In this document: positions 1-64,000 of the stretch, in pieces
Numbering within the stretch: position 1 is the first letter of the stretch
How the letters are laid out: every line of letters begins with the position of its first letter
Source: an uncultured Actinomycetota bacterium
GTDB lineage: Bacteria > Actinomycetota > Actinomycetes > Propionibacteriales > Nocardioidaceae
DNA: 64,000 nt
Direction: 5' to 3'
Assembly: GCA_963803235.1 (NCBI GenBank)
Contig: CAWDLL010000013.1
Coordinates: 13,722 to 77,721 of the forward strand
The notes under the pieces: model-generated
Database searches by the model: none
What the model saw: the letters and a program-made list of their open reading frames with translations, nothing else
What the model was told of the DNA's origin: nothing
Program-made: the position numbers and the translations under genes

Positions 1-144
1 CTCGGTCAGTGCCGGCGCAGGTGGTGATCCGGCAGCACCCGAGTTGATCTCGCGGCCCTTCGGGGACTGCCCGCCTCCGGGTGGGTCGAGGGCCGCGGGG
101 CCGCGGGTCGGCGCTTAGGACACGCCGGCCTGCGGTCACCCCAT

Positions 145-179
145 CGCTGACCCGCCCGAAACTTTCGGGCGGGTCAGCG
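145..179. repeat. Perfect hairpin, 17-bp arms with 1-nt loop
   Basis: CGCTGACCCGCCCGAAA-C-TTTCGGGCGGGTCAGCG read directly. Confidence 0.8.
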
Positions 180-255
180 GCATTTCGTGACAACCGTTCC
201 CCTGCGAGGTCCGTATCCCCGGGTGAGACTGGACACGCACGGGAGGCGAGACGAG

Positions 256-957
256 ATGTTGCTGCGCGAGGAGATCGAGCGGTCCTTCGGTGACGGCCCG
301 GAACACCGGCCGATCGAGGAGCTGGTCGTGGCCGGCCGGCGTCGGGTGCGCCGGCGGCAGGCGGCCGGGGTCGTGGCGGCGTTCGCGACCGCCGCCGTGC
401 TGGCCACGACGTACGCCGTGACGGCGCCGGGCGGCGGAGGCACCGGTGGACCGCAGATCGCGAGCGACCCCAGCCCGACGCCCGACGCCGACGTGACCCG
501 GGAGACTGACCCGGACAGCGCCGTGACCTCGGAGATGACGATGGGCTCGGGCGCCGAGAGGGTCACCCTCACCGAGGACGGTGAGCTGGCCGCCGGAGGC
601 GCGGTCGAGCTGCTGAGGAAGATCGACAACCCGATGGAGCTGGACCCGCCGAGCTACTCCATCGCTGTGGACGTCCGCATCAGCGGCGAGCACCAATGGA
701 TGTTCATGGTGACCGGGCCGGACTCCGGTGGCGGGGCGGGACAGCCGGTCCGGGAGCACCCGGACCAGACCTTCGAGGAGTGGGTCGAGGACCAGGTGGC
801 CGCGGCCGAGGACGACTCGGGCCTGGACGACGACGGTGTCGAGGTGAGCCCGGACTCCCGTGGATCCGACAGCGGGTCGACTTCGGGGGGCGGCAGCAAC
901 TCCGGCATCACCGGTAGCGGCAGCGGCAGCGCCTCATCCGGGTCGGGTGAGCGATGA
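256..957 (+). CDS. Membrane-anchored putative anti-sigma-like protein
   Basis: 'LREEIERSF...GRRRVRRRQAA' followed by one TM helix and a Ser/Gly-rich tail; ATGA overlap with the sigma factor; start uncertain. Confidence 0.55.
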   Translation: MLLREEIERSFGDGPEHRPIEELVVAGRRRVRRRQAAGVVAAFATAAVLATTYAVTAPGGGGTGGPQIASDPSPTPDADVTRETDPDSAVTSEMTMGSGAERVTLTEDGELAAGGAVELLRKIDNPMELDPPSYSIAVDVRISGEHQWMFMVTGPDSGGGAGQPVREHPDQTFEEWVEDQVAAAEDDSGLDDDGVEVSPDSRGSDSGSTSGGGSNSGITGSGSGSASSGSGER

Positions 958-1445
958 ACCAGGCCTCGCGGGACGCCGAGTTCAGCGACTTCGTCGCCGC
1001 CCGGCGGACCCACCTGCGCCGGATCGCCTACGCCGTCTGCGGCGACTGGCACCAGGCCGAGGACCTGCTCCAGACCGCGCTCGTGAAGCTGTACGTCGCG
1101 TGGCCGCGGCTGCACCGCGACGGCCGCGAGGAGGCCTACGCCCGGAAGATCATCGTCCGCGCCAACATCGACGAGCACCGCCGGCCGTGGCGGCGCGAGC
1201 GGCCCGGCCTCGACGGCCACGACCCGGCCGCGCGCGAGGCGATGCCGGTCGAGGACCGGTCGGTGATGTTCGAGGCGCTCCAGGCGCTGCCGGTCATGCA
1301 GCGCAAGACCGTCCTGCTCCGGCACTGGCTCGGCCTCTCGGTCGAGGAGACCGCACACGAGCTCGGCATCTCCACCGGCACCGTCAAGAGCCACACCTCC
1401 CGAGGCCTGGACAAGCTCCAGGAGGTGCTCACCCACCAGCCGTGA
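954..1445 (+). CDS. SigE-family ECF RNA polymerase sigma factor
   Basis: 'FSDFVAAR...AEDLLQTAL.KLY..W' region 2; 'LSVEETAHELGISTGTVKSH.SRGL' region 4. Confidence 0.92.
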   Translation: MNQASRDAEFSDFVAARRTHLRRIAYAVCGDWHQAEDLLQTALVKLYVAWPRLHRDGREEAYARKIIVRANIDEHRRPWRRERPGLDGHDPAAREAMPVEDRSVMFEALQALPVMQRKTVLLRHWLGLSVEETAHELGISTGTVKSHTSRGLDKLQEVLTHQP

Positions 1446-1453
1446 GGGCCGGG

Positions 1454-1536
1454 GTTTCGAGACGGTCGCAGAGCGACCTCCTCAACCACCGACCATCGCT
1501 GGTTGAGGCAAGGCGCGCAGCGCCGAGTCTCGAAAC
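1454..1536. repeat. REP-like inverted doublet between convergent genes
   Basis: GTTTCGAGAC..(small hairpin)..CCTCAACCA followed by the inverted TGGTTGAGG..(hairpin)..GTCTCGAAAC. Confidence 0.7.
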
Positions 1537-1549
1537 GCCTGGCGCAGCG

Positions 1550-2224
1550 TCAGCCGCGCCAGGCGTCGTCGCCGGAGAGGTCGGCGTACTCGCGGATCCA
1601 GGTGTGCATGGCGATCGCCGCGGCGGCGCTGGCGTTGATCGAGCGGGTGGAGCCGAACTGGGCGATCGAGAACGTCCCGTCGCAGACCTCGCGCGCGGAC
1701 TCCGACAGTCCCGGACCCTCCTGGCCGAACAGGAAGCACACGCGGCGCGGCATCGTCATCGTCTCCAGGTGTGCGGAGCCGGGCAGGTTGTCGATGCCGA
1801 GCAGGGTGGTGTCGCGTTCGTGGAGGTACGCCGCCAGGTCGGCCGCGGTCGGGTGGTGGCGCACGTGCTGGTAGCGGTCGGTCACCATCGCGCCGCGCCG
1901 GTTCCAGCGCCGGTTGCCGACGATGTGCACCTCGGCGGCGAGGAACGCGTTGGCGGTCCGGACGATGGTCCCGATGTTGAAGTCGTGCTGCCAGTTCTCG
2001 ATCGCGACGTGGAAGTCGTGCCGGCGGAGGTCGAGGTCGGCCCGGATCGCCTCGAGGGTCCAGTAGCGGTAGCGGTCGACCACGTTGCGGCGGTCGCCGT
2101 GCTCCAGCAGCGCGCGGTCGTACCGCTCGTCGTCTGGCCACGACCCCTCCCACGGACCCACGCCGACCTCGGCCGGCCCGTGCGGCATCGGGTCGTACGG
2201 CGCCCGCCGGTCGTCGTCGTCCAC
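1550..2224 (-). CDS. TrmH/SpoU-family RNA methyltransferase
   Basis: 'ENWQHDFNIGTIVRTANAF', 'FGQEGPGLS', 'TRSINASAAAAIAM' SPOUT motifs; GTG start. Confidence 0.9.
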   Translation of the reverse strand: MDDDDRRAPYDPMPHGPAEVGVGPWEGSWPDDERYDRALLEHGDRRNVVDRYRYWTLEAIRADLDLRRHDFHVAIENWQHDFNIGTIVRTANAFLAAEVHIVGNRRWNRRGAMVTDRYQHVRHHPTAADLAAYLHERDTTLLGIDNLPGSAHLETMTMPRRVCFLFGQEGPGLSESAREVCDGTFSIAQFGSTRSINASAAAAIAMHTWIREYADLSGDDAWRG

Positions 2225-2226
2225 GC

Positions 2227-2910
2227 TCAGAAGGCGGACACGGAGTCCGGCGCCCGCTGCGGCCGGCTGAGCGCACGCAGCACGGCCGTCTGGCCGTGCC
2301 GGTCGACGGCGACCTCGGACAGGAGGCCGAGCACGGCCCGGACGACGGGCTCGGGGAACTCCGGCGTCGGCAGCCCGACGCTCGCGGCCAGGTCGTCGGA
2401 GTGGACCATGATCTCCATCAGCCGGGTGACCAGGAAGTCCTCGGTCGACAGCGACCAGCCCTGCCAGGGGACGAACACCGTGTCGGGGCTCCGCTCCCCC
2501 GCGAGGCTCGGCCCGAGCGCACCGGAGATCTCGGCCAGATCCTGCGCGACCCGCGAGGCCAGCGTCTCCGGGCCACCCGAGGCGTCGTCGTTGGACTCGT
2601 CGCGGATCGAGGTGTTCGGCTCGTCGTCGAGCCCGGAGGACACCCAGTCGGCACGCCGGTAGTGCTCGCCGACCGGGATCGGCTCGTCCGCCGCCGGTGG
2701 CGCCGCGAGCAGGCCGATGGCGTTCCGGGTCTGGTCGGCCAGGTGGTGGGCGAGCCCGCCGACGGTCATGCCGGCGCAGGCGCTCTCCTCCTCCCACCGG
2801 GCGGCGACGGCCGGGTCGGTCACGAGGGCGCCGGCGATGGCGGCCGCCTCGGGGAACACGTGGGCGATGTGAGCAGGCACGGAGCGCAGGCTACCGCCGC
2901 CCACCGACAC
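2227..2910 (-). CDS. Mycothiol-dependent maleylpyruvate-isomerase-like (DinB superfamily) protein
   Basis: 'W..ESAC.GMTVGGLAHHL' and 'TRLMEIMVHSDDL' motifs; start approximate. Confidence 0.8.
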   Translation of the reverse strand: MSVGGGSLRSVPAHIAHVFPEAAAIAGALVTDPAVAARWEEESACAGMTVGGLAHHLADQTRNAIGLLAAPPAADEPIPVGEHYRRADWVSSGLDDEPNTSIRDESNDDASGGPETLASRVAQDLAEISGALGPSLAGERSPDTVFVPWQGWSLSTEDFLVTRLMEIMVHSDDLAASVGLPTPEFPEPVVRAVLGLLSEVAVDRHGQTAVLRALSRPQRAPDSVSAF

Positions 2911-2986
2911 CGCCGGCGTACCGCAACCTCGGGGATACTTCGCGATCCTCCGGATTCCGGTTGGGGTTCCCCGTTAGGGTTTCTTC

Positions 2987-3731
2987 GTGGGCGCGCTTGT
3001 GGAGATGACTCCACTCCTGCTGGGCATGGACTGGATGGACCCCAACTGGCTCCTGGACCGGTTCGGCAGCGAGCTGTTCTGGCTGAGCCTGGTGATCATC
3101 TTCATCGAGTGCGGACTGTTCTTCCCGTTCCTGCCCGGCGACACCCTGCTGTTCGCCATGGGCCTGTTCATCACGGCCGAGAAGATCGACGTCTTCCCCG
3201 GCGGCCCCGCCACCGAGCTCCTGATCGCGCTGGTCCTGCTCACCACGGCCGCGTTCCTCGGGAACGTCACCGGCTACGAGATCGGGCGCGGGATCGGTCC
3301 ACCGATCTACGAGCGCGACGGCCGGGTCCTCAAGCGCAAGTACTTCGACCAGACCCAGGCGTTCTTCGACAAGCACGGCAACAAGGCGCTCGTGATCGGC
3401 CGGTTCGTGCCGTTCGTCCGCACCTACATCACCGTCGTCGCCGGCGTGACCCTCATGGAGCGGCGCCGCTTCTTCACCTGGAGCGCGGTCGGCGCCGTCC
3501 TGTGGGTCACCAGCATCACGCTGCATGGGCTACTTCCTCGGCCGCACGTTCCCGTCCCTGGGCGAGAACATCGACAAGGCGATCTTCGTGATCCTCGCGT
3601 TCTCGGTGATCCCGGTGATCTACGAGTTCTGGCGGCACCGGCGTACGTCGAGCCCCGAGGCCGACGACCTCGACCACGACGGCATCCCCGACATCGACAT
3701 CGTCGGCCAGGACACCCGCAAGACCAGCTGA
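2987..3731 (+). CDS. DedA/VTT-family membrane protein (frameshift near 3525)
   Basis: 'IFIECGLFFPFLPGDTLLF', 'GRFVPFVRT'; the C-terminus continues in the 3525..3731 frame. Confidence 0.88.
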
Positions 3732-3749
3732 CCCTGGCCCTGCCCGAGC

Positions 3750-4286
3750 TCAGGCGCGCGCGGCGTCCAGCTCAGCCTTGGTGAGCACGGCCCGGACCTC
3801 GAGCCCGACGTCGGCGAGCGGGTTCTCACCCTCGGGGCTGCGGTCGATCGCGCAGACGACGACCTCGACCACCGCGCCGGCCCCGCGCAGCGCCCGGGTG
3901 GCGTCGCGGACGGCGCCACCGGTGGTGATCACGTCCTCGACCAGGGTGACCCGGCGGCCGGCCACGTCGGGTCCCTCGGCGAGCTTGCAGGTGCCGTACT
4001 CCTTGGCCTTCTTGCGCACGAACAGGGCCGGCTGACCGGTCAGGCTGCTCACCATCGTGGCGATCGGGATGCCGCCCAGCTCGAGGCCGCCGAGCAGCTC
4101 GGTGTCGGCGGGCAGCAGCTGCACCATGGCGCGGGCGACCCGGGCCAGCAGGGTGGGGTCGGCCTCGAAGAGGTACTTGTCGAAGTACTCCGACGAGACC
4201 TGCCCGGACCGGAGCGTGAACTCCCCGGTCAGGCGGCAGATGCCGTCGATGTCGCGGGCGAGGTCGGGGTCACGGATGTCGTCCAC
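3750..4286 (-). CDS. pyrE: Orotate phosphoribosyltransferase
   Basis: 'GEFTLRSGQ.S.EYFDKY', 'VRKKAKEYGT', PRPP motif 'LVEDVITTGG'. Confidence 0.9.
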   Translation of the reverse strand: MDDIRDPDLARDIDGICRLTGEFTLRSGQVSSEYFDKYLFEADPTLLARVARAMVQLLPADTELLGGLELGGIPIATMVSSLTGQPALFVRKKAKEYGTCKLAEGPDVAGRRVTLVEDVITTGGAVRDATRALRGAGAVVEVVVCAIDRSPEGENPLADVGLEVRAVLTKAELDAARA

Positions 4287-4309
4287 GGCAGCACGCTACC
4301 GTCGCGTGC

Positions 4310-5479
4310 ATGCTCGCCAGACGCCTGCAGGGGATCGCGCCGACGATCTTCTCCCAGATGTCCGCCCTCGCCGTGCGCACGAACGCGGTCAACCTCGGCC
4401 AGGGGTTCCCGGACGTCGACGGCCCGCCGACGGTGATCGCCCGCGCGGTCGAGGCGCTCGAGGGCGGCGCCAACCAGTACGCCCCGGGGATCGGCGTACC
4501 CCCGCTGCGGGAGGCGATCGCCCGGCACCAGAAGCGGCACTACGGGCTCGACCTCGATCCCGACCGCGAGGTCGTGGTCACGACCGGGTGCACCGAGGGC
4601 GTCGCCGCGTCGCTGCTCGGTCTCGTCGACGAGGGCGACGAGGTGGTCGTGCTCGAGCCGTACTACGACTCGTACACGGCGATGATCCAGATGGCGGGAG
4701 GGGTACGCCGCCCGGTCACCCTGCGCGCCCCCGACTACCGCCTCGACCCCGACGAGCTCCGCGCGGCGGTGGGGCCGCGGACCCGCTTCATCCTGCTCAA
4801 CAGCCCGCACAACCCCACCGGGACCGTGCTCACCCGGGCCGAGCTCCAGGCGGTCGCGGACGTCGCGATCGAGCACGACCTCGTCGTGATCACCGACGAG
4901 GTCTACGAGCACCTGGTCTTCGACGACCACGAGCACGTGCCGCTGGCGACCCTGCCCGGCATGTTCGAGCGCACCCTCAGCCTGTCCAGCGCCGGCAAGT
5001 CCTACTCGTTCACCGGCTGGAAGGTCGGCTGGGCCACCGGCCCCGCGCCGCTGGTCGAGGCCGTGCTGGCCGCCAAGCAGTGGCTCACCTTCACCTCCGG
5101 CTCCCCGCTCCAGCCGGCCGTGGCGCACGCCCTGGAGGACGAGCAGGCGTTCCCCGGCGAGCTGCGGGCCAGCCTCCAGCAGCGCCGCGACCTGCTCTGC
5201 TCGGGCCTGGCCCGGGTCGGCCTCGACGTCCGGGTCCCCGAGGGCACCTACTTCGCGCTGACCGACATCGGCGACCTCGGGTGGCAGGACGGGATGTCGT
5301 TCTGCCTCGCCCTGCCCGAGCGGGCCGGCGTGGTCGCGATCCCCGCGCAGGCCTTCCACGACGACCAGGACGCCGGCCGGCACCTGGTGCGCTGGGCGTT
5401 CTGCAAGGAGGCGCCGGTGATCGAGGAGGGCCTGTCCCGGCTGGCCGGGAGCGGACCTGAAGGCGTAGCGGCGCCCTAG
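4310..5479 (+). CDS. PLP-dependent class I aminotransferase (DapC/YbdL-like)
   Basis: 'NLGQGFPD', 'NSPHNPTG', 'DEVYEHL', 'SAGKSYSFTGWKVGW'. Confidence 0.9.
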   Translation: MLARRLQGIAPTIFSQMSALAVRTNAVNLGQGFPDVDGPPTVIARAVEALEGGANQYAPGIGVPPLREAIARHQKRHYGLDLDPDREVVVTTGCTEGVAASLLGLVDEGDEVVVLEPYYDSYTAMIQMAGGVRRPVTLRAPDYRLDPDELRAAVGPRTRFILLNSPHNPTGTVLTRAELQAVADVAIEHDLVVITDEVYEHLVFDDHEHVPLATLPGMFERTLSLSSAGKSYSFTGWKVGWATGPAPLVEAVLAAKQWLTFTSGSPLQPAVAHALEDEQAFPGELRASLQQRRDLLCSGLARVGLDVRVPEGTYFALTDIGDLGWQDGMSFCLALPERAGVVAIPAQAFHDDQDAGRHLVRWAFCKEAPVIEEGLSRLAGSGPEGVAAP

Positions 5480-6183
5480 TAGACCGGCGCGGACTCGTCC
5501 CGGTCGTGGCGGCCGGCGTACCACTCACCGGCGCCGCCGGTGAACAGCAGCACGATCACGGCGATCGCGCCCAGCAGGCTGAACACCGCGAGCAGGCCAC
5601 CGAAGACGATCATGACCATGCTCGCGGCGATGGTCAGGCCCGAGGACACCACCAGGGTGATCCGCGCCCGCTCGGACCGCCGCAGGGCGAAGGCCGCGAG
5701 CAGGATCGCGCCGATGCTCCACACGGTGAGCAGTCCCAGGATCGTGGCGAGCACGACACCGGCGCCACCCCCCAGGATGTCCTGGCCCTCGAGCTCCTCG
5801 GCGATGGTGGCCTGGAGTGCGATCCCGACGGCCAGCGTGATGCCGAGCACCAGGGTCGCCATGCCGCTGAGCACGATCGTGACGATGCCGGCCGCGAGGA
5901 CGGTGCCGGGTCGCGCGTTCGGGTCGCGGGCGCCGAAGCCGGGCGGCCCGAAGCCGGGCCGGCCGTAGAGGTGCGGGGCGTACTGCCCGTAGGGCTGCTC
6001 GCCGTAGGGGTAGTACCCGGGCGGGGTCGCCCCGGCCGGCGGCACGCCGTACGGCTGCTGGCCGTAGGGCTGCTGGTACGGCGCGGGCTGGGCCGAGCCG
6101 TAGTGCCGGGGTGCGGGTGTGCCCGGCTGCGCAGCCGGCTGGTCCCCCGTCGGCGTCCCGGTGCCGCCGTACGTGTCACTCAT
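5476..6183 (-). CDS. Pro/Gln/Tyr-rich N-terminus + 4-TM membrane protein
   Basis: QQPYG repeats, then 'RPGTVLAA...RRSERARITL...LLFTGGAGEWY'. Confidence 0.75.
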   Translation of the reverse strand: MSDTYGGTGTPTGDQPAAQPGTPAPRHYGSAQPAPYQQPYGQQPYGVPPAGATPPGYYPYGEQPYGQYAPHLYGRPGFGPPGFGARDPNARPGTVLAAGIVTIVLSGMATLVLGITLAVGIALQATIAEELEGQDILGGGAGVVLATILGLLTVWSIGAILLAAFALRRSERARITLVVSSGLTIAASMVMIVFGGLLAVFSLLGAIAVIVLLFTGGAGEWYAGRHDRDESAPVY

Positions 6184-6218
6184 GGGTGCATTCGATCACG
6201 ACCCACGCCGGCTTGGGG

Positions 6219-6902
6219 TCAGTACTGCTGCATCCCCGGGATGGCGGGCGTCGCGCGATTCTCGGCGGAACCACCGGTTCGCGCCGCCGGTGAAGAGCAG
6301 ACGATCACCGCGATCGCTGCGATCAGGTTGACCGCGGCGGACAGGAACATCCAGACGTAGCCCAGGCTGGCGAGGATCGGCAGCGGCCGACACGACCACC
6401 AGGCCGATCCGGGCAGCCGTTCGAGCGACGCAGCACGAAGATGGCGAGGACGATCGCGATCGCGGACCAGCACGCGTGCGATGACGAGCCCGACGAGCAG
6501 GACGTTGGAGAAGCTCGTCCGCCGAGACGCGGAGGTCGAACCCTGGTTCTCGAGCTCGCTCACGAAGTCGTCCTCTGGCCGCGAGCAGGCACCAGGCCAA
6601 GGCGCCGGAGAGCAAGCGTCAGCCCGGCGAAGATCAGGGTGATGACACCGGCCGCGGTGACCGTGCCCGGGCGCTTGTCGGGGTCGACCGGGAGCGCCGT
6701 ACGCCGGCTGGCCGTAGGCGGCTGCCCGTAGGCGGGCTGCTGGCCGTAGGCGGGCTGGCGTACCCCGGCGCTGGCCGTAGGCCGGCTGCGCCTCGGGCGG
6801 CTGGCCGTACGGCTCCTGGCCGGCCGGCGGCTGGCCGTAGGGGTTCGGCTGGGGCGGCGGGCCTCCGGCGGGGTTCTCCCCGGGGTTGTTCGTGTCACTC
6901 AT
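6219..6902 (-). CDS. Paralogous Pro-rich 4-TM membrane protein (several frameshifts)
   Basis: QPAYG repeats, 'RPGTVTAAGVITLIF', 'LFTGGANRWF' spread over three frames. Confidence 0.6.
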   Translation of the reverse strand: MSDTNNPGENPAGGPPPQPNPYGQPPAGQEPYGQPPEAQPAYGQRRGTPARLRPAARLRAAAYGQPAYGAPGRPRQAPGHGHRGRCHHPDLRRADACSPAPWPGACSRPEDDFVSELENQGSTSASRRTSFSNVLLVGLVIARVLVRDRDRPRHLRAASLERLPGSAWWSCRPLPILASLGYVWMFLSAAVNLIAAIAVIVCSSPAARTGGSAENRATPAIPGMQQY

Positions 6903-8025
6903 GGCTGCATTGGATCACGGCGCGGCGAACCAGGCGCGGACATCCGGCCGCAGCAGCAGCGAAAACGTGACGCACGCACGCGAACAGCGGCACCATCATC
7001 GGCACGAACTGCAGCGAGCCGAGCAGGCACAGGCCGGCCGCTCCCCCGGCCGAGGCCAGGAGCGCGACGCGGGCCCAGGGCGAGCGACGGAACGCGAGGA
7101 CGGCGAGCAGGATCGCGGACAGCGACCAGGCGACGACCAACGCGGTCACCAGGTAGAGGGCGTTGGTGAACGACTCCTCGGACATGCCCTGGCTGCGGAA
7201 GTCGGGGTTCTGGCGGTTCATCTCGTCGAACACCTGGTCCGGGATGGTCGCGACGATCAGGGCGGTGCCGGCCATCGCGAGGAGGACCAGCGACGAGAAC
7301 ACCCAGGTGCAGATGCAGGCGACGACCACCGCGGCGGGGCGCTGGGCCGGGCGAGGCGGCGCGGCCTGCCACGGCGGGGCGTACGGCGCGGCCGGCGGTG
7401 GCGGCGCGTCGTACGGGCGCGCGCCGGGAGGCGGGGGCGCGTAGGACGGCGGGGCGCTGCCGCCGGACGGGACCGACCCGAAGCCCTGGTGCGGCCGGGG
7501 TCCGGACGCGCCGGGGGGGAGGTCCGGGGGTGCGAGGGGTGGTGGCCAGCCGGCCGTCGGCGGAGGGGGCTCGGGCTGTGGACGGGGGCGCGGGGCCTTC
7601 CCGTCGAACCAGTCGCGCGACGGCTCCAGCCAGAGCAGCACGGCCGACACCGCGACCAGCGAGGACAGGAAGCCGCCGAGGAACGGCCCGCTCAGGAAGA
7701 TGGGCAGGGCGAGCACCGTCAGCGCGAGCCGGGCGCCGCGGTTGCGCCGGAGCACGTGGACACCGAGGATCACGGCCGCCGCGGCACAGCCACCGGCCAC
7801 CATCGAGCCGATCCGGACGATGGTGAGCGCGGACTCGAACTCCAGGCCGAGGCCGTTGACCGGCGGCTCGGACAGCGTGCGGCGGATGGCGTCCTGGGTC
7901 TCCAGCTGGTGCAGGGTGGCGACCCGGTCGAAGACGGCGACGACCACCAGCGCCGACCCGGCGATGATCATCCAGGCGGCCAGCGTCACCTGGCGTGGTC
8001 GTTCGAGGGTCGTGGGCTCACTCAT
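6895..8025 (-). CDS. Membrane protein with two copies of the same 4-TM domain separated by a Pro-rich linker
   Basis: 'RPRQVTLAA...RRNRGARLAL...SRDWF' and 'RPAAVVVA...RRSPWARVAL'; probable frameshift near the 3' end. Confidence 0.7.
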   Translation of the reverse strand: MSEPTTLERPRQVTLAAWMIIAGSALVVVAVFDRVATLHQLETQDAIRRTLSEPPVNGLGLEFESALTIVRIGSMVAGGCAAAAVILGVHVLRRNRGARLALTVLALPIFLSGPFLGGFLSSLVAVSAVLLWLEPSRDWFDGKAPRPRPQPEPPPPTAGWPPPLAPPDLPPGASGPRPHQGFGSVPSGGSAPPSYAPPPPGARPYDAPPPPAAPYAPPWQAAPPRPAQRPAAVVVACICTWVFSSLVLLAMAGTALIVATIPDQVFDEMNRQNPDFRSQGMSEESFTNALYLVTALVVAWSLSAILLAVLAFRRSPWARVALLASAGGAAGLCLLGSLQFVPMMVPLFACVRHVFAAAAAGCPRLVRRAVIQCSHE

Positions 8026-8040
8026 CGTGAGTCAATTGGA

Positions 8041-10647
<2,607 letters not shown>

Positions 10648-10720
10648 GTGTGGTCTTCTCCTGGTGGTGGACCCGGCTGGAGCATCCAGCGTGGACGTCA
10701 CCTACGTCAACGAGGCGAAA

Positions 10721-10741
10721 GTTGAGTCTGTTCCACTCAAC
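10721..10741. promoter_or_regulatory. HAIR operator (HspR site) upstream of clpB
   Basis: GTTGAGT-N7-ACTCAAC, matching the CTTGAGT-N7-ACTCAAG consensus. Confidence 0.9.
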
Positions 10742-10817
10742 TCCGAGAAGATAACGACAGGGCGTGTCTTCGACAAAGAAGCAGACCAGGGGTGGTGCGG
10801 GGCAATAACCTCGTGGG

Positions 10818-11567
10818 GTGCCGGTTTCCCCCGACCGGCTGGAAGGACCCTGGACGGTGTCGTCACTTGTCTCGACAACCGGCCCGGCCGACCTTGCGCA
10901 CCTCGTGCACTACGGCATCGTCGCGGCCGGGCTCGCCGGCGTGACCGCACTGATCCTGCCCGCCTTCCTGGAGCGCGCCCATCCCGCAGCGCCCGGCTTC
11001 GACGAGCACGACCGGCGGGTCCACGAGCTCCGCCGACGGCTCAGCCAGGGCACGCTGGGCCTGCCGACACCCACCCGGCCCGAGGTCGAGGCCCGGCCCA
11101 CGGACGCGCAGACGCAGGTGCTCCTCCCGGTGGTGGTCATCAGCAGCCTCGCAGCCGCCGGCGTCCACGCGGCCGTCGCTCCCCAGCACCTCGGCGACGC
11201 GGCGATGGTCGGCACGTTCTTCATTGCGTGCGCGGCCGCCCAGCTGATCTGGGGCGCGCTCGTCTGGCAGTCGCCCACGCCGCTCCTCCTGCGCGCGGGC
11301 ATCACCGGAAACGCCGCGGTGCTCGGCCTCTGGCTCGTGTCCCGCACGGTCGGCGTCCCGGGAATCGGCACCGAACCACTGGGCCCGTGGGACCTCACCT
11401 GCGCACTGTGGGAGGTTGTGATCGTGGTCGGCTGCCTGCGACTTCTCCACGAGGATCCCGCAGACCAGCCCGAACGCGGCGGTCCCGTCCATCCCTTCGT
11501 GCTGTTCTGGCTGACGCTCTCGGTGCTGGCCCTCGGCTTCCTGTCCATCAGCGGAGCCGCGGCATGA
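10818..11567 (+). CDS. Multi-TM membrane protein with His motifs
   Basis: About 6 hydrophobic helices; '[16 protein letters not shown]'; start uncertain (GTG near 10857 possible). Confidence 0.65.
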
Positions 11568-11603
11568 GCACCGCACCGACCGCACGCGAGAGGAAGTGAC
11601 CAC

Positions 11604-12248
11604 ATGACCACCTGGGTCATCGGCCTGGTCTGCAACGCCATCATCGCCGTGGTCTACATGATGATCTCGCTGGCGATCATCGTGCCGCTCGCGAAGAGCC
11701 GGCAGCTCTGGACCAACCCGCTCGGCGCGGCCACGGCCGCGATCTTCTTCACCTGCTCGGTCCACCACGGCGCGCACTCCGTGCACATGCTGCTGCCGGC
11801 GTTCGGGCTGGACGAGGTGCAGGGCCTGGCGATGCGTACGGCGTGGGGCTGGCCGCTCGCGATCTGGGACGTCATCGGCGCGCTGGTCGGCATCTACTAC
11901 TGGACGCTGCGGCGCACCTACTCCTCCCTGATGCAGGGGGCCAAGCTGTTCGAGGACATGCGGCAGCGCGAGCAGCAGGCGCTCGAGATCAACGACAACG
12001 TGCTCCAGGGCCTCGTGGTCGCCAAGATGGCGCTCGACCTCGGCGAGCCGGACAAGGCCGACCGCGCGCTGAGCTCCGCCATCGACTCGGCCAGCCGGAT
12101 GATCACCGACCTGCTCGGCAGCGAGCACTTCGCCATCAACATGCTGCGCAGCGCCCCGGCCGTGACGACCGAGCCGCACGACGTACCCCTGCCGGAGACG
12201 GCCGACGAGCGGCCGGGTGAGCCGCGCTCCGGGGGGTCGACCACGTGA
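11604..12248 (+). CDS. 3-TM membrane sensor (ethylene-binding-domain-like) with a HisKA_3-like helix lacking His
   Basis: 'NAIIAVVYMMIS', 'IFFTCSVHHGAH', then 'QQALEINDNVLQGL'; no HATPase domain. Confidence 0.65.
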   Translation: MTTWVIGLVCNAIIAVVYMMISLAIIVPLAKSRQLWTNPLGAATAAIFFTCSVHHGAHSVHMLLPAFGLDEVQGLAMRTAWGWPLAIWDVIGALVGIYYWTLRRTYSSLMQGAKLFEDMRQREQQALEINDNVLQGLVVAKMALDLGEPDKADRALSSAIDSASRMITDLLGSEHFAINMLRSAPAVTTEPHDVPLPETADERPGEPRSGGSTT

Positions 12249-13655
12249 ATGCCACGGCGGCGGCCCAGCCGCTGCGCGTCGTCATCGTCGATGACACCCC
12301 CGACCTCCGCGACCTCCTGCGGCTCGCGCTCGAGAGCGGCGGGTTCGACGTGGTCGCCGAGGCCGGCGACGGCGCCGAGGCGATCGAGGTCGCCCGCAGC
12401 CACGTCCCCGACGTGATCCTGCTCGACCTGGCGATGCCGGTCATGGACGGGCTGGAGGCGCTGCCGACGCTGCGGCAGCTGTGCCCGGACGCGAAGATCG
12501 TGGTGCTGTCCGGGTTCGGGGCTGCGCAGATGACCCGCCGGGCACTGGCGGCCGGCGCCGACGGCTACCTCCAGAAGGGCGTGCCGCTGCGCACGATCCT
12601 CGACTACGTCCGCGACGTCACGAGCGACGACGCGCCACCTCCGCCGCGCGCCCTGACCATCGTCTCCGACCAGCCGCCGCAGCGCGAGGAGCACCCTCCT
12701 CCCCCGCCACCCGCGGAGTCGGCGCGGCTGGCGCCGTTCGGCATCATCGAGATCGCCAACGAGCCGATGTACCGCGTGGTGAGCGCCAACGAGACCGCCA
12801 ACGAGCTGCTCGGGAGGGCCTGCCGGCCGGGCACTCCGCTCTACGCCACCGCTCCGGCGCTCGCGAGCCTGATCGTCGTGCACGGCGCCGAGGGCACCGA
12901 GACGTTCGAGGTCGAGCAGCTCGACCACCGGCTGAAGGCGACGCTGCGCAGCGGCGGCGACTCCCTGTTCCTCTACCTCGACCGGGTGGACGAGGCTGAG
13001 GACGAGCTCCGCCGCCGGGTCGCCGCCACCGCCCACGAGCTGCGCGCCCCCGCCGCGGTCATCAGCGGACTGGTCGAGGCGCTGGTCAGCGGCGGCTCGG
13101 ACCTGGACGCCGCCGAGCGGACCCGGCTCATCGACGCGATCGGGCACCAGGCCGGACTGCTCGACAACGTGGCCGGAGACCTGCTGACTCAGGCGCAGGC
13201 CCAGCACGGCACCCTGCGGATCGAGACGGCCGACGTGGACCCGGGCGAGATCATGCGCAGCCAGGGCGAGGAACTGGAGTCCGCCACCGTGGAGGTCGAC
13301 GACCCCCGGACCGTGGTGGCCGACCCGCGCCGGCTCGAGCAGATGGTGCACAACCTGGTGAGCAACGCCCGCAAGTACGGCCGGCCGCCGTACACGCTTC
13401 GGGTGCGCGCCCGCGGCCGACCCGGCGTACGTCTGCCTCGAGGTCACCGATCGCGGGCCGGGCGTGCCCGAGTCGTTCCGCGAGCAGCTGTTCGGCGAGT
13501 ACACCCGGGCCGAGGGCACCGCGGCCGAGGGCGTGGGCCTCGGCCTGTACGTCGTGCACGTGCTCGCCGAGGCGCAGGGCGGGTCGGTGGGCCACACCGC
13601 GGCCCCGGGCGGCGGTGCGGTCTTCACGATCACGCTGCCCGCGACGCCTGCCTGA
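12245..13655 (+). CDS. Hybrid receiver-histidine kinase (frameshift near 13410-13435)
   Basis: REC 'IVDD..LLDLAMP..K'; H-box 'AHELRAP'; N-box 'NLVSNARKYG'; G-boxes 'DRGPGVP', 'GVGLGL' in the shifted frame. Confidence 0.85.
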
Positions 13656-13770
13656 CCCCGCCCAGGGACGGTCCTGCAAATCAGGATTTTGCCTTTGCGG
13701 CACTCTGCGCACCCCTACCATCAGGTGACCGGCTTCTTGGGGGGAGTCGTCATCAGGGGGAGAAGCGAGC

Positions 13771-14262
13771 ATGGGGAAGCTCTTCGGCAAGCGGCAGGCC
13801 AAGTCGGCCGAGCCGGTCGAGGCCGTCAGTGAGCCGGAACAACAGCGAGCGCGGCTGCGGATCGTCGTCGTCGACGACGACGTCGACGTCCGCGACCTGC
13901 TGCAGCTGGGACTGACGACCGACACGCTGGAGGTCGTCGGCACCGCCGCCGACGCGAACGAGGCGATCGACCTCGTCTCCAGCACGCAGCCGGACATCGT
14001 GCTGCTCGACCTGCACATGCCCGACATGGGCGGGCTCGAGGTGCTGCCGCGGCTGCGCGAGCTGTGCCCCGACGCCCGGGTGGTCGCGTTCTCGGCGATC
14101 GGCGCCACTCACATGGTCGAGAACGCGCTCGAGGCCGGGGTCTTCGGCTTCATCGAGAAGGGCGTCTCGATCGAGAGCATCATCAAGCACCTGGACCGGG
14201 TCTCCAGTGCCGGGCGCGTGAAGTTCGTGCGGCCCTACCCGCTCAACCGCGACTACGCCTGA
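13771..14262 (+). CDS. Single-domain response regulator (receiver only)
   Basis: 'VVDDD', 'LLDLHMPDMGG', 'FSA', 'FIEKG'; no output domain. Confidence 0.88.
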   Translation: MGKLFGKRQAKSAEPVEAVSEPEQQRARLRIVVVDDDVDVRDLLQLGLTTDTLEVVGTAADANEAIDLVSSTQPDIVLLDLHMPDMGGLEVLPRLRELCPDARVVAFSAIGATHMVENALEAGVFGFIEKGVSIESIIKHLDRVSSAGRVKFVRPYPLNRDYA

Positions 14263-14274
14263 GCGCTGCCACGG

Positions 14275-15160
14275 TCAGACCGTGCCGTCCGGCTCGGGCT
14301 CCGGCGGCTCGGCGTGCGCCGGGAACGGCGCCGCCTCGGCCACGTCCTCGTCGGCCAGGCAGGTCCGGCAGAAGTCCGCGCCGAACGGCGTCAGGTGGAT
14401 GCTGCGCCGCACCACCTTCGCGAACTTCACCGAGTGCATCGCCGCCAGCACGTCCGGCTGGGCCTCGACGACCTGGTACTCCATCGGGTCCCGGAGCGCC
14501 TCGCGTGAGAACCAGACCAGGCCGAGCCGGAACAGGTTGTTGAGGTAGGACGGCACCTGGTCGAGGTGGCGGCAGCCCGCCCGGGCGCCGATCATGGTCA
14601 GCCCGGGCGCGACCAGCTGGCTGTTGACCATCCCGACCGGCCCGCCGGTGCGGACGTCGACACTCGGCTGCGGGCCGCCCTCGAGCAGGAGCAGCAGGAC
14701 CCGTGCCTCGTCGGGCGCGAGCTCCTCGAGGATCCGTTCGTACGCCGGGTGCGCGACGTCGTCGTTCCACACGTCGCGCGAGCGCTCGAGCAGCTCGGCC
14801 CCGCGCTCCCGGAGGGTGGGCGGGTGCGGCGCGCGACCGTTGGTGGACGGTGCCGGCTCGGCCAGCTCGCCGAGCGACTCCCCCGCGCGTGGTCAGGGCG
14901 GTGGCGAGCGGTACGCCCGCGGAGACGGACCGGGCCAGCTCGCCCAGCACCGACGCGGCCCCGGTGGCGTCGCGGGCCAGCGCGGCCGCCTCGGTCGGGT
15001 CGGCGACGGCGCGGACCACGCGGCGGCCGGCGCGCGCCGACGTACGCACTCCCCACTCGGTGGTGTGCCACCAGGCCGAGGCGGCGACCCTGGCCAGGCC
15101 GGGCAGCGCGTCCACTGCGGGACCGATCGAGTCGCGGTCGGGGAGCTCGGGCGTGGTCAT
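14275..15160 (-). CDS. Abi-alpha/DUF4393-like protein (frameshift near 14890)
   Basis: 'HPAYERILEELAPDEARVL', 'YLNNL.RLGL', 'LTPFG.DFC'. Confidence 0.75.
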
Positions 15161-16452
15161 CCGCTCACCCCGAACAGCCACAGGTGCACGAAGCCCCCGC
15201 CGAGTCCCATGATCGCGCCGTGGGCGTACAGCATCCACTCGTCCTCCCTGATCGCGGCCCGCATCATCTCCACGAAGTCGCGGGGCGGCAGCTCCTTGGT
15301 CCGGGTCGCCACCAGTGCCCGGATCTTCTCGGCCTGGCGCCGGCTGAACTCTGGGTCCCGGAACGGCGTCAGCGTGCGCCCGACCGCCTCGCGGGCGACC
15401 GAGTCGCGGATCGTGTCGAAGCGGGCCGGGCCGACCGCCACCCGCACCGCGGCCCGCGCCGGGCCTGCCGCCTTGTCGATCGCCGGCCGCATCGCGGTCG
15501 CCAGCATCGACCGGGTCCGGTCGCCGCGCGGTCCGTCGAGCAGGAAGTCGCCGATCCGCTCGAGGGTGATCACGTCCTCGGCGATGATCCGGGCGTAGAC
15601 CTCCGCGGCCTCGTCCTGGCGCCGCGGGAAGAGGCCATGGACGGTGATCCCGAGGATCTTGCGCGGCTCGGGTGGCTCGAAGATCAGCCACATGCCCAGC
15701 GCGTTGGTCAGCCAGCCGACGACGACGCCGAGCACCGGCAGCAGCCACCACTGACCGAAGGCGTGGTCGACGAACGCGACCGGGATGCCGAGCAGGAACC
15801 CGAAGACGAAGCCGAAGGCGACCATCAGGTTCAGCTCGCGCTGGCCGAAGTCGCGGAAGATCCGCACCACCAGGGACGGGTTGGCGCGGAAGTGGTCGAT
15901 CACCATGATCTTGGGGTCGAGCAGCTGGTCGATGTGGATGCCGATCTCGTCGGTCACCCGGCCGACCACGCTCGGCAGCTGGGCCTGCACCCGCTCCACG
16001 ACGGCGGTGCGGACCGGGCCGGGCAGGTCGCGCCACAGCCGCGGGTGGTCCTGGCGCATCACGTCGTCGACGAGCTGCGGGATGTCCGGGCGGAAGACGG
16101 TGACGATGTGCTCGGCGATCTGCTCGGGCTCGAGCTGCTGGTAGAACTCGCTCGGCGTACCGAGCTTCGAGATCGCCTTGTCGACGGCGATGCTGCCCAT
16201 CTTGGCCGCCCGGGCCGGGATGATCCCCTGCCAGCCGATGCCGCCCTGGAGGATGCCGGGCACCTCCTGGACCTTGCGCGGCAGGATCGTCGCCAGCTCG
16301 CGCATGCCGGGGATCCGGACGCCGTGGAAGCGCACCGGGCTGAACAGCATGACCAGGCCCGACCAGTTGATCAGCCAGCCCACGACGCCGGTGAAGACCG
16401 GGATGGTCAGGAAGTGCAGCCAGTCGATGTCGGCGAAGAACTCCGCGACCAC
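15157..16452 (-). CDS. DUF445-like membrane protein
   Basis: 'IP..TG.VGW.INW', 'WQGIIPARA', repeated 'VGWLTN.L..IFEP...GLFPRRQ', 'EDEWML..HGA..G'. Confidence 0.8.
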   Translation of the reverse strand: MVAEFFADIDWLHFLTIPVFTGVVGWLINWSGLVMLFSPVRFHGVRIPGMRELATILPRKVQEVPGILQGGIGWQGIIPARAAKMGSIAVDKAISKLGTPSEFYQQLEPEQIAEHIVTVFRPDIPQLVDDVMRQDHPRLWRDLPGPVRTAVVERVQAQLPSVVGRVTDEIGIHIDQLLDPKIMVIDHFRANPSLVVRIFRDFGQRELNLMVAFGFVFGFLLGIPVAFVDHAFGQWWLLPVLGVVVGWLTNALGMWLIFEPPEPRKILGITVHGLFPRRQDEAAEVYARIIAEDVITLERIGDFLLDGPRGDRTRSMLATAMRPAIDKAAGPARAAVRVAVGPARFDTIRDSVAREAVGRTLTPFRDPEFSRRQAEKIRALVATRTKELPPRDFVEMMRAAIREDEWMLYAHGAIMGLGGGFVHLWLFGVSG

Positions 16453-16502
16453 GTGGCCTCCCTCCCGTCGTGCGCCGGTGACACCCGGACGAGGGTAACG
16501 AG

Positions 16503-16537
16503 GCCACTTGACAAATTGCCAGTGTTTGTCAAGTGGC
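16503..16537. repeat. Inverted repeat, 13-bp arms with 9-nt loop
   Basis: GCCACTTGACAAA-N9-TTTGTCAAGTGGC. Confidence 0.75.
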
Positions 16538-16591
16538 TCACATGCGTCGGGTAGTGAGGCAACGCGGGTGGGCGGGCGGTGGTTACGGTCT

Positions 16592-16685
16592 GCGCATTTC
16601 CCTGGTTAACCAGGGAAATGCGCGCTGGGCCAAGGAAGTTTCCCTGGCCAACAGCCCAAATCCCTGGTTAACCAGGGATTTGGGC
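16592..16685. repeat. Two perfect 32-bp palindromes with shared core TCCCTGGTTAACCAGGGA, flanking a degenerate third
   Basis: 16592-16623 GCGCATTTCCCTGGTTAACCAGGGAAATGCGC; 16654-16685 GCCCAAATCCCTGGTTAACCAGGGATTTGGGC. Confidence 0.85.
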
Positions 16686-16692
16686 AGGCGCG

Positions 16693-17126
16693 TCAGCGCC
16701 CGCGGCGCCAGACGACGAGCGCCTGGCCGGGATCGGGCTGGCGGAGGACGGGCAGCTTGTTGACCGGCTGGCCGGAGGTACGCCGGCCGGCGAGGGCCTG
16801 GCGGAGAGCCTCGCGGGTGGCTTCGAGCTCGGCGATCAGCTCCTCGTTGCGGACCTGGAGCGCGGTGACCCGGTTCTGGAGGTCGAGCAGCCGGCGCACG
16901 CCCTCGATGCCGATGCCGGAGGAGGTCAGCTCGGCGATCGACCGGAGCAGCTCGATGTCGCGGTGGGAGTAGCGGCGGCCGCCGCCGACGGTCCGGCCCG
17001 GGGTGATCAGGCCCATCCGCTCGTAGGTGCGCAGCGTCTGCGGGTGCAGGCCGGTGAGCTCCGCCGCCACGCTGATCACGTAGACGGCGGCGTCGGGACC
17101 GGGCGCGTCGAACGGGTTGTCGTCAT
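16693..17126 (-). CDS. hspR: Heat-shock repressor HspR (MerR family); in frame with dnaJ in this sequence
   Basis: 'VYVISVAAELTGLHPQTLRTYER.GL..P.RT.GGGRRYS'; last gene of the dnaK operon. Confidence 0.92.
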
Positions 17127-18291
17127 CGATCGAGCCCTCGAACAGGTTGGCCCGCAGCGGCTTGCCGGAGGTCGCCTCGCGGTAGGCCTGGACGGCTGCC
17201 CGGGCCTGCTCGTCGAGCACGGCCGGCACGTGCACGCGCACGGTCGCCAGCAGCGCGCCGTACGTGCCGTCGGCCTTGCGGGCGCCCTTGCCGCGGACCC
17301 GGAAGGTGCGCCCGTCGGGGGTGCCGGCCGGGATCTTGAGCGTGACCGGCGCGCCGCCCAGGGTCGGGACCTTGATGTCCGCGCCGAGGGCCAGCTCGTC
17401 GAAGGAGACGGGTACGTCGAGGGTCAGGTCGTCGCCCTTGCGCGCGAACAGGCGGTGCGAGGAGACCTTGACGACGACGTAGAGGTCACCGGCCGGGCCG
17501 CCGTTCTCGCCGGCCGCGCCCTTGCCCTTGATCCGGATCCGCTGCCCGTCCTTGACGCCGGCGGGGATCCGGGCCTGGATCGTGCGGGCGGACATGCCGC
17601 GACCGCTGCCCTGGCAGGTCGGGCAGGGCTCGTCGTAGACGAGCTGCCGGCCGCCGCAGGCGGGGCAGGTCTCGTTCATGGAGAACGCGCCGCCGACGGA
17701 CGACACGACGAAGCCCGCGCCCTCGCACTCGGGGCAGATGTGCGGCTTGGTGCCGGGCTTGCCGCCGGTGCCGGAGCAGTCGGGGCAGGGCGCGTCCGAG
17801 GTCAGCCGCAGCGAGATGGTCACGCCCTCGAGCGCGTCGGTGAAGCTGATCGTCGCGGTGGTCTCGACGTCGGAGCCCTTCTGCGGCCGCCGCTGCTGCT
17901 GGCGCCCGCGACCGCCGAACAGGTCGCCGAACATGTCACCGAAGCCGCCGCCGGCGCGGTCGCGGAGCAGGTCGTTGATGTCGAACCCGCCTCCGCCGCC
18001 GCCCTGGCCGCCGGGGAACCCACCGCGGAACCCGCCGGAGCCGTAGAGCGAGCGCATCTCGTCGTACTTCTTGCGCTTCTCGGCGTCACCGACGACGTCG
18101 TAGGCCTCGGCGACCGCCTTGAACCGGTCGTGCTTGGCGGTGTCGCCCGGGTTGGAGTCGGGGTGGTTGGCGCGAGCGAGCTTGCGATAGGCCTTCTTGA
18201 TCTCGTCCTGCGACGCGTCCTTCTTCACCCCGAGGACGTCGTAGAAGTCCTTGCCGGCCCAGTCGGCCCGCATCCCGTCGGTCGTGCTCAC
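17123..18291 (-). CDS. dnaJ: Chaperone DnaJ
   Basis: J domain with HPD, G/F-rich region, CxxCxGxG zinc-finger repeats. Confidence 0.95.
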
Positions 18292-18331
18292 TCGCGCACC
18301 CCCTCTCCCTCTCGCTTGCCTTGTCCCAGTG

Positions 18332-18969
18332 TTACTGCTCGCTCGGCCCGCTCGCGGGATCAACCACCAGCACCTGCGCGGCGCGCACGACGCGCTCGCC
18401 GATCCGGTAGCCCGACCGCGCGACCACCTTGCAGGTGGTGACCTCGACCTCGGGGTCCTCGCCGATGTGGGAGAGGGCCTCGTGGATGGTCGGGTCGAAG
18501 ACGTCGCCGACGGCGCCGAACTTGGTCAGCCCCAGACCGGCCACGACCCGCTCGAGCTGGTCGGCCACGGCCTGGAAGCCGGGGTCGAGGTCGCCGTGCT
18601 CCCGCGCCCGGTCGATGGTGTCGAGGACGTCGATGATCGGCGTGAGCGCGGAGTACGTCGCGTTCTCACGGATCAGGTCGCGGTCCCGGTCGACGCGCCT
18701 CTTGTAGTTGACGAACTCGGCCTGGATCCGCTGGAGGTCCGCGGTCCGCTCCGCCAGCGCCATCTGGGTCACGGTCAGCTCGTCCTCGGCCGGGGAGGCC
18801 TCGCGGGCCTCCTCGACCTCGGTCTCGTTGGCCATCTCCGCCGCACTGTCGCCGAACGAGTGGGCCGGGCCCGCCGACGCCTCAGGGGCGTCGGCGGGCT
18901 CGGGCTCCGGCACGAACGGCGCACCCGCGTCGGCGGGAGGACCCTGGTCGCCGTGGCTGGGGTCCTGGG

Positions 18970-18973
<4 letters not shown>
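18332..18973 (-). CDS. grpE: Nucleotide exchange factor GrpE
   Basis: '[14 protein letters not shown]', 'FDPTIHEA', '[14 protein letters not shown]'; operon position. Confidence 0.95.
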
Positions 18974-20859
<1,886 letters not shown>

Positions 20860-20932
20860 GGTTGCCTACCTCCGGTTGAGTTCGTGTGCTGCGGGCCCAT
20901 CCTCGGCCGCAGGCGGTGAGTCTGGCAAACAA

Positions 20933-20953
20933 GTTGAGTGCATTCAACTCAAC
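20933..20953. promoter_or_regulatory. HAIR operator upstream of dnaK
   Basis: GTTGAGT-GCATTCA-ACTCAAC; an extra ACTCAAC half-site at 20966-20972. Confidence 0.92.
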
Positions 20954-21029
20954 TCTGTTCACAGGACTCAACGCAGGAGCGACCCGGCGGTGTTCCCGCG
21001 TCCGCCAAGAACTTCCTGAGAGGTGGCAC

Positions 21030-21425
21030 TCAGGCGCCGGGGTAGATCCGGAAGCCCGCCATCCGCTTGTGCGCGAAGTTCGCGTAGAAGGGCTGCGCGG
21101 TGTCGGTGATCAGGTCCATCCGCTTGGTCCGGGTCGCCTGGAACGTCGCCACCACGAGCAGCCGGCCGATCCCCCGCCGCCGGTGGTCGGGGTGGACGGC
21201 CACGAAGCTGAGGTGCGACTGGAGCACCCCGTCGCCGAGCGCCTGCGCCCAGCCGACCAGCCGGCTGCCCTGCTCCTCGGCGACGTAGGCGACCGAGCCG
21301 GGCGCGGTGCACATCCGGCGCACGACGTCGGGGTCGGTCAGCGAGGGCCACTCGACGGTCTCGGACAGCGCCGCGATGTCGACGGCGTCCTCGTCCTCGA
21401 ACGGCCTGATGTCCACGGTGGCCAT
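21030..21425 (-). CDS. GNAT-family acetyltransferase
   Basis: 'VAVHPDHRRRGIGRLL', 'PFY'. Confidence 0.88.
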   Translation of the reverse strand: MATVDIRPFEDEDAVDIAALSETVEWPSLTDPDVVRRMCTAPGSVAYVAEEQGSRLVGWAQALGDGVLQSHLSFVAVHPDHRRRGIGRLLVVATFQATRTKRMDLITDTAQPFYANFAHKRMAGFRIYPGA

Positions 21426-21454
21426 GGCGGGACTCTAGGGGTTTCGTCGCCCGT

Positions 21455-21955
21455 CTAGTCCTCGCCCAGCGCGCGACCCCAGGCCTCGAGCAGGCGGGCC
21501 AGGCGGGTCCGGTCGATGTCGCCGAGACTGTCGAGCAGCCGGTGCTCGTTGGCCATGTGCGCCTCGAAGGCGCGGTCGATCAGCTCCCGGCCGGACGGCG
21601 TCAGCGCGATCACCCGGCCGCGTGCGTCCCGCTCACCCACCCGGCGCGTGACCAGGCCCCGCTCGGCGAGCCGGTCGACCCGCTTCGTGACCGCCCCCGA
21701 CGTCACCATCGTCGACGCAGCCAGCTCGCCCGGCGTCAGCTCGTACGGCGCCCCGGATCGCCGCAGGGTGGCCAGCACGTCGAACTCACCCTCGCCGAGC
21801 CCGAACTCGGCGTACACACTCACGAGCTCCTCCGTCAGCCGGGCGGCGACCCGGTGGAGGCGGCCGATCACCCCCTGCGGCGAGACGTCCAGGTCCGGAC
21901 GCTCGCGGCCCCACTGGTCCATGATCCGGCCGACGTGGTCCAGCTCTCGTTCCAT
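21455..21955 (-). CDS. MarR-family regulator (PecS/UrtR-like)
   Basis: 'DHV..I..QW..ERPDLD', 'FDVLATLRRSG.PY.LTPGEL', winged helix. Confidence 0.9.
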   Translation of the reverse strand: MERELDHVGRIMDQWGRERPDLDVSPQGVIGRLHRVAARLTEELVSVYAEFGLGEGEFDVLATLRRSGAPYELTPGELAASTMVTSGAVTKRVDRLAERGLVTRRVGERDARGRVIALTPSGRELIDRAFEAHMANEHRLLDSLGDIDRTRLARLLEAWGRALGED

Positions 21956-21959
21956 GGCT

Positions 21960-22003
21960 GGAATATATCTTCCCCGTCAATTATTATGTTTTCCGTGGAA
22001 ACT
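21960..22003. promoter_or_regulatory. AT-rich divergent intergenic region with a probable MarR operator
   Basis: Palindrome TTTCC-GT-GGAAA (21990-22001) and a TATCTT half-site between the MarR and EamA genes. Confidence 0.5.
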
Positions 22004-22942
22004 AACTGGCGGATCATCGCGTTCACGGCGATCGCCCCGATCGCCTGGGGTTCGTCGTACTACGTGACCGCCCACTTCCTCCCGCCCGACCGGCCGCTGT
22101 TCGGGGCCGCCGTCCGCGCGCTCCCGGTCGGCCTCGCGATGCTCGCGTTCACCAGACGACTCCCCTCCGGCGACTGGTGGTGGCGGGCCGGCCTGCTCGG
22201 CCTCCTCAACGTCGGCGCCTTCTTCCCGCTGATCTTCCTCGCCGGCTACCACCTCCCGGGCGGCCTCGCCGCCACGCTGACCGCGACCGCGCCGATCGTC
22301 GTGATGCTCACGGCGTGGGGGCTGATCGCGGAGCGACCCGCGGCCGCCTCGCTCGTGGGTGCGGCGATCGGGATCGTCGGCGTGGCGATGCTGGTCCTGC
22401 GCGGCGGGGTGAGCGCCAACCTCATCGGCGTGGCCGCCTCCCTGGGCGCGGTCGGCCTGTCCAGCCTGGGCTTCGTGCTCGCGAAGCGCTGGCAGCCGCC
22501 GGTGGACATGCTCACGTTCACGGCCTGGCAGCTGGTCGCGGGCGGCATCGTCCTGGTGCCCGTCGCCGCGCTGGCCGAGGGCGCGCCGCCGGCGCTCGAC
22601 GCGCGCGCCATCGGGGGCTTCCTCTACATCTGCGTGTTCGGCACCGCCCTCGCCTACGTCGCGTGGTTCACCGGCCTGCGCCGGATGGAGGCGGGGGCTG
22701 TGTCCTTGGTCGGCCTGCTGAACCCGGTCGCCGGCGTCGTGATCGGGATCGCGCTGGCGGGTGAGGCCTTCGGCGTCGCCCAGGCGTTGGGCATGGTGCT
22801 GGTGCTCGGCGGCGTGCTGCTCGGCCAGCCGGCCGTGCGCGCGATGGTCCGGTCCCGTCGCCGCGACCCCGTCCGCGCCCTGGTGTTGGATGGATCCGAT
22901 GCCATCGCCGACGAGCCGAGACGAGCAGTTCCGGCTGCGTGA
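21986..22942 (+). CDS. EamA/DMT transporter (PecM-like)
   Basis: 'TAIAPIAWGSSY', 'RALPVG', 'LPGGLAATL', 'LLNPV'. Confidence 0.9.
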   Translation: MFSVETNWRIIAFTAIAPIAWGSSYYVTAHFLPPDRPLFGAAVRALPVGLAMLAFTRRLPSGDWWWRAGLLGLLNVGAFFPLIFLAGYHLPGGLAATLTATAPIVVMLTAWGLIAERPAAASLVGAAIGIVGVAMLVLRGGVSANLIGVAASLGAVGLSSLGFVLAKRWQPPVDMLTFTAWQLVAGGIVLVPVAALAEGAPPALDARAIGGFLYICVFGTALAYVAWFTGLRRMEAGAVSLVGLLNPVAGVVIGIALAGEAFGVAQALGMVLVLGGVLLGQPAVRAMVRSRRRDPVRALVLDGSDAIADEPRRAVPAA

Positions 22943-24122
22943 CGTCGCCGTCGCGGCGTACGCCCCGACGGTGGTCAACTCGATCGGGCACGGTGCCGTG
23001 CTCCCGGTCCTCGCGCTGCGTGCCCGCGACCTCGGCGCCGACGTCAGTACGGCGGCGCTCGTCGTCGGCCTCCTCGGGATCGGGACGCTGGTGGCGGCGC
23101 TGCCCTCGGGCGCCCTGGTCGCGCGGATCGGCGAGCGCCGGTCGCTCTTCCTCGCCGGGATGGTCGAGGGCGCGGCCCTGCTCGGGGCCGCCGCCACGGC
23201 GTCGGTCCTCGCGCTCGCGGCGACGGTGATGGTCAGTGGCGCCGCGTGGTCGGTGTTCCTGATCGCCCGGCAGGGCTTCATCATCGACGCGGTGCCGGCG
23301 CCCTACCGGGCCCGCGCCCTGTCGGCGCTGGGCGGCAGCCAACGAGTCGGCATCCTCGTCGGACCCCTCCTGGGCGCCGGCGTCATCCACGTCGCGGGCC
23401 TGCGCTGGGTCTTCGCCATGGCCGCGGCCTTCGCGGTCGCAGCCGCCCTGCTGGCGCTGCTGATGCCGGACCTGAGCGCCGAGACCCGGGCCGAGGACGC
23501 CCGGGTGGGGCACGCGTCGGTGCGCAGCGTGCTGCTGGCGCACCGGTCGACGCTGCTCACGCTCGGCGTGGCCGTGATCGTGATCTCGGCGTCGCGGTCG
23601 GTCCGGACCGGGCTGCTCCCGCTGTGGGCCGACCATCTCGGCATCTCGGCGACCACGACGTCGCTGATCTTCGCGCTGGCCGCGGCGATCGACATCGCGT
23701 TCTTCTACCCCGGCGGCTGGCTGATGGACCGTCGCGGCCGCGCGGTCGTCGCCGTACCCGTCGTCGCGGCGGTGGCCGTCGCGTGCTTCCTGCTGCCCTT
23801 CACCACCGACGCGGCCGGGGTGGCGGCGGTGATGGTGCTGATCGCCGTCGGCAACGGCCTGGGGTCCGGCATCGTGATGACGCTCGGCGCCGACACCGCC
23901 CCGACGACCGGCCGGGCGCAGTACCTCGGCGGCTGGCGACTGTGCGGCGACATCGGCAACAGCGGCGGCCCGTTGCTGGTCGGCGCGGTCGCCGCCCTCG
24001 CCCCGCTCGCCGCCGCCTGCGTGGTGCTGGGCGTGCTCGGGGTGCTCGGCACCGCCTGGGTCGGCTACTGGACCCGGCGGCTCGACCGCACGCGAGCTCG
24101 AGCCGGCCTCAGCGGACGGTGA
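22899..24122 (+). CDS. MFS transporter
   Basis: About 12 TM; 'G.LVARIGERR', 'GWLMDRRGR'. Confidence 0.88.
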   Translation: MPSPTSRDEQFRLRDVAVAAYAPTVVNSIGHGAVLPVLALRARDLGADVSTAALVVGLLGIGTLVAALPSGALVARIGERRSLFLAGMVEGAALLGAAATASVLALAATVMVSGAAWSVFLIARQGFIIDAVPAPYRARALSALGGSQRVGILVGPLLGAGVIHVAGLRWVFAMAAAFAVAAALLALLMPDLSAETRAEDARVGHASVRSVLLAHRSTLLTLGVAVIVISASRSVRTGLLPLWADHLGISATTTSLIFALAAAIDIAFFYPGGWLMDRRGRAVVAVPVVAAVAVACFLLPFTTDAAGVAAVMVLIAVGNGLGSGIVMTLGADTAPTTGRAQYLGGWRLCGDIGNSGGPLLVGAVAALAPLAAACVVLGVLGVLGTAWVGYWTRRLDRTRARAGLSGR

Positions 24123-24705
24123 TCCGGACCTCGTTCGACAACAGGTCGGTGTCGGTGTCGATGACCCGGAACTTGTTGACGCCGCCCTGGCTGGTCTGCA
24201 CGTAGGTCGTGAACGTCTCGTCGCTGACGGAGACCGTCACCGGGAAGTCGGTCCAGGAGCCGCTGGTGAAGCGCTGCACCTGGAGGATCGCGCCCTCGCC
24301 GCCGGGGTAGACGCCGGTCAGGTCGATCTGCTCCATCGCCGACACCTCGGTCTGCGAGGCGGAGAGCGAGATCTCCTTGTCCGGCTTCTTGGTCGGCGAG
24401 CCCTTGGGCGGCTTCGGCTTGCCGCTGCCGTTGCCGCTGCCGGACGGATCCGGCGCCAGGGTGACCAGCGGGCCGCTCTCGGCCTTGGTCGGCTCCGGCT
24501 TGGGGACGTAGAGCGACTGCTCGGCCGTGGCCCGGTCGGACGCGCCGGCGTTGCCGATGCCGAGCACCTGGACACCGACCAGCGCGGCCAGGCCGGCGAT
24601 CAGGCCGACGGCGAGGCCGACCCCGACGAGCGCGACCAGCCCGGCGACGACCGGATGGTCCTCGCGGTCGGGTCGATCCCGATCGGGTGTAGGACGGTCA
24701 GGCAT
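24109..24705 (-). CDS. Membrane-anchored hypothetical protein with a beta-rich C-terminal domain
   Basis: N-terminal TM, Pro/Lys linker, 'LQVQRF..G.W.DFPV'. Confidence 0.7.
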   Translation of the reverse strand: MPDRPTPDRDRPDREDHPVVAGLVALVGVGLAVGLIAGLAALVGVQVLGIGNAGASDRATAEQSLYVPKPEPTKAESGPLVTLAPDPSGSGNGSGKPKPPKGSPTKKPDKEISLSASQTEVSAMEQIDLTGVYPGGEGAILQVQRFTSGSWTDFPVTVSVSDETFTTYVQTSQGGVNKFRVIDTDTDLLSNEVRITVR

Positions 24706-24792
24706 CGGACGGAACCCCCTGGTGTTGCGAGACCAACGACGCCCATTGTCACCGACGCCGCAAGGGGCTGCCACCCAGAGGTGCCCCGACGG

Positions 24793-25282
24793 TCACCGCG
24801 GCTCGCAGATCACCACCGGGATCTGGCGGTCGGTCCAGCGCTGGTAGTTGTCGAAGTCGGCATAGAGGCCGACCAGCTTCGGCCACAGCGCCGCCCGCTC
24901 GTCAGGGGTGGCGGTGCGAGCGCGCACGCGGCGTACCTCCGACCGGATCTGGATCGTCGTCTCCGGGTGCGCCGCCAGGTTGTGGTACCACTGCGGATTC
25001 CGCGGCAGCCCGCCCTGCGAGGCCACGACCACGACGTTCGGCCCGTCCTTCAGGTAGAGCAGGGGCGTGGTGAACTCACGGCCGGACTTCCGGCCGCGGT
25101 GGTCGAGCAGCAGCACCGGCACCGGCTTGAAGAGGGCCGACCCGACCCGCCACTTCCCGCCGATCCGGCCGCCGGTGCGGCGGTAGAGCCAGACGTTGAG
25201 CCGGGACATCCGCTTGATGATCCGGGGCACGACCGGGTGAGTCCAGGCCGTCCGGGCGCTTCTTGACCTTCGCGTTGGCCAT
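24793..25282 (-). CDS. Deazaflavin (F420)-dependent nitroreductase-family protein (frameshift near 25235)
   Basis: 'LL..RGRKSGREFTTPL', 'VASQGG....PQWYHNL', 'YQRWTDRQIPVV'. Confidence 0.9.
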
Positions 25283-25712
25283 CAGATGCCCGCGCTTCCA
25301 GATGAGCTCCTCGAGCAGCTCGCGGCTGCGCCAGCCGGCGGGCGTCCGCACCATCCGGTGGTGGTAGATGCCGCCGAACTCCCACAGCAGCTCCGAGCCG
25401 TCCTGCTGGGTGAAGATCATCGGGTTCGAGAAGTACGCCGCCACGTCGGCCTCGTCGGCGCCCGGATCCATCCGGATCTCGACCTGGCCGAGCATGTGCA
25501 TCCGGCGCGGGAACATCGGCAGGTTCTCGGCCAGCCAGGCCTTGACCGTGGGGTAGGAGTCGGCGATGCCGCCGGTCTGCGTGTAGTCGATCGCCGCGTC
25601 CGGGGTGAAGACCGTGTCGAGCGCGTCCCACTCGCCGGTGTCGATGGCGCGGGTGTAGCGGACCAGCACCTCCTCGATCTCGAGGCGGTCCGAGATCTGG
25701 CTGCAGCTCCAC
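25282..25712 (-). CDS. SnoaL/NTF2-like protein (frameshifts at both ends)
   Basis: 'SDRLEI...RY.RAID...W..L..VFTPDA.IDY', 'GGIYHHRMVRT..GWR'. Confidence 0.82.
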
Positions 25713-25787
25713 GCGGGACACTCTGGCACAGAACTGAAACACGTTCTAGTATCTCGACAGGCTCGATCACCGAAAAGACGAGGTCCG

Positions 25788-26671
25788 ATGAGATTCACCT
25801 ACGCCGAGGCGATGACGCAGGCGACGTACTACGCCCCGCTCGCGCAGGCCGCCGAGGCGGCCGGCTACACGAGCATGACCGTGGCCGACAGCCTGATCTA
25901 CCCGCAGGAGTCCGACTCGAAGTACCCCTACACCGACACCGGCGACCGGGAGTTCCTCGAGGGCAAGGAGTTCATCGAGACGATGGTGCTGACCGCGCAC
26001 CTGGCCGCGGTCACGACCACGCTCCGGTTCACGCCGTTCGTGCTCAAGCTGCCCGTCCGCCCGCCGGTGCTCGTCGCCAAGCAGGCGTCGTCGGTCGCCT
26101 ACCTCTCCGAGAACCGGCTCGGCCTCGGCGTCGGCCTGTCGCCGTGGCCCGAGGACTTCGAGACGCTCGGCGTCCCGTGGGAGCGGCGCGGCAAGCGGAT
26201 GGACGAGTGCATGGACATCCTGCGCGGCCTGACCTCGCCAAGGCGAGCTTCTTCGGCTACGACGGGGAGTTCTACCAGTTCGCGCCGCTCAAGCAGTGCC
26301 CGGCGCCGACCGAGCCGATCCCGCTGCTGGTGGGCGGCCACAGCGACGCCGCGCTGCGCCGGGCGGTGGTCAAGGGCGACGGCTGGATGCACGCCGGCGG
26401 CGACGGCGAGGAGCTGGACCGGCTGCTGGCCCGGCTCGCCGAGATCCGCAAGGCCGAGGGCGACGAGCGGGACGACTTCGAGATCCACGTGATCTCCTAC
26501 GACGCCTACGACCCGGACGGCGTGAAGCGGCTCGAGGACAAGGGCGTGACCGACTGCATCGTCGGCTTCCGGGTGCCCTACATCAAGGGGCCGGACACCG
26601 AGCCGCTGGAGAAGAAGGTGCAGCACCTCGAGCAGTACGCCGAGAACATCATCGCCAAGGTCAGCCAGTGA
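25788..26671 (+). CDS. LLM-class (probably F420-dependent) oxidoreductase (frameshift near 26240)
   Basis: 'AQAAEAAGY', 'KQASSVA.LS..RL.LGVG', 'PIPLLVGG.S.AALRRA...DGW'. Confidence 0.88.
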
Positions 26672-27807
26672 GCGACCACCTGACCCAACCGTTCACCGAC
26701 GCGATCGCGGAGGCGGAGGAGCTGGTCCGCAACGCCGAGTTCATCACGACCGAGCAGGACCTCGACGAGGGCTACGCCTACCTGGCCGGGCGGATCCGGG
26801 CCTCGCTGCAGATGGCGTTCGACCACGACCTCGCGCACCCGGTGCTGATCAACTCCACGCACCAGTTCTCCCGGCAGGGCCTGGACAATCCCGACGCGCT
26901 CTACTGGTCGGCGTACCTCGACGGCGACGCGGAGTACGTCCTGCGCGGCCGCCGCGGCACCACCGCCGACCTGTCCTTCCAGGTGATGGGTGGGTCGTAC
27001 TCCGCCGACTCGGCCCCCGCCTCGCTGGCCGCGTTCGACGACCGCGAGCTGGACGTCGCGCCCGACGGCACCTTCGAGTGGCGGTTCGGACCCTTGCCCG
27101 GCGCCAAGAACCTGATCATCCGCGAGGTCTTCAACGACTGGGAGACCGAGGAGCCGGGCCGGCTCTGGATCGAGCGCACCGACACGCTCGGCGTGCCGGC
27201 CACTCCCCCGGGCCGTGACCGGCTGGCGAAGAAGTACGAGATCGCCGGCAAGCTGCTGGTCGGGTCGATCCAGACCTGGTTCGCGTTCCCGCACTTCTTC
27301 CAGTACCAGGAGCCGGTCAACACCCTCACTCCGCCGAGGTCGACGCCGGGCGGGCTGGAGTCGCAGCGCTCGTCGATCGGCCACTACGAGCTCGCGGACG
27401 ACGAGGCGCTCGTGGTCACGGTGCCGGAGTGCACCGACTGCAGCTACCAGGCGATCCAGATCGGCTCGGACTGGTACGCCTCCACCGACTACGAGACCCA
27501 CCAGACCTCGCTCACCAAGGCGCAGTCGGTCGTCGACCCGGACGGTCGGATGCGCTACGTGATCTCCGAGCAGAACCCGGGCATCGCCAACTGGCTGGAG
27601 ACCACCGGCCACCGGACCGGGCCGATCATGCTGCGCTGGCAGCGGCTCGAGCGGGACCTCGGCCCCGACGACGGACCCGTGGTCGAGAAGGTCAAGCTGG
27701 CCGAGGTGCCCGAGATCCTGCCCCACTTCGCCCCCGTCACCACCGAGGAGTACGCCGAGCGGATCACCGCCCGGCAGCGCTCCGTGGCCCGAAGGATGCT
27801 CAGTTGA
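26668..27807 (+). CDS. DUF1214-like protein (Rv3531c-like)
   Basis: 'QGLDNPDALY', 'IIREVFNDW', 'SL...Q...DPDG..RYVIS..NPG.ANWLET.G...G...LRWQ'. Confidence 0.8.
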   Translation: MSDHLTQPFTDAIAEAEELVRNAEFITTEQDLDEGYAYLAGRIRASLQMAFDHDLAHPVLINSTHQFSRQGLDNPDALYWSAYLDGDAEYVLRGRRGTTADLSFQVMGGSYSADSAPASLAAFDDRELDVAPDGTFEWRFGPLPGAKNLIIREVFNDWETEEPGRLWIERTDTLGVPATPPGRDRLAKKYEIAGKLLVGSIQTWFAFPHFFQYQEPVNTLTPPRSTPGGLESQRSSIGHYELADDEALVVTVPECTDCSYQAIQIGSDWYASTDYETHQTSLTKAQSVVDPDGRMRYVISEQNPGIANWLETTGHRTGPIMLRWQRLERDLGPDDGPVVEKVKLAEVPEILPHFAPVTTEEYAERITARQRSVARRMLS

Positions 27808-28586
27808 TTCTCCAGGACAAGGTGGTCGTGCTCTCCGGCGTCGGCCCCGGGCTCGGCCGTGCGCTCGGCGAGGAGGCCGCCAAGATGGGCGCCGACCTGG
27901 TGCTGGTCAGCCGCACCGAGCGCCGGCTCGAGAAGATGGCCGAGGTCGTGCGGTCGCACGGCCGGCGGGCGCTGGTCGTCCCGACCGACATCACCGACGA
28001 GGACGCGCGCAAGCGCCTGGTCGAGGCGGCCATGAACGAGTTCGGCCGGGTCGACTGCCTGATCAACAACGCGTTCGGGATCCCGCCGATGGATCCGCTC
28101 ACCACCCTCGACCTGCAGGGGCTGCGGGACGCCAACGAGACCAACGTGTTCGCACCGCTGCGGCTCTCCGCGCTGTTCGCCGACGCGCTGGCCGAGTCGC
28201 CGAACGGCTCGATCATCATGTTGAACTCGTGCGTGGTCTACAGCTCGCAGCCGGAGTACTCCGGCTACAAGCTGTCCAAGGGCGCGCTGGCCCACCTGGC
28301 CTCGTCGCTCGCGACCGAGCTCGGGCCGCGCGGGATCCGGGTCAACAGCGTCGCGCCGTCGTACATCTACGAGGACGTCAACAAGGCCTACTTCGACTGG
28401 CTGGCCTCCGAGCAGGGCGTGAGCCACGAGGACATCTACCAGGAGAAGGCCGCGCCGACCGACCTCAAGCGGCTGGCGACGCCGGACGAGGTGGCGCAGG
28501 CGGCGCTGTTCCTGGCGTCCGACCTGGCCAGCGCGGTGACCGGGATCGTGCTCAACGTCGACTGCGGCGAGTTCCACGACAACTGA
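27804..28586 (+). CDS. SDR-family oxidoreductase (Rv3530c-like)
   Basis: 'SGVGPGLG', 'NNA', 'YKLSK', 'GIRVNSVAP'. Confidence 0.9.
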   Translation: MILQDKVVVLSGVGPGLGRALGEEAAKMGADLVLVSRTERRLEKMAEVVRSHGRRALVVPTDITDEDARKRLVEAAMNEFGRVDCLINNAFGIPPMDPLTTLDLQGLRDANETNVFAPLRLSALFADALAESPNGSIIMLNSCVVYSSQPEYSGYKLSKGALAHLASSLATELGPRGIRVNSVAPSYIYEDVNKAYFDWLASEQGVSHEDIYQEKAAPTDLKRLATPDEVAQAALFLASDLASAVTGIVLNVDCGEFHDN

Positions 28587-28600
28587 CATCGACGACTGAC

Positions 28601-29740
28601 ATGACGCACCCCAGAGACGAGATCGGCTCGTACGACGACATCGCGGCCGCCGCGGTCCGCACGACCGGGCTGGACGACTTCGGCGGCACCGCGCACGAGG
28701 AAGGGCTGCGGCTGCTCGTCGACGACCTGGCCTCGCCGGAGGCCGGACTGACGCCGCTCGGCAACGGCTTCCACCGGCGTGAGGTGAAGAGCGCGCTGGT
28801 GGGCCGGCTGCTGACCCAGCTCCGGTTCGCCGAGCATCCCGAGCACGTCGACGTCCCGGTCGAGCGGCCGATCTTCGTGGTCGGCCTGCCCCGCACCGGC
28901 ACCACCGCGCTGCACCGCCTGCTGCACGCCGACCCGCGGCACCAGGGACTGGAGCTGTGGCTGACGGAGTACCCCCAGCCGCGTCCGCCGCGGGCGACCT
29001 GGGAGCAGGACCCGATCTTCTCGGCGATGCAGTCGGCGTTCTCCGAGCACCACATCGAGAACCCCGAGTTCATGGGGATCCACTACATGGATGCCACCTC
29101 GGTCGAGGAGTGCTGGCGGCTGCTGCGGCAGACCGGGAAGTCGATCAGCTACGAGTCGCTGGCCAACGTGCCGCGCTACTCGGCCTGGCTGGCCGACCAG
29201 GACTGGACGGACGCCTACGAGCGGCATCGCGCGAACCTCCAGCTGATCGGGCTCAACGACCCGGACCAGCGGTGGGTGCTGAAGAACCCGTCCCACCTGG
29301 TCGCACTGGACGCCCTGATGAAGGTCTACCCGGACGCGCTGGTCGTCTGCACGCACCGGGACCCGGTCACCTCCATGGCGTCGGCGTGCTCGCTCTCGGC
29401 CGAGGCCACGGCCGGCACCTCGACCACCTTCGTCGGCGAGACGATCGGCCGCACCCAGCTGGAGATGCTGTCCCGGTCGTGGCGGACGTTCTGCGACGCG
29501 CGGACGGCGTACGACCCGGCGCAGTTCGTGGACGTCGACTACCGGGAGTTCGTCGCCGACCCGGTGCGCACGACCCGCGGCATCTACGACGCGTTCGGGC
29601 TCGACTGGAGCACCGACGCCCAGGCCGCGGTCGAGGAGATCGACCGGGAGTCCCGGTCCGGCGGCAAGCGGCCGGCCCACTCGTACTCGCTCGCGGACTA
29701 CGGGCTGACCGAGGACGAGGTGCGCGCAACCTTCGCCTGA
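28601..29740 (+). CDS. Sulfotransferase (Stf1/Rv3529c-like)
   Basis: 5'-PSB loop 'GLPRTGTT', 'WVLKNPSH', 'THRDP..SMAS'. Confidence 0.92.
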   Translation: MTHPRDEIGSYDDIAAAAVRTTGLDDFGGTAHEEGLRLLVDDLASPEAGLTPLGNGFHRREVKSALVGRLLTQLRFAEHPEHVDVPVERPIFVVGLPRTGTTALHRLLHADPRHQGLELWLTEYPQPRPPRATWEQDPIFSAMQSAFSEHHIENPEFMGIHYMDATSVEECWRLLRQTGKSISYESLANVPRYSAWLADQDWTDAYERHRANLQLIGLNDPDQRWVLKNPSHLVALDALMKVYPDALVVCTHRDPVTSMASACSLSAEATAGTSTTFVGETIGRTQLEMLSRSWRTFCDARTAYDPAQFVDVDYREFVADPVRTTRGIYDAFGLDWSTDAQAAVEEIDRESRSGGKRPAHSYSLADYGLTEDEVRATFA

Positions 29741-29812
29741 CACCTGTCCAGACCGGTCGCTTCGCAGCGGCCGTCGGCGACCGGGCCCGCGGCTAGGCTC
29801 CCGCCCGTGGTG

Positions 29813-30497
29813 ATGCCCGGACCCGGGGAACGCTGGCACACGGACCAGCAGCAGGAGGAGTGGCTACGTCGGCCACCGCCTGCCGTCACGGCCTTTGCAC
29901 CCCGGCCCGCTCCGGCACCTCCTGCGCAGCCGCGCGGCCGAGCCCGAGCCCCACAGCGAGTCCTTCGGAGTGCACGTCGGCAGAGGCGCCATGGCCGCGG
30001 TGATCCTGGCGATCGTCGCCGTGGTGGCGGCCGGCGGCTACGCCTGGTGGTACGAGGACCAGACCGGCCGGATGGGAGACGAGCTGACCAGCACGTTCCC
30101 TGCCCTGGCGTCGGCGTCCTGGGAGTGTGGCGGCGTCCAGGCGCTGGGCCGCCCCCAGGTGGAGTCCGTGACCCTGGAGTGCGACCAGGGCAGCGCCTTC
30201 GTGGTCGTCACTCGCTTCCGCACTCCGGGTCTTGCCACCGACTACAAGACGAAGCGTGCCGCGGAGCTGCTGGCCGAGGCGAAGGTCCTGCCGTGGAGGG
30301 TGAACGGCGCGCTCTCGGGTGAGAAGTTCGTCAACGGCGGCGGCGCCGACTCGGCGGGTGCCCCGCGCTCGCTCTGGGCGGGCTACTTCTACGACGACGC
30401 CCGGTACGTCGTGGAGGTGGTGGCCGACGACCAGCGGAGCGTCGCCCGGATCGTCCGCGGGCTGGAGCTGCCCACGGTCGCCGAGCTGCCGGACTGA
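29813..30497 (+). CDS. Hypothetical single-TM protein (possible N-terminal frameshift)
   Basis: TM 'AAVILAIVAVVAAGGYAWW' then an extracellular domain; start uncertain. Confidence 0.5.
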
Positions 30498-30515
30498 CCG
30501 ATGGAGGGGTGACCG

Positions 30516-31127
30516 ATGAGCCCGGCTTTCCTGCTGACCTCGCTGGTGATCGTGGCGACGCCCGGCACCGGTGTGCTCTACACACTGGCCGCCGGCCTGT
30601 CGCGCGGCGCCCGGGCCAGCGTGCTGGCGGCCTTCGCCTGCACCCTCGGCATCGTGCCGCACCTCGCCGCCGCGATCACCGGCCTGGCTGCGCTGCTGCA
30701 CACGAGCGCCGTGGCCTTCCAGACCCTGAAGTACCTCGGTGTCGCCTACCTGCTCTACCTGGCCTGGGTCACCTGGCGCGACAAGGACGCGCTCGTCGTC
30801 GAGGAGGACCAGGCGCCGGTGTCGGCCCGCACGGTCATCGTCACCGGGGTCCTGATCAACATCCTCAACCCGAAGCTGACGATGTTCTTCTTCGCGTTCC
30901 TGCCGCAGTTCGTCGACCCGGACGCCGGTCGCCAGTGGCTGCCGATGCTGGAGCTGAGCGCGGTGTTCATGGCGATGACCTTCGTCGTCTTCGCGGCGTA
31001 CGGCGTCTTCGCGGCCTCGGTGCGCACCCACGTGATCGCCCGGCCCCGCGTCGTCACCTGGATGCGGCGCAGCTTCGCGGCCTGCTTCGTGGCGCTCGGC
31101 GCGCGGCTGGCGTTCGCCTCGCGCTAG
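30516..31127 (+). CDS. LysE-family translocator
   Basis: 'TPGTG', 'LKYLG.AYL.YL', 'NILNPK..FF.AFLPQF'. Confidence 0.92.
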   Translation: MSPAFLLTSLVIVATPGTGVLYTLAAGLSRGARASVLAAFACTLGIVPHLAAAITGLAALLHTSAVAFQTLKYLGVAYLLYLAWVTWRDKDALVVEEDQAPVSARTVIVTGVLINILNPKLTMFFFAFLPQFVDPDAGRQWLPMLELSAVFMAMTFVVFAAYGVFAASVRTHVIARPRVVTWMRRSFAACFVALGARLAFASR

Positions 31128-31240
31128 GACACGGAGACGGGACGGAGCAGGTCCTCCAGCCCGATCCGGCGGTAGAACTCGGCGCGGATCCGGTCGCCGA
31201 CCGCGAAGACGAGCTCGGCACCGTCATCGGCGGGGTCGGG
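31124..31240 (-). pseudogene. C-terminal remnant resembling an SDR oxidoreductase tail
   Basis: Minus strand reads 'PDPADDGAELVFAVGDRIRAEFYRRIGLEDLLRPVSVS*' with no in-frame start. Confidence 0.5.
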
Positions 31241-31999
31241 TCAGGCGACCCCACCGTTGGCGTACAGGACCTGGCCGTTCACCCAGCGCGCCGGTCCGGC
31301 GAGGAACGCCACGGTCTCGGCGATGTCCTCGGGCTCCCCGAGCCGCTCCAGCGGCGCCATGGCGGCGAGATTGTCGATGGCCTCCTGGGGCTTGCCGTCG
31401 AGGAACAACGGGGTTGCCGTGGGGCCGGGTGCGACGGCGTTGACGGTGATGTCACGGCCGCGCAGCTCCTTGGCCAGGATCATCGTGACCGCGTCGACGG
31501 CGCCCTTCGTGGCGGCGTACGCCGTGTAGGTCGGCAGCGCCAGCTTCACGACGGAGCTGGAGAAGTTGATGATCGCCCCGCCCTGCCGCACCCGGTGAGC
31601 CGCCTCCTGAGCGACCGCGAAGGTGCCGCGCACGTTGGTGCGGTGCATCCGGTCGAAGTCGCCGCCCTCACTGAGATCGAGCTCCGCCAACGGGGAGAGC
31701 AGCATGATGCCGGCGGTGTGCACGACCACGTCGATGCCGCCGAACCGCTGCTCGACCTGGTCGAACATCGCGGCCACGGCCGCCGTGTCGGCGACGTCGG
31801 CCTCGACCACGAAGCTCTCGGCGCCCGCGGCAACGGCCGTGTCCGCCACCTGCTGGGCACGGTCCCGGTTGCCGACGTAGTGCACGGCGATCGCGTAGCC
31901 GTCGCGCGCCAGCCGCTCGACGATGGCGCTGCCGATGCCTCCTGAGCCGCCCGTGACCAGGGCCACGCGGCTGACGGTCGGTGTGGATGCGGTGCTCAT
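31241..31999 (-). CDS. SDR-family oxidoreductase
   Basis: 'TGGSGGIG', 'YAATK', 'VNAVAPGP', 'VNGQVL.ANGG'. Confidence 0.93.
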   Translation of the reverse strand: MSTASTPTVSRVALVTGGSGGIGSAIVERLARDGYAIAVHYVGNRDRAQQVADTAVAAGAESFVVEADVADTAAVAAMFDQVEQRFGGIDVVVHTAGIMLLSPLAELDLSEGGDFDRMHRTNVRGTFAVAQEAAHRVRQGGAIINFSSSVVKLALPTYTAYAATKGAVDAVTMILAKELRGRDITVNAVAPGPTATPLFLDGKPQEAIDNLAAMAPLERLGEPEDIAETVAFLAGPARWVNGQVLYANGGVA

Positions 32000-32101
32000 G
32001 TCCGTCCTGCCTTCCTGTCGCGTAGCGGGAGGCTCCCGCTTATGTGTACGCTGGGTTCATATAAGCATATATGAACGCACGCGTTCAATAGGGAGAGACA
32101 G

Positions 32102-32225
32102 ATGCCGCGAGGACGCCGACCCACCGAGGAGGTCCGCACGGACGTGCTGGCTGCCGCCGGCCGACTGCTGCTGAGCGAGGGGATGGAGCGGTTCACCATC
32201 GAGCGGGTGGACGCCCTCAGCGGCG
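32102..32225 (+). pseudogene. Truncated TetR-family regulator (start of HTH only)
   Basis: 'MPRGRRPTEEVRTDVLAAAGRLL..EG...FTIERV..LSG' breaks off before the recognition helix. Confidence 0.7.
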
Positions 32226-32361
32226 AGCAGGGCGACGTCGAACTGTCCTGCTCGCACGTCGGCCACCGGGCGAGCAGGAGCCGTCGGCGTCTCGGCGTCA
32301 CGTCGCGCTGGCGCCACCCACCAGGCACCAGCGCGACGCGACCCTCAGCGGGCCGTGTGGA

Positions 32362-33255
32362 TCACGGCCAGTCGATCGCCAGGTAGCCGTTGTCGATCCG
32401 CCCGTTGAACTGGTCGGAGTTCCCCGAGTCGACGTTGCCGCCGTTGTTGACCTTGGCGCCCATCGTCAGCGGGATCGGGGTGGTGGCCGAGGCGGTCCCG
32501 TAGTCCAGGTTGGTCAGCGCCGACCCGGCGACCGTCTTCGTGTCCGCCGGGGTGCCGGCGTCGAGGTTCTGCACCGAGAGGGTCACCGAGTCCTTCCCGG
32601 CGACCGTGGTCCGGCTGCAGAACAGCCGGTACCAGGTGCTGGCGGCGATGTTGGTGGTGCTGACCTTCGCCTCGCTGATCACGGTCCCGCCGTCCCGGAG
32701 GATGCAGGTGGCGTTGAAGACGGTGCCGCCTCCACTGCTGTCGACCTGGATCTTGAACTGGTCGCCGGTGGAGATCCCGCGCTGGATGACATTGTTCCCG
32801 TTGTCCGCGGCACGGGTGCCGGGCATCGGCGAGTTGAACTTGATGTCCGCGCCGAACTCCAGCTTCTTGGTGCCGGGCGCGAGCACGTCGTTGGCGCCGA
32901 AGGCGTTCGGCGTGACCTTGACGGCCGCGAAGTTGTTGCCGGACGCGGCGTACGCCGGGAAGACACCGACCTTCTGGTCGCCCGCGACCACACCCGGGAC
33001 GCTGGCGACGTACGACGGAATGGTCGCCGTCGTCCAGGTGGTGCGGGTGACGGTGCCCGTCCCGCTGGTGGTGAGCGCGGCCGTCGGCGCGGTGCCGGTG
33101 CCGTCGACGTGGAGCCAGTTGGCGACGGTGGCGCTGTCGTAGGTGATGGCCACCCGGTAGGGGGCCGCCGCGTTGGCCGGGCTGGCCGGCAGCAGCAGCC
33201 CGGCGGTGACGAGGCCGGTGGCGGCGGCGATGACGATGGGTCGGCGATTGCGCAT
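32362..33255 (-). CDS. Secreted LamG/concanavalin-A-like beta-sandwich protein
   Basis: Signal peptide ending 'PANA'; 'NVIQRG', 'WYRL.C.R', 'GAK...DQFNG.ID'. Confidence 0.7.
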   Translation of the reverse strand: MRNRRPIVIAAATGLVTAGLLLPASPANAAAPYRVAITYDSATVANWLHVDGTGTAPTAALTTSGTGTVTRTTWTTATIPSYVASVPGVVAGDQKVGVFPAYAASGNNFAAVKVTPNAFGANDVLAPGTKKLEFGADIKFNSPMPGTRAADNGNNVIQRGISTGDQFKIQVDSSGGGTVFNATCILRDGGTVISEAKVSTTNIAASTWYRLFCSRTTVAGKDSVTLSVQNLDAGTPADTKTVAGSALTNLDYGTASATTPIPLTMGAKVNNGGNVDSGNSDQFNGRIDNGYLAIDWP

Positions 33256-33426
33256 GAGTGCTCCCCGAAAAGCGCCGGGGTGCTGCGGTCCGAATACCAC
33301 AGCAAACAGTCCCCGGAGCCACCCACCTAACGCGAGAAATGGGAACTACGTGCGGAATTCACTGCATTTCCAAAACCGGTCTAAACCGCCGAGCCCGACA
33401 ATTGAAAATCCCGCCCGCGGCTGGCG

Positions 33427-35740
<2,314 letters not shown>

Positions 35741-35764
35741 GACGTGCCCTCGCTTTCGGGAAGC

Positions 35765-35785
35765 CTTGAGTTGTGTCGACTCAAC
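35765..35785. promoter_or_regulatory. HAIR operator upstream of lon
   Basis: CTTGAGT-TGTGTCG-ACTCAAC. Confidence 0.9.
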
Positions 35786-35864
35786 TTCGGGCGGCACAGC
35801 CGTGTTCCCGCGACGGCTCCGTGTTCGTCCAGAGCGAAATCCGGCGCCCTGGCGCGTTGGGTCG

Positions 35865-37679
35865 TCAGTCGACCGCCACGACCAGCGCAGCGAGCACCGG
35901 GTTGTCGATGTCGGCGGCCAGCATCGCGGCCGCCGCGGCGTCGCCCGGGTCGCCGAGAGCCGCCCCGTGGAGCATGGCCCGCACGGTCAGCTCGCGCATC
36001 CCGGTCCGCGACGCCCGGTCATGCATCTCCTCGACCCACTCCGGTGTCTGCCGATGACCGTGGCGGCGACCCAGGTCGCACAGGGCGTCGAGGATGTACA
36101 CGTCGAGCCACACGTAGGGATCAGCCAGTCGGGTGGACCGGGTGCGCGCGTCGGTCAGCACGGTGAACGCCTCGTCGACGTCACCCGAGGCTTCGGCGAG
36201 AAGGCCCAGCCCACGCGCGGAGATCCCCTCCCAGCACGGATCGCCGATCTGACAGGCACGCGCGAACGACTGCCCGATGCTGTCGGAAGCACCGGCCAGG
36301 TCGCCCTGGGACAGCAGCACCTGGCCCAGCAGCGCCTGCGGCCAGGGCAGGAAGGACAGCCAGTGCTCGCGCTCGGCGAGGTCCATCGCCGCGCGGAGCT
36401 GTCCGGCGGCCTCGCCGAGCTCGCCGCGCAGGAGGTGGAGACGCCCCAGCATCGACAGGCCGTAGGTCTCGCACCTCGGCTCGGCCACGTCACGGGCGAG
36501 TCGGATGGCGTCCTCGAGCAGGGCAGCTGCCCGCGGGTAGTCGGCCCGGTCGCTGGCGACGGACCCCAGGTAGGTCATCGCCTTGGCCAGCGTCGAAGGC
36601 GAGTCCGATCCCTGTGCGAGCACCTGGCCGAGCCAGCGCTCGGCCCGGTCGTAGCGGGCCCGGAGGAAGTCGACGTAGCCCAGCTCGGAGCGCGCCCGCG
36701 CAGCGCCGACGGCGTCACCGTTGGACAGCGCGATCCGCTCCGCCTCGGTCAGCGTCGCCACGCCTTCCTCGTCGAGGCCGCGGGCGCTGTGGATGAGCGC
36801 CTCGGCCAGCGCCAGCCGCGTCTCGACGCGAAGGCTCTCGGCGGCTGCCTGGTCGGCCATCCGGACGGCGGTCTCGAACGACGCGACCCCGGCACGCACG
36901 GCGCCGGCGGAGACGGCCGCCGCTCCCGCCTCGGTGATCGCGTGGATGGAGGCCGCGTCAACCGCCTCCGACGCTCGGCGTCGTTCCCGCATCGCCAGCT
37001 CGACCGCGGCTCCCGGGGAGGTGCCGAGCTCGCGTTCGGCGGTGGCCGACCAGGCGGCGTACTGGCGTTCGGCCGCGTCGTCGTCGCCGGCCAGGCGGTA
37101 GAGGCTGATCAGCAGGGCTTGGTGGTTCTCGTCGAGTGGGCTGATCACGGCCGCCCGGACGGCCAGCGCACGCGCCTGGTCGAGCTCGCCGCGGGAGCGA
37201 TGCCCCAGCGCGGCCTCGTGCAGGATCGACTCGGCCGCCGCCGACAGCCGCCTCCGCTGCGAGAGCAGCCACGACTCGAACGCTGCCGCGTTCTGGATGG
37301 TGTAGCCGTCGAGCAGGTCGGCCTCCAGCCCGGACAGCCGAACGGCGTCGCTCCAGTGGCCGTCGACGAGGACGTTCACGTCCACCGTGGCGTCGTCCGG
37401 CAGCGTGAGCCGCACCGGGTCGCCGTCGACGACAGCGCCCGGGCCGAGGCCCCTGCGGATCTCGGCCAGGCACCATCGCAGCGCACGCAGCGGGTCGTCC
37501 GCGTCTGCGAAGAGCAGTGCGGCCAGCTGGCTCCGGGTCGGTGGACGCTCGGTCAACAGCAGGAACGCCAGCACCGCCCAGCTCTTCCGGCTGCGGTACC
37601 GGTACCCGGCCGCGCCGTCGATCTCGAGGCGCGGGCGTCCGAGCAGCTGGATGAACAAGCCGGCCGACACGGGACTCAC
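35865..37679 (-). CDS. SARP/BTAD-type regulator with TPR repeats
   Basis: 'QLLG.P', 'SRKSWAVLAFLLL', 'FESWL..QRRR', 'PLDE..QALL..Y...GD', TPR-like helices; no Walker A. Confidence 0.8.
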   Translation of the reverse strand: MSPVSAGLFIQLLGRPRLEIDGAAGYRYRSRKSWAVLAFLLLTERPPTRSQLAALLFADADDPLRALRWCLAEIRRGLGPGAVVDGDPVRLTLPDDATVDVNVLVDGHWSDAVRLSGLEADLLDGYTIQNAAAFESWLLSQRRRLSAAAESILHEAALGHRSRGELDQARALAVRAAVISPLDENHQALLISLYRLAGDDDAAERQYAAWSATAERELGTSPGAAVELAMRERRRASEAVDAASIHAITEAGAAAVSAGAVRAGVASFETAVRMADQAAAESLRVETRLALAEALIHSARGLDEEGVATLTEAERIALSNGDAVGAARARSELGYVDFLRARYDRAERWLGQVLAQGSDSPSTLAKAMTYLGSVASDRADYPRAAALLEDAIRLARDVAEPRCETYGLSMLGRLHLLRGELGEAAGQLRAAMDLAEREHWLSFLPWPQALLGQVLLSQGDLAGASDSIGQSFARACQIGDPCWEGISARGLGLLAEASGDVDEAFTVLTDARTRSTRLADPYVWLDVYILDALCDLGRRHGHRQTPEWVEEMHDRASRTGMRELTVRAMLHGAALGDPGDAAAAAMLAADIDNPVLAALVVAVD

Positions 37680-37776
37680 TCCCCGTCCCGGTCGCCGCAC
37701 ACGGCCCCCACGGTCGCACAGAACCCCGCACCGCAGGCGGAGCTCGCGACGACGATGGGGGCCGCGCCGATCGCCC

Positions 37777-38111
37777 TCACCCCGCCAGAGCGACGTCGGG
37801 GCGACCGAGGATCCGGTCGAGGAACCACGAGCGGTCGCAGGGGCCGAGACGCAGGACGACACCGTGTACGACGCCGAACGCGCGCAGCCGCGCGATCTCC
37901 GAGCCGCTCCAGTCGACCAGCGCAGCTGCTGCACCCGGGCACACCTCCCCGGCGGCGGCCGACATCGCCTCCAGGATCCGCGACTCCGTCACGGTCCCGT
38001 TCTCGACGATCCGCGCGGCGGTGCGGCCGAGGAGGCTGCCGAGCTCGACGAGTGTCTGTCGCCGCCGGGGTGCGAGCTCGGTGCCCGCGCCAAGGCCGCC
38101 GGGCGGGTCAC
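37777..38111 (-). CDS. Hypothetical protein (probable 5' frameshift)
   Basis: Coding-like frame 'AAAALVDWSGSEIARLRAFGVVHGVVL' between the DUF4242 and BTAD genes. Confidence 0.45.
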
Positions 38112-38359
38112 GAGCCCTCCGCCACGGCGTAGATCTCGTCGGCCACGAGGCCGTGCGCCTTGCGGTGCACGGCGTGGGCCGTCTCGGCGTCGGGTGCCTC
38201 GACCAGGCAGAAGATCTTGCCGGCGGCCTCGTCCACCCAGTAGCGCAGGTACTGCACGCCGTACGAGTCCTGCGTCGCGACGTCGGCCGCGTGCGCCGTG
38301 GCGACGTCGTCCTGCGACACCCCGCCCGCGATCGTGTGTGCGTCCATGAACAGTGCCAT
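38108..38359 (-). CDS. DUF4242 (SCO4226-like nickel-binding) protein
   Basis: 'FMD.H', 'AH.AD...Q..YGV.YLRYWVDE..GKIFCL.EAP', 'VH..AHGL.ADEI'. Confidence 0.9.
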   Translation of the reverse strand: MALFMDAHTIAGGVSQDDVATAHAADVATQDSYGVQYLRYWVDEAAGKIFCLVEAPDAETAHAVHRKAHGLVADEIYAVAEGS

Positions 38360-38483
38360 GAGAGTTTCCCTTCGATGTGTGGCTCGACGCTGTTCGTCGA
38401 GCTCGACGCATCCATGGGACCGGGGCGGCGTGTGACGGGCGGTGTGACAGATCGGCTGAGCCGCATCTCTTTTTCTGTGGGCG

Positions 38484-38750
38484 TCAGTCGACGACCTCGC
38501 CGGGTCGCGGGCTCCGACGCGGCCAGCGGCGCCGACGTGCCGCGGCGGGTGCTCGACAAGGCCGCTCACAGACGACGCAGTCGGGACGTCCACACCCCGT
38601 CGGTTCACCACCGGCGATGAGCTCCAGGGCTTCGTCGACGTACTGGTCCGCGAGCTTCCAGACGAGATCGAGGCGGCCCTCACCCACCGCGGCGTTGACC
38701 TCCCACGCGTAGCTGTCGTGCAGCTCCCGAAGCTGTTGCCTCTCACCCAT
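38484..38750 (-). CDS. Small hypothetical protein with a C-terminal Cys cluster
   Basis: 'LHDSYAWEVNAAVGEGRLDLV..LADQY', 'CGRPDCVVC'. Confidence 0.6.
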   Translation of the reverse strand: MGERQQLRELHDSYAWEVNAAVGEGRLDLVWKLADQYVDEALELIAGGEPTGCGRPDCVVCERPCRAPAAARRRRWPRRSPRPGEVVD

Positions 38751-38827
38751 CCGCCTGCCTCCACCGGTGCGAGCCCGCCGCCGGCGGCGGTCGAGTCGCC
38801 TCTCCAGTGTGCGCCTCGGCCGGGCAC

Positions 38828-40120
38828 CTAGTCGACGACCTCACCGTGCCGGCACGGACCTCGCGCTCGGCCTGGGCGTAGGGGTCGGTGCGCTCGTCGT
38901 AGCCCCAGAAGTCGCGCAGGCACAGCGCGGTGAGGGTCACGCCGGCGACGCAGGCGAAGCCGCCGCTGACGATGGCGCCGCGGACGCTCCAGAGGTCGGC
39001 GGTGACGCCGGCCCGGACCTGGCCGCCGAGCGGGCCGACCGAGTAGGACAGCATCTCGATGCCGGCCAGCCGGCCGCGCATGTTCTCGGGAATGGTCTGG
39101 TTCCAGACCGTGCCGCGGAAGACACCGGAGATCATGTCGGCCGCGCCGCTGAGCATGAAGAACACCAGCATCAGCCACACGCTCGGCATCAGGCCGGCAA
39201 TCCCCACGAAGCCGCCGTACGCCGCGGCCGCGATCACGATCGCCCGGCCGTGGTGGTGGATCCGGCCGGTCCAGCCGCTGAGTGCCGTCGCCAGCAAGCG
39301 CGCCGACGGTCTCGGCGGAGTAGAGCAGTCCGAGGACCTCCGGTTTGTCGAAGACCTCCTCGGCCAGCGCGGGGAAGAGCACGACCGGCATCGCGAGGAA
39401 CATCGCGGCGATGTCGACCAGGTAGGTGCCGAGCAGGTCGCGCCGCTTGAGGGCGTACCGGACACCTTCGCCGATCCCGGCCAGGCTCGGCGGCGTGGTC
39501 TCGGCCCGGTGGGGATAGGGGCGCATCGCGACGAAGAGCAGCGTGGCGATCGCCAGCCCGCAGATGTCGACCACGAAGCACCAGCCGATGCCGATGAACG
39601 CGATCAGCAGGCCACCGAGCGCGGGGCCGACCAGGACGCCGATCTGCATGCCGAGGCTGGTCAGCGAGTTGGCGGCGACGATCTGGTCGTGCTGCACCGT
39701 CCGCGGCATCAGCGCCTCGCGCGACGGCCGCTGCATCGACGAGGACGCGGCCAGGAAGCCGGAGACCACGAAGATGAGCGGCACGTTCGGGTCGTCGAGG
39801 AAGGCGTTCACGCACAGCACGGCGGTGAAGAACGCCTGGGCGATGCCCGTCCAGATCAGCAGCTTGCGTCGGTCGACGTGGTCGGCGAGCGCGCCGCCGT
39901 ACAGGCCGAAGACCATCAGCGGCACCAGCTCGACCAGGCCGATCGCGCCGACCGCGAAGTTGGAGCCGGTCAGTGTGTAGACCTGGTACGGGATGGCGAC
40001 GTAGCTGACCATCGCGCCGAAGTAGAAGACCGTCCCGGCGAGGAACAGCAGCCGGAAGTCGCGCGAGCGCAGCGGCGTGGTGTCCATCCGCATCGCGCGC
40101 AGCCGGTCTCGCCAGTTCAC
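38828..40120 (-). CDS. MFS transporter (EntS-like; frameshift near 39295)
   Basis: 'D.TPLRSRDFRLLF', 'GGALAD.VDRRK', 'LVDIAAMFLAMP', 'MRGRL.G'. Confidence 0.88.
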   Translation of the reverse strand: MNWRDRLRAMRMDTTPLRSRDFRLLFLAGTVFYFGAMVSYVAIPYQVYTLTGSNFAVGAIGLVELVPLMVFGLYGGALADHVDRRKLLIWTGIAQAFFTAVLCVNAFLDDPNVPLIFVVSGFLAASSSMQRPSREALMPRTVQHDQIVAANSLTSLGMQIGVLVGPALGGLLIAFIGIGWCFVVDICGLAIATLLFVAMRPYPHRAETTPPSLAGIGEGVRYALKRRDLLGTYLVDIAAMFLAMPVVLFPALAEEVFDKPEVLGLLYSAETVGALAGDGTQRLDRPDPPPRPGDRDRGRGVRRLRGDCRPDAERVADAGVLHAQRRGRHDLRCLPRHGLEPDHSREHARPAGRHRDAVLLGRPARRPGPGRRHRRPLERPRRHRQRRLRLRRRRDPHRAVPARLLGLRRAHRPLRPGRARGPCRHGEVVD

Positions 40121-40165
40121 AAGACGCAGATCCTGACACCACACGCTGGGTCAGCGCACGGGAAG

Positions 40166-42338
40166 TTAGCCGCCCCTGACGACCCGGAGCCAAGCCCGAC
40201 CGTCGTCGACGTACTCCGCCACGAACGACCGGTTGCCGAAGCTGGTCCACACGAGGCCGGTGAACTTCGAAGCCGATCCGGCTGACCGGCCTTGACGACG
40301 AGGAACGTCCTGCCGACGGGGGCCGGTGGTCGGCGACCCGGCGGATCTCGAGGGTGCCGCGCAGCTGTCGGCGTCCCTGCGCGGTGAGCATGCCCCGGCC
40401 GTTGGGCCGCACGCTGGTCACGAGGGTCGCGGCAGCTCCCTGCCGATAGTCCCCACCGACCGACGAAGCGAGACCCGGCCGAGAGCAGGACGTGTCCGAC
40501 GTTGGCGAAGTCACCGTCCGTGGCGAGATCGGCGCCCTTGCGCAGGTCCAGCGAGCCGGGGACGGTGACCTGCTCCAGTCCGTCGAACGCGGTCGCCGAA
40601 CGAGGCATTCGGTCCGCCGAGCACCAGGTCGGCCCGGTTGTCCCGCACGGCCGGGAGGTCGAGCGTCGGCGCCGTCGGCGGCGACGTATGGCCGCCCTCG
40701 AGGATGCCGTCGTGGAACGGGCCCGGTGCCGAGGTCGGTGGCGTCGAAGCGTGCCGGACTCGGCCCGCAGCGTCCCGAGGACCTGCGCGCCGCTCACGGA
40801 CGCCGCGCCACCGGCACCCGGGTCCGCCCGGAGCACGCCGTCGACGACGATCTCGCCCTCACCGGAGATGGAGCCGCCGTCGCCCAGCGTCGCGTCGGTG
40901 ACGTGCACCGAACCATCGGCCCAGGTCTCCACCAGGCTGGTCAGCGGTCCGTCGACCTGGGTCCCGTCCAGCTCCAGCGGGCCGAAGGCCTTGATGTCGC
41001 CGGCCAGGCTCGAACCGTCCCCCAGGGTGCCGCCGGGCAGGAAGATCCGACCCCCACCGTGGGCCACGAAGGCCCCGGTCGACGGCTGGGCGGTCGGAGG
41101 CAGCCCGCCCATCACGAAGAGAGCGGCGCCGTCGGCCTCGACCGTGCCGTGGTTGATCAACGCACTGTCGAGCTCCGACCCATCGCCCGTGGCCACGACG
41201 CGCCCACCGGGCTCGACCCACTCCGTCCCGAAGTCGTCCGGAAGCGGGTCATTGCTCCCGGCATCGGTGATGCGGTGCACGCCCGAGACGTGCACTGTGG
41301 CGGCGTCCTCCAGGACCAGCGCCGAGTTCTCGGGCTGGATGAGCTCACCCTCGACGTCCATCCGCACGGTGTCGGACAGGGTCGCCTGCGCCGACGCTCG
41401 CGGTCTCTTCCTCGGGAACGACAAGGTGAACCGAGCCCTCGACGGGGCCGTCCACCACGGAGTTCTCGTAGAGGTCCACCGACCCCGCACCGGCGAGAGC
41501 GGGGACGTTGTCATCCACCGAGCTGATGGTCGTGTCGGCGACGAAGATGTCGGCGTCCGTCGGCGAGCCTGGTGGAGGTCAGGCTCGCATACCCGACACC
41601 GGCACCGTCCCCGAAGTTCACTCCGTCGAGCCACAGTTGCCCGTCCGAATCGCCCGGGCCAAGGAAGATGCCCGTCGAGAGCCCGTCCGCCGCCAGACCG
41701 GTGCCGGTGCCCAGCACGACGAGCTCGCCGGCGAGGACCGAGATGGCGCCGTCGTTGCGGAGCGGCCCCCGGATGCGAGCGGACACGGACTCGTCCAGGA
41801 CGTGAAGGTTGGCGTGCTCGGCGATCTCGAGCAGCCCCGGTCCGTCTGGGCCGTCGAGGGTCTCGACATCACCGCTGAGGACCGACTCGGAGCCCTGGGA
41901 GCTGTCGCCCTGGAGCGTGAGGGTCGCGCCTCCGGTCACCGTGATCTCGCCGTCCAGCGTCGCTGCGTCGGTGCTCACGACCTGGCCACCACCGGTGAAC
42001 GTGCCGCCGGTCGTGGTGAGCGTGCCCACCGTCAGCGTGCCGGCAACGCTGACCAGGCCTGGCAGGACCAGCTCGGCCACTTCGGCGGTCAGACCCTCGG
42101 CCACGTGCGGAGCGGTGGCCGGGTCGGTGTCCTGGATGCAGACGATGCTGGTCTCGGTCGGGACGCCGGCCGACCAGTTCGTGGGCTCGTTCCACGAGTT
42201 GCTGCCGCCGCCCGTCGGGCCGACCCAGGTGGTGGTCGCCTCGGCGCAGGTCGACGCCGCGTGGGCCGGAGCCGCGGTGAGCGGCACCAGCGCGCTGGCG
42301 GCAAGCAGAAGTGTCGTGGCAGAGATGGTCGTGCGCAT
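40166..42338 (-). CDS. Large secreted Gly/Thr-rich beta-repeat protein (multiple frameshifts)
   Basis: Signal peptide 'APAHA'; 'TWVG....SWN.P.NWS.GVP' motif; repeated 'N.GT...G' segments across frames. Confidence 0.6.
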
Positions 42339-42421
42339 GTCCCCGAGTCCCCCGTGGTTCGTGTCGGCGGCGACATTGTGCCAAGTCAGGGTCGTCCTGA
42401 CCTCGGAATCGGGTGTGATCT

Positions 42422-43804
42422 TCAGCCGGTGCGGGTCACCCGGATCCTGGCGCCGCCCTTCGGGACGCTGGTGATGTTGCGGACCTTGGGCTCGTCGTCG
42501 CCGACCGCCGTCACGTCGTACGCCGTGAACACCTCGCGCAGCACGGCCACGCCCTCCATCAGCGAGAACCCCGCGCCGATGCAGCGGCGCACGCCGCCGC
42601 CGAACGGGATCCAGGTGTTGGTGGGCGGGTTGTGGCCGAGGAACCGCTCGGGCCGGAACACCTCGGGGTCGGGGTGGTTCTCCTCGCGGGAGTGCGCGAT
42701 CAGGATGGACGGGCCGATCGTGGCGCCGGCCGGGAGGTCGATGCCGCCGACCGTGGCCGGCTTCATCAGGGTGCGCACGACCATCGGGATCACCGGGTGC
42801 AGCCGCATCGACTCCTTGACCACGGCCTCCAGCCAGGCGGTGTCGCCCTCGGCCGCGGCGGCCCGCGCGCGACGCCGCTGCTCCGGGTCGCGGCCGACCT
42901 CGTAGAGCGCCCAGGACAGGGCGGTCGCGGTGGTCTCGTGGCCGGCGAGCAGCAGCGTGACCAGCTGGTCGCGGAGCTCCTGGTCGGTCAACGCGTCGTC
43001 GCCCTCGGACACCAGGATCAGCCGGGAGAGCACGTCGGTCCGCTCGGCCAGGTCGGGCGCCTCGCGGCGCTCCGCGATCTCGGCGTACATCAGCCGGTCG
43101 AGCTCGTGCTGGTTCTGGATGGTCCGCTTCCACGGGTTGAACCGCTGCAGCCACGGCCAGCCCCAGCCGAGCAGCACGGCGGGGCTGACGTCGACGGTGC
43201 GGTTCACGCGCGGGCGGAGCTCGGCGAGGCGGTGCTCGTCGGTGACGCCGAAGACCACGCGCAGGATCACCTCGAGGGTGAGCGCGTTCATCCGGTCCAG
43301 CGACCGGAAGTCCTGGCCGGGCCTCCACGATCCGACCTCGCGCTTGGCGACGTCGGTCACCAGCGACTCGTAGTCGCGCAGGGCGTGGCCGTTGAAGGCC
43401 GGCATCAGCAGCTTGCGGGCGCGCTTGTGCTCGGAGGAGTCCTGGAGCAGCAGGGAGTGCTCGCCCATGATCGGGCCGAGGATCGCGTTGCCCTTGCCCG
43501 CGTGGAAGATCTCCGGGTCGCCGGCGAAGATCTCCTTGGCGTGCTCGGGCCGGGTGAACAGCACCAGCGGCCGGCCGGCGGGGATCAGCCGCACGGTGAA
43601 GACGTCGCCGTACTTCCGGTGCGCCCAGGGCACGAACCGGTGCCGGAAGCGGAGCAGGCCGGCGCTCTGGAAGAAGACCGGCCAGCGCGGGCCGGGCGGC
43701 AGGCCGGTGGTGTCCACGGGCGGCGGCGTGGCGCCCCCGAACGGGCGCATCCGCTCGAAGCGCTCCTGGGTCAGCCTGGTGACGCGGTCGTCCATCGTGG
43801 TCAT
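42422..43804 (-). CDS. Cytochrome P450
   Basis: 'LLAGHETTA', 'ESMR', 'PERF', heme motif 'PFGGGVRRCIG'. Confidence 0.97.
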   Translation of the reverse strand: MTTMDDRVTRLTQERFERMRPFGGATPPPVDTTGLPPGPRWPVFFQSAGLLRFRHRFVPWAHRKYGDVFTVRLIPAGRPLVLFTRPEHAKEIFAGDPEIFHAGKGNAILGPIMGEHSLLLQDSSEHKRARKLLMPAFNGHALRDYESLVTDVAKREVGSWRPGQDFRSLDRMNALTLEVILRVVFGVTDEHRLAELRPRVNRTVDVSPAVLLGWGWPWLQRFNPWKRTIQNQHELDRLMYAEIAERREAPDLAERTDVLSRLILVSEGDDALTDQELRDQLVTLLLAGHETTATALSWALYEVGRDPEQRRRARAAAAEGDTAWLEAVVKESMRLHPVIPMVVRTLMKPATVGGIDLPAGATIGPSILIAHSREENHPDPEVFRPERFLGHNPPTNTWIPFGGGVRRCIGAGFSLMEGVAVLREVFTAYDVTAVGDDEPKVRNITSVPKGGARIRVTRTG

Positions 43805-43856
43805 GGCTGCCCTCTCCGGTGGCGGTCGGCCCGAGGGATTCCATACTACGAGTACG

Positions 43857-44669
43857 TCAACCCCCGGTCGGCTCGTCGACCGGGGCCAGCCCCAGCGCCT
43901 CGAACCGGGCGAGCGACCTGGCGTCGGCCAGCTCGCGGCGCAGGTCTGCGTGCTCGAGGTAGAAGCGCAGCAGGTCCAGGGCGGCGTACGGGTCGACCGC
44001 CAGCTGGGTCGGGTTGACGGACACGGCGGCCCCCGACTGCCGCTCGAGCGTGAGCCAGTTGTCGACCCTGTCGTCCGGGGTCAGGAACGAGCCTCGGAAC
44101 CGGGTACGGCGCCAGTGGTCGCGCACCACGAGCACCTCCGACCACGGCACCGCGAGCGGTGGACGCCGCTGGGTGAGGACGACGGCGTCAGGAGTCAGCA
44201 CCAGGCCCCGGCGGGGGTACTCCCGAGCCTTGGCGGCCGACCGGGCGGCAATCAGCAGGAACGTGCCGCAGGCGAGGGCCGCCACCGCCCAGCCGGCCTG
44301 CCGGACCGGCCCCGCGGTCAGGGCCTCGACGAGCGCCCCGGCTCCAGCGCAGGCGAAGGTTCCGCCGACCACCACCAGCGAGAAGAGATTGACCGTCCGG
44401 ATCGGGTGGAACGGCAGCAGCACACAGGCGTGGATGAGGATCGGGTCCCGTCGCTCGCGCCCACCGGGGAGCGCCAGACCGACGAAGGCCATCCCGATCA
44501 CCACCAGGAACACCGCCGCCAGCCAGGCACTGCCGGCGATGGCGACCCCACCGCCGGCGAGACCGAGCCCGAACAGACCGACCAGCGCCTGGGCGACCCG
44601 GCCGCGGACGGGGTCGAGGTGCCAGCCTTCGCCCTCGCGGTTGAGGAACAGTCGGGTGCGCGCGGCCAT
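43857..44669 (-). CDS. Hypothetical membrane protein
   Basis: 4 TM segments then 'GL.LTP...VPW.EV'. Confidence 0.6.
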   Translation of the reverse strand: MAARTRLFLNREGEGWHLDPVRGRVAQALVGLFGLGLAGGGVAIAGSAWLAAVFLVVIGMAFVGLALPGGRERRDPILIHACVLLPFHPIRTVNLFSLVVVGGTFACAGAGALVEALTAGPVRQAGWAVAALACGTFLLIAARSAAKAREYPRRGLVLTPDAVVLTQRRPPLAVPWSEVLVVRDHWRRTRFRGSFLTPDDRVDNWLTLERQSGAAVSVNPTQLAVDPYAALDLLRFYLEHADLRRELADARSLARFEALGLAPVDEPTGG

Positions 44670-44678
44670 GGCGGTGTC

Positions 44679-45600
44679 CTACCCGCCGGGCTCGGCCTCC
44701 ACACGCCGGATCGACACGATGTCGTGCACCGGGATCGGGTTCTCGCGGGTGGCCTGGCAGGTCAGCCGGGTCTGCTCCCCCGGGGTGGTGCGCACCCGCA
44801 CCCGCCAGGTCGCACCGGCCACGTCGAAGTCGGCCTCGGTGGTCGTCGCCGTCCCGCTGTCGACGGGTCAGGCGGAGCGCGGCGTCCCGGGTCTCTCCGA
44901 GCTCGCGACGCAGGGCGATCTCGGCCGCCTGCACCGGCATGGCGAACCCGGACCGGCCGCGCAGGTGGTCGAGGTCGAGGTGTCCGGCCTCGTGGTCACC
45001 CGCGACCGAGAGGGCCGACGGCGCGTCGAGGCGGCCGTAGTAGAAGCCGTGCGGCAGCACCAGCAGGTTGCCGGCGAACCGGTCCCCTCCGATGTGCGAG
45101 ACCTCCCAGGTGTCCTCCGGATGGGCGGCCGACAGGGCGGCAGCCACCGGGCGGCCGCGCTCGGCGCAGCAGGCGTCGTGCCGGCCGTGGGTGCACACGC
45201 AGTAGACGTTGCCGGGGTCGCGCTCCAGCCCGGCGCTCGTTCCGGCCGCGAGGCCGGCGAAGTCGACGTCGAGCACGTCGTCCTTCTCGTACAGCTCGCC
45301 GCGCTCGAGCCAGGGCCGGTGCGGATGCGCGTACGCCGCGAACACGGTGATGTGGTGCCGCACCGGCCGCCGGCCGGGGCGACGCATGAGCAGCACCCGC
45401 ACGCCGGAGTCCGCAGCCTTGCGGCGCAGTCTCGGCCCGAGGTCGTGGGGCAGTCGCGCGTCGCGGAGCGCGTTCACGCCCCACGACCCGGCGTGCTCGA
45501 TCAGCAGGAACGCGCGCACCTGCGAGGCGGTGCCGCCGACCGGCTCGTCGCGCAGCAGGCTGGCTCCGGCGCACCGGAAGCCGGGGTCGGGGAGGATCAT
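44679..45600 (-). CDS. Sucrase-ferredoxin (thioredoxin-like [2Fe-2S]) family protein (frameshift near 44850)
   Basis: 'LLIEH.G.WG..A', 'VCTHGRHDACCAERGRP', 'WEVSHIGGDRFA.N.LVLPHG.YYGRL', C-terminal Cys. Confidence 0.88.
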
Positions 45601-46727
45601 CCGGCGACCTCGAGCAGCCCCTCCCGGGTCAGCCGGCGGCAGAGCACCAGCCGGCTCTGCGGATCGAGGTGGTCGGCCAGGTCGGCCGGCCGCAGCTCGG
45701 CCCGGGCGCGGATCTCGTCGAGCGCCGGCCGGAGCCAGGCGGGTACGTCGATGGCGCGGTCGCCGAGCAGCACCTCGACCCGGTCGCCGCGGTCGAGCAG
45801 CACGCAGGGGTGGCCGGGCCGGCGGCGCAGGAGGGTGGTGTCGGTCAGGTCGCGGACCGCGAGCACGTCCTTCAGCCCGCCGGGCACGCGCGGGCTGCGG
45901 GTGGTCAGGAAGCGGCGCACCTCGGCGCGCACCGCGGCGCCGGCGTCGACACGGCGTACCTCTTCGGCGAGGGCCTCGAGCCGGCCGGCGAGCTCGTCCG
46001 CCAGGTCGTCGGGAGCGTCGAGGTAGCCGCCCGGCAGGTGGTCGTCGGGCATCTCCGCCAGCACCTGCGTGACGCTGCGCTCGACCAGGCCGCGCCAGGT
46101 CAGCTGGTTGATGCCGAGCGTGACGTGCAGGGAGACCGTCTCCTGGGCGCGGGCGGCGTGCGGGGTGCCGGTCGGGAGGTACATCGAGAGGCCGGGCTCG
46201 AGCAGCACGTCCTCGACGCCGTCGGGGGTGTGCACCTCCCACTGCTTGGAGCCCTCGGTCTGGAACACGAAGACGTCGTGGGAGTCGGAGTGCACGGCGA
46301 AGCCCTGGGCACCGGGCGGCGTGAGGTAGGCGTTCGCCTGGCAGGGGTGGCCGAGCTCGAGCTCGAGCTCCGCGACCAGCCGGGTCAGCGGCGGCCAGTA
46401 GCGGTGCAGGCCCTGGAGGACGACCGTCGCGCCCTCGCCGAACGCCGCCAGCGCCTTGCGCGGGTCGACCAGTCCGGTGAGCTGCTTGCCGGCGAGCGTC
46501 GCGCCCCGGGTGTACGTCGACTCCCCCAGCACAGCGCCGTCGCGCGCCAGCCGCACCGACGGCGTCCGGATCGCCGTGGACGTCAGCAGGTGGTCGGCGT
46601 CGTCGAGGGAGAGCAGGCCGGCCAGTCGTTCGGGGTCGGTGCGGTGCAGGTGCACGCGGGATGCCCAGACCTTGGTGAGGAAGGTCTGGGCATCACCGCT
46701 GAGCAGGTCGAGTGCCGAGTCAGACAC
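45597..46727 (-). CDS. JmjC/cupin_4 2OG-Fe(II) oxygenase (YcfD/NO66-like)
   Basis: 'NAYLTPP..QGF..HSD.HDVF..Q..G.K.W', 'LEPG..MYLP.G.PH.A', C-terminal winged-helix-like 'RRL.REGLL'. Confidence 0.9.
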   Translation of the reverse strand: MSDSALDLLSGDAQTFLTKVWASRVHLHRTDPERLAGLLSLDDADHLLTSTAIRTPSVRLARDGAVLGESTYTRGATLAGKQLTGLVDPRKALAAFGEGATVVLQGLHRYWPPLTRLVAELELELGHPCQANAYLTPPGAQGFAVHSDSHDVFVFQTEGSKQWEVHTPDGVEDVLLEPGLSMYLPTGTPHAARAQETVSLHVTLGINQLTWRGLVERSVTQVLAEMPDDHLPGGYLDAPDDLADELAGRLEALAEEVRRVDAGAAVRAEVRRFLTTRSPRVPGGLKDVLAVRDLTDTTLLRRRPGHPCVLLDRGDRVEVLLGDRAIDVPAWLRPALDEIRARAELRPADLADHLDPQSRLVLCRRLTREGLLEVAG

Positions 46728-46968
46728 TCAGGACGCGTCTCCGTCGGTGGAGTCGGTGGCGTCGCCGTCCGTGCCGTCGGAGTCGGTGCCGTCCGAGTCT
46801 CCGCCGTCCGTGCCGTCGGAGTCGCTCGCGTCGCCGTCGGTGGAGTCGGTGGCGTCGCCGTCCGTGCCGTCGGAGTCGGTGCCGTCGGCGTCACCGCCGC
46901 CGCCACCCACGGGGCCGCTCGCCCGAGGTGGTCATGTCGTCGTCGTTGAGGGGCTCTTCGGGTGTCAT
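46728..46968 (-). CDS. Short Asp-rich repeat peptide (about 80 aa; frameshift near 46915); candidate precursor
   Basis: AGGAGGA RBS; 'MTPEEPLNDDDMTTSG...GGGGG' then D(A/S)DGTDSDGTDGDATDSTDGDAS twice; stop abuts the JmjC GTG. Confidence 0.8.
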
Positions 46969-47084
46969 CGTTCCTCCTGGGTCGGGGCCTGCGGCCAGTC
47001 TTTCGGTGCCGGAGACGCCGGACAAGAGCCCGCCGTTCTCCGTGGTCGCCGTACCCCACGGCGGCGTCTCCACACGCCGAGACG

Positions 47085-48629
47085 TCAGTGCTGCTGCTGG
47101 CTGATGTCGAGGCCCTTCGGCGCGGTCAGGTAGACGACGACGGCCACGACGACCATGACCAGGCCGCCGACCAGGCTGGTGTCGGCGAGGGCCTCGGTGA
47201 AGGCCGCCGCCGCGTGATCGGCGAGCGCCGGCAGCTGGGCCTGGTCGGAGACGGCGACCGCGCCGCCGAGGGAGTTCTCGGCCGCGTCGGCGAGGTCGGG
47301 TGGCAGGCCGGGTGCGGCCGTCGCCAGGTCGAGCTGGTTGCGGTAGACGACGGCGGCGATGCTGCCGAGGATCGCGACCCCGAGCACGGCGCCGATGTCG
47401 TACGCCGTCTCCTCGATCGCCGCCGCGTCTCCCGCCTTCGACGGCGGGGTGCCGGACATGACCATCGCCGAGCCGATGGCGAGCGACCCGGCGCCGACTC
47501 CCGCCATGGCCATGGCGATGGCAGCGGTCGTGTAGGTGAGGTCGCCGGGCACGAGGTAGATGAGGAGCGTGCCGACGCCGGCGATGGCGAGCCCTCCGGC
47601 GAGCACCAGCCGGGCCCCGATCAGCGCGGCCAGGGGCGCGGCCAGGATCGACGCCACCAGCCCGCCGGCGGCGAGCGGCAGCAGGTGGACGCCGGCCTCG
47701 AGGGGCGAGTGGCCCTCGACGAGCTGGAGCCACTGCGCGAGCAGCAGCAGGAGCGCGGCGATGGCGAACATGGCACTGAGGGCGGCGACCACGCCGGCCG
47801 TGAACGGCCGCAGCACGAACAGCCGGACGTCGAGCAGCGGCTCGGGCCGGCGCAGGCAGCGCACGACGAAGACGGTGAGCAGCACCGCGGCGAGCGCCAA
47901 CGCGGCCAACGCCTGGGGATCGCCCAGGTCCTGCTCCTTGGCGAAGTGCTTGATCGACCAGACCAGCGAGACCATGCCCACGATCGACAGCGCCGTGGCC
48001 AGGAAGTCCCAACGGCCGGGGTGCGGCTCGCGGGCCTCGGGGAGGATCAGCGCGCCGGCGACCACGGCGACCGCCATGAACGGGACGTTGACGAGGAACG
48101 CCGCCCGCCAGCTGAACTGCTCGAGCAGGGCGCCGCCGACGATCGGGCCGATGGCGGCGCCGAGCGCGGAGACCGCCGCCCAGACGCCGAGCGCCGTGGC
48201 GCGTTCCGAGGGGTCGGTGAACACCGAGCGGATCAGCGACAGCGTGGTCGGCATGATCATCGCCCCGCCCACGCCGAGCAGCGCCCGGGTGGCGATGACG
48301 TGGCCCGGCTCCTCGGCCAGCAGCACCGCGGCGGACGCGACCGCGAACACCACGAAGCCGGCCAGGAGCATCCGCTTGCGGCCCCAGCGGTCGGCCAGCG
48401 CGCTCATCGAGATCAGCAGGCCGGCGAGGACCAGCGAGTAGATGTCCACGATCCACAGCTGCTCGTTGGCCGTGGGCCGGATGTCGGCCGCGAGCTCGGG
48501 CAGCGCGACGTACAGGATCGTCAGGTCCATGGTGACGACCATCAGGCTGGCCGACAGCACGGCGAGCGAGGCCCACCTGCGGGCCCGCGAGACCGAGACG
48601 GTCGCGGCCGGCGTCTCGCGGATCGTCAT
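47085..48629 (-). CDS. 14-TM DHA2 MFS efflux transporter (QacA/SmvA-like)
   Basis: 'D.TIL.VALP', 'LWIVDIYSL', 'LADRWGRKR', 'FLVNVP'. Confidence 0.92.
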   Translation of the reverse strand: MTIRETPAATVSVSRARRWASLAVLSASLMVVTMDLTILYVALPELAADIRPTANEQLWIVDIYSLVLAGLLISMSALADRWGRKRMLLAGFVVFAVASAAVLLAEEPGHVIATRALLGVGGAMIMPTTLSLIRSVFTDPSERATALGVWAAVSALGAAIGPIVGGALLEQFSWRAAFLVNVPFMAVAVVAGALILPEAREPHPGRWDFLATALSIVGMVSLVWSIKHFAKEQDLGDPQALAALALAAVLLTVFVVRCLRRPEPLLDVRLFVLRPFTAGVVAALSAMFAIAALLLLLAQWLQLVEGHSPLEAGVHLLPLAAGGLVASILAAPLAALIGARLVLAGGLAIAGVGTLLIYLVPGDLTYTTAAIAMAMAGVGAGSLAIGSAMVMSGTPPSKAGDAAAIEETAYDIGAVLGVAILGSIAAVVYRNQLDLATAAPGLPPDLADAAENSLGGAVAVSDQAQLPALADHAAAAFTEALADTSLVGGLVMVVVAVVVYLTAPKGLDISQQQH

Positions 48630-48676
48630 CGGCCGTCTCCTCGGGATCGAGGACTCAATCTATCGAAGGCGTTCCC

Positions 48677-51616
48677 TCAGTCGAGCAGGCCGCGGCGCCG
48701 CGCGATCGCGGCGGCCTCGGTGCGGCCGGAGGCGTCGAGCTTTCCGAGGATGTTGGACACGTGGACGCTGACGGTCTTCGTGCTGATGAAGAGCTGCTTG
48801 CCGATCTCGCCGTTGGACCGGCCCTCCGCGACCAGCGCCAGGATCTCGCGCTCGCGCGGGGTGAGCGTGTCCGACGACGCGTCGCCGCGGGCCGGCGCGG
48901 ACCCGAGCGCGCGCAGGTCGTCGAGCAGCGGCGTGGCGCCCAGCCGGCGGGCGGTCTCCCGGGCCCGGTCGCCGACCTCGCGGGCGCCGGCCGGGTCGCC
49001 GGTGGCGCGCAGGATCCCGGCCAGCACGGCCTGCGCCTTCGCGGTCTCGTGGACGTCGCCGAAGTCCTGGAACATCACGACGGTCTCCTGCCAGACGTCG
49101 ACGAGCACGTCGGCCGGCGGCGCGTCGACGCCGCACAGCCAGCGCATCCGCAGGGTCTCGGCGTCGAGGCGCTGGACCCAGGCGCGACCCTCGGGTCCCC
49201 AGAAGCCGGACGGGTCGGTGTAGCGGTCCAGCACCGTGTGCCCGTCGCGGTAGAGCCGTTCGGCCACCTCGACGTACGCCGGGCGGTCGGCGGCGGACAC
49301 CGACGGGACGGCCCCGGCGATCGCACCCAGCGCCACGGCCGCCAGCCGGATCCGGGCGCTGAACCACGGGTGCCAGATCTGCGACATCTCCTCGACGACG
49401 GCCTCGTAGATCTCGACCACGGCGGCGGGGTCGTTCCGGCGGCCCGCCAGCACCATCTCGTGGCCGGCGGAGGCGATCGCGATCCCGCCCTCCTTGGGCC
49501 AGTAGCGGCGCAGCTCGAGCAGCTCGGCCGCCACGTCGTGGCCGCGGCCGACGTCGACGCCGTACCGCACCGCATCCAGCAGCGCGCGCCAGACCGGCGG
49601 CGCCTGGCCCTGGATCGCGGTCAGGGCGAGGACCCGGTCCCACTCCCCGCGGGTGAGGGCGACCCAGGTGAGCTGCCACCGCGACTCGAAGGCGTACGGC
49701 GCCCACGGGATGCCGGCGGCCTCGCCCCGCGCGATGGCGCTGGTGAACCACTTCTCGGTCTCGTCGAACTCGGCCCAGTCCTGGTAGGAGCGGCCGAGCA
49801 GCCAGCGTCCGCGCAGCTCGGCGTTGAGCGCGCCGGTCTTCTCGGCCTGGGCCACCGCCTCCATCAGCGCCTCCCGGAGCCCCTCCTTCGGGCCGGCCTT
49901 CTTGAGCTGGCTGAGGGTGGTGATCGCGTCGGACGCGAGCTCGTTGAGGTCGAGCCGCTCGGCGAGCTCCAGCGCCTCCACCCCGACGACCTGGGCCTCC
50001 TCGTAGCGGGCCATCGAGGCGAGGATCCGGGCGTGCGTGGCGAGCACCCTGGCCCGCAGGCCGGTGTCCTCGTCGGGCACCAGGGCCACGGCCTGCTCCG
50101 ACACCCCGATCCGGTCCTCGGCGGTCTCGATCAGGATCAGGCAGTTGGCCCGGGCCGACAGCATCCGGGCGCGCGAGGCCGGGCTCGCGTCCTCCGGGAG
50201 CAGGTCGAGCTGCTCCTTGAGCAGCGCGGCCGCGCGGATCGGATGGCCGCTCGCGGTCAGCGCGTCGGCGGCCTTGACCGCGAGCTTCGAGACGTCGACG
50301 TCGGACTCCTGCGCGCGCCTCGGGTCGGCCAGCAGCTCGATCGCCTGCTGGTAGTGGTGCGCCGCCTCGTCCGGGCCGCCGACGGCGGTGGCCTCGTCGC
50401 CGGCCTGGATGCTGGCCGACAGGGCGGTCGTCAGGTCCATCGCGAGCCGGGCGTGCCGGGCCAGCTCGGCGGCGGTGCCGCGGGCGCGGCCCTGGCTGAG
50501 CGCCTCGGCGTACGCCCGGTGCAGCCGCACCCGCTCGCCCGGCAGCAGGTCGTCGTACACCGCCTCGCCGAGCAGGGCGTGCCGGAAGAGGTAGCGCTGC
50601 TCGTGCGCCAGCAGGATGTTCATCTCGACGGCCTGGCGCAGGCCCTCGTCGAGGCAGTCCGGCTTCAGGCCGGACGCCTCGCTCAGCATGTCGTGGGAGA
50701 CCCGGCGGCCGGCGACGCTGGCCGCGCGCACCACCTGGCGGGACTGGTCGTCGAGCCGGTCCAGGCGGACCAGCAGCACGTCCGCGAGCTCGGACGGGAC
50801 CCACCGGCCGGGGCCACTGGCGGCGCCGACGAGCTCCTCGACGAAGAACGCGTTGCCCTCGGCCCGGCTGACGATGCCGGCCACCTCCTCCTCCTCGAGG
50901 GGACCGGGGTGCAGCTCGTGGATGAGGGTGCGGACGTCCGGTGCGGTCAACGGCGGGAGCTGGAGGCGCTCGACGCCGCGGATCCGGGACCACTCCGCCA
51001 CCTGGGAGCGGAGCGGGTGCCGTCGGTGGAGGTCGTCGGAGCGGTACGACGCCACCAGGGCGACCGGCCCGTCGAACGGCCGGGTGAACAGGAAGCTGAG
51101 CATGTCGCGGGTCGACTGGTCGGCCCAGTGGGTGTCCTCGATGACCAGCAGGACCGGGGCCTTCTCTGCGGTGGCCTCGAGCAGGCCGTGCACGGCCTCG
51201 AACAGGTCGGCCCGGTCCAGGGCGGACGCCTCGCCGGCCTCGGCCGACTCGAGCATCCGCCGGCCGGGCTGGAGGCGGGTCAGGGCCGGGTGCACCCCGG
51301 CGACGGTGCCGACGATGTCGGGGAGGTCGATGGCCAGCCGGCCGAGGACCTCGGAGAACGGCAGGTAGGGCAGGGCGCTGTCGCCGAAGTCGAGGCAGTG
51401 GCCGGCGAAGACCTGCCAGCCCTGCTCGACCGCGAGGTCGCGGAGCTCGGTGAGCAGACGGGTCTTGCCGACGCCCGCGTCCCCGGAGAGGAGCACCGCT
51501 CCCGCCGGGGTCTGGTCGGGGTCGGGACGGACGCCGAGCAGCGAAGCAAGCTCCGCCAGCTCGGCGTCCCGACCCACCAGGGTCTGACTCGTATGGCCCG
51601 TCACGGGCCCCATCAT
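48677..51616 (-). CDS. Large ATP-binding LuxR-family (LAL-type) regulator
   Basis: Walker A 'GDAGVGKT', 'IEDTHWAD', 'AEGNAFFVEEL', 'FRHALL', C-terminal HTH 'LTPREREIL..G.SN.EI...LFIS.KTVSVHVSNIL'. Confidence 0.95.
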   Translation of the reverse strand: MMGPVTGHTSQTLVGRDAELAELASLLGVRPDPDQTPAGAVLLSGDAGVGKTRLLTELRDLAVEQGWQVFAGHCLDFGDSALPYLPFSEVLGRLAIDLPDIVGTVAGVHPALTRLQPGRRMLESAEAGEASALDRADLFEAVHGLLEATAEKAPVLLVIEDTHWADQSTRDMLSFLFTRPFDGPVALVASYRSDDLHRRHPLRSQVAEWSRIRGVERLQLPPLTAPDVRTLIHELHPGPLEEEEVAGIVSRAEGNAFFVEELVGAASGPGRWVPSELADVLLVRLDRLDDQSRQVVRAASVAGRRVSHDMLSEASGLKPDCLDEGLRQAVEMNILLAHEQRYLFRHALLGEAVYDDLLPGERVRLHRAYAEALSQGRARGTAAELARHARLAMDLTTALSASIQAGDEATAVGGPDEAAHHYQQAIELLADPRRAQESDVDVSKLAVKAADALTASGHPIRAAALLKEQLDLLPEDASPASRARMLSARANCLILIETAEDRIGVSEQAVALVPDEDTGLRARVLATHARILASMARYEEAQVVGVEALELAERLDLNELASDAITTLSQLKKAGPKEGLREALMEAVAQAEKTGALNAELRGRWLLGRSYQDWAEFDETEKWFTSAIARGEAAGIPWAPYAFESRWQLTWVALTRGEWDRVLALTAIQGQAPPVWRALLDAVRYGVDVGRGHDVAAELLELRRYWPKEGGIAIASAGHEMVLAGRRNDPAAVVEIYEAVVEEMSQIWHPWFSARIRLAAVALGAIAGAVPSVSAADRPAYVEVAERLYRDGHTVLDRYTDPSGFWGPEGRAWVQRLDAETLRMRWLCGVDAPPADVLVDVWQETVVMFQDFGDVHETAKAQAVLAGILRATGDPAGAREVGDRARETARRLGATPLLDDLRALGSAPARGDASSDTLTPREREILALVAEGRSNGEIGKQLFISTKTVSVHVSNILGKLDASGRTEAAAIARRRGLLD

Positions 51617-51646
51617 GTCGCGTTCGTCGACGCGGGCGCCCATCGA

Positions 51647-51784
51647 TTAACGGGTGCTGCTCGCCCCGCCCGAGCGGCGGACTCGGGTCCAGCGCGGCTG
51701 CCGGCGGGCACCGAAGGTGTTCTTGATGCGGGCGGCGCGGTAGTCGATCTCGGCCTGGAACTGGGTGCTGGTGGATTCGTACAT
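51647..51784 (-). CDS. Small basic peptide upstream of the LuxR regulator
   Basis: GAGGAG RBS; 'MYESTSTQFQAEIDYRAARIKNTFGARRQPRW...' 45 aa. Confidence 0.6.
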   Translation of the reverse strand: MYESTSTQFQAEIDYRAARIKNTFGARRQPRWTRVRRSGGASSTR

Positions 51785-51828
51785 CTCGATCTCGCTCCTC
51801 GATCGTCGTTGTCGAGTACGAGATTCGT

Positions 51829-51881
51829 CGTCTGAGGTAGCCGCGCACATCGGGCAAGTGCCCTATCTGCGTCTGAGGTAG
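51829..51881. promoter_or_regulatory. Direct repeat CGTCTGAGGTAG x2 (41-bp period)
   Basis: Copies at 51829-51840 and 51870-51881. Confidence 0.55.
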
Positions 51882-51977
51882 GGCGCGAGGGTCTTAGCCG
51901 GGGCTCGGCCATGGCGCGTGCCGTCGGGGAGGGCCAAGGTGGAGGGGACGGGGTCCGACCGCAGGAAGGAGCTCACG

Positions 51978-52610
51978 ATGTCGGAGAGGAAATTCCGCAT
52001 TCGCTACGCCGACGTGGCTGCCACGCTGGCCCTGATCATGGCCTCGGGAGGGACGGCGTACGCCGCGACCGCGCTACCGAAGAACTCGGTCGGCACCCCG
52101 CAGCTCAAGGCGGAGGCAGTCACCGCCGCGAAGGTCCGCGACCGGGCCGTCAGCGGTCCGAAGCTCAAGCCCGACGCAGTCACGAGCGACAAGGTCGCCG
52201 ACGGCGCGGTCGGCACCGGCCAGCTCGCGGACGGGTCGGTCACCACCGTCAAGATCGGCGCCGGCCAGATCACCGAAGGCCACCTGTTCCCCGGGTCGGT
52301 CGGGTCGGCCGCGGTGGCGGACGAGTCACTGTCGCTGTCCGACCTGATCGGGGGCCAGAACAACCCGCAGACCGCCGGGCTCGGCATGGAGGCCAACAGC
52401 TGTCTGGGCTTCTCGGGACTCCCGGTCCCTGGCGCACAGCAGGGGCAGCTGGTCACCGCAGGGTGGCTCCAAGCCCCACCCCAAGGAGTCGTGATCGCCT
52501 CGACCAGCGTGTCGGGACCCAATGCCGTAGCCCTGAGCGTCTGCAACGTGAGCAGCAGCTCGGTGTCGGTGCCTGGCGGAGCGACCTTCCGCATCGTCAC
52601 CTTCGGCTAG
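51978..52610 (+). CDS. Secreted protein with 10-residue repeats
   Basis: 'VAATLAL..A.GGTAYAA' signal-like segment; repeats such as 'DAVTSDKVAD/GAVGTGQLAD/GSVTTVKIGA'. Confidence 0.75.
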   Translation: MSERKFRIRYADVAATLALIMASGGTAYAATALPKNSVGTPQLKAEAVTAAKVRDRAVSGPKLKPDAVTSDKVADGAVGTGQLADGSVTTVKIGAGQITEGHLFPGSVGSAAVADESLSLSDLIGGQNNPQTAGLGMEANSCLGFSGLPVPGAQQGQLVTAGWLQAPPQGVVIASTSVSGPNAVALSVCNVSSSSVSVPGGATFRIVTFG

Positions 52611-52633
52611 CAAGCGACCCGGGCCCTTCTGGC

Positions 52634-53362
52634 TCAACGCATCCGAGCGAGATCCCGTCGGATGTAGCGCAGGTGCGCCCACTCCTCCTCCAGGATCACG
52701 CGAATGCAGTCACCGACGCTGGGACGCCAGTCACCGCCCCACGGGTCCGCGCGTTCCTCCGCGAGCAGCTCCGCCGTGGCTGTGTCCAGGAAGTCGGTCA
52801 CCAGCCGCTGTCGCTCGGCACGCACCGCGAGGATCTCCGCGTAGACCGGCGGGTCCACGCGGAAGATCGACATGTCGAAGCCCATCTCGCCGGCACCGGT
52901 GAAGATCTGGCCGATCTCGTGGAACGGCTGCTGCATCCGCAGGATCCCGCCGCGGAGCCAGGCGTCGGTCGCCAGGATGAGGTGCCGCAGGGTCTGGGCC
53001 AAGGACCACTCGTCCTCGACGTGGGCGTCCACCAGGTCCGGCGGCGTGCCCGCCACCGTCGCCTCCCACGCGGACTGCACAGCGATCCAGCCCTCGCGCA
53101 GGCCCTCGGGCGTCTGCGCCTTCTGCAGCTCGCGGCCCGGGAACTGCCGGTTGAGCTCGGCATCCACGAGCGGCACCACGTCGACCCCGTTGACGAAGAG
53201 GCTGCCGAAGAACAGGTCGTGGCTGTCGATGTCGAGTCCGCCCACATCGACGCTGCGCATCGTCACACCGCTGACATCGGAGAAGCGCAGGGTGGCGCCC
53301 TTGAAGCTCGCCTTGACGAAGGTCGCGCCTTCGAACTCCTGCGTGTCGGAATAGGTCGTCAT
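52634..53362 (-). CDS. DinB-family protein with N-terminal pentapeptide repeats
   Basis: 'FEGATFVKASFKGATL', 'EWS..QTLRHL..ATD.W', 'EEEWAH'. Confidence 0.85.
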   Translation of the reverse strand: MTTYSDTQEFEGATFVKASFKGATLRFSDVSGVTMRSVDVGGLDIDSHDLFFGSLFVNGVDVVPLVDAELNRQFPGRELQKAQTPEGLREGWIAVQSAWEATVAGTPPDLVDAHVEDEWSLAQTLRHLILATDAWLRGGILRMQQPFHEIGQIFTGAGEMGFDMSIFRVDPPVYAEILAVRAERQRLVTDFLDTATAELLAEERADPWGGDWRPSVGDCIRVILEEEWAHLRYIRRDLARMR

Positions 53363-53401
53363 CGCCCTATCCTCACCGCTGCCGGGGACAGTCGTGCCGG
53401 T

Positions 53402-54559
53402 TCAGACCGGGCGGCCGTCCTTCCACGTCGAGGCGACGAGGGGTACGCCGGGGCGGTAGGCGAGGTGCACGTGCGTGGGGGCGTCCAGCACCACCAGGTC
53501 CGCCCGCCGGCCGGGAACCAGGGCGCCGACGTCGTCGCGCTCCAGCGCCTCGGCGCCTCGGTACGTCGCGGCGTGGACCGCTTCGGCCGGGGTCATGCCC
53601 ATCTCGCGCACCGCGAGGGCGATGCAGAGAGGCACGGAGCTGGTGAAACAGGAGCCCGGGTTGCAGTCGCTGGCGATCGCGACCTTCACGCCGGCGTCGA
53701 TCAGCCGACGGGCATCCGGATAGGGCTGCTTCGTGGAGAACTCGACGCCCGGCAGCAGGGTCGCGATCGTGCCGGAGTCGCGGAGCGCGTCGACGTCGGC
53801 GTCCTCCAGGTAGGTGCAGTGGTCGACGGCTGCGAGTCCGAGCTCGGCGGCCAGCTGGACGCCGGGGCCGGGGCCGAGCTGGTTGGCGTGCAGCCTGCCC
53901 TTGAGCCCGGCGGCCGCCCCGACCTCGAGGATCCGGCGGGCCTGGTCGCCGTCGAAGGCGCCCCGCTCGCAGAACACGTCGATCCAGCGGGCGTGCGGCA
54001 CCGCCGCCTCCAGCATCGGACCGGTCACCAGGTCGACGTACGCCGCGGGGTCGCTGTCGGCGGGCACCACGTGCGCCCCGAGGAAGGTCGTCTCGTCGGT
54101 GAACTGCCGCGCCACCGCGAGGCCGCGCGCCTCGTCGTACACCGTGAGGCCGTAGCCGCTCTTGATCTCGACCGTGGTGGTGCCCTGCCGGCGCATCTCG
54201 GCGACCAGCCGCGCGACGTGGCTGGTCAGCTCCTCGTCGGTGGCCGCGCGGGTGGCCGCGACGGTGGTGCGGATGCCGCCGGCGGCGTAGCTCTCGCCGG
54301 CCATCCGGGCCGCGAACTCCTGCGCGCGGTCCCCGGCGAAGACCAGGTGGCTGTGGCTGTCGACGAAGCCGGGGAGCACGGTCCGGCCACCCAGGTCGAC
54401 GAGCTCGTCGGCGGGCGGAGCCTCCTGCGCGGGGCCGACCCAGCCGACGCGGCCGCCGTCGACGACGAGCGCGGCGCCCTCGACGATGCCGAGCAGGTCG
54501 TCGGCGTAGGGGTCGTTGGTGACCAGCTCGCCGATGTTGGTGAGCACGGTGCTCGTCAC
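53402..54559 (-). CDS. hutI: Imidazolonepropionase
   Basis: '[18 protein letters not shown]', '[13 protein letters not shown]', 'DVFCERGAF', 'HANQL', 'SDCNPGS'. Confidence 0.95.
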
Positions 54560-55939
54560 GACATCCCCTCCCAGACGGCGCCGATGGCGGCGTCGAGCTC
54601 GCGGCCGATCGGCCCGCGGTCACCCTGCCGGAAGACGACCCGGCCGTCGACCATCACCTGCGTGACGTCTTCGGCGGTGGCGGCGAAGACGGCGGTGTTC
54701 TCGTCGGCGCCGGTGCCGGCGGTCCGCGGGCTGGTCGTGTCGACGGTGACCAGGTCGGCTCGCTGACCGACGGCGATCGCGCCCGCGTCCTCGAAGCCGA
54801 GGCTGGCGTGCCCGTCGGTGGTGGCGGCGGCGATCAGCTCGGTCGCCGACCAGTGCCCGCGCTCCTGGGTGGCGAGCCGCTCGTCCAGCTCGACGGCGCG
54901 CATCTCCTCGAACAGGTCGATCACCGCGTGGCTGTCGCTGCCGAGCGTCAGCCGGCTGCCGGCGTCGTGCAGCTGGCGGCTCGGGCCGATGCCGTCGCCG
55001 AGGTCGCGCTCGGTGGTCGGGCAGAAGCAGGCGTGGCTGCGGCTGTCGCCGAGCAGCCGGATGTCGTCGTCGGTGAGATGGGTGGCGTGCACGACGGTGG
55101 TGTCCGGCCCGAGCAGCTCGTGGTCGGCGAGCAGCTCCGTGGGCGTGCGGACGTACTCGGCGACGCACGCCTGGTTCTCGGCGACCTGCTCGGAGAGGTG
55201 GATGTGCAGCGGGGCGTCGTGCTCCCGGGCCCAGGCGCCGACGACGGGCATCTGGTCGGCGCGGCACGGCGCGGACGGAGTGGATCGCCGCGCCGATGAC
55301 CACTCCCGGCCTGTCATTCCGGCGCAATTGCGCGGTTCTGGCAGCCCAGGCCTCCGCGGACCCGTCGGAGTAGCGCAATTGCGTCCCTGTGACAGGTTCG
55401 CCGAACCCGCTCGACAGGTAGCAGGTGTCGAGCAGGCTGATCCGGATCCCGGCCTCGCGGGCGGCCTCGATCAGGGCGTGGCCCATGGCGTTCGGGTCGT
55501 CGTACGGCGTCCCGTCGGGCTGGTGGTGCAGGTAGTGGAACTCCCCGACCGTCGTGATCCCGGCGGCGGCCATCTCCCGGTACGTCGCCCGGGCCAGCGC
55601 GAAGTAGGAGTCGGGGTCGAGCGTGGCCGCGACGTCGTACATCCGGTCCCGCCAGGTCCAGAACGTCCCCCGCTCCCGCTGCGTCCGCCCCCGCAGCGCC
55701 CGGTGGAACGCGTGGCTGTGGCAGTTCGCCAGGCCCGGGAGGGTCAGGCCGGGGAGCCGGTCGGGATCCCCGGCTGACCGGGGATCCGGGACGTTCGTGC
55801 CGGTTGCAACGCCCTCGAACGTCCCGGAACGATCGCGAGGTGTGACGGAAGTGAACACCCCGCGGTCCACCTCCACCAGTACGTCGTCGCGCACGGCGCC
55901 GTCGACCCACGCCCGCTCCAAGAGGTACGTCGCGCTCAC
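54556..55939 (-). CDS. hutF: Formimidoylglutamate deiminase (frameshift near 55265)
   Basis: '[17 protein letters not shown]', 'GEFHYLHH', 'HSVRAV', 'HIHLSEQ..EN', '[11 protein letters not shown]', 'GSDSH'. Confidence 0.92.
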
Positions 55940-57171
55940 GAGCCCTCATCCCCCGCCAGCCGCTCGAGGGTGTCCGCCAGCGCCGAGACACCGACCAGGC
56001 AGTCGGCCATCTCGGCGTGCTCGGCCGGCGAGTGGGACACCCCGGTCGGGTTGCGGACGAACAGCATCGCCGTCGGGACACCCGCGGCCGACAGGATCCC
56101 CGCGTCGTGGCCGGCCATGGTCGGGATGATCGGCCAGTCGCCGTCCTCGTGGCCCGCCGCGATCCGCCGGGCCAGCGCCGGGTCGAACGCCACCGCGCCC
56201 GACACCGACTCCGCGACCACGTCCAGCGACGTCCCGTCCCGCCCGGCCCGCTCGGAGCCCTGCTTCGAGATCGCCGACACCAGGGACGCCAGGCCCTCGT
56301 CCGTCGCGCACCGCGCGTCCAGCCAGGCGGTCACCCGCGACGGCACCGCGTTGGTGCCGTTCGGCGCCACGTCGACCCGGCCGAAGGTCGCCCGCTCCCC
56401 CGCCAGCCGGGCCTGCTTGTTCGCCGCCAGCGCGGTCATCGCGTAGGTCAGCATCGGGTCCCGCCGGTCCTCCATCCGGGTCGTCCCGGCGTGGTTGGCC
56501 TCGCCCGCGAAGTCGAAGCGGTAGCGCCCGTGCGGCCAGATCTCGCTCGCCACCCCGACCGCCGCGCCCCGGTCGACCAGGTCCCGGCCCTGCTCGACGT
56601 GCAGCTCCACGAAGCACTCGACCCGGCCGGCCAGGTCCCACGTCTTGTCCCCGTCACCCACCGCCAGCCCGGAGGCGCCCAGCGCGTCGGGCAGGAAGAC
56701 GCCGTCCCGGTCCCGCAGCTCCCGCGCCTTCTCCCACGACATCGCGCCGGCCGCCAGCCGCGACCCGAGGCAGGCCAGGCCGAAGCGCGACCCCTCCTCC
56801 TCGGCGAAGACCGACACCCCGATCGGCTTCGACGGCACGAAGCCGCGCTCCCGCAAGACATCGATCGCCGCCAGCGCGGACACCACGCCCAGCGGGCCGT
56901 CGTACGCCCCGCCGTCCAGCACCGAGTCGAGGTGCGAGCCGGTGAGCACGCCAGCGCCCGCCACCCCCTCGGGTCGCCACCAGCCCACGGCGTTCCCGAC
57001 CTCGTCCTCCTCGACCTCCAGCCCGCGGGCCCGGCACGCCTCGACGAACCACGCGCGCAGCTCGGTCTCCGCGGCGGCGTACGGCTGGCGGAAGTAGCCG
57101 CCGCTCTCGGACGACCGTCCGATCGGGGCGAGGTCGCGCCACATCTGCTCAAACGACAAGATCGGCTCCAT
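55936..57171 (-). CDS. Allantoate-amidohydrolase-family (M20) hydrolase, probably N-formylglutamate hydrolase
   Basis: 'GSHLDSV..GG.YDGPLGV', 'EEEGSRF', 'ELHVEQG', 'GHDA'; hut context; start could be 57171, 57159 or 57144. Confidence 0.88.
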   Translation of the reverse strand: MEPILSFEQMWRDLAPIGRSSESGGYFRQPYAAAETELRAWFVEACRARGLEVEEDEVGNAVGWWRPEGVAGAGVLTGSHLDSVLDGGAYDGPLGVVSALAAIDVLRERGFVPSKPIGVSVFAEEEGSRFGLACLGSRLAAGAMSWEKARELRDRDGVFLPDALGASGLAVGDGDKTWDLAGRVECFVELHVEQGRDLVDRGAAVGVASEIWPHGRYRFDFAGEANHAGTTRMEDRRDPMLTYAMTALAANKQARLAGERATFGRVDVAPNGTNAVPSRVTAWLDARCATDEGLASLVSAISKQGSERAGRDGTSLDVVAESVSGAVAFDPALARRIAAGHEDGDWPIIPTMAGHDAGILSAAGVPTAMLFVRNPTGVSHSPAEHAEMADCLVGVSALADTLERLAGDEGS

Positions 57172-57784
57172 GGAGTTCAGGGACGTCGTACGCCGACGGC
57201 GGATGGTGCGCAGGTACGCCGACCGGCCGGTCGACCCGGCCGTGGTGGACCGGATGCTGGAGCACGCGACGCACGCCCCGAGCGCCGGCTTCAGCCAGGG
57301 CTGGGCGTTCCTGCGGCTCGAGGACCCCGACGACCTCGCGCGGTTCTGGGAGGCCACGACCCCGCCCGGCGCCGGCGGAGGCGGCTGGCTCGACGGGATG
57401 ACCACCGCGCCGGTCGTGATCGTGCCGCTCTCGCACCGCGACGCCTACCTCGACCGGTACGCCGAGCCCGACAAGGGCTGGACCGACCGGGACGAGGCCA
57501 GGTGGCCGGTGCCCTACTGGCACATCGACACCGGCATGGCCGCGCTGCTGATCCTGCAGACCGCGGTCGACGAGGGGCTCGGCGCCTGCTTCTTCGGCAT
57601 CCCGCCCGAGCAGATGGACGCCTTCCGGGAGGCGTTCGGCGTGCCCGCGGCGTACACCCCCATCGGCGCCGTCACCGTCGGCCACCGGGTCAGCGACCTC
57701 GGCGCCAGCGGGTCGCCCGCCCGGCGCCCGCGCCGGGACCTCGACGACGTGGTCCACCACGGCAGGTGGGGCGAGCGGGGCTGA
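57170..57784 (+). CDS. Nitroreductase-family protein
   Basis: 'VVRRRRMVR.Y', 'APSAGFSQGW.F', 'DTGMAA...L..AVDEGLG.CFFG'. Confidence 0.92.
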   Translation: MEFRDVVRRRRMVRRYADRPVDPAVVDRMLEHATHAPSAGFSQGWAFLRLEDPDDLARFWEATTPPGAGGGGWLDGMTTAPVVIVPLSHRDAYLDRYAEPDKGWTDRDEARWPVPYWHIDTGMAALLILQTAVDEGLGACFFGIPPEQMDAFREAFGVPAAYTPIGAVTVGHRVSDLGASGSPARRPRRDLDDVVHHGRWGERG

Positions 57785-57873
57785 CACCCCCTCAGTCCAT
57801 CGGGCGCCCGGCTCCGGGTCAACGGCCACGCGCCGCCCGCGATCTCGGATCCGAGACACGCTAGCGTCCTGCC

Positions 57874-59196
57874 ATGGCTGACCGGGTGGTGGCGAAGCTG
57901 CAGGCACTCGTCCGCATCCCCACCGTCTCGAACCGCGACCCGGCGCTGGTCGACACCGATGCCTTCGACGCGTTCCTCGCCGAGCTCGAGCGCCAGTTCC
58001 CGCTGCTGCACGAGCGTCTCGACCTCACCCGCATCCACACCCACGGCCTGCTCTTCCACTGGCGCGGCAGCGCCGCCGACCGGCCCGTGGTGCTGATGGC
58101 GCACCTCGACGTGGTCCCCGTGGACGAGGAGGCGCCCTGGCAGCACCCCGCGTTCGGCGCCGACATCGTCGACGGCCGGATCTGGGGCCGCGGCACCCTC
58201 GACGACAAGGGCAGCCTCGTCGGCATCTGCGAGGCGGTCGAGCGGCTGCTGGAGCGCGACGTCACGCCGGCGCAGGACGTCTGGCTGTCGTTCGGCTGCG
58301 ACGAGGAGGTCTTCGGGCAGGCCGCGCCGACCGCGGTCGCGGAGCTGGTACGCCGCGGCGTACGCCCCTGGTTCGTCCTCGACGAGGGCGGCGCGGTCGC
58401 GCACCAGGCGTTCCCGGGGGTGGAGCCGCCGATCGCCGTGATCGGGGTGACCGAGAAGGGCGCCACCTCGCTCGAGCTGACCGTCGAGGGCCGCGGCGGG
58501 CACGCGTCGGTGCCCACGAAGATGGGTCCGACCAGCCGGCTGGCCCGCGCGATCCTGCGGCTCGAGAAGAAGCCGTTCCCGCCGAGCACGCCCAGCCCGA
58601 CCATCGAGCTGATGCAGCGGATGGCGCCGCACGCGCCGCTCGCGCTCCGGCCGCTCATGGCCAACGCCGCCCGCCTCACGCCGGTGCTGACCCGGGCCCT
58701 GATCGCCGCCGGCCCCGAGTCCGCGGCGATGACCCGCACCACCGTCGCCGTCACGACGCTGTCCGGCTCCCCCGCGCTCAACGTCATCGCCAGCACCGCC
58801 CGGGCCGGCGTCAACATCCGGATCATGGTCGGCGACACCGTGGCCGGCGTCGTCGAGCACGTGCGCAAGGCGATCGGCGACAAGCAGGTCCGGATCGACG
58901 TCGTCGAGGGCAACGAGCCGAGCCCCGTCTCCCCCGTCGACGACGACGCGTTCCGGCTGCTCGAGTCCACGATCGCGGAGGTCTTCCCGGACGCCGTGCC
59001 CGCGCCGTACGTGATGATGGCCGCCACCGACTCCCGCTTCTTCACCACGATCTGCGACCGCGTCTACCGCTACGCGCCGTTCCGGATGACCAAGGCGCAG
59101 CGCGAGTCCATCCACTCCTACGACGAGCACATCGGCGTCGACGACTTCGTGGCCGGCGTCGGCTGGTACGAGCGGCTGATCGAGAGGATCACCTGA
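57874..59196 (+). CDS. M20 metallopeptidase
   Basis: 'AHLDVVP', 'GRGTLDDK', 'DEE', 'DEG', 'IHSYDE'. Confidence 0.92.
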   Translation: MADRVVAKLQALVRIPTVSNRDPALVDTDAFDAFLAELERQFPLLHERLDLTRIHTHGLLFHWRGSAADRPVVLMAHLDVVPVDEEAPWQHPAFGADIVDGRIWGRGTLDDKGSLVGICEAVERLLERDVTPAQDVWLSFGCDEEVFGQAAPTAVAELVRRGVRPWFVLDEGGAVAHQAFPGVEPPIAVIGVTEKGATSLELTVEGRGGHASVPTKMGPTSRLARAILRLEKKPFPPSTPSPTIELMQRMAPHAPLALRPLMANAARLTPVLTRALIAAGPESAAMTRTTVAVTTLSGSPALNVIASTARAGVNIRIMVGDTVAGVVEHVRKAIGDKQVRIDVVEGNEPSPVSPVDDDAFRLLESTIAEVFPDAVPAPYVMMAATDSRFFTTICDRVYRYAPFRMTKAQRESIHSYDEHIGVDDFVAGVGWYERLIERIT

Positions 59197-60654
59197 TGGC
59201 CACGACCGGTGCCGCACCCCGGGCCGCGCACAGCCTGATGGCGGTCGTCGGCTTCCTGGTCTGCGTCGAGTTCGCGAGCGGCATCCTGCAGGGCTACTAC
59301 ACGCCGATCTTCAGCGACATCGCCGACCACCTCGGGATCGCGGACGCCGACGTCAACTGGTTCGAGGCCGCCCAGCTGATCGTGTCCGCACTCTGCGTGC
59401 CGCTGCTCGCCCGGATGGGCGACCTGATGGGCCACAAGAAGGTGCTGCTGCTCTCGACCGCGGTCACCGCGCTCGGCTCCTGGATCCTGGTGTTCGCGCC
59501 GAGCTTCACGACGTTCCTCATCGGCTGGGCGGTCCAGGGCGCGTACGTCGTGTGGCTGCCGCTCGAGGTCGCGATCATCTACCGCCGCACCGCCGGGTCC
59601 GGTCGGCAGGGGCTGCTCACCCGGCGGTCCGCCGCGATCCTGGTCGGCGCGCTCGAGCTGTCGGTGATCATCGGCGCGCTCACCAGCGGCGCGCTGGTCG
59701 AGTCGACGTCGATGGCCGTCCTGCTGGCGCTGCCGGCGATCGTCGTCACCGCCTGCTTCGCGGTGATCTGGTTCGGGATCGAGGACGCGCCGGGCGTCTC
59801 CTCCGGCGGGATCGACTGGACCGGGCTCGCGCTCATCACGGCCGCCCTCGGCCTGGTGATGGGCGGACTGATCGCCCTGCGGCTGAGCGGCCCGGAGTCG
59901 GCGCTCCCGTGGCTGCTGATCGTGGCCGGGCTGGCAGCGCTGGTCCCGTTCGCCCGCTACGAGAACGCGCAGGCCGAGCCGCTCATCGACGTACGACTGC
60001 TGGCGCAGCCGGGGCAGTGGCCGGTGCAGGTGACGGCGTTCCTGTTCGGCATGTCCGTGCTCGGCGCCCAGATCCCGCTGTCGACGTTCGCCCGGACCGA
60101 CCCGGACGTCGCGGGGTTCGGGCTGGGCGCGGACGCGTCCTTCGTCTCGACCCTGATCGGGGTGTACGTCGTGTTCCTGGCGATCGGGGCGCTCACCCTG
60201 CCGCTGACCTCGCGCCTGCTCGGACCGCGGGCTGCGCTGGTGGTGGCCGCGCTGCTGGTCGCCGTGGGCTACGGGCTGTGGCTGCCGTTCCACGACAGCA
60301 CCTCCCAGGCGTTGCTGAACATGGCCGTCGTCGGCGTCGGCTCGGGAGCCCTGGTGGCGGCCCTGCCACCGGCGGCCGCGGCCGCTGCACCGCCCGACCG
60401 GACCGGCTTCGCGACCGGCATGACCAACGCGACCAAGACCGTCGGCGGGGCGTTCGCGTCGTCGATCTTCGCCATCGCGCTCGCGTCCACCGGGTCGATC
60501 GAGGACATCACCGAGAAGGGCCACGCGTCCCTGGACGGCTACCTCACCGTCTGGACCGTGTGCGCGGTCGCCGCCCTCCTCGCCGCCGGCGTCGCTGGTG
60601 CTGCTGCCCCGCGAGAACGCCGAGACCGCGGTCGAGACGGTGGAGGCGGGTTAG
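59196..60654 (+). CDS. MFS transporter (frameshift near 60590)
   Basis: 'RMGDLMGHKK', about 14 TM, 'PLIDVRLL'. Confidence 0.88.
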
Positions 60655-60697
60655 ACCCGCCTCGACAGGGAGCGCTTGACGGAGCACGATCGAAGGA

Positions 60698-61023
60698 TGG
60701 GCGAGCGCGACGACTACGGCTTCGGCGCTGACGACGAGCCCATCGGCATCGTCTACAGCGAGAAGCGGCACCGCTGGGCGCACCCCTGGAGCGAGTACCT
60801 CGTGATCATGGTCGGCTTCCTCGGCGCGATCGGCGTGATCGGCTCGGCCGCGCCGTTCTCGGCGGTGCGGATGGGCGGCGCCCTCATGGTCCTCGCGGGA
60901 TCGTTCGCCTTCTCCCGCTCCGACCGTGCCCACAAGGCCTCCCCCCGCAACGAGAAGATCTGGGCTCTGGCCGCCGTCCTCCTCACCCTCGGTGGCGTGG
61001 CCGTCTTCCTCCTCAACGGGTAG
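60698..61023 (+). CDS. Small membrane protein (3 TM)
   Basis: Three hydrophobic segments; start uncertain. Confidence 0.55.
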
Positions 61024-61029
61024 CCCGCC

Positions 61030-61094
61030 CGATAGTCCGAGACGTTTTGGCTGTCGGATCGTCAGTTTCCCGACCAAAACGTCTCGGACTATCG
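61030..61094. repeat. Long intergenic hairpin, 21-bp perfect arms with 23-nt loop
   Basis: CGATAGTCCGAGACGTTTTGG ... CCAAAACGTCTCGGACTATCG. Confidence 0.85.
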
Positions 61095-61118
61095 TGAGGG
61101 GCCTTGGGGGTGAGCGAG

Positions 61119-61691
61119 ATGACCGAACGGGAGCCCGAGCAGCAGGCGCGGACCGACCCTGCCCGAGGCGGGGGCGAACCAGAGAGCAAGGCGGCCGCCC
61201 GCAACCGGATCCAGAACCAGGCCAAGTGGGTCGACCTGCAGATCCAGCAGGCGATGGCGCGCGGAGACTTCGACGACCTGCCCGGCAAGGGCAAGCCGAT
61301 CAAGGACCTCGGCACGCAGCACGACCCCGACTGGTGGGTCAAGCAGCTGATCGAGCGCGAGAAGATCACCGGCGTCCTGCCGCCCGCCCTCCAGCTGCGC
61401 AAGGAGGACGCCGAGCTCGACGCGAAGCTCGACGGGTACACCGCCGAGTCCGAGGTACGCCGCGAGCTCGAGGACTTCAACGCCCGCGTCCTCCGTGCCC
61501 GCTACACCCCGGTCGACGGCCCGCCGCTGATCACCCAGCCGCGCGACGTCGAGGCGGACGTCGCTGCCTGGCGGGAACGGCGTACGGCGCGGCTCGCCGC
61601 CCGGCGCGCCGTACCCGCGTCCCCGCCCCCGGCGCCGAAGCGCGAACGCCGCGGCTGGTTCCGGCGTGGAATGCGTCATACCGAGGGGTAG
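61119..61691 (+). CDS. DUF1992 family protein
   Basis: '[19 protein letters not shown]', 'DWW...LIERE', 'LPPAL.LRKE'. Confidence 0.88.
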
Positions 61692-61714
61692 CCGCCCGCT
61701 GCTACGTTCCGCCC

Positions 61715-62803
61715 ATGCGTAGCGCCAAGGACTTCTTCCGACCTCTTGCGGTGGGCGCCCCCGAGCCCCTCCGCGAGATCCCCGCCCGGCCGAGCAGGGC
61801 CATCCACTTCTTCGACCCGAGCAACGAGAAGATGGCGGCCAAGATCCCGCAGATGGTCGGCACGGTCGACGTCCTGCTCGGCAACCTCGAGGACGCGGTC
61901 AAGGCCGACAACAAGGAGGCCGCCCGCGCCGGCCTGGTCAAGATCGCGCAGGAGACGGCCGATCTTGGTGGACACAGCGGCCCGACCCAGCTGTGGACCC
62001 GGATCAACGCCCTCGACAGCCCCTGGGCGCTCGACGACCTGACCACGCTGGTCACCGAGATCGGCGACAAGCTCGACGTGATCATGGTGCCGAAGGTGCA
62101 GGGCGCCGAGGACATCCAGTACGTCGACCGGTTGCTCGCGCAGCTCGAGGCCAAGGCCGGCCTGGAGCGGCCGATCCTCGTGCACGCGATCCTCGAGACC
62201 GCCCGCGGCATGGTCAACGTCGAGGAGATCTGCGGCGCCTCCCCGCGCATGCAGGGCCTCTCCCTCGGCCCGGCCGACCTCGCGGCCGACCGCCGGATGA
62301 AGACCACCCGGGTCGGCGGCGGCCACCCCGGCTACCTCGTCCGCCAGGACCCCGAGCTCACCTCCGACGGCGTCGAGTCGACCAACCGGAAGACCTACCA
62401 GCAGGACCTCTGGCACTACACGATCGCCCGGATGGTCGACGCCTGCGCGATGCACGGCATCTACCCCTACTACGGACCGTTCGGCGACATCGCCGACGTG
62501 GTCGCGTGCGAGGACCAGTTCCGCAACGCCTTCCTCCTCGGCTGCGTCGGCACCTGGAGCCTGCACCCCAAGCAGATCGAGATCGCGAACCGGGTCTTCA
62601 GCCCGTCCGTCGCCGACATCAAGCACGCCCGCCGCGTGGTCGCCGCCATGGGCGACGGCACCGGCGCGGTGATGCTCGACGGCAAGATGGAGGACGACGC
62701 CTCGCTCAAGCAGTGCCTGGTGATGGTCGAGCTCGCCGAGCAGCTCGCCGCGATCGATCCGGAGCTCAAGGAGCAGTACGACGCGATCGAGCTGGACGCC
62801 TGA
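61715..62803 (+). CDS. CitE/HpcH-family lyase, malyl-CoA-lyase-like
   Basis: 'SRAIHFF', 'GNLEDAV', 'WTRIN', 'MVPKV', 'AILET', 'GPADL', 'WSLHP.QI', 'GKMEDDA'. Confidence 0.85.
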
Positions 62804-63670
62804 TGGACGCGACGCTTCCGCCCCCGCCGCTCGGTCCTCTACATGCCGAGCTCCAACGAGCGCGCCCTCGAGAAGGCCAAGACCATCCCCTGCGACGGGC
62901 TCATCCTCGACCTCGAGGACGCGGTCGCTCCCGACGCCAAGCCGGCCGCCCGCGAGGCCGCCTGCGCCGCCGCGCAGTCCGGCGAGTACGGCAAGCGCGA
63001 GCTGACGATCCGGATCAACGGCGCCGACACCGAGTGGCACGCCGACGACCTGGCCGCCGCCTGCGCGGCCGGCCCGGACGCGATCGTCGTGCCCAAGGTG
63101 GACTCCGCCGACGCCGTCCTCGAGCTGGTCGACGCCATGGGCCGGCACGACGCACCCGAGCACACCAAGCTGTGGGCGATGGTCGAGACGCCGTACGCCA
63201 TGCTGCACGCCGAGGAGATCGCCGCCGCGTCCGACCGGCTCACCGTCCTGGTCATGGGCACCAACGACCTCGCCAAGGAGCTGTACGCCGAGCACGTCCC
63301 GGGCCGGCAGCCGCTGCTGGCCGGCCTCGGCCTGGCCCTGCTCGCCGCCCGGGCCACCGGCAAGGTGATCGTCGACGGCGTCTACAACGACGTGAAGGAC
63401 ACCGACGGCTTCCTCGCCGAGTGTCGCCAGGGCCGCGAGATGGGCTTCGACGGCAAGACGCTCATCCACCCCGGCCAGGTCGAGGGCGCCAACGAGGCGT
63501 TCGCGCCGTCCGAGAAGGCGGTCGAGGACGCCCGCGGCATCCTCCAGGCCTGGGAGGACGGGAAGGGTTCCGGCGTCGTCACCTACAACGGCCGGATGAT
63601 CGAGAACCTCCACGTCGAGTCGGCCCGGCGCACCCTGTCGATCCACGAGGCCATCGCAGCGCTGGGCTGA
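62803..63670 (+). CDS. CitE-family CoA-ester lyase/thioesterase (frameshift near 62815)
   Basis: 'RPRRSVLYMP', 'DLEDAV', 'RIN', 'MVET', 'GTNDL', 'GFDGKTLIHPGQ'. Confidence 0.9.
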
Positions 63671-63761
63671 CCGGCGGAATTTTTCCGCTCACGACCCCGT
63701 TTGAGGGGATGCCTTCCCGGGGTACCTGCCACTCCGGACTATCTGGGAGGGAGGTACACAC

Positions 63762-63905
63762 ATGATTGTCCTCGGTTTGATCCTGCTCATCATCGGCCTC
63801 GTCGCGAACATTCCGGTGCTCACGACGATCGGCGCGATCCTGCTCATCGTTGGACTGATCCTGAATCTCGTCCCGATCGGCGGCAGCCGAAGGCGCGTCT
63901 TCTAG
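63762..63905 (+). CDS. Small 2-TM membrane protein (47 aa; not in the ORF track)
   Basis: GGAGG RBS; 'MIVLGLILLIIGLVANIPVLTTIGAILLIVGLILNLVPIGGSRRRVF*'. Confidence 0.75.
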   Translation: MIVLGLILLIIGLVANIPVLTTIGAILLIVGLILNLVPIGGSRRRVF

Positions 63906-63932
63906 CCTCGCCACGACAGCCACACCCAGCCA

Positions 63933-63961
63933 CGACCCCCGGCCATCCAGGCCGGGGGTCG
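63933..63961 (+). terminator. GC-rich hairpin, putative terminator
   Basis: CGACCCCCGGCC-ATCCA-GGCCGGGGGTCG after the small gene; no U-tract. Confidence 0.55.
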
Positions 63962-64000
63962 CTGCATGTCGCGGGCGAGGTCGACCGGTCCGGCCGGTCG

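Follow-up and report, generated by a model that had tools for sequence, protein, structure and literature searches.

The window, meaning the whole 64-kb stretch of DNA analyzed here, contained an operon-like cassette of 3 genes on the minus strand, which encoded an acidic repeat peptide, a JmjC oxygenase, and a PF06999 ferredoxin, in this order. Comparison with related loci identified the trio as a real, widespread, and dedicated peptide-enzyme cassette. The view that the cassette works like a RiPP system is well supported, since the peptide was always encoded beside the enzyme, a conserved leader was combined with cores that vary, and a predicted domain of the leader-binding type is present in the enzyme. 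Our main reading, to which we assign a probability of about 60%, is that the peptide is the substrate of the oxygenase and that the target is the Asp residue in its [A/S/T]-D-G units.

Layout of the cassette in the source assembly

The following features were recognized, all of them on the minus strand.

46973..46978, minus strand: AGGAGG, the ribosome-binding site of the peptide gene, read from the sequence; a similar motif precedes 133 of 142 related peptide starts
46927..46968, minus strand: start of the peptide (ATG at 46968) and conserved leader, with the motif L-x-D-D-D-M-T-T at 46927-46950
46893..46926, minus strand: Gly/Pro linker, in which the frame is broken, probably by an error of the assembly, as judged from the 241 nt between ATG and stop, an alignment with five relatives, and the genome-wide break rate
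46728..46892, minus strand: repeat core of 54 amino acids composed of D, G, T, S, and A (21 Asp) and TGA stop codon, predicted substrate
45597..46727, minus strand: NO66/ROX-type JmjC Fe(II)/2OG oxygenase of 376 amino acids, based on Pfam, sequence and fold matches in the PDB, and a model of the related copy L003
45600..45842, minus strand: C-terminal winged helix of the oxygenase, predicted as β3-α3 from the secondary structure of the model, a match to WHD_ROXA, and the RRE definition given in PMC12710340
44679..45600, minus strand: PF06999 protein of the H-x-G-G-D type, in which the frame changes at ~44840-44860, with a C-terminal L-T-C beyond the break and a TAG stop codon at 44679-44681

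The stop codon of the peptide gene abutted the GTG start codon of the oxygenase gene, and an ATGA overlap joined the oxygenase and ferredoxin genes, in agreement with an earlier note on this DNA, which had described the 3 genes as coupled and the ribosome-binding site of the peptide gene as strong. The GC content of the window was 70% to 75%, and the closest named relatives of the oxygenase were found in Nocardioides and Aeromicrobium. A scan for promoters and terminators found nothing.

The core proper, located at 46731-46892, had a layout of 23+8+23 residues with alternative codons for Ser, Thr, Gly, and Ala between the repeats, and was present in a single copy in the genome. The distance from ATG to stop was 241 nt (80 codons plus 1 nt), and the leader and the core are therefore in different frames. 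In a DNA alignment to five relatives, the position of the break was narrowed down to the linker (about 46893 to 46929). The leader, the linker, the core of 54 residues with 21 Asp, and the 23+8+23 layout described in the earlier note were thus all present, but the leader and the core were not in one frame as sequenced. The ferredoxin gene also changed frame as sequenced, at ~44840-44860.

To estimate the frequency of frame breaks in the source assembly, 243 ORFs were taken from a complete relative, in which they covered 19 stretches; 89 of these ORFs had a clear orthologue in the source genome. It was found that 30 of these 89 orthologues were frame-broken (0.38 breaks per kb), a rate at which 2.3 kb should contain about 0.9 breaks. 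The breaks in the peptide and ferredoxin genes are most likely assembly errors, because so many orthologues were broken in the same way. That both breaks are real and that this particular copy of the cassette is decaying in the source strain seems quite improbable; 2 of the 3 genes are indeed broken, but this has to be set against the assembly-wide break rate and against the identity to relatives, which remained high on either side of each break.

Distribution of the cassette and diversity of the peptides

The oxygenase was present in 23 of 41 relatives and in 15 of 24 genomes of the same genus, and was matched in 72 of 401 genomes of the phylum, where most of the examined genomes (loci were examined for 68 of the 72) also contained the peptide. 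A scan of a genome collection added at least 71 loci. After the removal of 7 duplicates, we analyzed a total of 163 loci, among which duplicates between other searches may remain; 157 were at 33% identity or above and 6 below, and one (L053), on which none of the conclusions rests, came from the unpublished genome G128. The locus counts given below are not independent, because the loci are related.

In 147 of the 153 genome loci with at least 400 nt of upstream sequence, the JmjC gene was directly preceded by an acidic ORF of 40 to 230 amino acids that ended at the oxygenase start. Of the 6 loci that failed this strict test, 5 contained a frame-shifted repeat and 1 contained an N gap. The controls were positive in none of 6 distant JmjC loci and at 17 of 1,920 random positions of the own genome. 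A more lenient test was passed by all 153 loci, but also by 356 of 3,000 random windows. Of 560 metagenome loci, the 80 best were examined, and the acidic ORF was found upstream in all 59 with enough flanking sequence. The earlier note had made its proposal depend on homologous pairs having an acidic peptide, which is what was observed at the 147 genome loci. In 108 of 140 cases, the peptide gene stopped from -25 to +40 nt relative to the called start of the oxygenase gene. A ferredoxin gene followed the oxygenase gene on the same strand in 141 of 151 genome loci, and in 2 of the 10 remaining loci (L178 and L210) it was located further on or on the opposite strand; the corresponding number was 43 of 45 among the 80 best metagenome loci.

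A profile search of 15 near-complete related genomes identified no member of the oxygenase family in any of them (13 without a match and 2 with weak, distant matches), and the family is therefore not a housekeeping one. Beyond the phylum, the analysis covered matches on plasmids, which were at 26% to 35% identity. Within up to 4 kb, every other neighboring gene family was confined to 16 of 110 loci at most, according to rough counts in which the clustering included wrong-frame text. Genes for MFS proteins were located near the cassette in about 8 of the 110 loci; MFS, P450, LuxR-AAA, and hut neighbors were rejected as parts of the cassette, since they reflected local synteny only. Neither a conserved exporter nor a conserved protease was found within up to 4 kb in these 110 loci, and none of 142 peptides contained a signal-like hydrophobic stretch, consistent with the previous remark that no signal peptide or protease was evident.

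The peptides ranged in length from 50 to 218 amino acids, with a median of 86. The leader consensus, (P)L-x-D-[DE]-[DE]-[IM]-x-T, was identified within 800 nt upstream of the oxygenase gene in 136 of 153 loci, as compared to 14 of 1,000 random windows, and a conserved leader, which the earlier note had suggested looking for, was thereby found. The motif was missing in about 17 of the 153 loci, most of which were of the ADGG type. The degenerate leader pattern also matched ordinary proteins, but an acidic repeat core followed it only at oxygenase loci, as seen in 30 loci that were read. The linker between the leader and the first core unit had a median length of 12 residues. In double-glycine or NHLP-type leaders, a GG/GA cleavage site comes after an acidic helix, and a C39 peptidase transporter is responsible for processing. 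Compared with this consensus, G-[G/A/S] was present within 3 residues after the leader motif in 65 of 127 peptides.

Three core types were distinguished, DxDGTD (found in the window), ADGG, and GEH, and the leader was conserved across them. When 60 enzymes were placed in a quick tree, a single clade (17 rows, SH-aLRT 99), including one atypical peptide, corresponded to the ADGG type, and a separate clade (3 rows, SH-aLRT 100) to the GEH type. The cores consisted of 33% D, 25% G, 15% A, 12% T, and 8% S, and the most common triplets were ADG (537), TDG (442), and SDG (202). Some cores were nearly pure D/G/A, such as (DGGA)n in L022, and since they contain almost only these residues, Asp is the sole residue with a β-methylene group in them. 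Peptides of the DGGA type may be those that go under the label BatC. The GEH-type cores lacked D-G units, yet the corresponding enzymes had the same pocket. Pfam contained no match to the peptides or the leader, and NCBIfam contained no model for the 3 genes or for the peptides of the relatives.

The oxygenase and the ferredoxin-like protein

The oxygenase matched PF08007 with an E-value of 1e-18. The source protein contained the iron ligands H146-x-D148 and H190 as well as K161 for 2OG, confirming the HxD...H triad and the 2OG Lys pointed out before, and these 4 residues were invariant in 80 of 80 aligned enzymes. Residues R59, V103, Q130, N132, Y134, H150, and G205 were also invariant in all 80 enzymes and probably line the substrate pocket, judging from the alignment to NO66 and from the ROX structures. 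A model of the L003 copy, which is 81% identical to the source protein (pLDDT 96), matched NO66 over its full length (1-376; Z 26.7, rmsd 5.8, 360 aligned residues; Foldseek E 8e-24), and the next fold matches were to MINA, YcfD, and YxbC. It consisted of a JmjC domain, a helical dimerization region, and a C-terminal winged helix, as in ROX.

In a more distant set of 16 JmjC enzymes from plasmids and genomes, a small and related sample, 6 contained both Q130 and H150. Five of these (L137, L322, L328, L330, and L331) were located behind short ORFs with Asp-containing C-termini, and no clear ORF was found for L325, whereas enzymes with E/D130 and V/I150 (L321, L324, and L329) were located behind peptides ending in Y/H-x-N-I-Q. 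H150 alone was also found in JmjC enzymes of unrelated clusters. Within the limits of this small, related sample, the Asp-containing peptides next to the Q130 and H150 enzymes favor Asp as the target, while the GEH-type cores speak against it. The next-nearest JmjC relatives were located in clusters for peptide modification, together with YcaO-like, LanM, thiopeptide, or peptidase genes.

The winged helix in the L003 model was composed of strands 309-313, 316-320, and 325-329 and helices 330-341, 347-350, and 356-368, and it matched WHD_ROXA in the ESM Atlas. RREs are defined by 3 strands followed by 3 helices in PMC12710340, and the modeled C-terminus of the oxygenase displayed this β3-α3 order. 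JmjC-fused RRE folds with bacterial homologues in RiPP-like contexts are described in the same paper, which also lists a model named Cupin_JmjC_RRE (RREFam042); the words acidic, ferredoxin, and Nocardioides do not occur in its main text. A winged-helix profile aligned to 27 lasso RREs with an hhalign probability of 1% and out of register, Pfam and PDB scans gave no match to PqqD, and a single-sequence hhalign search gave nothing significant. The domain contained the conserved Arg residues R303, R364, R365, and R368 and had a median net charge of +1, and such a positive winged helix would suit an acidic leader. In ROX, according to PMC6182338, the winged-helix domain is negative and its function unclear.

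A leader-like motif was located in frame at the N-terminus of the enzymes P0227 and P0263, which provides a weak hint. These two putative leader-enzyme fusions are singletons or nearly so and could be gene-calling artifacts, and a search for relatives of the N-terminal extension of P0227 retrieved P0227 only. Five other candidate fusions (P0300, P0285, P0302, P0309, and P0347) were rejected as out-of-frame text.

The ferredoxin gene of the window matched PF06999 from 45600 with an E-value of 3e-15. The earlier note had compared it with proteins of the Apd1/Aim32 type and pointed to an SHxGG motif. In Aim32, the ligands are arranged as C-x8-C...H-x3-H (PMC8482512). The SHxGG motif was present, but it continued with D rather than with the H of Apd1/Aim32, and the protein is not of the plain Apd1/Aim32 type because the second His ligand was replaced by Asp: H-x-G-G-D was found in 138 of 141 cassette copies (one contained C and 2 were left unread) and in all 42 copies that were read among the 80 best metagenome loci. 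In contrast, the stand-alone copies, a count that leaves out the locus L207, which was not parsed, contained the canonical H-x-G-G-H in 19 of 21 cases, with one T and one D, and the copy with D came from G321, where a peptide-oxygenase pair lies ~22 kb away from it. Occasional paralogues upstream of the cassette contained H in 8 of 8 cases.

Five Cys residues were invariant in 71 cassette copies, including the one in the C-terminal L-T-C, and an extra His was near-invariant; C141 and C150, which form the C-x8-C motif, were among the residues conserved in 71 of 71 copies. Because the D variant follows the cassette and the 5 Cys residues are invariant, the cassette ferredoxin is a dedicated subfamily with changed ligands, outside Apd1/Aim32 by its ligand set. 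In a model of the relative L060 (pLDDT 96), the central domain (residues 133-227) had a thioredoxin-like ferredoxin fold, with a match to the Aquifex ferredoxin (Z 10.0, rmsd 2.7, 95 aligned residues), and the flanking N- and C-terminal parts gave no clear match. Nine genomes with an oxygenase but without a same-strand ferredoxin gene behind it, or with a second locus, were tested, and 4 of them (G168, G184, G310, and G336), which all contained the peptide-oxygenase pair, yielded no PF06999 gene.

Proposed chemistry and comparison with known systems

We propose a mechanism in which the oxygenase very probably acts on the peptide as its substrate. Given this, the β-carbon of the repeated Asp in the [A/S/T]-D-G units is the probable site of hydroxylation. 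Asp is favored because Asp, Gly, and Ala are common to the main core types and NO66 and MINA hydroxylate β-carbons (PMC6182338), and Asp hydroxylation would accordingly be the likeliest chemistry. We lean toward docking of the acidic leader on the winged helix of the oxygenase, and the flexible linker would most likely let the repeats pass through the active site. The odds appear even that the Fe-S protein re-reduces the iron of the oxygenase, with no catalytic step of its own, and such an accessory redox step would not be essential, because the PF06999 gene was not found in 4 of the 9 genomes tested. More doubtfully, the uncleaved product may stay in the cytoplasm as a polyanion with metal-binding α-hydroxy-acid groups, where metal binding is speculation from composition.

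With respect to features of RiPP systems, a precursor with a leader and a variable core was found, as was an enzyme encoded beside it, whereas genes for leader removal or export, which are usual but not universal, were not found within up to 4 kb among the 110 loci. The RiPP-like system suggested in the earlier note is well supported by the linkage of precursor and enzyme and by the leader over variable cores, while a role in metal chelation or storage is speculation from composition.

The ferredoxin could have a more active role, in which Asp is first hydroxylated by the oxygenase and the resulting β-hydroxy-Asp, which resembles malate, is then dehydrated or oxidized to dehydro-Asp or keto-acid units at an open iron site of the H-x-G-G-D protein. 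Malate-like compounds are substrates of Fe-S hydro-lyases, and the D variant goes with the cassette (138 of 141 copies as compared to 1 of 21 stand-alone copies). The protein also has 5 invariant Cys, one of them in the C-terminal L-T-C, a near-invariant extra His, and terminal regions on both sides of the part that matched ferredoxins. However, the fold matches were to electron-transfer ferredoxins only and 4 genomes with the pair lacked a detectable ferredoxin gene, and we consider such a two-enzyme pathway unlikely. The peptide could also be an acidic regulator, a decoy, or a metal chaperone, with the oxygenase acting, like NO66, MINA, and YcfD, on a ribosomal protein or on another protein of the cell. 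Very acidic, low-complexity proteins are often mimics or chaperones, and the full three-domain ROX architecture fits this idea. It is nevertheless made quite unlikely by the patchy presence (15 of 24, 72 of 401, and 0 of 15 genomes in the sets above), by core types that follow the enzyme clades, and by the peptide-modification clusters around the next-nearest JmjC relatives; patchiness and peptide linkage indirectly disfavor a ribosomal protein as the substrate.

If the peptide is the substrate, the target might be something other than the β-carbon of Asp, for example the Cα of Gly, with hydroxylation leading to backbone scission and short amidated units, or Ala or Thr, which would be oxidized. 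Gly follows Asp in the most common triplets, the invariant Gly205 and Val103 are placed in the pocket, and backbone scission would explain why no protease is conserved nearby. Yet the closest solved relatives hydroxylate side-chain β-carbons (PMC6182338), and the invariant Arg59, Gln130, and His150 would suit a carboxylate, which makes a target other than Asp very unlikely. An extended version of our main reading, which we regard as improbable, would be a new RiPP class, in which an RRE-bearing NO66-type enzyme repeatedly hydroxylates a poly-Asp core and the ferredoxin with its Cys2/His/Asp ligands is the first catalytic member of Apd1/Aim32, converting β-hydroxy-Asp into the dehydro- or keto-units of a polymer that binds metal inside the cell. 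In that case, human NO66 and MINA would have kept, in their winged helix, a domain for leader recognition.

If hydroxylation occurs as proposed, the product would be a new kind of enzyme-modified peptide, and an enzyme that hydroxylates Asp at many sites under the guidance of a leader would be useful in producing metal-binding peptides. With only 3 easily expressed genes, the cassette offers a test of the role of the ROX winged helix, called unclear in PMC6182338, and of the role of bacterial Apd1/Aim32-like proteins. Although the cassette is common (72 of 401 genomes of the phylum), 9 of 10 peptides looked up were missing from a collection of 15 billion proteins, and the tenth was listed as a hypothetical protein. 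No description of the trio was found in open PubMed Central papers and bioRxiv, and it may be described elsewhere.

Among known systems, the ROX proteins (human NO66/RIOX1 and MINA53/RIOX2, E. coli YcfD, and Rhodothermus YcfD) have the same three-domain architecture, HxD...H triad, and 2OG Lys as the cassette oxygenase, but the identity is only ~20% to 24% and the cassette enzyme has its own invariant residues R59, V103, Q130, H150, and G205. Unlike ROX, it is dispensable and always coupled to a dedicated acidic peptide. Asp β-hydroxylation is carried out by CinX in the biosynthesis of cinnamycin and duramycin. It is also described for PesHI and nitrilobacillin (PMC13060819). PesHI and CinX perform the chemistry proposed here, but at a single site, whereas up to tens of sites are possible in the cassette peptides, and PesHI is described as an MNIO rather than a JmjC enzyme. 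Leader-dependent 2OG hydroxylases are known (10.64898/2026.10.04.756588), and CzlI of curacozole (PMC11575548) and BipG of biphenomycin (PMC12707348) are reported as JmjC Fe/2OG enzymes that hydroxylate a co-encoded RiPP precursor. These 2 enzymes perform tailoring on Phe or ornithine in multi-enzyme clusters, whereas the JmjC protein is the main enzyme here, acting beside a long Asp/Gly repeat core and no conserved protease or exporter. RREFam042 resembles the cassette oxygenase, by its description, in combining JmjC with a β3-α3 RRE-like domain. Finally, the cassette ferredoxin shares with Apd1/Aim32, as described in PMC8482512, the PF06999 family, the thioredoxin-like ferredoxin fold, the C-x8-C motif, and the first His, but differs in having H-x3-D instead of H-x3-H and an extra invariant C-terminal Cys. 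The H-x3-D form occurs almost only with the cassette, whereas the canonical H-x3-H paralogues stand alone.

Features beside the cassette

Four further features of the window were recorded.

38743-40144, minus strand: MFS-like gene, apparently split by frame changes
43857-44669, minus strand: membrane-type ORF of 270 aa, beginning 9 nt past the ferredoxin stop
52004-52610, plus strand: ORF in which short repeats follow the pattern V-T-x-x-K-I/V-x-D-G-A-V
54556-55939, minus strand: hutF-like gene, apparently split by frame changes

The splits in the MFS-like and hutF-like genes are in line with the indel load of the assembly. The 270-aa ORF gave no match in Pfam or NCBIfam and was outside the set of conserved cassette neighbors, and the repeat ORF had no Pfam match at E 0.01.

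Variant cores and leader-enzyme fusions

The cassette leader was retained at L131, L132, and L133, where the tandem core was of the GEH type, which lacks D-G units, the oxygenase gene downstream of this core was long-branched, and an adjacent ferredoxin gene was absent. In genome G321, a ferredoxin of the H-x-G-G-D type was located about 22 kb away (L209). The peptide core at L051 carried (H-D-S)n repeats, and this His-containing variant hints more at metal binding. Leader-like motifs were also identified in frame at the N-terminus of the oxygenases P0227, which contained 2 of them, and P0263, and these proteins are possibly natural fusions of leader and enzyme.

Other JmjC loci

By eye, the translated ORFs located 3' of 2 distant JmjC genes were called YcaO-like (L134) and HExxH-motif (L135).

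The JmjC genes at L321, L324, and L329 on Streptomyces plasmids were preceded by unannotated ORFs of 27 to 28 aa with a C-terminal Y/H-x-N-I-Q. Each cluster contained 2 cupins, with an M13 peptidase, a carbamoyltransferase, and DinB additionally present at L321 and L324, and an MFS transporter at L329. These loci represent a RiPP-like family separate from the acidic-peptide cassette. A further small peptide-JmjC cassette, conserved in Streptomyces (L328, L330, L331, and L137), comprised genes for a 45-aa ORF with a C-terminal G-R-S-D-G-N-D, a JmjC protein, an aldo-keto reductase, and a phosphotransferase-like protein.

4769-6164: peptide-JmjC locus L322, Streptomyces clavuligerus plasmid NZ_CP065235.1

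At this locus, an Asp/Pro-rich ORF of 48 aa carrying a leader-like acidic motif was located immediately upstream of a JmjC gene, the neighbors of which encoded an S9 peptidase and an ABC transporter. The JmjC protein contained the pocket residues Q130/H150/G205, as in the cassette oxygenase, and the system is possibly an exported cousin of the acidic-peptide cassette.
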